From positions 41,168,001 through 41,232,000 of the forward strand of contig NC_082727.1 of assembly GCF_030144855.1 (NCBI RefSeq): a stretch of 64,000 nucleotides of DNA, read 5' to 3'. The notes under the pieces were generated by a model. That model saw only the letters and a program-made list of their open reading frames with translations. It was not told where the DNA came from and searched no databases. Both the position numbers and the translations under genes were made by a program. Source of the stretch: Hypanus sabinus (Eukaryota). Numbering within the stretch: position 1 is the first letter of the stretch; the number at the start of each line of letters is the position of its first letter. This document shows positions 1 to 64,000 of this stretch, piece after piece.

Positions 1-410
1 CAGCAAGCAGCCTCCTCTCCATGGACTCTGCTTATGCTGACTGCTTTACTAAAGTGGAGATAAGAACAAAGACTCCACCCACCCCAGATATTCTCCCTTC
101 TCCCACTGGGTGGAAGATACACAAGCCTGAAAGCACATACTACCAGTCTCAATGACAACATCTATTAAATAGTGCTCTAATATAAAAAGATGGACTCAAG
201 CTCACAATCTACCCTGTTATAACCTTGCACTTTATTGTCTACCTGCACTGCACCTTCGCTGCAACTGTAACATTTTATTCTGTGTTCTGTTTTTGGTTTT
301 CCTTGAACTACCTCAATGTACTGCTGTAATGAAATGATCTGCATGGACAGCATGCAAGACAAGTTTTTCCACTGTACCTCTGTAAATGTGACTATAATAA
401 ACCAATTTAA
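1..410 (+). mobile_element. Rex1/Babar-type LINE 3' end
   Basis: Degenerate HP..SPL..G.RY.SLKA.TT.L.D motif and a 3' tail ending AATAAACCAAT; same family as 10620-10945. Confidence 0.6.
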
Positions 411-3299
411 AATGTCACTGTTAATGGTTTTAAAATAATAAAATTATAAATGGCATTGAAGGTTATCAAGTTTCCAAACAAAACCATGATGATACAATTC
501 ATCACATCCCATGGGTAAAATCAAAGAAGCAACTATGAAGAGGAATAAAAAGCTGATGTTTCAGGTGGAGACCCTTAATTCTGGAGACTCTCCAGCATTT
601 TGTGTGTTATTCTTCATTTCCAGCATCTGCAGAACTCACATTTATTAAAAAGAAGTGTTTTCACAAAGTGCTCATATATTGGAGCAGCAGTTTGCTAAAA
701 TATTAGTATTAAATTTAGATGTCATCTCTCACAAATTCCTAATCAAATCATACAACTTCAATTCTTGTGGTTGAAAGGATATCAGACAACAGTGCGCAAG
801 ATCACTGGACAAACAAAATGTGATGGGAAATGGAGGGTTCAAGTCCTAATGGATATAGATTCAAAGTGATGGGGAAATGACAATAAATGGTGGAAAAGGG
901 GGGGTTATATTTTTGCTTTAGAACACGTAGTGATAATGTTTTGAAATCCACTGTCCACAATGGTAATAAATATGAGAATTGCAAAAGGCTTTTTGGAGAG
1001 AATGGAATATAAACTAGAAGGAAATTCAGCTGCAAGGCTATGGGATACAGCTAAATAGCCATAAGTGAGCAGGCATGGACTTGGTGCTGAGTGATCTCCT
1101 TCCATGTCAGAGCAATTCTATGATTGTGATTAAGCAGGTTATTGAATTTTAGTCTTTAGAGAGATAATAGCTATGATGGGGGGGGGGGGGGAGAGAAACA
1201 TAGGTTCTCAATGTTATTGTTAATGCAGACTTCAATGTCATGCCTCCTGCATTTCTCTGGTTCATTCATGTACAATCCCCTTCTGATCAACAAAAATATT
1301 TCCTCTTGTTGATGTGAACTATTTTTGCTCTTATTTTAAAATAACTCCAAAAGTTGATATTCTAACAAGAATGATTGCTACATTTTCCATTGAAACAGAA
1401 GTAAATAATATTCTCTGGAAATGTTTATTCCTCTTGTATACAACTAATTTTACTATTGTTTCCTACTTACAAGGACATAATCAAAACCAATTACTAGTTG
1501 AGCTGAAAATTTATTTACTCACTCTTCCACCCCCCACCCAATAATTGGCCATTTGGCAAAAAACAGGTACATTTTCAGGCAAACAATTCAAACTTTTTGC
1601 TTATAATAAATAAACTGACAACTTGAGGTATTGACTGTAAATAATGAATTCAACTCCATTCATTGTCATCTGCACTTCCACTAATCCAAGCTGCAACCTC
1701 TGTTCCTAGCCCTGTCACATTACTGAATGGAATTTTATTTTACACACACAAACATATGCAATGTATTATATCCACATTCTGAAAGCTGCATTTTAAAGCA
1801 AATTCACAGCTAACACCAGAAGATGAATAGCCAAAGTATATTTTTAATATGAGCTCTAACCATAGCAATTCAAAACTGTTCACCCACACAATGGCATCAT
1901 GAATTTTGTGGAAACTAATTTACTTTACCAAATTTCTCAAGAGTTAGATCAAACAAAAACCTGACAGGAACTTAAGGAACTTATGAGATGCATGAGATGA
2001 TCAAATAGAGTTCTATTGTAATGAGCATCTTAAAACAGAGTGAGCTTGGCAGGGTGAGAGCAGGGGAGAGAAGATTTCAGATCTTAATGCCAAAGCAGCT
2101 GAAAGAACAGATTCATCAAAAGGAGTACAATACAGACCAGATCTGAAAGAGCATAGGCATCTACAGAAAGTGGAAGTATCCAAAAGATTGCAGGCAGGGA
2201 AAGGTGGAGTGATGAGGTTTAAAATGGTATGGTGAAACTAATACAGTGGTCAGTCCTGAAAATAAAGCTAAAACAGAATTCAAAAGTGAAATACTGTCAA
2301 AGCAAATGTATAAATGCACGATGGATAAGACAGAACAAATTAAAAATCTGTGCATAGATTTAAGATTATAATTTAAAGTTGAGTAGAAGATTGGACATGG
2401 GATGTTTTAGGGGTGGGAAAGAAAAAAAAAATCACAAGGGGTTAAGAAGAAAGGATGCAAGGGGAACCAGAAGAGCCCTGCAATTGGAAAAAAAGTAAAA
2501 AGGTTCAGATCAGGGTTTCATCTGCTTTATCAGGTAGTAGAGTTCATACCTATACCTCAGACACGAGCTTCCCGAAGAGATGCCATCAGTACAATCCTCC
2601 TAAGATCTTCCAAATTCATCCTCAAGATAAGCAAATCAAATAGGTCACCTCTCCCAATTCAACATCCCCAGCACTGAGGTCCTAATCATACACAACTTGT
2701 TTCAATGGGCAGGTTATGTTACCAGACATCTAAAACACCACTCTTTTCCAAGCTATATAATGATGAGATTAGGTGGTGAAGAAAAGACGACAATTCATGG
2801 GATTATCAATGCCTTCCTAGGAAAAATAAACAGCATAATCACATGGAAAACCCTGGCCCATTGCTATGTCAGACTCCGGATTGAGTTGTCAACAGCAAAT
2901 GTAAACAGCGAAGTGAGCAATTGTCTCCAAAAACTTGCCTACCATCAAGCATCTTCTGCTCCAACTGTGGCAGAGTCTACAGGCACCTCAAAACTGGAAT
3001 GAAAGCAATTCATCTTCAACCAAGGGGAAGGATAAATTATTAGCAAATGCTCATCTCTTAAGTCAAATATGACACCAAGGTTCTCAGCTTCACACAATTT
3101 AGGACTACTGTTTAATTGCGTAAGGATTCCATTAATAGAATAAATGCTATATTCAATGGCTTTCCAACAATGACAATTAAAAGATAATTAATCAATGACA
3201 TACTGTGACTTTATGGTCCTATCTATACCTCACAATAACCAATCTACTGCTGAATCAGAAAATTTAGACAATACAAAAAGTTAGATAATTACCTTTCTA

Positions 3300-4800
3300 T
3301 ATATAGTAAATAACTGAGTCAATGGCCTTCTGAAAATCCAAGTATACATGCACTAACTCTCTTTTATCTATCGGCTTCTTATTTCCTCAAAGAATTCCAA
3401 CAGGTTTGTCAGGCAACATTTCCCCTTAAGGAAACCATGTTGACTTGGGCTTATTTTATCATGTACTTCCAAGTAGCCTGAAATATTCTTAATATTCAAC
3501 TCTCATCTTGCAAACCACTGAAGTCAGGCTAACTGACCTACAACTTACATTCTTTTGCCCCCCTCCTTCCTTAAAGATTGGAGTGACAGTCGGTCCTTGG
3601 GAACCACCCCAGAATTTGCAAATATTGGAAGATCACTATTAATGCCCCCACTATCTCTTCAGCTACCTCTTTCCAAACCCTGGGGTGAAAGTCCATCTGG
3701 TCCAAGTCACTTATCTACCTCAAGACAATTCAGATTCCTAAGTACCTTCTCTTTAGTAATAGCAACGACATTCACTCCTGCCCTGACATTCAAATTTCAG
3801 GCATGCTTATGGTGTCTTCCATGATGAAGACTTTGACACACACACAAAAAAAAACTCGCCCCGATTTCTTTGTTCCCCATTCACTTCTCCAGTGTTATTT
3901 TCAGTGGTCTTGCATCTACTCTCACTTCTCTTGTACTCTTTAGATATCTGAAAAACTTCAGGTATCTTATATTATTAACTAGCTTACCTTTATATTTCAT
4001 CTTATCATTCCTTGTTTTTTTCTTAAGTTACTTTATGTTGGGTTTTGCTATACTGTACATCCTCTCTTTTGCTTTCATGCTGCCTCTGACTTCCCCTGTC
4101 AGCCAAGGTTGCCTCATCCTACATTTAAATTACTTCTTTGGGATGAACAGATCTGCTGAAATACTCTCAGAAAATCCAGCCATTGCTGTTCTACTGTCTT
4201 CCCTCTAGTGTCCTCTTCTAATCAGCTTTGGCTAGCTCTTCTCTCATGCCTCTGTAGTTACCTTTACTCAATTGCATTTTTAATGTATTAACTGTATTAT
4301 CAATTTAACTTCTCCCTTTCAAACTACAGGGTGAGTTCTAATCATATTAGGATCACTGCCCAAGGGCTCCTTAACTTAAGAACCCTAATCAAATATGGTT
4401 CATTACACAACACAGAATCCAGAATTCCCATTTCCCTAGTGGGCTCAATCACAAGATGCTCCAAAAGGCTATTGTATAGGCAAATTACTTCACTTCGCAT
4501 GCAGCGCAAACCTGACTTCCCACCCAATCTACCTCCACATAAAATTCCTATAACCACTACCCTTTTTGCATGCCTTTTCTATCTCCCACTGTGATTTGTA
4601 CTCCTCAGCCTGACTACTATTCAAAGGCCTGTATATAACTCCCATTAAGGTCTTTTTTTAAACTACGCAGTTCTCAACGCTATCCTCAAGGACTGTACAT
4701 TTTCTAATCCTATGTCACCTCTTTCTAAAGATATTATTTCTTTTTTTAAAAAAACAAGAAAGTTACCTCACCCCCTCTGTCCAACTATCTGAACTTGAGG
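3300..4800 (-). mobile_element. CR1-type LINE fragment
   Basis: Minus-strand LEHLVIEPTREMGILDSVLCNE (endonuclease end) plus RT N-terminal remnants. Confidence 0.7.
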
Positions 4801-6849
4801 TTCTGTGTTCCTTTCTAAGTGTTTTCTTCCAATTTTGAGTGGTAAAGGAGATAGCAATTCTCATGTGTTGATGGAGATGTAACACTCTCCCCACTCCCCC
4901 ACACCCCACCAAGAGGCTTTGAGAATATAATTAATCTCTTCCACTGCACACCTGTAACATTTTTGCAGACCAGAGGGCACAGATTCAAGGTGAGAGGGGG
5001 AATATTTAAAAGGGATTCAAAGGGCAAAACCACACAGAAGGTGGTGGGTATGTTGCAAAAGCTGACAGAGGAACTGGTAAAGGTAGGTATAATTGTAATG
5101 CTTAAAATGCAATTAGACAGGTACATGAATAGCTTGGAGGGACCTGGACCAAATATGGGAAACTACGTCTAGCTAAAATGGACAAGTCAGTATGGATAAG
5201 TAAGGCCATAAGGCCTACTTTTCTGCTGCAAAATTAGGACTATGCTACAATCTAACAGACTATTGTTCCCCCCCCCCCCAGGTTGTTTCATCTAGAATTA
5301 CCTAGAAAATACAAAGTTCAAAATAAATTAAAGTATGTATATGTCACCACATAATATCCCAAGATTTTTTTTCTTGCAGGCATTCACAATGGAACGGAGG
5401 AATACAACAGACTCAATGAAAAACTATGCACAAAGGCCATCAAACAACCAATGGGCCAAAGATGACAAACTGTCTGAATACACACAAAATAATTGAGAAC
5501 GTGAGTTGCACAGTCCTTGAAAGTTGAGGATGAATTTTGCAAATTCAGCCACAAACTGAAATTCAAGATGAGTATATGACACAAAATGTCCAGAATAAAC
5601 AGTACTGTACAAGGAGCAGAAAATACTGTCAAAAGATTCAAAAATTCGAAGTATGTATGCCATATACAACCCGGAGATTCTTCTTCCCATAGTCAGCCAT
5701 GAAACAAAGAAACACCATGGAACCTGTTTAAAGAACGCATCAAACACCCAATGCACTAAAAAAAAAGAACAAGTTGCATAAACATAAAAAAGCAAGCAAA
5801 AAAAAAGACAAGAATATTAAATATCAAACCACAGTACTTGAAACAGTCTAGGAATGTTCAGTTTAATTCAGTTCAATTGTGCCACGTGGATAGCTAATCT
5901 CAGATTCCAAAATCACCATCCACTCTCCTAATACCTACAATATTCTCCCTCAATTCTATTTGTGCCGACTGACACAATGTGTCATCCTCTGCATAATATT
6001 ATGCTAATAACAACTCTCAGGTTGGAAGTGTGTCAGCACCACATTAGGAAGCAGACCATCTTCCTTGAGCTTTCATTTAAAAAAAAACTTCAACTTCTAA
6101 ATGCCTCGTAATGGAGAAACTGCTTGGTCACTCTTAGTATTCCAAATGTGATGTCACTAGTATCTTAAGCAGATTAATTCATCCCTAGCTTCTGGGAACT
6201 AAAGTGCAAATAGCTAATTTATTCCACTAGGAGATACTTAAGGAAATAATCCACTAGTAAATACTTTGTGTTCAGGAAATTCACATTGGCCGATAAAAAG
6301 AAACACCAAATTTGCAGGAAAGTGAAAGAGATGAGCAGTAGGTATTCTGTGTAGTGTTATGCGATCTGTATTTTAGAAAATACAATGCTGATTACTTGGA
6401 ATAGTGACAAAGAAATTGAACTGTCAGTGTGAACAGCAAATACAATATACTCTACAACTTCACCTAGTGAAATTACTGTTGAAATATTTATTGACTGATC
6501 AGTAATGATATACAAAACAATTAACAGCAATTAAACAGTGATAACTCTCACAAAACTAGAAAATTACATATCAGGAATAAGCTCCAGACCAAGTTCCATT
6601 AATGGGATAACCTCTATCATAATAAATATTTACATTAACCTACAATTCACCATTTATGAGCATCAAACTAACAGAAAAAAAATAGTATTTCAATAAATCA
6701 GCCCCACCCAGAAAAATTCAAGATATATATCAGGCTGCAGCTTACTGATTACAACTTAGGAGTCAATGACATCTTTCTGTCAGTCCTGATAATCAGCCTC
6801 CAAAACCTAGGCCGCTGTACCTTTCTTTGTGACAAGTTTCTTGACTTTG

Positions 6850-8090
6850 TTGTTAGGAACCACAGTGAGTGCAAATCTATAATACCTTCTCCTCACTATC
6901 AACACAGGTGCACCCCAATGCTCTACTCTCTCTACACTCATGAACCTGTGGCTAAGCACAACTCAAATGCAATCTAGAAATTCATTATTGCTGTTGCCAG
7001 AATCTCAGATGGTGGTGAAGAACCTAGCTGAATTGAGACAGGTTGGCTAGCTGAGTGCTCTCACAACAAATTCATACTCAATGTCAGCAAAACTGAGGAA
7101 TGGATTGTGGAAGGGGAAGTCTGGAGAAAGTGCACCAGTCCTCAATGAGGGCTCAGCAGTGGAAATCATAAAAGACTAAGTTCTTGGGTATCAACATCTC
7201 AGAGGATATATCGTGGGCCCAACACATTAATGCAATCACAAAGCAGGCTTGGCAACAGATCTAATTCACTTGGAGCTTGAGGAGAATTTCACCGAAGAAT
7301 CTAACAAATTTGTATGGATGTACAGTGGAGAGCATTATAACTGTAATTATACTACCTCTGCTCATAATCTCTGCTACAATCTGAAGAATCCATGCAGAAG
7401 GCTGCACCAATCATCTTTCTACTCATTGTGCAGCCTATGTATTCTGGTCACCATGTAATTAGATTGCAAAAGACTTGGGAACTTCTGAAGTTATTTGCGA
7501 TTGATTAACATCACAAAACTGAAACCAGATTTCAGAGTAGGAAAAAAATAAAAACACAAAATGCTGGCAGAACTCAGCAGGCCAGACAGCATCTATGGGA
7601 GGAAGTAGTGATGACGTTTCGGGCCTTGACCATCCCATGTTACTTCACTCCTGATGAAGGGTGAAAACCTTTCATAACCTGAATCTGTTATGATGATAAA
7701 TCATAACCTGATCTGGAGCCTCCAGAGCACTGGATTGCACGAGGATCCAGAGGGTTAGCCGTTCAGCCAGCGCCATTCTCCACACCATTGATGATATTTT
7801 CGAGTAGCGTTGCTTCAGGAAGTCAGCATTCACCATGAAGGACCTGCACCATCCAGGACATGCTCTCTTATTACGTACTGTCAGGGTAGAGGAACAGGAG
7901 CCTGAAGCTTAATAAATCAGGAACTGCTCCTTTCCCTCACCATCAGATTTCTGAACAATCACTATCTTGTGATTCCTTTTGTTTTGAACTATTTATTTTT
8001 GTGACCTATAGATTTCTATGTCTACACTGTTGTGCTGCTGCAGAAAAACAGATTTCACATCATAGGTCAGTAATAATAAATCTGATTCTG
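6850..8090 (+). mobile_element. Rex1/Babar-type LINE remnant interrupted by the inverted duplication
   Basis: NTGAPQ..LYSLYTH RT remnant and a 3' tail AATAAATCTGATTCTGAT; split at 7348-7668. Confidence 0.65.
7348..7668. repeat. Left arm of a 321-bp inverted duplication
   Basis: Reverse complement of 8314-8634, with three mismatches seen by eye. Confidence 0.95.
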
Positions 8091-8313
8091 ATCTAGCTGC
8101 AAGTTGATGACAACTTTGGAATGATCAGTTATTTAGGGCAGGATGTGAAGTATTCAGGGGCAACTGTTTATAGACACACACTCACTAGGCAAGTCCAATG
8201 CCATCAGAATACTGTACTTCAACTTCTTACTTTAGGGGGATGGTCACCAATGGTGTAAATTTTCCAACATACAAATACTCAAAAGAAAAGTTCCTACACT
8301 GAAAACAACATGT

Positions 8314-8634
8314 GTTTTCACCCTTCATCAGGAGTGAAGTAACATGGGATGGTCAAGGCCCGAAACGTCATCACTACTTCCTCCCATAGATGCTGTCTGG
8401 CCTGCTGAGTTCTGCCAGCATTTTGTGTTTTTATTTTTTTCCTACTCTGAAATCTGGTTTCAGTTCTGTGATGTTAATCAGTCGCAAATAACTTCAGAAG
8501 TTCCCAAGTCTTTTGCAATCTAATTACATGGTGACCAGAATACATAGGCTGCACAATGAGTAGAAAGATGATTGGTGCAGCCTTCTACATGGATTCTTCA
8601 GATTGTAGCAGAGATTATGAGCAGAGGTAGTATA
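8314..8634. repeat. Right arm of a 321-bp inverted duplication
   Basis: Reverse complement of 7348-7668. Confidence 0.95.
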
Positions 8635-8952
8635 GATCAAAGATCATAGGAGATGAACTAAATTTAACCAGTAGTTGTGGAGTAAAATACTGAGTGAGGA
8701 ACTATATGTCTTCTGGGGCTGTAAAGAAATCTGCACAATAATTTTCCAAGTTGTAGAATGCACACATGCAACCCAGTTATCCATAAAGCAACTCAGAAGG
8801 ACAAGCACAGTCCCCAGTGATTAGTTTTTTTTTAAACCATTGGACCCATTCCTCTTCACCACTTAGCAAGATATTTCACCATGTAACTAGAAAAGGAAGG
8901 AAAGAAAAAAAAACAAAGAAATATGCAGATGGGACAAAGAATTATTTAGCCT

Positions 8953-9647
8953 TGCAAAAACGAGGAAATCTGCAGATGCTGGAAATTCAAGCAACACACA
9001 CAAAATGCTGGTGGAACACAGCAGGCCAGGCAGCATCTAAAGGAAGAATCACAGTCGACATTTCGGGCCGAGACCCTTCGTCAGGACTAACTGAAAGAAA
9101 AGATAGTAAGAGATTTGAAAGTAGGAGGGGGAGGGGGAAATCCAAAATAATAGGAGACTGGAGGGGGTGGGGTGAAGCTAAGAGCTGGAAAGGTGATTGG
9201 CAAAAGGAATACAGAGCTGAAGAAGGGAAAGGATCATGGGATGGGAGGCCTAGGGAGAAAGAAAGGAGGAGGGGAGCACCAGAGGGAGATGGAGAACAAT
9301 GATTGTGAGAGGGGTGGAGAGAGAAAAAAAGGGTAGGGGAATACACACACACACACACACAAATAAATAAATAAGGGATGGGTTAAGAAGGGGTGGAGGG
9401 GCATTAACAGAAGTTAGACAAATCGATGTTCATGCCATCAGGTTGGAGGCTACCCAGATGGAATACAAGGTTGTTCCTCCAACCTGAGAGTGGCTTCATC
9501 TTGACAGTAGAGGAGGCCATGGATAGACATATCAGAACGGGAATGGGATGTGGAATTAAAATGTGTGGCCACCGGGAGATCCTGCTTTCTCTAGCGGACA
9601 GAACGTAGGTGTTCAGTGAAACAGTCTCCCAGTCTGCATTGGGTCTC
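8953..9647 (-). mobile_element. Penelope-like element, 5'-truncated
   Basis: C-terminal motif LVFHLGSLQPDGMNID, a terminal repeat with the hammerhead core, and a 13-bp TSD AATTATTTAGCCT (8940-8952 / 9648-9660). Confidence 0.8.
9052..9089 (-). ncRNA. Minimal type I hammerhead ribozyme motif in a Penelope-like terminal repeat
   Basis: Minus strand: UAGUC-CUGACGA-A-GGG(UCUCGG)CCC-GAAA-U-GUC-GACUG. The CUGANGA, GAAA and NUH cores are all present, with helix I UAGUC/GACUG and helix II GGG/CCC. Confidence 0.65.
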
Positions 9648-9926
9648 AATTATTTAGCCTGATTATTTGAGCAACCCCAAGTTACTGTGTTGTAAAACAA
9701 AGATTTGGAGAAAAGCTGTGAAGTATTTTCTAAGTTTTCAGAAATATTTTCCCTCAAATACTAGCAAATTTGAAAGCTAGTTGTAAAAACTTGCTCATTA
9801 AACTTGCTCTCAAAAACATCTTGTATAGCTTTCTGTAACATTAAGTTACTACTAAATATCATTCCAAAATTTCTGTTCAAACAATAAACCATATAGCCAT
9901 TCAAGAATCTGTCAATGTTTATAATA

Positions 9927-10117
9927 TAGGTGACCCCCCCTTTACAAAGGTAGAGCATTCCTATGAAACCTTTAAGCCGAAACGGCGTAAAACGAAGAAC
10001 CATTAATTTATATGGGAAAATTTTTTGTAAAAGCGAAAATCCTCTTTGTAATGCAAAAACAGATTACTAATGTAGGTTTTTTGTAAAAGCAAAGCGGCGT
10101 AAAGCAGGGGACACCTG
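9927..10117. mobile_element. Tigger-like MITE
   Basis: TA|TAGGTGACCCC ... GGGGACACCTG|TA with an internally palindromic body. Confidence 0.7.
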
Positions 10118-10619
10118 TAATTATTTAAATAGAGAGGACAAGATCAAAGCATGAAGAGGACATTTGACTCATGGACATATTCTGATTCTTTGAAAGACCT
10201 ATTACTGTACCCTATTCTCAATTTTTCCTAATATGCATCTTTTGAGTCTACACTTCTTGTTGAATATTCCAAACATCACAAAAAGTCTAATTTTTCCTTT
10301 TTGTACTCATTACCTTAAAATTCCTCAAATAGAAAGGCTATTGGTGAAGAACTAGTAATTAAAAATATGAATAACTTCTTAACATATTGCCTATGCAAAC
10401 ATACAGGCTTCCAGAGGTTAACAAACCTATTGTGTGAAAAAATGTAAGAAATTATAAACTATTCCTAGATACCAGTCATCATAGATAAGTCAGAAGCTGA
10501 ATCCATCTCCTCGCAGAAGGAATGCAGTAAATCAAAACCGAAATGCCTTTGTGTTTTAGCAAGCCAAAACTTACAAGTCATTCACGTAATCACCATGTTT
10601 CAAAGGCATGTTACCAAAA

Positions 10620-10945
10620 TCCACACCAGCCATTCTACACTCTCCCATTGGGCAGAAGATACAAAAGCCTGAAAGTGTGTACTCCCAGGCTCATGGATAG
10701 CTTCTATCTCGCTGTTTTTAGACTCCAGAATGGACCTCTTGCAGATAAGAAACTCTTCCACTCACTACCTACTTCATTATGATCTTGCATTTGGTCCATC
10801 TGCATTGCACTCTGTAGCTTTTACATTTTATTCTGCATTATTGATTTACTTTGTTCCACTTCAATGCACTGTTTAATGATGTCATCTGTAGGAACAGTGT
10901 GCAAGACAAGCTTTTCACTTAATACATGACAATAATAAACCAATA
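10620..10945 (+). mobile_element. Rex1/Babar-type LINE 3' end
   Basis: LPLGRRYKSLKVCTPRLMDSFY followed by a tail ending AATAAACCAAT. Confidence 0.7.
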
Positions 10946-11429
10946 CTCTTCATTGTCACAAACAAAACCGGTAATCCACAAGTTAAATAACACACTTTAA
11001 TGAAGACTTTTTTAAAGAGTTATGTTTGCTCATGATGGGAGGCCTGTTGAATACATCTATTTTGTGACAATAAGAGGAACAGTCAGTCAAGGTTGGGAAT
11101 TTGTTAGAACAATGTACACATAATTTTACTGTTAATTCTTCAGCATTGTTAATAAATCATTTCAGTATTGATATTCATTGTGCCCACTTGCAAGCATTAA
11201 TTCTGTAGCATTAATAGTGGCAATAATCAGCTGTGGAGTTACAAACTTTCCGACTAAAAGGAGGGTAGTTCTGTTTTGTAATTCCAAGTGAAGCCCTGGC
11301 TTCCTTTGAGGAGTTTGTATGTTCTCCCCATGACCATGAGGGTTTCCTCTGGGTGTTCCAGTTTCCTGTCACACTCCAAAGACGTATCAGTTAATAGGTT
11401 AACTGGTCATTGTAAACTGTCCCATGATT

Positions 11430-11729
11430 GGTGGCATCCATCAGTCTCGAGAGACCATGGATCTGCTCCTGGAATTTCCAGGGCACAGGCCTGGGCAGGG
11501 TTGTATGGGAGACCAGCAGTTGCCCGAGCTGCAGGCCTACCCCTCTCCACACCACCGATGTTGTCCAAGGGAAGGGCACTAGGACCCATGCAGCTTGGCA
11601 CCAGTGATTTCGCAGAGCAATGTGTTTTTAAGTGCCTTGCTCAAGGACACAAACACGCTGCCTCAGCTGAGGCTCGAACCAGTGACCTTCAGGTTACTAG
11701 TCTGATGCCTTGCCCACTAGGCCACGCGA
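11430..11729 (-). mobile_element. tRNA-derived SINE nested in another SINE
   Basis: Box A TGGCCTAGTGG, box B GGTTCGAGCC and central GTGTCCTTGAGCAAGGCACTTAA. TSD CATGATT; the host V-SINE-like repeat spans ~11305-11815. Confidence 0.8.
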
Positions 11730-11929
11730 CATGATTAGGCTCGTATTAAATCGGAGGCTGCTGGGGGTGCAGCTCGAAGGGCCAGTTCCACACTGTATCG
11801 CAATAATAAATAAAAACGAACACCAATGGTGCAAAATAATCTTTTGTACCTTTTCTTTTCCTACCTGCATACAGGCAGAGACCAAAGAGCAAGGCTCCAC
11901 AGGTAAGGACAACAAAGAAATAGTTGTGG

Positions 11930-13000
11930 GAGGCAGAGGAATGGCTACACATTGCTTCGAGATGTTCAAGGATCTTTATAGTCAGTTTTAGGCAAGTGTG
12001 TCCCTACAAGATCATTCAGTCTTCCTCAACCGTAAGCCATGGTTGAAAAGTGACCCGCAATCTGTTAGGGGACAAATCAGTGGCATTCAGGTCTGGCAAC
12101 CATATAAGATACAAGAGGTACAGGTATCTCACATGCAAAGTGCCAATTGTGGACCAAACATGAATCACAGAAGGATGCTTGACAGCGATGGCAAAAGTTG
12201 AATACCATCACCTCCTACAAATCCAAGCTCGCAGGTGAGCTCAATGCATTTCATGCCTGCTTCGACTAAGAAAACAGATAGGCATTTTCACAAATTTCCA
12301 CAGCCAACAACCCTGTGATTTCAGTTGGAGGCTGACACGAGAAGGTGAGCCCATGGAAAGCATCTGGGCCACCTGCCGAGTACTGAAGACCTGTGCTAAT
12401 CGTGGCTGGAGTGCTTACTGATATCTTCAGCCTCTCACTTCAGCAGTCTGTGGTACCCATCTGCTTCAAGCAGGGTTCAATCATACCCAAGCCCAGGAAG
12501 AACATGGCAACCTGCCTCAATGACTACTGTCCAGTGACACCTACATCCACAGTGATGAAATGCTTTGAAAGGTTGGTGATGAAGCACATCAATTCCTGCC
12601 CAAGGAACAATTTGGATCTACTCCAAATTGCCTACCATCACAACAGGTCAAGAGCAGATGTCATTTCCTTGGCTCTTCATCCAGGCCATGCTCCTTTCTC
12701 ACTGCTGGCATCAGGAAGGTCTCACACCACAAGGCTGAGGTACAGTTATAACTGTCACTGTTAAGCTCTTCAACCAGAGGGAATAACTTCACTCCCCCAC
12801 CATTGAACTTTTTCCACACAATATGGATTCATTTCATGGACTCTTGTTTTTTTTCCCCCTTTTAGTATTTGCACAGTTTATTGTCGTTTGTACACTGGCT
12901 GTTTTTCTGTCTTTACGTGCGCTTTTATATCAATTCTGACGTGTTTCTCTGCTAGAAAATGAATCTTGGGGTAGTATATAGTGACATATATGTAGTCTGA
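11930..13000 (+). mobile_element. Rex1/Babar-type LINE remnant
   Basis: GVLTDIFSLSLQQSVVPICFK..IIPKP..CLNDYCPV..TSTVMKCFERLV (RT N-terminus), joined to a 3' end. Confidence 0.8.
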
Positions 13001-14837
13001 TCTGCACTGGTCAGGTTATTAACAAAACCAGAAAGCATGATTTAACATTTTGGATTCAAAGAGAAACAGAAATATGAAACTGATATAGTAAATATATAGT
13101 AAAATGTATTTTAATATATTTACACATTTTCCATGTAACAAAAATATTAAAACATAAAAAGATAAACTATCAACAATGGGTAGTTAAAACTGTCCAACAC
13201 ATCATTGGCACCAGCCCTACCTGCCAATGAGGGCATAGATACAGAATGGTGCCAGGAATAGGCTACCAATATTGTGAAGGATCCCATTCTCCCAGCGAAC
13301 TGACTGTTTGTCCCACTCCCATCAGGGAAAAGGCTACACTGCATTCATGCCAGGACCACTAGTCTCAAAACCAGTTACTTCCCCAAGCTGTTCAGATGAT
13401 CGAGACCTCTATCCATTAACCCATCCCACCACCATATCCACAGCAGCCACTCTTCCATAACTCCTCAGCACCCTTCATGGACCCCATGCATTGCCCCTTT
13501 ACAGTTACTTGTACATATTTATAATACTATTCATACTATTTATGTTTTTTATGCATATTGCTGCATCGGATGTGGAGTAAAAATCTTTTTGATCCCTTTA
13601 CACTAGTGACCTAAAGAATTGCATAAACTATCTTGAATAGAAATACATAGTGCTTTTCTCAAAAAATATCCCAAAACACTTCACAACCTTTTAATTCTGA
13701 TGAATACCCTTAAGTTGGAAACACTGTAATGGACCAACAAACAAGATTTCATGAACAATTCAATACTTCTAGTCAACTTGAAGTTAAGTTTCTTTCCTGT
13801 TTAGTTTCTAACCAATCAACTAGCAAGATTTCCTTGCTCTCAAAAACCTTTGGCGTCAGAAAACTATAAATGAAATGCAAAAATTTCTTTACTATAACCC
13901 CACATAATTAGCATTACACTAAAGTATATTCATATGAGAACAATAAAAAACCCCCTGCAGATTCTATATCCAAAATCAAAACAGAAAATACCGGAAACAT
14001 TCAGCAAAGCAAACAGTGCAAGTGAAAAGAGAAACCTCTATAAACTATACTTCCAAAATATTTTAATTGGATATTGTTCAATAATCTATACTCAATGAAA
14101 ACCAGTATGAACAATCAGTGATAACTCATTACTTAGGTTTACCTAAAGAAATTGGCATTATTTCATAAACACAATGTCAACACTAAATGTTAAATGCTCT
14201 TATGGAATTGTACTCATTCTTTAGTGCCATGAAAAGAAAAGTAACTCTCTATATTTAAAATGTCACCTCTAATTTATTTTTAAATGTAAATAATATATTG
14301 GATAATAAAAGGTTATCAATAGAAATAGGATTATGAAATTTAAGACAAGATCCAACAATTTAACTTCTTCCATTGACTATATTAAGGATTACTTTAAAAA
14401 TTGTTCGTTAAAATTGGATGTGATGCTGATGTTAGTAGAAGTTTATATACTAACCCCCCATACAAGAACCCAATACAGTACTTCAACCAATAAAATATTT
14501 GAAATACAACAAAATTTTAAGTTTTACTGCTAAAGTAAAACTAGAAATGAGTACCAACATTTTAAATACAAATAATAACAAGCTTCTCCATCTAGATACT
14601 ATGATTATACCCGTGAGCAGGGCCACGGGCGATTAAGTAACAACATAAATGCAGCCTTCCTAGACTAAAGAGACCCTTTAACTTGCTTTCTTACCACAAA
14701 CTATACAGCCGGCTTTTCGAATACAAGAGCGACCATCGGAAGAAATCGGAATGAAAAAGCTTTCTGAAGCGAAAACCCAGAGAATGTGAGCGAGTTTTCT
14801 GAGCCGTTGGCGGGCCACAAGTGCCAGAACTACTCAC

Positions 14838-14887
14838 CTATCGAGCGGCTGCGACGGGGCTGTTGTTAGATCCTGGCCATCCGACAT
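14838..14887 (-). CDS. MARCHF5: MARCHF5 (mitochondrial RING-CH E3 ligase) coding exon 1
   Basis: Minus strand reads MSDGQDLTTAPSQPLD + AG followed by the donor GTGAGTA. It ends in LD(R) at phase 2, like mammalian MARCHF5 exon 1 (MPDQALQQMLDR), and sits head-to-head with CPEB3 as in human. Confidence 0.85.
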
Positions 14888-15311
14888 TTTCCAGGAATTC
14901 GTGACTGTTGCTGGCGCTTCCCCTCTCTCTTATCCGAGGAGATTCATGTGAATGCTTTGCAGTAGGCCTCAACCCCACCGCGATCCGCTGGGAATGCTTT
15001 CAGACGAACAACAACAAAAAAAATCCCTGGCTCCCAACAAACCTGAATGGGAGGAGAGGGGCAGATGAACAGCAGCCTCAGCTGCCACGCTCACACCTAC
15101 AGCCTCAAGCCCTGACGCACACCACTCTAGTTTTAAAGCTCCTCCGTACGAAATGTGCCGATCGTTTTACACAAACGCCTGTTATTTTCTAAACAGAAAT
15201 TGCGACTTCCAAACCACGGCCTCCATTCACTGACTGTGAGGAAATAATAGCGCTGAGCGAAGCGGAAATGCGCGCTCTGCCACTCACAAGCGGAGGAGAC
15301 CGTGTCGCTGC

Positions 15312-15332
15312 GCATGCTGGGAAATGTAGTTC
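15312..15332 (-). promoter_or_regulatory. ZNF143/Staf (SBS) motif
   Basis: Minus strand GAACTACATTTCCCAGCATGC matches the ACTACAnnTCCCAGCATGC consensus. Confidence 0.75.
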
Positions 15333-17274
15333 CACACCCTCCCGGTCGCAGTACCGCCGCTCGAGTCTGGCGGGGCGAGAACTGCATTTGCCGCAATGCA
15401 TTGCTTCGCCCATTCAGGCGTACGAATGGGTTCCTACAGTCTGGGTTTGTTGGGTCCACGGTTAGTTGGGTAAACCATCTGGAAGTTTGCGCTGCGCACC
15501 AGAACAGAATTGGCACAATTTTTCTTACAAACTAGTTCAAAGGTTCATACTAAGGTAACTCGTATTAGTCGTCACGAGAAGAATGGAAATCTACAGAAAT
15601 TAACTGCGAAATTCAGAATTACTTTTAAGGATGTAACATAAAATATAAGCATGCTATATCTAAATGTTAATTATAGTATAGAGCAATGTTATGATATCGT
15701 TTGTTAGTTGTCCATTATCCAAACAATAAATCCAATCATGTGCTTTAATGATAAGATACGTTTCTTGTGACCTTGACCATTACAAGCGTCCAAATCGGCC
15801 TTTTGAATTACAAAGCAACGCTGCATTACAGGCTGTGAATCGGGTAAATAAGGGAATCTATTAATGTCATATTTTTTCTTATGAATTACTGTTTAACATC
15901 GTTTGTCAGTTATCTTGGATTAATATTTTATTTGTAAAGATGACCCTCTGTTGTTAGAATTTAAACATTGCCCACGTTTAAGAGAACATTTTATTTACAA
16001 AAGCGCTTGTCATCTACGCCCTGTTGGAGATAACTCATTTTTATTCTTCTCGCGTTTGGTATTTAGAACAATAAACGTATCTAATGCTGAATTTCTGGGG
16101 GAAATGCCATTTCGCTTTTTTTTGATAAACTCTGTACGTCATCAATTAAAACGAAACTAGCAACATTAAACATGAATGTTGATACGAGTTGACAATGACC
16201 TTGAGGGTCCAGCGTTGCTGACGATAAATAATTATTCTGATTAAAAATGCACGTGCATGTTAATTTGGCGACGTTTTGATTTGATTGCTGATTTGCATAG
16301 TACGCGGATTAAAAATTTCGATTGAATAAAATGCCGAAGATCATATCTTACAGATCGTCACTTTGATATCAGTCTTTTTTTGGATATAATTTGTCCTTAA
16401 GAAAGTAGAAATAAGAGTTGTCCAATCGTCGCTTGGCGTGCAATAACATGCCAACCAAGGAGCCATTTTATATATTTTAAAAAAAACATTAGTTAGTGTG
16501 GGTAAATATACTGTACGAGAAACGGCAATATGCGGGAGATTTTGAGACATTGTAAAATCTCATCGGCTTGGGGTTGGAAATCTAATTCGTGTCAATCATA
16601 TGTAGAAATGAATAAAATGGACAAGGTCATAAGTTACGTGTCAAAAGAGGTTTTGCTGTTTTAAGAGCGGATTGTTCCATTTATTTTATTGTGAATTCGT
16701 ATTTTCAAAGATCAGCTTATTCTTTTAACGTTCCGAGATAATTTTGGTGCAAAACAGGCTGTTGTTTGCCCGATTTAGGCAGGTTTTTCTTTCGGCATCT
16801 CTTCTTCCCCACCCCCTTCCAGTTGGTCAGGGAGTTTAAATAAAATGCAGTATAGTGCCTACAGCTGTAACTTCGGATATTTATTTTAGATTGCCTATGC
16901 GCCAGTGACAAAAATACACCCACTGGATTTAGCTGGATCGTAAATTTAATGTTAGGTCTTGAAAGCGATCGGGCGATTTAAATTTTAAAATGCATTTTAA
17001 CCTTCTGAAGGACGCAGTACTATTTATTGACGTATGTAAATTAGCAAAGGGCTTTGAAAGCTCTTGAACAGGAACAAGAATCAGTTTCACATTGCGGGTG
17101 AGAGCTGAAGTTCCGGTGTAAAGAAAGACGTGGCGAAATTGGTGAATATCTGTGCCCGCATCCCAAATCTCTCATTCCGAGGACAATCCAGAATACGAAA
17201 GGGTGAAGCCGCTCCTCCTTCTTTCAAAAAGGGAACTATTAATATTGTCCCCACCCCCACCGCCCCTCTGCTAA

Positions 17275-17400
17275 ATGGGGGATTACAGATTTGCTTTACA
17301 GTCACCTAGCAATAATACAGGATTTTCGCCGGCGCTGGAGTACCAGAACACAGCTAATAATAACGCGTCTTTGTTTTTTCCTGTTTCAGCTCCGCAAACC
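17275..17400 (+). CDS. CPEB3: In-frame N-terminal extension of CPEB3 (42 aa, CPEB4-like)
   Basis: MGDYRFALQSPSNNTG...NNNASLFFPVSAPQT is open and in frame with MQDDLL. It resembles the CPEB4 N-terminus (MGDYGFGVLVQSNTG...WLFPAPATHNIQDEIL). Confidence 0.6.
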
Positions 17401-18159
17401 ATGCAGGATGATTTACTGATGGACAAAAGCAAACCCCAACAGCTTTCACCAAGGTCAGAGCAAAGCACCGAAGCCGCAGAAACCCCCAAATCAGAAGAGA
17501 GCCCCGTGAGTATAAACGTCCCGGTTTCTGCCCAGAATAAAGAGAAGGCGCAGATGGAATCGCCAATTTTGCCCGGCTTGAGCTTTCAACCGCAGGAGCC
17601 CGGTAACTCCTTGTCCCCTTCGTTCAGTACATGGTCCACTGGCACCACCAACACCGTAGATGATAGCTTTTTCCAAGGGATCCCACCAGTGAACGGGACG
17701 ATGCTGTTCCAAAATTTCACTCACGTCAACCCGGTTTTCGGTGGCACTTTCTCGCCGCAGATCGGTCTGGCTCAACAGACACAGCACCACCAAGCCGCCC
17801 AACAGCAACAGCAGCAGAGGAGGTCGCCGGTCAGCCCGCAGGCTCCCTTTGCCCAGCGCAGCGCCTACAGCCACCAGCCCATCATGACAAGCAAACCTTC
17901 CTCGGCTTGGAACAACCATCAGAACACTACCTGGAGCACTGCCCCCAACCCTTGGAGCGGGCTGCAAGCCAGGGATCCCCGGCGAGCTGTTGGGGTGCCA
18001 TCCCCACTTAACCCCATCTCTCCGCTCAAAAAACCCTTTTCCAGCAATGTGATCGCCCCTCCTAAGTTCCCTCGAACTGCACCCACACTGAACCCCAAGT
18101 CTTGGATGGACGACAACGCCTTTAGGACGGACAACAACAACGGCATGTTGCAATTTCAG
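17401..18159 (+). CDS. CPEB3: CPEB3 first major coding exon (low-complexity, prion-like N-terminal domain)
   Basis: MQDDLLMDKSK...SFFQGIPPVNGTMLFQNF...VNPVFGGTFSPQIGLAQ...PSPLNPISPLKKPFSSNVIAPPKFPR...KSWMDDNAFRTDN matches CPEB3. Acceptor TTTCAG|C at 17389/17390; phase-0 donor CAG|GTACTG at 18159/18160. Confidence 0.97.
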
Positions 18160-18769
18160 GTACTGTAATGCGTCCTCGAATATTTTCTTCATTACCAGAT
18201 GTACAAAAGACGCGTTAGGACATGACCTTCACAGCCATATTGTCGTGTCATCTTTAATGGGACATGACATTGCAGTGAAAATACCGCATCTGTTCTTTTC
18301 AGCTATTCAGTTACATAGATCAGCTCACATACACCCTCAGTTCATATGATCATGCTCTTGTCACTGTCTAACACCAGGGTTCTTTGTGAACCCCTATTGC
18401 CCCCCCCCCCAAAATCTGGCTGAAAAGCAATGGGCCCGCTTTCAGCACTTGTTTTATTTATGTTGCGTTTTCATGTTGCCAGCATTTTTTGATTCGTATA
18501 TAAAATTGAGATTATCATTGTTCATGAGCTGTATAAAGTATAAGAAATAAATTTCATAGTACAATATGTTAATTTAGGAAAAATCTAACAACCGGCTGTT
18601 TGCAAGAATTAACAGTAGCCAAGACTGTTATCCGGTAGGCCCTGTTGCGGTTAGTGAAGATTACATTTATTGAAGAATCCTGAACGGGTTTATTTTTTCT
18701 CTAATTCATTATTGCATTATGGCGACAGATGACCCTTTTTTTTAAAGGCCGCTTTGTTTGGACAATTGT

Positions 18770-18795
18770 TTTGACGTCAAACATTTGGGGGCGGA
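18770..18795. promoter_or_regulatory. Full CRE palindrome with adjacent GC box
   Basis: TTTGACGTCAAA (TGACGTCA at 18772-18779) followed by GGGGCGGAG. Confidence 0.5.
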
Positions 18796-21049
18796 GCAAA
18801 TCCCTGACCATAAAGTATTTCAATTGTTGTAAAGCAAAGACACTCGTTTCTCAGAGCTTCTCACGTATTTGCTGTAGTGCTTGTAGCATGCAAAGAAAAT
18901 GCTGAGTATTAGTTACACATTTGAAGAATTTTTTTAAAAAACCAAGAAGCTTTCTATTTATCCTATATTACTGTGGTTGGACTTCTTGTATCACAGATGT
19001 CCTTAGGTATATAGAGCATCTATTCACATATTTGCACACTATTTAAAAGAAGGAGGTACAACAATTGGGTCAGAAGTTTGACATTTTGCTGGGAGGATAT
19101 CCTTTATTGTTAAGAGTAGAAATTAATTACCATATGGGAGAGAATGACACTATTGCGCAGAATGTGAACAAATATGTCAGATTTGACATAGCATTTACAT
19201 GTTAATGGAGCATTCAGAAGGCAAAGGGCCTGAAGAATGTAATGTTGTATGCCATTGGAGATAGTAACTACTGCTTATTATGATGCTTTGTGATAAAGTA
19301 TTATCTGGTGGCAAGATGCATCCAATTCCTAGCTGCTGGTGTATGTTTCATAGCTTGGATATGATCTTTGTGAGCAGAGAATGACAAACCCATTATTTTC
19401 ATTGATTTCAAATTACAATGCTGTTTTCCTCATTTTTTAAAATGAGTCCAAAACCTTCAGTTAGAGGTTTAAGTGTGTTCAGTTTCGGAATAGCAAGCTG
19501 ACCCTGACAAAATGACATTACAGATTGTAGTAATGGAGTTTGCTGTACGGCTGACCTCAATAAATTATTTTTGACGATTTTCATCACTTTTACTGTATTT
19601 CATCAGGGTAATCTGAAACGTTTTTGCATATTTACTGAAAACAGTGTGCCCAGCAAGTGGTGTTATATTGATATACAAAGCCAGTTCTGCTCAGTGATGT
19701 GAAATGGAGGCTGAGGAAATGGAAATGGAGACCATGTATCAGTGTTACAGTTGCATAGAAGTTTACCACATGCTGATTAATTTTTATAATTAAATGTAGT
19801 GCAGGGTCTGGTTTACTGTTTTTTAATTCATCTATGGTAACCCATGCTCAATTTAAAAGCCTAGCTAATCGAACGTTATATGCATTGAAATACATGCATT
19901 GTGTGCAAGATTAAGATAATTTCTAGACAAGTTTTAGTTGAATTCATTCATTAATGAGATAAAAATGCATATTTGTTAAGATATACACCTTGATTTGTTT
20001 ATAATATTACATATAGAAATAATTTAAAGTGAGATTACTTTTAAGTCAATACATAAAATTTTTACTCATAAGATTGTATAAATCAGGGTGTTGACTGTAA
20101 CCATTTTTTGTTGGAACAGGACTGGAATAGTAAGATGAAATACAGTATTTTTGCTTTAATGCACTGATCTGATGCAGTAAATGCTTATCTTTGGTATATC
20201 TGATAACCTACGAAAGCATTGAGGTTAGCAATCAGATATAAGTTACGAATACTTTGTTTTGTAATAATGTGCTTGTGCATCAAAGGAAAATGTAAGTGTT
20301 ATGAAAACTTCAACTAGTATACACAGAGTGTATAGATATCTTTTGTCAACATATATAAATGTAAATTGAGTGAAAGACGGTGTGTGTACGCTCAATCAAT
20401 TCACTGTAAAGGTTTTTAATAAGCTTGATTCAAAAGCCTGCTGCATTGATCCAGTTAGCAGCTATAGATCGGAGCAACATTAGTGCAGATAGTTGTGAAA
20501 TTTTAATGTATATTGCAATGTCAAAATTTCCCAATATAAAGCCGTTGTCATTGAATTATGAACAAAGCAGGTGACTATAACAAGATGAGAAATGTATGCC
20601 CTAGTCATTTGGGGAAAAACTCAATTTTGCTGCACCGTCAATCAATGTGGGCGCTAATATATCAATAGATCTTTGCCTTTGGTCACAATGATTTGGAGGT
20701 AGGGTAAATTTATTATTTCTAGGTATATTAACTTAAATTGGCTGCAAACCTGAGCAAGAGAGCAAGGATTAGAATGTAATAATTTGCAATCTGAAGTAGA
20801 TGCATGTCGCTGCATCTAATTACACTGAGTGGAGGCGACTACAATACAGTGCCAATGGATGTAGGATATTTGAGGAATCGAAGGGAGTCTTACAATTGGG
20901 GAGAGAGCTGAGGAAGGATGATACTTGATCTAGCAGGACCAAGGAGGGGAAATGGGAATTTGGTAGTCTCACTCAAATGAAGATTCCAAGGATGTAGTAA
21001 ATGTGGGTTGCAAAAATCAGCCATTGTGGATTTGAAAGCAAAATAAATA

Positions 21050-21665
21050 AGTTGGTTTATTATTGCCACGTGTATCAAGGTACTGTGAAAAACTTGTTTT
21101 GCATGCTGACTATTTGGATCATTTCATTACAACAATGCATTGAGGTAGTGCAGGGGGAAAACAATAACAGGATACAGAGTAAAGTGCAGACAGGAAGTGA
21201 AGTGCAAGGTCATAATGAAGTAGATCGAGAGCCCCAGAGTCCAAACTGATCTAACTGGGGAACTGTTCAATAGCCTTATAACACTGGGGTAAAAGCTATC
21301 CTTAAGCCTGATCGTATGTACTTACAGGCTTTCACATCTTTTTGTATGGGTGGGGGGGGTTTGATTATCTTGGTTGCTTTATCAAGGCAGCAAGGGATAC
21401 AGAGGGAATTCATGGAGGGGAATCTGGCTTCCGAGATGTGTTGAACTGTGTCCACAACTTTCTGCAGTTTCCTGGGGTCACGGGCAGCGCAGTTGCCATC
21501 CCAAGCTGTGATGCATCAGGGTAGGGTTCTTTCTAAGGTGCACTGATAGCAATTGGTGAGGGTCGGGGAGGTCATGCCAAATCTCTTTCACCTCCTGAGG
21601 AGACGGGCACTTGGCTGTGGCATCAATGTAGCTGGATCAGGACAGGCTATTGGGAATGTTCACTA
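21050..21665 (-). mobile_element. Rex1/Babar-type LINE 3' fragment
   Basis: Reverse complement of the 1-410 family tail plus coding remnants. Confidence 0.6.
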
Positions 21666-22845
21666 TGTTGGAAATCTGAAATAAAAAGAAAACCAAAAAA
21701 AAAACAGTGATGCTCAGTAGGTTAAGCAGCATTTCTGAGATGAGGAACTGTGTTAATACTTCAGGTTGTTTATCATTCATCAGAATTGCAAAACTGAGAA
21801 AGTTAAGTTCCAGGGAGGAGGCAGGGTGGAGTAAACAAAAGGAATGTCAGTGACAGGGTGGAACCAAGGTTGTCTTGGTGATCACATTGCCATCTGGGAG
21901 AGCTGGAAACTTTTTTTGTAGGAAGGAGATGTGGATGTTGGTAACAAAAACATGAGAAACAAAGGGTGAGCAAGTTAAAAGGGCTGGAAGGAAATATTAT
22001 TAAGGAAAGGAGCAGACCGAGTTCAAGATCCTGGAAGAGGGCAAAGAGGGTGCAAAGGGGAAGGGACTTGAGAATAAAAGGGGCCCATTCAAGGAAATGA
22101 ATTTAATTGAGAGGTGGATGCTACCACTGACCGGTAGATGAAGATAAAAGATGAGGTGCTTTAACAAGAGCAAGAGCCGCATAAACAAAATGGAAAAGCA
22201 TCAGCCTTTGCTTATTAAGCTTCAACATCAAAGAGTTCCTGATCCACCCACAGCCCCCTTTTGAACTTTGCTCTGCTCATTCTCTTCCCTTGCAATCTGT
22301 CTGTGCACTTAATGGGTGTTTATGTTCATATAGGATGCCACTAGAACAAAATGGCAAGTGTTGTCTGACTGGTGAATTATAATGCCTTGAGTCAGGCTGC
22401 CTAAGTATTAAATGCTGAATATAGTAAAAATAGTACACTATCATTTTTTTAATATCCTCTTGAAACTAATTCCTCTGTGATCCTTTTAATGTGATTTTCT
22501 CCAGCAGTTTAAAACCCTGTCTTAGACACTATTATTATTGTCATGTTTTTAAGTTTCTTTCCGTGTGCCAAGCACAACCTCTCAGTTATAATTTCCATCC
22601 CTACTTTTTGCTGACTCCTTTCTAATCTTTCTCGACTTTACTTTTTTTCATTGCTCTCCTTCCTAAATTCTAGGCTCCTGCTTTTCCTACCACACCCTTT
22701 CCTAGTCTATTGATAGTGATTCTCGGATTCTGTAGACTGTTCTTGTTTTTTCATTACCCGCTTTTTCCTTTGATACTTGACATCTCTTCTTGCCCTTGGT
22801 CTTCCCTTTTTCCCTCTTGGCGTAATTGCAGCCTTTTTAATATCT

Positions 22846-23062
22846 GCACACAAAATTCTGCAGGAGCTCAGCAGGTCAGGCAGCATCTATGGAGAGGAAT
22901 AAGCAGTCAACATTTTGGGCAGAGACCCTTCACCAGTCCTTTTGAAAGGTCTTAGCCTGAACTATTGACTGTTTATTCTTCTAAATAGATACGGCCTGAC
23001 ATGCTGAGTTTCTCAGCATATTGTGTGTGTTGCTCTGTATTTCCAGCATCTGCAGAATCTCC
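22846..23062. mobile_element. Inverted pair of Penelope-type terminal repeats
   Basis: CACAAAAT..CTCAGCAGGTCAGGCAGCATCTAT..GAGACCCTTCA followed by its diverged reverse complement. Confidence 0.65.
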
Positions 23063-24539
23063 TGTTTCTAATACCCATCCTTACACATGCCCGTGTCTCT
23101 AATTTTACGGGTGTGATCACTCATGGACTTGATTTGACCTTTGTTTTTTAAAAAAAATTTTATCACTAATTTTTATTGCAACACCAGCAAATTACATTCA
23201 ATACAACCAGTTGCCGATTATATTTTGACTGTTTAACCCAGCCACCCCCCAACCTTTGATTTGTCTCTATTCTTTGTTCTATGTGCCCTCTCGCTCTTAT
23301 CTTGAAGTTTCCTTACTCTGTAGGCTCCGTCAAAGCCAGCCAAGTGTGCCTACGCATTTTCCATTATTTTGCTACGTTATCCCTCTCTGATGGGTAATGA
23401 CAGGGTAAATTCAAGTCGGCTTTTTCCACTGAGGTTGGATGAGACTCATGGGGATAGGTTAAAGGTGAAATATTTAATGGGAATCTTAGGAGGAACTTCT
23501 TCACTCAGAAGGTTGTGCAAGTGTGGAGTGGGCTGCAGCAGAATTGGTAGGTATGGGTTTGATTGCAGTACTTTGGAGAAGTTTGGATAAGTACATGGAT
23601 GGGAGGGGTATGGAGGGCTATGGTCCAGTTGTAGGTTGATGGGACTAGGAAGAATAACAGATGGGCCAAAGGGCTTGTCTCTGTGCTGTAGTATTCTACA
23701 ACTCTATTCTTGCCCTCTGTGCATACTTTGTCTCTTCCTCTCACATATAAAAATCTTTTCCTATGTTTCTGAAATGCTGATTTCCACACCTTTACTCTCT
23801 GCTCAGTCTCACTCTCTTCCATCAATATTTCATCTCTAATCCTCCTCTGCACTAAGGTTTTTATGAACTCATTTCCTTGTTCTCCCTCACTTCTATATAT
23901 ATCTCTTTCTCATTTAGATGGTTTTTGGTACTCTCCTGCTGAACTCCCATTCGTTTTCTGATATGCACCCACCAACGCTTGTGGGTCCTTTGCTACCCCG
24001 CCCTTCTATTTTCTTTTTTGCTTTGACAACTTCTCTGTCATGTCTCTTTTTTTGTTACCTTGCATGCATGCTTTGTGGGGAATACTCTGGATAACGCGGG
24101 AACGTGGGCATGGAAATCACAACAAGCACTTGCTGCAAGCAGTGTGCAAACTTTAATCGCCTGCTCAATGCTGTGATTGAAGTATTGGGTGAACATTGTT
24201 CATGCTCTTCAGGTAATTAGTAGCCTAGAAGGGAGCAAAATTTGAGAGTGAGTACTGCAAATTGAGAATAGTCTGCACAAACTTAACCTCCACCAGGGCA
24301 GATGCATAGCATCCTTTATGGAATTGTCAAATGGGAAAGTGGAATCCACAACTTTGTGAGGATGGCCTTGGTGGAGGAGAGAGAAAGACGAGCAGAGTTG
24401 CAGATGCAAGGGACGTTCTCCTGCCATAGAATTGCAAGTGCAATGGGAGAAAGAGCTTAGAATGTAATTCCCTAAAGCCAAGAATTGAGTACTACAGTAT
24501 AGTGCTATAACAATTACAATCACCTCTTGTACTCTAGCT

Positions 24540-24938
24540 CATCTTCTTACTTGCTGCCTGTTATGTCACTGGCATTTGGGATGAAGGTCCTCCGTCACTG
24601 GCGGTGTTCAAAGCTTCCTTCGTTGTTTCCATAGCTTTTCTCTCGGTTTTCACTACTGTCCCAGGTGGAGACTCAGGAATGCTGTTGTACTCAGATGTCG
24701 GACTCTTCATTTGTTTCCAGTTTTGATTTACCGGTCAGGGTCATTAGCCCTGAGCTGAACCCCCGAACCTGAAGGACTGGTAGACCACTCTTAGAGTGGC
24801 CTCTACCCTTTGACCTGTTTGGCGTGCCCTTTGACCCTACCAAATCATAACATTTTGACTCCAGCCAACATAGCTCTCCGGGTCATTGAGGCATGCATGC
24901 TTCCAAACCATGACAAGGTTGTGGTACTCTTGGAGGAT
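24540..24938 (-). mobile_element. RTE-derived non-autonomous retroposon
   Basis: Minus-strand 5' end ACCACAACCTTGTCATGG..CTCAATGACCC..GAGCTATG resembles RTE/Expander/Bov-B 5' UTRs; AAG-type tail. Confidence 0.6.
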
Positions 24939-37149: not shown

Positions 37150-38640
37150 GCTCAACAATTCCTCCTTCAGCTTCTCCCACTTTCTCCAAACTCAGGGTGG
37201 GTAGCCATGGGCACCTGCATGAACCCCAGCTATGCCTGCCTTTTCGTTGGCTATGTAGAACAGTCCACGTTCTAAGCCTTCTTCTGTAATACTCCCCAAC
37301 TCCTCCTCCACTACATTGATGCTGCTTCATGCACCCACGTTGAGCTCGTCAATTTTATGAACTTTGCCTCCAACCTCCACCTTGCCCTTAAATTTACGGT
37401 GCATTTCTGACACCTTCCTCCCCATTCTTGATCTCTCTGCCTCCATCTCTGGAGACTAACTGTCTACCGATATCTTTTATAAAAACAACCAATTCCTGTG
37501 GCTATCTTGACTATACCTCTTCCCACTCTGTCTCCTGTAAGACTGCTATTCCCCTTTCTCAGTTCCTTCACCTCCACTGCATCTATTCTTAGGGTGAGGC
37601 TGTCCTTTCCAGGACATCAGAGATGTCTTCCTCCTTTAAAGAACAGGGTTTCCTTTCCTCCACCATTGCAGCCCTCAGACATTTGTGCTCACCCTATCTT
37701 CCCGCCACCTTAACAGTGATAGGATTTCTCATCCTTACCAATGCCCCACGAACCTCCACATCCAACGCATCATTCTCTGCAACTTTCACTCCTCCAAAGT
37801 GGTCCTACCACCAACTACATCTTTACCTCAACCCCCACTCTCTGCTTTCCCCAGGGATCGCTCCCCCGTGATTCCCTTGTCCTAACTGTTCCTCCCCACT
37901 AATCTCCCATGCAGCATTTATCCCCACAAGTACTACATTTGCCTTTTACCTCCTCCCTCACCTTCATTCAGGACCCCAAACAGTCCTTCAGTTTGCAAAT
38001 CAGTTGTACCCCCTCCTGATGCGGCCTCCTCTACATTGGTGGGACCCAGTGTAAATTAGGGGGGGGGGGCAGCTTTGTTGAAAACTTCCACTCCATCCAC
38101 CAAAAAATGGAACTTCCCAGTGGTAAAGCATTTTAATTCTGATTCCCATTCCCATTCTGACAGTTTGGTCCATGGCCTTCTCTTGTACCATGACGAGGCC
38201 ACCCTCAGGGTGGAGGAGCAACGCCTTATATTCCATCTGGGTAGCCTCCAACCTGATGGCATGAACATCGATTTCTGCTTCTGTTAAAAAAAAATTACCT
38301 TCCCTTCCTCTCTTCTTCTATTCCCCATTATGGTCTCTTACACCTTCTCACCTGCCTATTACCTCTCCTGGGTCCCCTCCTCCTTCCCTTTCTCCTATGG
38401 TCCACTCTCCTCTCCTGTCAGAGTTCTTCCTCTCCAGCCCTTTACCTTTCCCACCTACCTGGCTTCACCTGTCACCTTCTAGCTCATTCTCCTTACCCTC
38501 CTGTCACCTTTTTATTCTGGCATCTTCCCCCTTCCTTTTGAGTTGTGAAGAAGGCTCTTGGCCCGAAACATCGACTGTAAATGAATTTTCGTAGATGCTG
38601 CCTGACCTGTTGAGTTCCTCCAGCACTTTGTGTATGTTAC
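37150..38640 (+). mobile_element. Penelope-like element, degenerate RT and GIY-YIG remnant
   Basis: Remnants GVAMGTCM..PSYACLFVGYVEQS and YID (RT), LYIG (GIY-YIG), EEQRLIFHLGSLQPDGMNIDF, then the terminal repeat with a decayed hammerhead core. Confidence 0.8.
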
Positions 38641-40789
38641 TGATCCTATGGCTGATAGGACATTGCAGCTATTCAATAGCATGATGTGGGGCCCAGTGGG
38701 GAATCCAAATCTAGATGCCTGGTCAGAAAATCCCCAATACAGAGCAGGCAGGAACCTTGGACAGAGGTGCTGAACTTCCCTGGCATTTGTAAACACCAGC
38801 AGCTTGCTAAGAGATTGCCATCATTTCCCGGCAAGTTGCAGTTGATGTTTTCATATAAAATGGAAAAACTAGTAGCTGCACCTGAGTAAAGATGTGGTTT
38901 AACAGTACGTTGGATAAACAATAATTGTTTGACTTAGAAACAAAGTCCAGTAGGTTCAGTAACATCCTTGTTCCTTTTAGAAAAAAAAAACACATTCTAA
39001 ATGTATTTTGTAACTTGTTTCCGCAATGTTCAGAGTAGTAAGGCTGGTGTAAGTTAATTGTTTGCTTCATCAGATCATTCCAGAAGAATTTAATTTAACT
39101 TCCAATTTATATGCTAGAGAGGGGGTGAGGGGAACAAGAGGGTAGCACATGAGAGTGCTTTTTATCGGCAGCTACTTTCACTCTAAGATTAATTTTTGCA
39201 TTATTGTTTCACATAAAAACTTCTGTTTTTAAACAAAAAAAAATTAAGAAAAAATGATAGACATTTCTAATGCTTTGAAAGACCACTTCAGATTATTAGA
39301 CATTTTATTTACATGGAGAATTTCAATTGCTACAACGTTCAATGTCAAGGTCAATTTAACATCAAAATATGTATATGTTACCATATGCTACTTTAAGAAT
39401 TATTTGTTTTTTGCTGGTATTTTGCAGGAAAATAAAGAAATGTAATAGAATTTATGAAAAACAACCAATTTGTAAAAGAAGTCAAGTTGTGCAAAGAAAA
39501 AGTAATACTGAGGACATGAGTTGTAGAGTCCTTGAAGTTGCGCCTGTAGTTTGTGGGATCTTTAGTTTAGAGTTCTGATGAGTGAAGGTATATGTGATGC
39601 CTTTTTCTTAAATGTTTCAGAAGCGGATTTCAGGTGGTTTTATGTGGCAAAAGCTGTTCATCCAGAGAGTATGGAGTGGTGAATTGCCAAAGGTGTTGTC
39701 TTCCATTTTTCCTGCTTTCAAAGTGTGTAATAGCCTGGCCAGAGTTTTTTGCCTGTAACCAAGATCACCAAATTCTGAAAATAAATTTACTTTTGTGGGT
39801 TGTTACTATGTGAAGACTACGAACGTAAAGGCAGTGTTGGCACTAGAAAAGCTGTTCATTAGTTGCAAAAAGACTGGGACATCCAAGACGCTGAGATGAT
39901 AACTGCATAAATGCTTCTCCTTCCTCTGTGTCCAACTTACGCTCTATGCTAATTATTGCACCAGATCTTGCTGGTGGTTCCAAACACAACCACTGGCATT
40001 TAGCTGTTCAAACAGTGGGTAGTCCCAGATTCAGTGTAGGCATTGACAAATTTAGTAGTCTGGGGATACAGCTGCTGAGTCCAGTCATCTTGGCATACCC
40101 TGCTTAGTGGTTCAATCTAGATAGCATCGGAGATTATAGAGAAGTAGGAGGCTGGTTCTTCTTAAATATTTTGTTTGTACTTTAATATTTATAAAAGCTT
40201 TTTTAGTTAACTCCAGCTTTTCTATTTTAAAGATGTTTAGCTTTTAACTTTTAAATGGCTTTTAAATGGTTCTGAATGTCTGATGTGAAGTGGAATTGGC
40301 TCGGCTCTGCTCTCCACTTCTTGGTGAAATAAGAATGGGGTGTTGTGGTGGTGGTGGAGCCTACCACGATCATCAGCTCTGAGCAGGTGGGCTGGGCCAG
40401 CAAGATCAGGCCATATAAATTTCCATGCATCTATAACTAATGTAACCAAGACGGTGTTTGTTTGGTTATTCTATTTCCACTGCAAAATATTTGTGGCATA
40501 GATTTGGGACCAGAAAAAGCTCTGAAAGAAATGAGTAAGTGAAGAAATTGTAACTGAGGAATCCTGCAATGTCCTTCCTTTAACTGTTAATTTACTTGGT
40601 CATCACAGTGGTCAGAAACCAATAAACTCCTCATTAATTTGTGTCTGTGATGATGCAGTCTTACTTATAAATGCATTTACATAAACTTAAAAATAGCACT
40701 TGAAATCCGATTCATCATTTTGATTTTGTGGGAACATAATAGAAATCTGCTCTGACAGGTAGACTAAAATGGATTATTATTCATGGAAG

Positions 40790-40956
40790 CAATACACACA
40801 CAATACTGAAGGAACTCAGGGGGCCTCTACCTTCCAGTTCTGCCGAAGGGTCTCGGCCCAGAACGTCGCCCGTACTTTTTTCCATAGATGCTTGCTGAGT
40901 TCCTCCAGCATTTTATGTGTGTTTCTTGGATTTTCAGCATCTGCAGAGTTTCTCAT
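40790..40956. mobile_element. Short Penelope-derived insertion with inverted ends
   Basis: 16-bp TSD TTATTATTCATGGAAG (40774-40789 / 40957-40972). The left end is an inverted partial copy of the right end. Confidence 0.8.
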
Positions 40957-41264
40957 TTATTATTCATGGAAGAAATTTTGACATGATCAAAGAGAGATGC
41001 TTGCAAATTGTTTGGGTAATATATTAAAATCAGTTGATACAAGGTCTGTGTTTTAAGAAATGATTTCTTCTGCAAAATATATTTAGCAAAGCAAATTGGA
41101 ATTGAATCCAAGGAGACTGATTCTGTAAACATTTTTTTAAATGTGTAACTACTAGATCCGTAGTTTTCTGGAAAACCACCAGTTCTTCCATTTCAGTTGA
41201 ACTGACTGGGTGATATTTTTAAGTACTGGATTCTAAAATCCAATGCATTACTTGATCAGGTAAC

Positions 41265-41334
41265 CCAATTGTAGGAACGTAAGATCTTTCCAAATATAAC
41301 CAATTGTAGGAACGTAAGATCTTTCCAAATATAA
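41265..41334 (+). repeat. Perfect 35-bp tandem duplication
   Basis: CCAATTGTAGGAACGTAAGATCTTTCCAAATATAA occurs twice in tandem. Confidence 0.95.
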
Positions 41335-41645
41335 CCATGTTCTTGCAGCATTCTATTCAGTATAGTTGATACAGTTTTCTGTTTTATCATAATGAGTAGC
41401 ATTATTTTTACATTTCTCAGAATTCCAGTTTTTAATGCATCTATAACTAATGAATACCATTCATTTGGAAGAAAGATGGTCCTTTCTTGCCAACCTTGAT
41501 TACAAATAGAAAGTGATTAAATAAAAATATCTTGAAGTGAAAATATGCAAGAATTCTTGATGATAGGTAAAGATGAAGCTGACTCTTGGGTCATAATATA
41601 AAGTGTTATAGCTAAATAACATGCTTTTTTACAAATTCAATAACA

Positions 41646-41820
41646 CCTGCTGATGCTGGAAATCCAAAGCAACATACACAAATGTTGGAGGAACTCAGCA
41701 GGCCAGGCGACATCTATAGGAAAGAGTAAGCAGTCGATATTTTGGGCCAAGACCCTTCATCAGCACTGGAAAGAAAGCTGAGAAGTCCGATGAAGAAGGT
41801 GGGGGGGAGGGGAGGAAGGA
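41646..41820 (-). mobile_element. Penelope-type terminal repeat fragment
   Basis: Family motif present; the hammerhead has CUGAUGA but GAAA is mutated to AAAA. Confidence 0.7.
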
Positions 41821-42235
41821 CATGCTCTATTACTTCTGTTTGTTTCCGTCATAATAAACAGCCAATGAAAATGAAGGATTAAATCATGCATCTTTTCATG
41901 TTGAATGGTAAGTCCCTTCCTTCATGTCTGCTCAACTACAAAGCAAAATCTTGGAAGCATCAGAGTAAAGCTAGTTGTTGGATTCCAGCTGAATAATGAA
42001 AATTGTTAAACCTATGCTTGGATAACGCTTAGGGGAAAATGAAAGTGTTTGTCATGGGAGGTTCAGAAGTTGTTGACAGCATTGTATGTAACTCTAAAAT
42101 GCTGAAAGGTCCATTGACGTTCTGCAACCTCTCAAAAATACCACAGCAGGTTTCCCTGACTCCCCTGATTCAGCGATGTATTGGAAACTATTTGATATGA
42201 AGCTCTTCCAACAGTCTCTCCCTCTTCAATTACAG

Positions 42236-42395
42236 GACCGGAATCGGCCCTATGATGCATTTAACTTGCACTCTTTGGAGAATTCCTTAATGGATATTAT
42301 GAGAAGTGACCACGAACCAATGAAAGGTAAACACTATCCCCCCAGTGGCCCACCAATGACTATTGCTGACATAATGTGGAGGAATCATTTTGCAG
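42236..42395 (+). CDS. CPEB3: CPEB3 160-nt coding exon
   Basis: Encodes DRNRPYDAFNLHSLENSLMDIMRSDHEPMKGKHYPPSGPPMTIADIMWRNHFA(G). Acceptor TTACAG|, donor CAG|GTTAG, and an internal alternative donor AAG|GTAAAC at 42326/42327. Confidence 0.97.
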
Positions 42396-42939
42396 GTTAG
42401 CAAATTTCTTATTTATGATATGGATACTATATAAAGTTTAAGTGATGCTTTGGTTTTGCATGTTGTATATTTGTTATTGATCGATTTTCTAAATGATTTG
42501 CCATTGTTCAATATTCCACATTCTTTTTCTGTTTCTAACTGCAAAATGGGGAAGATTTTTGCAGCTGTTTTTTTTTGAGAATAAACTTCATAAAAACCTT
42601 CATAACTGCTAATTTATTCCAAGTTAATCCATATGTATCTTTGTAAAACAATGCCTCCGTATTGACAAAATATTTGGTTAGGAGAGTTGTTAACATTTTT
42701 ATTTTGTTCATAGATCAAAACTATCATGCTTTTTTAAAATTTTCAAAGCTCAAAGACAATTTATTAACAAAGTACATATATGTCACCATTTGCAACCCGG
42801 AGGTTCACTCTCTTTTTGCAAGTTTTGCAAGATTCCCTCCCTCTCCATACATTAACTCTTAAATTTCTGGTTTTAAATTTCAATGAGTTTAAAAAAAACA
42901 AATGTAAGCCAGTTTTCAGCTGCAAATTCTGTTAAAGAG

Positions 42940-43064
42940 CAAACACGAGGAAATCTGCAGATGCTGGAAATTCAAACAACACACACAAAATGCTTGTGGA
43001 ACACAGCAGGCCAGGCAGCATTTATAAGGAGAAGCGCTGTCGGCGTTTTGGGCCGAGACCCTTC
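42940..43064 (-). mobile_element. Penelope-type terminal repeat fragment
   Basis: Near-identical to 8957-9079, truncated before the CUGANGA box. Confidence 0.75.
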
Positions 43065-44526
43065 TTTTAAAATTCAGTTTAATTCTTGGATAACATTAAA
43101 AGCAATTTAGGAATAACACAATATTATTTCTGCTTTTGCATTTAGCCAGTACCTTTCTATTACTCCATTAGCTGGTAAATGCAAGAATTTTTTTCTCAGC
43201 TCTTCATCAGGGAATTCAGTATGAAGTTCTTGAGGAATCAGAGTTCTTGAAAGCCAATGTGTGAAAACAAGCTATTTTTCTTTTCCAATTACTTTCTTGC
43301 TAAGATCTGAATAAATATATTTACTACCACTTTTCAAAGTTAAAGATGGAGTTTGTTGTAATATGTACAAGGTATGCAAGGTTTTTATGATTATTTTTGG
43401 TATGCAGTTCATAAAAAACAATTATTTTGCATGCAGAATAACTGCAACAAGAGTTGAAATTCCTTTACTTAAGTAATTTTGAACATTGCAAAAGTTAACT
43501 GCTGTAGTTGATAAAGTTCACAATTTTCACTGAATATAATTGTCTTGATACATGCAGTTTGCATTCAGTTTTTAGAAAATGGCATTTCATTTTGGGAAAA
43601 CTTAGTTAAGCAAGGGATTTGTTGGTAAAACTCAAGTTAACAAACAACCGCCCTATCTATCCCTCTGATGAAATCAGTTTGTTGCTCAAGCTGCAATTGT
43701 AAATGGTTACCAGTTAAAATTTGTCTTTGCTGCTCTCTTTCTTAAAAAAATATTGACAGAAGGCTAACATGTGTTGCCAACACTGTTTAAAGGTCTTTTG
43801 AGCAATACTAAATGTAAAACTGTAGAAATGATGTGATTGTATGAAATGCCATTGAAAAAATAAAGCAGGAATGGTTCAATTATTCAGATTTACTAGATTG
43901 CATTTATATATTCTGGGGGGGGGGGTCCGCTAACAATTACTTTAGAAAGAATTTCTGCAGTTTAAACACTACATTTTATTGTGTGAACCACTGAATAGAG
44001 TTGGTGAGAAGCAAGTACACCGATTGCCACTAGTTCCATAGTTGTTATAAAGATATGGGTCAAACTCAGTGGATTTAAAATGACCACATTGAAACCATGT
44101 GTGCTAGATTCAGAGGTTTAAAAATGATTGTATCTAAAAGAGGTGTGGCAATTTTAGAGGATTAATTTTTAGTGTTTTTAGTGTTTTAGGTTGGAGTTAT
44201 AGATCTCTCTACTAACGACAGGCTTGGGATTTCTGATTGCAGGTGGGGAGGGCGCAGGTTAATAAACGTTAGAGGTTTTCATCTTTCAACATAACATTAC
44301 TTGGAGAACAAAAAATGATTTGAAATAATACAAGGATGGGGAGATTAATTTTTTTGTTTTCTAGAAGAAAGCATTTTATAAAAGAAAGAAGCTTTTAAAA
44401 AAATATATACAGCTGAAAGTTCCATCCATATTTGTGTCAGCTCTTGCTTCGACATAGGATATACTATGCAGAATCAAGCCACTTGGCCTAACCCTTAATT
44501 TCTGGCTTCTGTGCTCCACTTGAGTA

Positions 44527-45442
44527 CAGTCGGCCCTCCTTATCCGTGAATTCCGCATGCGTAAATCCAACCAACCACGAATTGTGAAAACCCGGAAGTG
44601 CTCTTCCAGCANNNNNNNNNNNNNNNNNNNNNNNNNNNNNNNNNNNNNNNNNNNNNNNNNNNNNNNNNNNNNNNNNNNNNNNNNNNNNNNNNNNNNNNNN
44701 NNNNNNNNNNNNNNNNNNNNNNNNNNNNNNNNNNNNNNNNNNNNNNNNNNNNNNNNNNNNNNNNNNATCGGGATTGAAAAATATCCGAAGTTCTCTTACT
44801 AGGAGAACTAAGTTGGAACAGGTACATCCAGTATTATTTAGCGTCAGTTAGTCAAACGTTTGCCTTAGTGTATAGTATATATTTTGCCTTTCTATGCATA
44901 TAAAACACTTAAGAACGTATGTTTCAACGCCGGGCTCGGGAACGGAAATTCTCGGGACTTGGGACGGATTGTCCCCAAGCGTGCTCTCCACCGTGTCGGG
45001 TTGATGTGGAGGATCAAAAACCCAAAACCCCAAAACCCAATAATTAAACGACTGTGTTGCTTAGTAATAATTGTATCTTTCATTGGAGTAGAGCCTTCCT
45101 CACTTTATCCTTTAAGATTGTTCTGATCGTTGACCGACATAGCCTAACACTTCTCCAATCACCGATGGCGTTTCACCTCTTTCCAATCACTTTATTATTT
45201 CTACTTTATTTTCAATTGTGTTTGTGATTATTTTCGCGAACAGAAACACTGTGGATTCAGAGTTCTACCACCAGGTCTTAGTGTCCACCGCAGTGAGACA
45301 GGTTAAATCAGGTCTGGGGTTCCACTGGGTCCTAAGGTCCACTGGATTGCGACAGGTTGAATAAGGGACTTGAGCATCTGCGAATTTTGGTAACCGCGAG
45401 GGCTCTTGGAACCAATCCCCCGTGGACAAGGAGGGCCAACTG
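44527..45442. mobile_element. Tigger/pogo-like non-autonomous transposon spanning the assembly gap
   Basis: TA|CAGTCGGCCCTCCTTATCC ... GGACAAGGAGGGCCAACTG|TA. Confidence 0.85.
44612..44766. other. Assembly gap (N run)
   Basis: 155 N bases inside a Tigger-like element. Confidence 1.
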
Positions 45443-46639
45443 TATATAAATTTGACAGCCTTCTGAATCCTTCTCTCTGTCATGCTTGTCTAGCATCCCC
45501 TCAAATGTATCTGTTCACTTCACTTTGCCGTCCCTAGTATTTCCAACACAGTCCTGAGTGGCAATTAGAGTCCCATTCAAAGTCCAATTTTTGGTGTTCA
45601 TTGACCTTTTAAGGACACCCCTCAGGATTATCTGCTCCCTTCTGGTAGTCACCTATAGTCATATAAACATATAGTCTTACTGGGCTCGCCATGCGGACAT
45701 TGTGCCAAAGTTTCTCTCTCTGACGGACCATTGGCATCGCAGATTGGCCTTTGGTGAATGTAAATCCTCACCCCCCCCCCCGCTGGGTTTTTGACACGTC
45801 TAACAGTTAGTATTGTGGAACATTCCTCCTTCATCTGTAACTCTTGTTAAAAATTTCCCCAGGGACAAAAAGGTAACAGTAGCATAATTAGCAGAATGCT
45901 GTCACAGTTTGGGTGTTGTAGTTCTGAGTTAAATTCTATGAGGAGTTTGTTGAGTCTACCCATGACTGCATAGCTTTCCTCCGGGTGCTCTGGTTTCCTC
46001 CCACAGTGGTTAGTAGATCATTGTAAATTGTCCTGCTTATAGGCTAGTGCGAAATAGATGAGGTGCTGGGTGACACAGCTCGCTGGAGGGGCCTGTTCCA
46101 TGCTACATCTCTAAATAAATAAATCACACTTAATCAGGGCATTCAAAAACAGGTTTCCTGTAACTGACTGTGAAGCTAAGTACTTTTGAAAAGTATTCCT
46201 GTAATGATGGGAAGTGTGAAAGGCAATTTGCACCACAATTAGTCCCACAATTAGGAAAGAGATAAAATGCTGCAATGTGTTGTCTGAAGGATTATCATGA
46301 GCCAGATGATGACTTTCAGAATAATGTCATGAGATTCTTTATAATCCTTTATGAGAATATAAGGGAAATGGGTTGACCTTAAAACCCTCCTCCATGATCA
46401 TCTACCTTCATTATTCAGCCTACATGATGTGTTCAAGTCTGCAGAGCCTTCTGATGTGGAGGCTGGAGTGATAGTCTCGAGTGTTGGTCTCTTTTGGTCC
46501 TCCTTTCAGTGTGCAACAATTAATGGTTAGAGGATAGCATTTGAATTTATTCTTCTAGTCAAAGAGGAACTTAAATTTCTCATAACGTAAGCAATTGAAC
46601 AGTTATCAACATGATTTCTCTAACTTTTGGTAATCACTC

Positions 46640-47070
46640 CCCTCGATTTTCATCAACCACCCTTTTTGTGTTCCTTCATTCCTGTGACCCCCCCCCCTTT
46701 TTTACCCACCTTCATAACATGGCCATTACCTCCTCTGGTTTCCCATCTCCTCTTTATTCTGCTGTCTACTGTCCTGTCATGTCGGATTCTTCTTTTTGCC
46801 CTTTGCCCCTACACCTGTCACCTTCTAGCTTTTCACAGCATTCCCTTCCACTCCTTTCCCTCACCCATCTCCCTCCGCCCCTCCACCTGAGCTTACTAAT
46901 TATCTGCCAGCTTGTGCTCCACCCCCTCTCCCCACCTTTTACTCTGGCTCTGCTCACCTCACTTCCACTCCCAACGAAGGCCCTCAACCCAAAACAGTGA
47001 CAATCCTTCTCCCTTCATAGATGCTGCCTAACTTGCTGAGATACCCCTGCATTTTGTGTGTGTTGTTCAA
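46640..47070 (+). mobile_element. Old Penelope-like 3' end
   Basis: Pyrimidine-rich tail ending ATAGATGCTGCC..TGCTGAG..CATTTTGTGTGTGTTG. Confidence 0.6.
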
Positions 47071-47764
47071 ATATGGGACAGTCGTGAAATAAGGTTAATA
47101 CCAACATAAAATGTTGATAATATTTTTCTCTCCCAGACACAATGGATACATAAAGCTCTTTCTAAAATGGTATGGGGTATATTTTCTTTAAATATGTATG
47201 TACCCAATAACTTAAACTGATGATCTTTCTGAATGGTAAGAAGCAGATCTGGAAAATAGCCATCTTATATAATTTGCTGCTTTACATACAATTTCACCAC
47301 CAGAAGAGTTCATAATGTTTAAATTCCCCACTGATTCCTCAACTGGATGAGTGACACTATTATTCAATATCCTTGAATTTCCTTCAAGGAGTCCAGCCTT
47401 TTATTATTTTGTAGTAAGGGTTAAATTCACTTTTTTTTTTCTCTTACAACATTTGTTCATACCAGACATCTAAGGTTTTCTATCATTAATCTGGGATAAT
47501 TTGATCATAAAAGTTATCAGACCTTTGTACCTAACTCTTTCACCAAATATGCACAAAGCAGAAATGGAGGCTATTAGAGTTTATTTTTCTATACACAGTT
47601 GTGATAGTCTTCTTTCATTAACTGAACTTCTAACACTTAATATCTCAAACCTTTTTGCAGCTGGAGAGAGAGAGAGAGGAAAATGAAGTAATTGATGTTG
47701 AGCAATAGTGGGACAATTAAAGGATGTGGATGAATGCTTAGTCAATCAAAATGAGCTCTCTGGC

Positions 47765-48140
47765 ATTTTCTGGGTGGTGGGGCAGAGATACGTCTCTTCC
47801 AAAGGAGGTATAAGGTGCTCCTTCCCGCCACTAGCCCACAGATCACACTTGGATAAGGTATAATACCTACTTAGCCCCCGGTCAGGGTCACGTAAAGCCA
47901 TGGGAGAAAGTGGTGGATGGTTGTATGAGCAGCTGGTGGATATCACAAGTCCTGGTTTTGTGGCCACTGACGCCAACCAAGCGATATCTAAAGAGTATTG
48001 ACAATGGCTGGGGTCACCCAAATTGTAAAGACACCGCCCAGAAGAATGCAAAATTCTAGAAAATTTGCCAAGAACGATCATGGTCATGAGGACATGATCA
48101 CCCATATCATATGACACAGCAGATCATTATGATGAATGAT
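47765..48140 (+). mobile_element. RTE-related SINE-like repeat
   Basis: GCCCAGAAGAA..TTGCCAAGAAC..CATGG 3' module and an (ATG)n-type tail. Confidence 0.5.
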
Positions 48141-49362
48141 GGCAGCTTATTCAAAAGGTGCAGCAGGAAGAATGTGTTTGGGATAAAATTCCAGGAAATG
48201 GGAGAGAGAGTAGAATTGGCTGATTACAAATAATTCAGCATCAAATACAATTTTAATGGAATAAGCTTTTGAACAGTGGTCAAGATACTTGATTTTGAAA
48301 TTTACTGACATGTGTTTATTTAAATTGTGTATCAAGAAGGCTATTTGGATTCAAAATGATGGTGACAAGGAATGGATTTTTGTGACGGATTCAAAATGGA
48401 CTGCCATTTAGTCAACTGAAGTCAACTGTAACGTTATAGCTTGGGCTGCAAACTATAATGCTTTTTGCAAATCTGAATTTCCAGCTGGAAAAGCAAACAG
48501 TTCTGTGTAGGGGAGAGCAATGCAAATTTGCCAAGTTAATCCCATTGCCATATCACAAATACTCACAACGCATAAAATTGAGGTTGAATGCTTCGTTCTG
48601 TGGTCATTATTTCTATGGGTTCATGATGCAATTTTTTTGTTTGCCCAAAGCAAAGAACAATCTGTCACTAAACCATAGACAATAAAGCTGAAGGTTTTTA
48701 AGTTAGTGCAGGAATATTTACATACTGATCTTGTTTTACCTGCACAAAGTAGCAAATCAATTTCCTTCATCTGATGTACTCTATATTCTGCATGTGCATT
48801 ATCAATAGATTTTTAAACAGACAATTTTGTAAATCATGTTTTGTAAACTATAATTTGTTCTGTTTACTCTGTGACTTTCAATTTTATTTCTGGTTGCTTA
48901 GCAGATAGAGACATCTTTGGAATTTTGAGTTTGTGTTGTTTTTTGCAACTCTAGTATATAAAATAAAATGGCTGTAAGATGATAAGTAAATATTTTGCAT
49001 TGTAAGTTAGATGTAGATGGGATTATTATCCAAACATTTTATCATATCGTCATTAAAGTGATGGGCAGTAATCTCTCTTTAGAGACCGTGTATATATAAC
49101 TGCTTTAATATTAGCAATTTTATTTTAAAGCGGGTTTGGTTTCTCACGCAGAGGTTTTGGATTATGATGATATAAGTTCTTTGACTTAATTAATATTTAC
49201 CATCTATTTTTCCAAGTTAATTTTTATTGGATGCTGTCAAGATAACTGATGTGCTTCTTGGCCTTGAACTAATGTCTTTCAAAGGCTTAGTGAGAAGAAT
49301 GGTAACTTAAATAATTTAGGGAATATATGTTTCTGAATCTCAGGAACTGTTTTATTTTACAG

Positions 49363-49422
49363 GACGCTTGGGCCTTAATTTTCCTCACCCTGGGACAGAT
49401 AATCTTGTGGCACTAAATAATA
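49363..49422 (+). CDS. CPEB3: CPEB3 60-nt coding exon
   Basis: TTTTACAG| (G)RLGLNFPHPGTDNLVALNN |GTAAGT, phase 1-1. Homologous to mammalian GRMGINFHHPGTDNIMALN. Confidence 0.93.
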
Positions 49423-52400
49423 GTAAGTACTATTATTTTTTTTCTTGTACCTTTTTGTGTTGTGCAAGATAACACATTTACCTTTACTCAAAATGTTTTA
49501 GGTAATACAATCTTCTTGGCACTGAGAGTTCTGATTTATTATATTTTATTATAGGCAAAGGTATACTCTTATAAAATTTAATCCACGCATATATTTTAAT
49601 ATGCATGATTACTGAATCATGTTGTATAAAGTAAATTAAGTTAGTTTAACCAGAAATATCCATGTGTCTAATTCTGGCAAGGAGTAAATTCAGAGTGTTG
49701 CTCTATATTGTATGTACAATCCATCTCAATTGAACAATTTTGTACAGCAAGTTGTGGATATGAAAAAGAACCTTTTTTTAAAAAAAATTGCTTGCGACCG
49801 GTTGGTGCAAATTCATTTGTAGGTCAATTGTATTTTTTATTAGTAGCTATTGTATTTTTTTCTGCCCAATTTTGAGCTTGCATTTGTAACTACATTATAA
49901 TAGTATACCATACAAAGCAAGGGTGCGCATGGTAAAGTGGTCTGAGGAAAGTTGTATGTCTGTATTTTTACAGGTTTTCATGTGAATGAGTACATCATGA
50001 AAGAATATAGAGCTTTTCGTACCAATGTGGCAGGAGTTTTATTAAAATATGCAAAAAGATATCTCAAGAGTTTTGTTAACCAGTCTATATGCAATTGATC
50101 TTCAAGGGTGTGTTTACTTTCTCCTTTCAAATTGCATTCCAACATTATAAATAAAAGCTCACATTAATAAATTTTATACAAGAAATCATCTGTTCCTTTC
50201 TGCCCTATGATGAATCTATATGATAAATTTTAATCATTTTTATTACTTTGGTTACTATAAAGCTGCTTTGGTTATGCCAATGTCCCCTCAATCTGCTCTA
50301 GGAATGACTTAATACGTCAGCTGGTGGAATCTATTATCTGGCGCAATAAATCAAGTCCCATATAAGCAGCAGTAGTTTCAGTCACGAAAAGATATCAATC
50401 TTTGTCCCACTCCTAGTTAGCTAGGTGAAGATCCTTGAAGGAGATAGTAAGACAGAGTAATTTAACAAGACTAGAGTTTGGAGTCTTGATGGAGAAAGAT
50501 AAAGCTTTCTCCTTTTATTCCATATAAATAAAATAAAAGCTACAAAAAGATTCCATCTAAGTTTCAGAGTTAATCAGGGTGCACAACAATTCCAATTAAT
50601 ATTAGTCATACTTTTCCACAACCATTGCAAGTTTGATTTTCTAACAGAAACCATCTAGTTTTTAGAGCAGTGTTTGAAACTTCAGTTACTAGGAGGAGGA
50701 GGCTATCATGTCCTTCAAGTCTGCTGAATCATTCAGTAAGATCACATTTGATTTTTTACCTCCCATCCATAATCCTGTTCCGTTTCCCTTTTCGCTTGAC
50801 CCCCTTTGGATTCTATGAACTATTTTCATGCTGAATAAATTCAACTAGTGAGAATTGAAAAGCTTCACAATTCACTGAAGAAATTCTCCTCATTCCTTTA
50901 TCCTGATACTAGACTTGGGAGTCCAGTCAGAGAAAATAACCTCTCACCCTCTAACAATGGGTAATGGTGTCTTTCAGAATCTTTTTTTATTATCAGTAAT
51001 AGTACTCCTCCAATTGATTGTGTTTCTCAGGATAACATCATCGGCTTCCTGATCATGAGCTTGTTCATTTACCTCTAACTAGCATCTTTTGACTAGCATT
51101 CAGGAATTTTAAAGGCAATCCTTTTTCTATTCTGTTCAATTAAACTTAATTCTGCTTGCATGCTGTATGATCTGTGTAAAAACTTTGAATATCCAAGTGA
51201 ACACTGCACTGGGTGAGGTTATTAATTTTAATTAATTCCTCTTAATTCCTTCAGTTTCTTGATATCAATATAATTAGTCATTCAAAATACTTGGAGAAAA
51301 TATAATAATATTTACATCCATTTTTTCCTTGGTTTAAAATTTCACTTTTACTCTAGCCCACACTGGACCTTTATTTTCTTCTGAAGAATCTGTTGAAAGA
51401 TTGATTGGAACCATGCTGAAAATTTTAAATGAATACTGCAAGTAGCAATTTCTGATCTGTCCCAAGGGAATGTGTCTTGATTTTAGACTCATCTACTTTC
51501 TTTCACATAAAAGTTAATTTTTTTAATAGTAATAGGACTTTTCATCTTTCACTTCAAATGCACATTAAGTTAACTGCAACTGGTCTAAAAGAAAAGTAAT
51601 CATCTACAGATTTAATGGGATTTCTTGTGCTTTATTGCTGAACTTGCTCATGGAGGTCACTTTATTTCACAGAAGTAATGAGATTAGAGAGAATATATTT
51701 TCCTGGACAATTTGTAATGGTAATTGTGACAAGGTTATTTGATTCCGATGAAGTACTGTATGTATTGTGTCGAAGAAGAGAAAGCTTTAAATGCATGTTG
51801 TATTCCTGCTGGTGAAATTCCTTCTTGAGGATAAGTATTAAAATAGTAACACTTCCATTCAAGTTATATTCGTTGAAGTCTGATTGCTATAAAACTTCTG
51901 TTCTTTGGAAAGATAATAATCCCCAATGAATGTATTGATTCTACAATGAGCCTCAAACCTCAGCAAAAGTGTCTTCCCCTTTAGCTATAAGTTTGGAACC
52001 ATTCTTAAGTCCTGACTCATCATGCTAAAGCATCTGTGAAGCTTTATCATTCTTCATCAAGGCTCCAAACCCTGGTCTTGTTAAATTACTGTCTTACTAT
52101 CTCCTTCAAGGATCTTTTCATTGTACACTCCATTAAGTTAAATTTGTGGTTACCTTTTCTCTGACTCGTTGCGTATGTTTGTCTGAATATCCCTCTGGGA
52201 TATATCTCACATTATAATAAATGAAGTTGTCAACCTTTCTCAGATGTACAGTATCTCATTGTAGTTCATTAACTGAAAAAAAAGGTGCCAAACAAATTAA
52301 GTATTTTCACATATGGTTTATTTCGCTTTGTGATAAAATGATATAAATGTAGTTTTCTTCCCAAGCTCAAGAGTCAAATTCAATGTTAATTGTACTCAGA

Positions 52401-53540
52401 ACCTTGGCATTAGAATGGAGCAAACCTCAAGGCATACTACTAGATTTAGGTCTCTTGCTGGAATCAATTGAACCTCCTTTGACATTAAATCTGCATTTGA
52501 ACCACCTTTTATGTTGTTTTCATGCATTCATCTAATATTGTTCAATAAAAGTGGAAGCATAGTTTGGATAAAACTACGAAAAGAGTAGTTTGGACAAAAT
52601 CATAGATTAGTGTCATCAATCTGATATGCTTAATGAATTATTAATTTATTGTAATTGTACTAAGGAAAGGTGTGCACATTCCCATTTTAGTATTGAGTTC
52701 CAAGCAATATTGCTAAACTGTTGAGACTCAGACTAGAAACAAATTCAAACTAATGGTTTGGATCCTAATTTATCTGTGTTAAATCCTTGTGCTATGATCC
52801 AGGGTGTGCTATCTTATTTGCTTAGGACTTCAACAATGTAATACAGAGGCTTGATGCAGCCACATTGCCAGATTTAATTTACTAGATATCATATCTGTAT
52901 CTAAATCTGAAATTGTGCTGATCTTGTCACATTATTGCTTCATGTTGATTGAATACAATGAAAGACAATTGCCAGTTTAGTTGTTTTGATTCAGACAATG
53001 ATCCAGTAAAAATCCAGTAAACAAAGTGATAGAACAACTAGCCATTGACTAGACTGAGATGAGTTGCTCCAGCTGACTCTGTACTGTGGTCAAAGAGCAA
53101 CATATTGGGGCATGATAACATAAAGCCATTGTGCCTTAGGCTTCAATTGTTTAAGCTCAATAACTTGGGTCTCTGGTGTTCCATTTCATTTGAAGTATTA
53201 AGATAGGAAAAATATTATTTCATTTCTTGTTCTGTCTCTTAATCTGGAATCCTGGATATTTGGTTTCGTGATGGGGAGTATTTTATATTCTCCATATTCA
53301 TTAGAAAGTCCCAAACTTTTTTTTTGGACTTCAATATTCCCTTTTCAGGTTTTAGCTTCATTTATATGTCTGAGCTTTTCTTTTGTTCTGATCTTTAGAA
53401 TAATGGATTTTATTTCCTGTACAGCCAAGCAGAAGGAGATTGAGTGAATGCTATAATCCGTGTATTGAGGCCATCAAGAGATCTATTATTCATAAATGTC
53501 TACCTCTCTGCAATCAACAAAGCTTCTTGCATTTGCTTTC

Positions 53541-53791
53541 TGTTATGGTTTGTAACTCCAGAACATAACAAACTAAATGCGAGAAAAAGGTGGGAGCCTA
53601 GGAGAATGAGACTTAATTTTGTTTTTACTTTAAGTGAGATGCACCTGTAATACACAGTGGCGGAGGATGTGTGCTAATCATGCACTTCGTACATATAACC
53701 ATAATGAATTATTTAAACAACAAAGAGTGCTTAATCAAACAATATAATTATAATATTACTCAAGTAATTCTTACATGCTAAATACACAGCA
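53541..53791 (-). mobile_element. LTR-like repeat
   Basis: TG...CA termini; diverged reverse complement of 56540-56785. Confidence 0.6.
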
Positions 53792-53849
53792 TGAAAGATC
53801 TGATAATAATGAGAGAGATGGAGGACTAGGTAGCCTTGAGATTTACAAT

Positions 53850-54190
53850 GTGAAAATCGACAAGCAATATGGCTTACACCAGAAATGAGCAGCAAATTAG
53901 TTAAAATGGAATTGGACACTGGCTAGGCTGTTTCAGTCATTCTACAAAATGAGTTTGAATCAAACTGAGGTCTGTAGATATCCAACTAAGGATATCTTAG
54001 TTTTAATATCTAAGGATTTCTTCTACTGAAGAAATGATAACTCCTGTGGGAATGGCATCTGTAACCATGAAACAGTAACAACCAACAAGTCATATTGGGC
54101 TTGTATGTGGTTGAAAACAGGAGGTCCAGCATTGTGGAGACATGATCAGCTGAATCAAATACAACTTGATTGGAGATCCATCCATAATTT
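53850..54190 (+). mobile_element. Gypsy-type LTR retrotransposon protease remnant
   Basis: IWLTPE..KLVKMELDTG*AVSVI...QIQLDWRSI, a retropepsin LDTG motif with stop codons. Confidence 0.7.
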
Positions 54191-55229
54191 GCATGTCACA
54201 TCCCTTGTAATAGTCTTGTAATATAAGACTTGGGAGCAAAATTAGATCATTCAGCCCATTGAGTCTGCTCTGCCATTATATCAAAGCTGATCCCGGATCC
54301 CACTCAACTTCATACACCAGCCTTCTTACCATAACCTTTGATGCCCTGACCAATCAGGAAACTATGAATTTTTGTTTTAAATATACTCATGGTCTTAGCC
54401 TCCACAGCTGTCTGTGGCAGGGCTTTCCACAGATTCACTCTTCTCTGGCTAAAAAAAAAATCCTCCTTGCCTGTTCTAAAGGGTCACCCCTCAAAATTGA
54501 GGCTGTGCCCTCTAGTTCTGGACACCTCCACCACAGGAAACATCCTTTCTACATCCACCTTATCTAGTCCTTTCAACATTCAGTAGATTTCAATGAGATC
54601 CCCATGGATTCTTCTAAATTCCAGGGAGTACAGGCCAAAGCTGCCAAATGCTGCTCATATGTCAACAAAGTGAACTAAGAAAGCACCTGATGACGCCACA
54701 ACTGTCTCTATTCTGTATATCATAAACTATTTCCCAATGAAGGGCAAATAGGTGTTGGTGCCAACATCTGTGCCTCTGGTTGGAAAGCGTAATGGACCAA
54801 GGACGGACCATGCTGTTCAAAAGAATCATGAAATTAATGAAAGCAGTGATTCCGACTACAACAGATTTTGTAGGCAGCGTATCTGAGACAGCTTCTGATA
54901 TGTTAATTAGGCAGTTACTTGCAGAATGTGGCTTGGTTTAAGCTGGAAGAGAGTTCAAGGAGCTTCAGGCTCTGGTGAGTATAAAGAACCCGAATCTGCG
55001 TGCATTAAGGTTATTGCATGAACTTCATGTGGGAGACAACAAGCTGCTTGCAAAAGTAGATGCAAAGGCCAAAAAGAAAGGAGTTAATGGAGATATGAAA
55101 ACGGAGGATTTGTCAGATGATGTTGTGGATGAGGAAACCAAGAGGAGATGATAGCTTGCTATGTCCACCATGCATGGTGTTACCTAGCGGATACACAGTA
55201 TTACCGGTAGATTTATGCCACACATACAG

Positions 55230-56052
55230 CTTAATGTTGAGGGCCAAAGAGCTCCTCTTTAGTCTCATCTGACCACAAAACCTTCTTCCATATCCTTACA
55301 GGTTCTGCTAAGTAATGTTTTGCAAAGTCTTCATGGGCAAAGATGTATTTTTTTTTAGCCAGGTTTCATCCTTGTCACTCTTCCTTTTGTGCAAAGCTTT
55401 AGAGATTGTGGAGCCATGAGCTTCATCTGCAGTTGCAGCCATTAACTTCTGCATCTCACTCAGAGTGACAGTAGCTTCTCTTACAAATGCCAACCTTCTC
55501 TGGCGATTAGATTTAGAGGGTCAGCCTGACCTATGCAGTGTGGCTGTGCTTTCATATTTAATCTACGTTTTCACGATGGACTGCACTGATCTCTGAGGTA
55601 TGTTCAGTGCCTTTGAGATGGTCTTGTACTCTTCCCCAGATTTGTGCTTCACTATTATTATTTCCCTGACTTGCCCTGAATGTCCTTTTGTCTCCATTTT
55701 GGTTTGGTCTGTTGAAAATCTACCATACTGTTGGACCTTCCAGAGAGAGGGTGCGTTTATTTAAGCGATCCTCCAATTTTCTACAACAAATTGGGTGAGT
55801 TGGTAAGGTAATATACAGTATTGCATCTGAGGAAAGTTAGCACAGTGATTACAAAGGGAATGAATACTTCTTCATTTCACAACTTTGGTGTACAATTTTT
55901 AGTAAATTGTGACAGGTTATGGAATTTCTCTTTTGATTTGACATGTTTTGCAGATGAGCTCAAAATCCTACTTCAATATATTTTAAATTTAGAAAATGAG
56001 ATAGTGATGCATGAAAGCAGTTGTGGGGGCTGAATACTTCTTCAAGGCACCG
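55230..56052 (-). mobile_element. Tc1 transposon fragment
   Basis: Minus strand starts TA|CGGTGCCTTGAAGAAGTATTCAGCCCC (Tc1-type TIR) and encodes VLWSDETKEELFG, the first D of the DDE triad. Confidence 0.85.
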
Positions 56053-56539
56053 TATATAGTATTTGAACTGTGCGTAGTCGCACTGTCATGAATGTTGAGA
56101 GCATAGGGTAGTGGGCTAAGCATGAGTCTTTGAGTCATGAGTCTTGTATGTCTGTGTTGATCGTGAGGAGGAGATGCTAATCCACACAGAACGTGTTCTC
56201 TAATAAGAAAGTTGATAATCCAGTGGTGGAGGGTGTTGCGGAGATCCAGGCTCAGATTGGTTAGTAGTACTGAGGGAATGATGGCGTTGAATGCTGAGGT
56301 GTAATTGATAAATGTATGCCTTGTAGTTGTTCAGGTGGTGCAGAGTTAGAGTGGAGTTGCTGTAGTTTGTAGATGAACCTATGAGGCAATTTGGCTGCTG
56401 TGACCTAATTCAAGCTTAAATTAATACCTCCTTTTCTTGGAGAGTTGCCTTTGTTTTTATTTCCCCTTAGTTTAGTTTATGTTTATTAGTTGACTTGCAT
56501 TCTCTATTGATTCGGAGTTTATAGCTAAGCAGGAAGAAG

Positions 56540-56785
56540 TGTTGTGTATTTAATATATCAGTAATATTTGAGTAATATTGTAAATTCTTTGATTAAGCAT
56601 TCTTTGTTGTTTAACTAATTTGTTATGGTTATATGTATGAACTAAGTGAATAGCTTACATCATCTCAGCACCATGTCATCTACTCACACCTCGCTTAAAA
56701 TAAAAATGAAACTAAGACCCACTTTCGTGGGGTCCTGTCTTTTTCTTGCAATTAGTTGAATGTTTTGGAGTTGCAAAAGATAATA
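56540..56785 (+). mobile_element. LTR-like repeat
   Basis: TGTTGTGTATT...AATAAA...ATAATA; same family as 53541-53791. Confidence 0.6.
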
Positions 56786-58356
56786 TTTTCTGTCTTGTCT
56801 TTTGCTTATTTTCTTCCCATTTCATTTAATTTTCCTCTTTATAAGCTTGAATAAGACATTATTTGTTTATGAAGTTTGATCTTCCAGAGAATGACTAAAC
56901 TAATCCACAATTTCTAATTGTGGTGATATTGTTGTCATCATGTGTTGCCGTGGCTGTCTTTGGATGTTGGAGTTCATTCACTTTATAGAAACCCACAACA
57001 CTTGCATTACATTACAACTGTGGAGGCCATCTCCTATTTAATATAGTAATGAGTACGTCTCTGCTTTTTTTTAGCTTTGGGATAAGTTGTTATTGTTCAC
57101 CTAATTTGTTTTTTGAAAGGACTTTTGATTTTGGAAATTGGTAATCCTGAACCCTAAAACAAAGAATTAGCTGACATTGAATGAAATGACAAGATCTCAA
57201 ATAGAACCAAAGTCATTACAGATGCAGAGAAATGCTCCAGTAGATGAGACAGGGAATTGAATGTCCTTATGTCTATGATCCTTGAATCATAATTAATGAA
57301 GGAGGAAAGTACTATAAATAATTCAGCAACTCCTCATTAATGAGTTACCGTTAGCTAGCTCTGATTATAAACCGCTGCTGACAGAGTCCTCCAATTCCCT
57401 TGTCTTTCAAATACCCTCTTTTAAGTAATTGTAAGTTACGATAATGGTTTAAATGCTTGTTAGCAATTCAGTGTGGTTAGAAAGAATGGTTACAAAAATG
57501 ACAATCCTTAAATTTTGATGAATATATTTTTCAACAGTATAATTAAATGGATAATATAATGAAGGAAATGTCCACATTCTGTCTACAAAATGTTTTAAAA
57601 TAAATTCTTCCCATCATCATCATGATACCTCTTCTCCACAGGCCACACCACATCACTGAGGTGGTATTTCACTGAGGCAAGCAGAATAGAAATGACCCAT
57701 TTGGATCTTGCACTAATCTATGTCAGTGCTGCTGGAATTGTGAGAATTAAGTTTGTATGGTTAGTCATCTTTAGTCTATATCAGTGGAAAAATTGCACAC
57801 AATCCCTCTGAAATGACTTGTATATTCAGGTTCTTCTTCAGTCCTCCATCTTTTGAAACGAGAAATACATTCTGTGTGTATGTATCGAGAGGCAGTACAG
57901 TTCTGTAGCAGATAGTACATCACTTTACAGCACCGTCTGTAAGTGTAGGGTTTGATTCCTGCCACTGTCTGTAAGAAGTTTGTACATTCTCATAACTGCT
58001 GGGCTTCCTCTGGGAGCTCCAGTTTCCTCCTACGTTCCAAGGATGTGCTGTACATTTAGGGTTAGTGAGTCTCAGGCATACTGTGATGAGACTGGAAATG
58101 CCCAGAATTTGATTTGATGTAAATGGTGCATTTCACTGTATGCTTCTGTGTGACAAGTAAAGCTAATCTTTCTTTCTTTCAAATTTGCCTCAAACAAAAT
58201 AAAGATGCAAAGTATAAAATACTGAATTAAAGATAATATATTTGCATAGAACGTGTTTCCAAATGTGTTTATACAATTATTTGGACATATAGTGATATTA
58301 CACTTAATTTCAAACTAGTGGCAAACATGGTGTATTGATGTGCTCTAGTTAAAGAT

Positions 58357-59045
58357 GTCTTCTTTTTGGGCTTTTAGCTCCCAGTGGAGCATGGGTCATT
58401 GATGACCTGCTGTCCCATTGTCCTCTGTTCTGAGCCAGTTTCTCGAGGGTAGACCAGCAGTGTCCCTGTCGTCTAATTTCAGCCATGATGTCTCTCCTCC
58501 ATGTGTTCTTTGGACATCTCTTTTTCCTCCTTCCTTGGAGATTCCATTTTAATGCCTGCCTGATGATGTTGTTGGTTGGCTTCCTTGAGGTGTGGCCAAT
58601 CCACCTCCATTTCTGTTTGCATATTTGTATCTCTATGGATTCCTGGTTGGTGCTTTCCCACAGTGTCTCGTTGGAGTCGAGCCTCTTTAGATGACATCCA
58701 TTTTGTCTCACTCAGTCCAAGAAATGACAGTTTGTACCTTTTCTTCTTGTTTACTATGATGGTGGATTTTCCTGCCTGGTACATGGCTCTCACATTCCAG
58801 GTACTCAAGGTAGATATGGTGACAAAAGAGTTGTCGCTGTGCAGGATCCTGATGACTTTCCCTGTGCTTCATCATGTGCTCATGTCTCACAAAGTCGATG
58901 GTACGGTTGAATCCATCAATGTTTCTGCAATCTGTTGTATCCACTGTACAGGGGATTGACCGATACAGCTTCACCAGAGCCCTGTTGGCTGGCCTTGCCC
59001 GTTTCCTCCTCTCAGGATGGAGACATAGGGTTGGACTTTGAGAGG
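58357..59045 (-). mobile_element. Internally deleted RTE-clade LINE
   Basis: Endonuclease start TWNVRAMY..LGLSETKW fused to the C-terminal KWRWIGHT..RQALKWNLQGRRK..PKNTWRR. 11-bp TSD TAGTTAAAGAT (58346-58356 / 59046-59056). Confidence 0.85.
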
Positions 59046-59889
59046 TAGTTAAAGATATACTAGTTAATTTTGTATGTGCACAGCAAATTGATCATTTGGC
59101 CCTGCAATTTGCAAATCTCATCAAGCAGGTTCCTTAGATGCCATTCATTTTGTATATATATTTTAGAAACATTTGATTCCTTAAACTTTTGGTTGCTTGA
59201 GGATAGATTTATGGGCTCTATTAAATTGAGTATCAAAATTTTCTGTAGAAACAAAACTTGTCAAGGTGATGTGACTGTGAAGTGCAGCTTCAGGGAAGGA
59301 AATTAAAGTTGCAATTTATATTGAAGTAGTGTGAAAGAATGTAGCTTGGGAGGAAACAATGAAATAGAAAAATATACTTAATGGTAAACCAGGAACCTTG
59401 GGTTTCAGTGCATAACACTCTTGAGTGCATATGTACTTAGGTTAAAAACTGCAAGTTCAGGGGTTTATAAGGCCTTGAGTAAAATAAAATAGCAACAATA
59501 AGTTTCAAATGCTCCATTGTATGATAACCATTGGGCTGATCTTGTTGGCTATTGCCGGTGCTTCTGACTGGAAATGCTGGTCATCAAGCCTGTCAAACAT
59601 GGAAGCCTAGGGCTGGCTGCTAGATTAAGAACACCAAATCTGGTTTTGATGCTGGACTGAGTGTCAGGTAGGTTTAAAAATGATTAAACTCAGTGACAGC
59701 ACTTGTAAGTGGTGTAGTTTGGTTCCTTCCTTCGTTAGCTGGCAGAATGTTTCCAGAAATGGGAAATTCACCCTCCACTCTCTGTTGGCCCCTTGCCTCT
59801 TCAAAACATGGTGCTGAGCTTTTGGGTCATCGAATGCCAGCAGGATTGACCTTCTCTGTCCACGTCAGTTAAGTGTAGATGTGCTGTAA

Positions 59890-60620
59890 GGTATCGGAAC
59901 AGAATTAGACCATTCCGCTCATCAAGTCTGCCCTGTCATTCAATCAGGCTGATTTTTTTTACCCCTTTCTCCTCCCTTCTCCCCATACCACTTTACCAAA
60001 CAAAACCTATCAGTTTCTGTCATAAGTACCCAGTGACTTGGCCTCCACTATTCTCAGTGGCAATGAATTTAACAGTTTCAACACCTTCAGCCTGAAGAAG
60101 TTCTTTTTCATCTCAGAACAAAGTGTGTCTCATTATTCTGAGGCTGTGCACTCAGATCCTAGCTTATCTTACAAAAATAAATCTCCTTTTGACTTGTGTT
60201 CTATCCAGTGTCTTCAGTATTCGGTAGTCTTCAATAAGATTCACCCCTCATGCTTCTGAGCCCATCAGGTACAGATCCAGAGCCCTCAAACGTTATGAAG
60301 TTTCTCAATCATTAGAATTTTCCATACCCAGAGTCAATTCTTGTGAACCTCACCTGGACCATCTCCACTGCCAGCACATCTTTGCTTAAATATAAAGCTC
60401 AAAATTGTTCAAAATATTCCAAATGCAGTCTGACTAGTGTTTTATAAAGCATCAGCAGTACATTTTTATATGCTTACTTTTATACTCTACTCTTTTCCAA
60501 ATGAATGCCCAGCTTGCATTTGCCTTCCTTATCACAAACTCAAACCTAAATGGAATTCTGTACTAAACTCCTCAAATCCTGTTGTATCTCTGATTACTAA
60601 ATTTTCTCCTCCCCTACACC
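59890..60620 (-). mobile_element. CR1-type LINE 3' region
   Basis: Reverse-orientation CR1 C-terminal and 3' UTR motifs; related pieces at 4960-5240, 23390-23705 and 54225-54660. Confidence 0.6.
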
Positions 60621-61997
60621 TTTATATTTCCTACTAACTCCATACTTTCTGAATATGTAGTAATGACTATGGAAGCTGATTCTGAGAAGGGATTGATAAA
60701 TGAGATTTGGCCAATTAAAGCTGCTGTAAAGGTTACATTCGATGGAACGATACCAAGGGTGGGAACAGTTTCAATATGGGAAATACATTGTTGTGGTTTT
60801 GGAGTCCTGGAGGAGAAACAATCAGTTTAAAGTTATTGAGAGCAAGGTGAGAAGATTGGAAATGAAGTACATAAGATTTTGCAATATAGATTTTTTTTAT
60901 TTTAACCACATAGTGGCTTATATAGTGAGATTTGTTTAGTATTGCTAACTCTCAGCACAAACATGCACTGTTTTTATGCTGTAATAATGTATGGTTTCTG
61001 TAGCTGTTTACCATTGAAACTTGTGTCTTGAAACTTTTTCCATATTTTGCATTCATCCCAAGGATGAATTGCAGACTCAGTGTGATTTAACTCATTCATT
61101 TGGCCCCTGGAATTTTGTTTTTCTTTTATATTTTCATTTCTTATTTTAATTGAAGCACTTTTTCTGTTAGTCGTGTTTTGTTGATGTATTATAGAGAAAT
61201 CTTGTTTTTTTTTTGTTTTGATTTTGCTATCAGGAAGTGCTACCACTTATGGCTACTGAAATCTAGATAGCAAATTTGATAATCCTATCGTGTACAGTAT
61301 TTTGCACATGATCCAGTAGCTATAATGTATCCGCCATGGAGCCTTCTTCTAGATATTTCCCTCTTCTGTGTTACTCTTTCTTGGCAACACTGTGCTGAAT
61401 TTATGCAGTGTGTTCTCTGTAACATCAGTCTCCTTTCTATAATGGGTCACTAATTGCTGATCCTGGATAAACTATAATTGTGGCGTGACTGCTGCTTTGT
61501 ACAAATTAATCATTACTGCCTTCAATTTGTGTATCTGTTCCCCTAAACAAAAAAAAAAATCCCATTGCTTTTTTCCACAGATAGCTTTGCTCATGTGGAA
61601 TAACTGAAAGATGTACTTCAACCCTTAGGTCAATTTGTTTAATCTTGTCACTCTTTTCTGCCTGCCACCTAAACTTCCTTGCTTCATTGCTTTTAGTGTT
61701 GTTTTTCTTTGTTTCTCCCAGGAGGCCTTACCCAACATCTTCTTATTTGTGTCTCCTCTCCATCCCTGCCATTAAAATAAAATCTTTAACACTCCTTGTA
61801 TACCAACTTTATGTTTTAGTGTCATCAGCAAGTTTCACATATATGTGGGAATAGAGTACGTGGAGGTCAATAGTTGGTTGTATTTTTACAGATTAGAGAT
61901 AGCACTGAGCCCAGAAGAAACCTACAGTACGTCCAACATGTCTTTCCAGTTCCAACAGGGCCCATTTAATGTAACTCCTCTGTCAAACAACTTATCT

Positions 61998-62524
61998 AAA
62001 GCAACACACATAAAATGCTGGAGGAACTCAGCAGGTCAGGCAGCATCTGTGGAAATGAATTTACACTCCATGTTTCGGCCTGAGATCCTCCTTCAGGACT
62101 GGAAAGGAAGGGGGAGGATACCAGTTGAGAAAGGTGGGGGGGGGGGAGGGGAGGAGAAGGAGAATAGCTAGAAGGTGATAGGTGAAGCTGGGTGGGTAGG
62201 AAGGGTAAAGGGCTAGAGAAGAAGGAATCTGATAGGACCACAGGAGAAAGGGAAGAAGGAGGGGACCCAGTGGGAGGTGATAGGCAAGTGAGAAGAGGTA
62301 AGAGGTCAGAGTGAGGAATAGAAGAAGAGGGGAGGTGGAGGGAAAGATTTTTTTTTACCAGAAGAAGGAGAAATTGATGTTCATGCCATCAGGTTGGAGG
62401 TACCCAGCTGGAATATAATGTGGTGCTCCTGCACCCTATAGTTGGCCTTTTTGTGAGACAAGAGGAGGCCATGGACCGACATGTCAGAATGGGAATGGGA
62501 ATCGGAATTAGAATGTTTGGCCAC
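61998..62524 (-). mobile_element. Penelope-like 3' fragment
   Basis: Same family as 37150-38640 in reverse orientation (CATGCCATCAGGTTGGAGG; AAATGCTGGAGGAACTCAGCAGG). Confidence 0.75.
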
Positions 62525-64000
62525 ATATTAAAATGTTCTGCATTCTCATGTTTATAACTCTTTATCTAGCTACAATATTTCATGTACTGTATGTCCAAAT
62601 ATTTCCTCAGAATCTCATGGTGACTGTTTTAAAGTGGACGTCTGTACAGAATATATGCCACAGTATTATCTTTTTCAAGCTATTTGACTTGTATTCGAAT
62701 TATTGGAATCAGACCTTCTAGTGATTTTCCAGAAATTTCCAGTTGTGGTCAGCCCTTTAGAAATTTTACATTAAGAGTGCTGCACCAGTGGGTTGGCGAG
62801 GCACAGTGCAACTCTGAATCTTGATCCATGCAAGATGTCACCCAGTCTCCAGAATGATTTTGACAGTGAGTGAGACCCAGTCCCCAGGCTTATGAGCTGT
62901 CAATGCTGTGACTTTCACAAACATTCAAAGATCAGAATCAGGTTAAAATATTAAGGTACTTTAAAATTTAACATCACTTTGAGTTTTTTAAATAAAGATG
63001 AAGAACACAAACACTGTTGTACACTTGAAAACAATCGATAGAAATAAATCAAATGAAAAGATCAGCAATGTTTTCTGTGGCCAGTTGGTTTTTTCCATGG
63101 ATCTCAATGGACTTGCCATGCTTGTATCAGCTTTGGAGCTGGGGTATTTTCCACTGGTGCAGCTGACATCTGTGGCCATTATCTACCTGGAGAGTAAGGC
63201 TGGAACTTCAGTCAGCAATTGTGTGTCTTAACCTTCTGCCCAGTTAAGTGACTGAAGGTCAACAGATCTGAGCAGATTTCATAAACATGAGCCTGCATAA
63301 CTTGAATGTTAGGTTGAGTTTGCCCACAAATGATATCATTTGACTGATGTATAATTAGGTTCCTTCTTGGATAGTGGTGTTACCTTGGCTAATCTCTTGC
63401 ATCATTTTTCTAAGAATTGAAAATTGTAGCTATTAAGTCTAGTCTATCGTTTTCTTTGTCCATAACTTCTGTGCAACCTCAGACATGATGAGTTATCTTT
63501 TCCTTTGGTTAGGGAACTTCTCTCTTTGCAATATAATGGCATAATTTTCAGTAATTCAAGTGTGATTTGCTGATTCTGTCAATCACTTTCCTCTTCTTAT
63601 TCAAAATCATTAAAGGTTATCATGTCAGAGTCGAGTATGTAATTTCATGAAGCATGGTCAAGTTTTCCCCTCCGAACAACACACAATAGTACCTTCTGGA
63701 ATGGCCAGGGGGACATGGCCAAAGTTTAACTGAGCCCCCTTGCACAATAGATAAACGGACCAGTATCAATACCTTTAGTGGCTGTTTGTCTTTTAAACCG
63801 GTAAGGATCATGGAAACCTATCGTTGCTAGAGGAGCACCACCACCAGGGCCATGAATTATATTCTTGATAATTTCCTCGATGTAACCATACGTTTAGCAA
63901 AGTCCACTGACCTCAACTTTGCCGGACCATTTCTGGGTTTCACATGGGCTCTGAAGAGGGAGCCTGCGTCCTTTTTCCTTCCTCCCTCCGATTACGTGGC

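Follow-up and report, generated by a model that had tools for sequence, protein, structure and literature searches.

An ancestral CPEB2/3/4-type N-terminus lies almost entirely within a short leader intron at the predicted 5′ end of an elasmobranch CPEB3 gene

The window analyzed here, a stretch of 64,000 nucleotides from Hypanus sabinus, contains a locus that sequence comparisons identify as the 5′ end of the CPEB3 gene. Work on CPEB3 treats it as a prion-like regulator of translation at synapses. When the translated first coding exon was compared by phmmer with 1.84 billion representative proteins, its best match was Mustelus asterias CPEB3 isoform X7 (96% identity, residues 43–295, E=2e-153), with residue 43 of the query aligned to residue 1 of the protein. 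The cluster represented by this isoform also contains proteins from Carcharodon, Cetorhinus and Rhincodon. Furthermore, the protein clusters nearest to the window exon are all named CPEB3, and the exon is collinear with known CPEB3 proteins. CPEB3 homologues bear the conserved domains PF00076, PF16367 and PF16366. No RRM or ZZ exons were found within the 64-kb window, and these exons presumably lie beyond it. A motif search (CW[VI]C) for a MARCHF5 RING exon was also negative across the window. The sequence has a CpG-rich block at approximately 14.5–19 kb and a run of 155 N at 44612–44766 (an assembly gap or masked sequence). The features of the locus are as follows:

15761–15843, + strand: candidate alternative 5′ exon, limits approximate (local tblastn with a Rhincodon typus RefSeq N-terminal peptide, E=0.04)
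16448–16550, + strand: candidate alternative 5′ exon, limits approximate (local tblastn with Cetorhinus maximus isoforms X1, X2 and X6, E=6.5e-4)
17000–17082, + strand: conserved block, putative core promoter (97.6% identity to shark 2, 94.0% to whale shark)
17083–17202, + strand: 5′ untranslated leader exon without ATG (96.7% match to cDNA contig L001; the 5′ end is the inferred transcription start)
17203–17389, + strand: 187-nt GT-AG intron, donor AGG/GTGAAG and acceptor TTTCAG/C (junction of 17202 to 17390 in L001)
17272–17277, + strand: in-frame TAA (17272–17274) and upstream ATG (17275–17277) in a weak context (−3 T, +4 G)
17275–17400, + strand: 42-codon ORF of the N-terminal extension, MGDYRFALQS...ASLFFPVSAPQT, homologous to the ancestral CPEB2/3/4 N-terminus by sequence, phmmer and shuffle test
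17354–17389, + strand: predicted 3′ splice-site signals within codons 27–39 (CTAAT, pyrimidine tract and AG)
17390–18159, + strand: main first coding exon as spliced, with 11 nt of leader followed by the canonical CPEB3 ATG (17401)
42224–42397, + strand: next CPEB3 coding exon, beginning DRNRPYD... (local tblastn; L001 matches 42227–42396 at 96.5%)
49353–49421, + strand: following CPEB3 coding exon (local tblastn and L001 match)

We compared the locus in genomic DNA of three species: the window, the whale shark (contig L003) and a second shark, shark 2 (L004 and L005). The putative promoter block stands out within a wider region of 2.2–2.3 kb that is only 86% (shark 2) and 80% (whale shark) identical to the window. 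The block contains a CRE-like element (TGACGTAT) at 17029–17036. An initiator-like TCAGTTT (17081–17087) spans the A at 17083, the inferred start that coincides with the 5′ end of the cDNA contig. The two candidate exons located farther upstream are probably alternative untranslated 5′ exons in the window because stops interrupt their frame. For example, the candidate at 16448–16550 matches an N-terminal peptide whose frame is broken by stops in the window. The candidate at 15761–15843 is followed by a GT (15844), and its match is weak and its ORF is not conserved.

Direct reading of the sequence bears out the original prediction that the ATG at 17275 opens 42 in-frame codons ahead of MQDDLL. 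Exactly 126 nt separate this ATG from the second one at 17401, and the frame stays open to the end of the exon (18159), where a phase-0 donor begins with the GT at 18160. The two start codons also have the bases claimed for their contexts (a weak −3 U at 17275 and a strong −3 A at 17401, the latter with +4 C). A scan of 17083–17403 found no other ATG. An open frame of this length is, by itself, unremarkable, with a chance probability of approximately (61/64)^42 = 0.13. The motif GCTAA-ATG-GG at the upstream start, with its weak −3 T, is common to the window, shark 2 (L004) and three of four catfish-like contigs, and is replaced at the same position by GCTTAA in the whale shark and by TAG in the fourth catfish-like contig.

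The predicted extension has homology far beyond chance with N-termini of the CPEB2/3/4 family. The phmmer alignments paired residue 1 of the query with residue 1 of a ‘CPEB3-like’ protein of Saccoglossus, an ‘orb2 isoform X1’ of a tick, a ‘CPEB2’ of a pseudoscorpion and further invertebrate proteins. The residue 1-to-1 matches are P0023, P0027, P0034, P0040 and P0041; in P0032, residue 3 pairs with residue 3. These invertebrate matches begin with MG(D/E)Y and reach TMQD(D/E) after 38–42 residues, compared to 42 in the window. We also calculated Smith-Waterman z-scores for the extension against 3000 shuffles. The scores were high for the long CPEB3 forms of lungfish (17.6), cat (20.8) and catfish (10.3), followed by those for Saccoglossus (8.6) and for the arachnids and another invertebrate protein (6.1–7.2). 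None of the 3000 shuffles reached the observed score for any of these matches (z of 6–20). By contrast, the scores were only 3.0 against CPEB4 and 2.4 against CPEB2. The alignments thus identify the extension as the ancestral N-terminus of the CPEB2/3/4 (Orb2-type) family. The extension had been described as CPEB4-like, which holds for the family homology (residue 1-to-1 alignment, z of 6–20) but not for a close relationship to CPEB4 itself (z of 3.0). We therefore prefer the label ancestral Orb2-type N-terminus, since the direct similarity to CPEB4 is among the weakest of the matches.

CPEB4, CPEB2 and the invertebrate CPEB2-4/Orb2-type proteins (Saccoglossus, Amblyomma and Cordylochernes) share with the window the MG(D/E)Y start followed by (T)MQD(D/E), as well as the central (A)LSP..F and N-rich ...SLF(F)(S)P motifs. 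Unlike the window, CPEB4 has an Ile in place of the second Met in representatives P0007, P0010 and P0011, and its N-terminal region is longer. The Gly5 of MGDYGF, otherwise invariant, is an Arg in the window and shark 2 and a Thr in the whale shark; position 5 also varies in some teleosts and arachnids. We considered N-myristoylation through the initial MG and dropped it because an Asp after the Gly disfavors the modification (PROSITE pattern). Two starts have also been modeled in arachnids. In Cordylochernes scorpioides (CP092867.1, L002:9884–10003), two GenBank models place starts at MGDY (9884) and MQDDLL (10001) in one exon. A T-rich run with CAG (approximately 9966–9983) precedes the second ATG by 17 nt at the homologous spot. 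Similarly, isoforms X1 and X2 of the tick Amblyomma are exactly 39 N-terminal residues apart. The two-start arrangement may be older than vertebrates.

Transcript evidence for the locus comes from one Logan cDNA contig (L001, run SRR11241644), which belongs to another, related shark and not to the window's own species. A template-switch oligo tail at the front of the contig and a Nextera adapter at its far end mark it as a fragment of cDNA whose 5′ end is genuine. In window coordinates, L001 passes from 17083–17202 directly to 17390 and onward, and later enters the 42.2-kb and 49.4-kb exons. It is 99.2–99.6% identical to genomic contig L004 (99.2% in the leader exon, L004:2821–2940), and its junction omits L004:2941–3127, a 187-nt GT...AG intron with an intact MGDY ORF inside. 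After splicing, the leader measures 131 nt and has no AUG ahead of the MQDDLL start. At its 3′ end (L001:1075–1201 against window 49356–49438), the contig continues past the donor of the 49353–49421 exon into the intron before reaching the adapter, possibly reflecting intron retention or a fragment left unspliced at that end.

The donor and acceptor of the leader intron are conserved in the window, the whale shark and shark 2, and the intron encloses the upstream ATG and codons 1–38 of the extension. The branch-point-like CTAAT at 17354–17358 places its A (17357) 32 nt upstream of the AG. Furthermore, 18 of the 21 positions of the tract at 17366–17386 are pyrimidines. The acceptor AG (17388–17389) is 11 nt upstream of the ATG at 17401, and the 5′ edge of the exon that follows is in phase 1 relative to the extension frame. 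Hence, the intron has all the hallmarks of the U2-type GT-AG class: the donor, the branch-point-like motif, the pyrimidine tract, the acceptor and a cDNA junction, the latter from the related shark. The original prediction held that the pyrimidine tract and AG inside the extension codons are a real acceptor that removes the extension start, and the L001 junction and the RefSeq models described below confirm it. The AG at 17388–17389 is a genuinely used 3′ splice site, and its use removes the upstream ATG. Word searches in sequencing runs agree weakly with splicing as the default. The 14 small RNA-like runs contain 0.31–0.53 of the words of 16900–18400, and the intron stretch 17203–17382 is absent from all 14 of them; large DNA-like runs contain the same stretch at 0.77–1.00.

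The gene models of elasmobranchs use the same acceptor or dispense with the upstream sequence. In RefSeq, the CPEB3 models of Mustelus, Cetorhinus, Stegostoma, Narcine and Rhincodon have unrelated short 5′ peptides joined just before (S/A)PQT-MQDDLL; in position and phase, the joint falls where an exon that begins at 17390 would place it. MQDDLL is itself the start in models of Scyliorhinus, Hypanus/Hemitrygon, Mobula, Heptranchias, Pristis and Heterodontus. Thus, in at least ten elasmobranchs the models either join other 5′ exons at the acceptor or begin at the canonical Met, and none of the 15 members listed for the elasmobranch protein cluster (53 members) starts at MGDY. Use of the equivalent acceptor point extends beyond this group: a conserved 5′ exon of teleosts and sturgeon (MKIHIWLQNTSY...) joins there, as do 5′ exons in caecilians.

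Long CPEB3 proteins starting with MGDY are annotated in lungfish, coelacanth, bichir and many teleosts, and in many mammals (among them Lynx, Myotis, Sus, Callithrix, Macaca, Chlorocebus and Nomascus). The long forms predicted in RefSeq and UniProt, such as those of Protopterus annectens, Latimeria, Polypterus, Ictalurus, Lynx canadensis (X2) and Macaca mulatta (X5, X7 and X9), resemble the window in having an extension of 40–63 codons, MGDY(G/R)FALQ...SLFFPVSA(A/P)QT, before MQDDLL and two alternative N-termini. The window differs from them in that its extension lies inside a 187-nt leader intron and changes in a non-coding-like manner among the three species. Elasmobranchs also differ from these groups in that the long form is absent among the models listed. 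Judging from these annotations, the long form of CPEB3 is neither new nor specific to sharks or to this lineage. We found no description of a long CPEB3 N-terminus in the literature, where the sole match to MGDYGF was a CPEB4 paper. Furthermore, every MGDY-starting Logan contig that we examined, whatever the vertebrate, continues across the downstream donor into the intron. Such contigs look genomic or unspliced rather than derived from mature mRNA and, therefore, do not document a mature long mRNA for any vertebrate.

These results do not support the earlier proposal that this lineage keeps both forms, and they lean against a substantial long form in sharks. Documentation in sharks is limited to the spliced short form (no MGDY start occurs among the 15 listed models), the RNA-like runs lack the intron stretch and the extension has no codon-position bias in the three-species set. 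Nor would keeping both forms be special to this lineage, given the long isoforms annotated in mammals, lungfish, coelacanth, bichir and teleosts.

Patterns of substitution in the extension also differ from those of the coding sequence that follows. The window, the whale shark and shark 2 all preserve the ORF, its ATG, the stop that precedes it and the acceptor AG. The only indel is an in-frame deletion of 3 nt in the whale shark, so the stops or frameshifts in relatives that would have spoken against the predicted extension are found in neither shark. The variable sites of the extension are distributed as 6:3:4 over the three codon positions, compared to 8:8:71 over the 252 codons that follow (Fisher p=0.0004), a contrast based on only 13 variable sites in the extension. 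Nei-Gojobori omega values are 0.29, 1.06 and 0.66 for the extension versus 0.03–0.06 downstream, though splice-signal constraint on synonymous sites inflates omega. Synonymous divergence is 3–5 times lower in the extension (0.07–0.16) than downstream (0.25–0.50). Hence, the three-species set provides no sign of coding-type purifying selection on the extension, within the limits of 13 variable sites and the confounding splice signals. Between the window and the whale shark, identity is 94% in the promoter block, 94% in the leader exon, 58% at 17203–17274, with out-of-frame indels, and 90.5% in the extension. By these comparisons, the extension is constrained like a nucleotide element and less like a typical coding sequence.

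As a control, we applied the codon-position test to four catfish-like genomic contigs, which represent a group with annotated long forms. The distribution was intermediate (2:7:9 in the extension versus 16:10:72 downstream, p=0.055), so this test alone does not prove non-translation. Comparison of the window with one catfish-like contig separated the two ends of the extension. In the first 10 codons, the differences fall at codon positions 1:0:5 and the amino acids are kept. In the last 15 codons, they fall at 5:1:1 and the amino acids change while the YAG is kept (p=0.03). Pyrimidines occupy 18–20 of the 22 nt before the YAG in the window, the whale shark, shark 2 and two catfish-like contigs. 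The idea that codons double as a splice signal is consistent with this preference for pyrimidines over amino acids in the last 15 codons between shark and catfish. The comparison supports a role of the splice site in shaping the 3′ part of the extension and shows, at the level of sequence, a coding-type history for the 5′ part.

We propose that splicing-out of the extension is probably the default in sharks, with the extension kept mainly as nucleotide signals and the long MGDY protein being at most a minor product. The original first exon would have run from a transcription start near 17083 through a 192-nt leader into the MGDY ORF, with the ancestral N-terminus (MGDYGF...TMQDD) as the source of the 42 codons. 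The short 187-nt intron (17203–17389) would then have been carved from this exon. Its donor would have arisen in the leader, and codons 27–39 would have supplied the branch point, the pyrimidine tract and the AG, as Leu, Phe, Ser and Pro codons are naturally rich in pyrimidines. Splicing deletes the sole upstream AUG, making the Met of MQDDLL the first AUG of the mature mRNA and producing the familiar CPEB3. Other 5′ exons from farther upstream join the same acceptor (17390). The extension would be retained mainly for its splice signals and as sequence close to the promoter. Of these points, the splice junction, the use of the acceptor in many species and the homology of the extension are observed; default splicing, retention at the nucleotide level and a minor long form are what we infer from them. 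Several observations weaken the proposal: the ORF, ATG and stop are intact in three species and the sole indel is in-frame; codons 1–10 have coding-type differences (1:0:5) between shark and catfish; the ATG at 17275 would be the first AUG of an intron-retaining mRNA; long forms are annotated in many bony vertebrates; and assembled contigs drop rare isoforms.

Some of these observations lend credit to a switch between two isoforms, in which tissue- or state-dependent retention of the 187-nt intron in sharks would yield a functional MGDY-CPEB3 with an ancient peptide ahead of the Q-rich region. We consider such a switch possible but doubtful. Given the weak context at 17275, some ribosomes would also pass this start and initiate at 17401; such leaky scanning would require an intron-retaining mRNA. 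Regulated retention is consistent with the preserved ORF, ATG and upstream stop in three species, the in-frame nature of the whale shark deletion and the coding-type differences in codons 1–10 between shark and catfish. Also in its favor are the start context common to sharks and most catfish-like contigs, the lack of AUGs in 17083–17274 and between the two starts, and the long isoforms annotated in mammals, lungfish, coelacanth, bichir and teleosts. There is, furthermore, a precedent in the family: Orb2A mRNA is kept in store in its unspliced form, and its splicing is under regulation (Gill et al., 2017, as summarized in PMC12415542). However, the extension is missing from the shark transcript that was found and from the models listed, the three-species set lacks codon periodicity, the Gly5 conserved elsewhere was lost in sharks and the MGDY-starting Logan contigs read into the downstream intron. 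A broader version of the idea, in which an MGDY-start CPEB3 is a real and regulated proteoform from sharks to primates, made by intron retention or from a start site inside the intron, is in our judgment unlikely.

It is very improbable that the extension is constitutively coding, with the spliced contig and the RefSeq models representing a minor isoform or a habit of annotating from MQDDLL. The intact ORF, its strong homology to annotated long forms and the direct observation of the spliced form in only one cDNA contig fit constitutive coding, yet independent gene models, from at least ten elasmobranchs, have either this acceptor or an MQDDLL start, the RNA-like runs lack the intron words and the substitutions are flat across codon positions. 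As for a chance open frame next to a chance pyrimidine run, without biological meaning, the probability of 42 open codons (about 0.13) is its only recommendation. It is ruled out by the residue 1-to-1 phmmer alignment, the documented cDNA junction, the homology z-scores of 6–20 against shuffles and the 90–97% conservation among the three species next to a flank of 58%, and we give it practically no weight. Default splicing in sharks thus remains our preferred explanation.

The predicted leader-intron arrangement of CPEB3 is no new kind of mechanism and is a fairly ordinary alternative gene start. A comparison within the family is Orb2A of Drosophila, in which intron removal is regulated (Gill et al., 2017, Cell 169:836; cited through PMC12415542). 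As proposed for the window, removal or retention of a 5′-proximal intron decides the N-terminal isoform of a member of this family. The logic is, however, opposite. For Orb2A, the unspliced RNA is non-coding and splicing creates the coding mRNA (PMC12415542), whereas in the window splicing removes the upstream start and retention would lengthen the predicted protein. Exitrons and start-containing introns of 5′ leaders are also similar in that the intron derives from an ancestral exon, the splice signals overlap codons and the choice between splicing and retention sets the first AUG. Unlike exitrons, the donor in the window is in the untranslated leader, so that the multiple-of-3 length rule is inapplicable, and only the spliced form has been seen in sharks.

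The locus shows the origin of the familiar CPEB3 start, as the original start and the first ~40 codons persist inside a small intron. With the leader exon, the intron and the main exon all within 1.1 kb, it offers the clearest view of the history of that start. Conservation of the extension is not readable as coding constraint because the constraint on the splice signals overlaps the codons. Annotators should move the start of shark CPEB3 to the upstream ATG only where transcripts support it, and the predicted long isoforms of mammals merit a direct test. Should the MGDY proteoform be real, CPEB3 would carry an N-terminal peptide conserved in bilaterians ahead of its prion-like domain, in parallel to the logic of the Orb2A and Orb2B N-terminal isoforms of flies. 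The arachnid models (the tick pair separated by 39 residues and the pseudoscorpion pair) would then suggest that the switch predates vertebrates, and the standard MQDDLL construct used in work on CPEB3 prions and memory would lack a natural N-terminal module.
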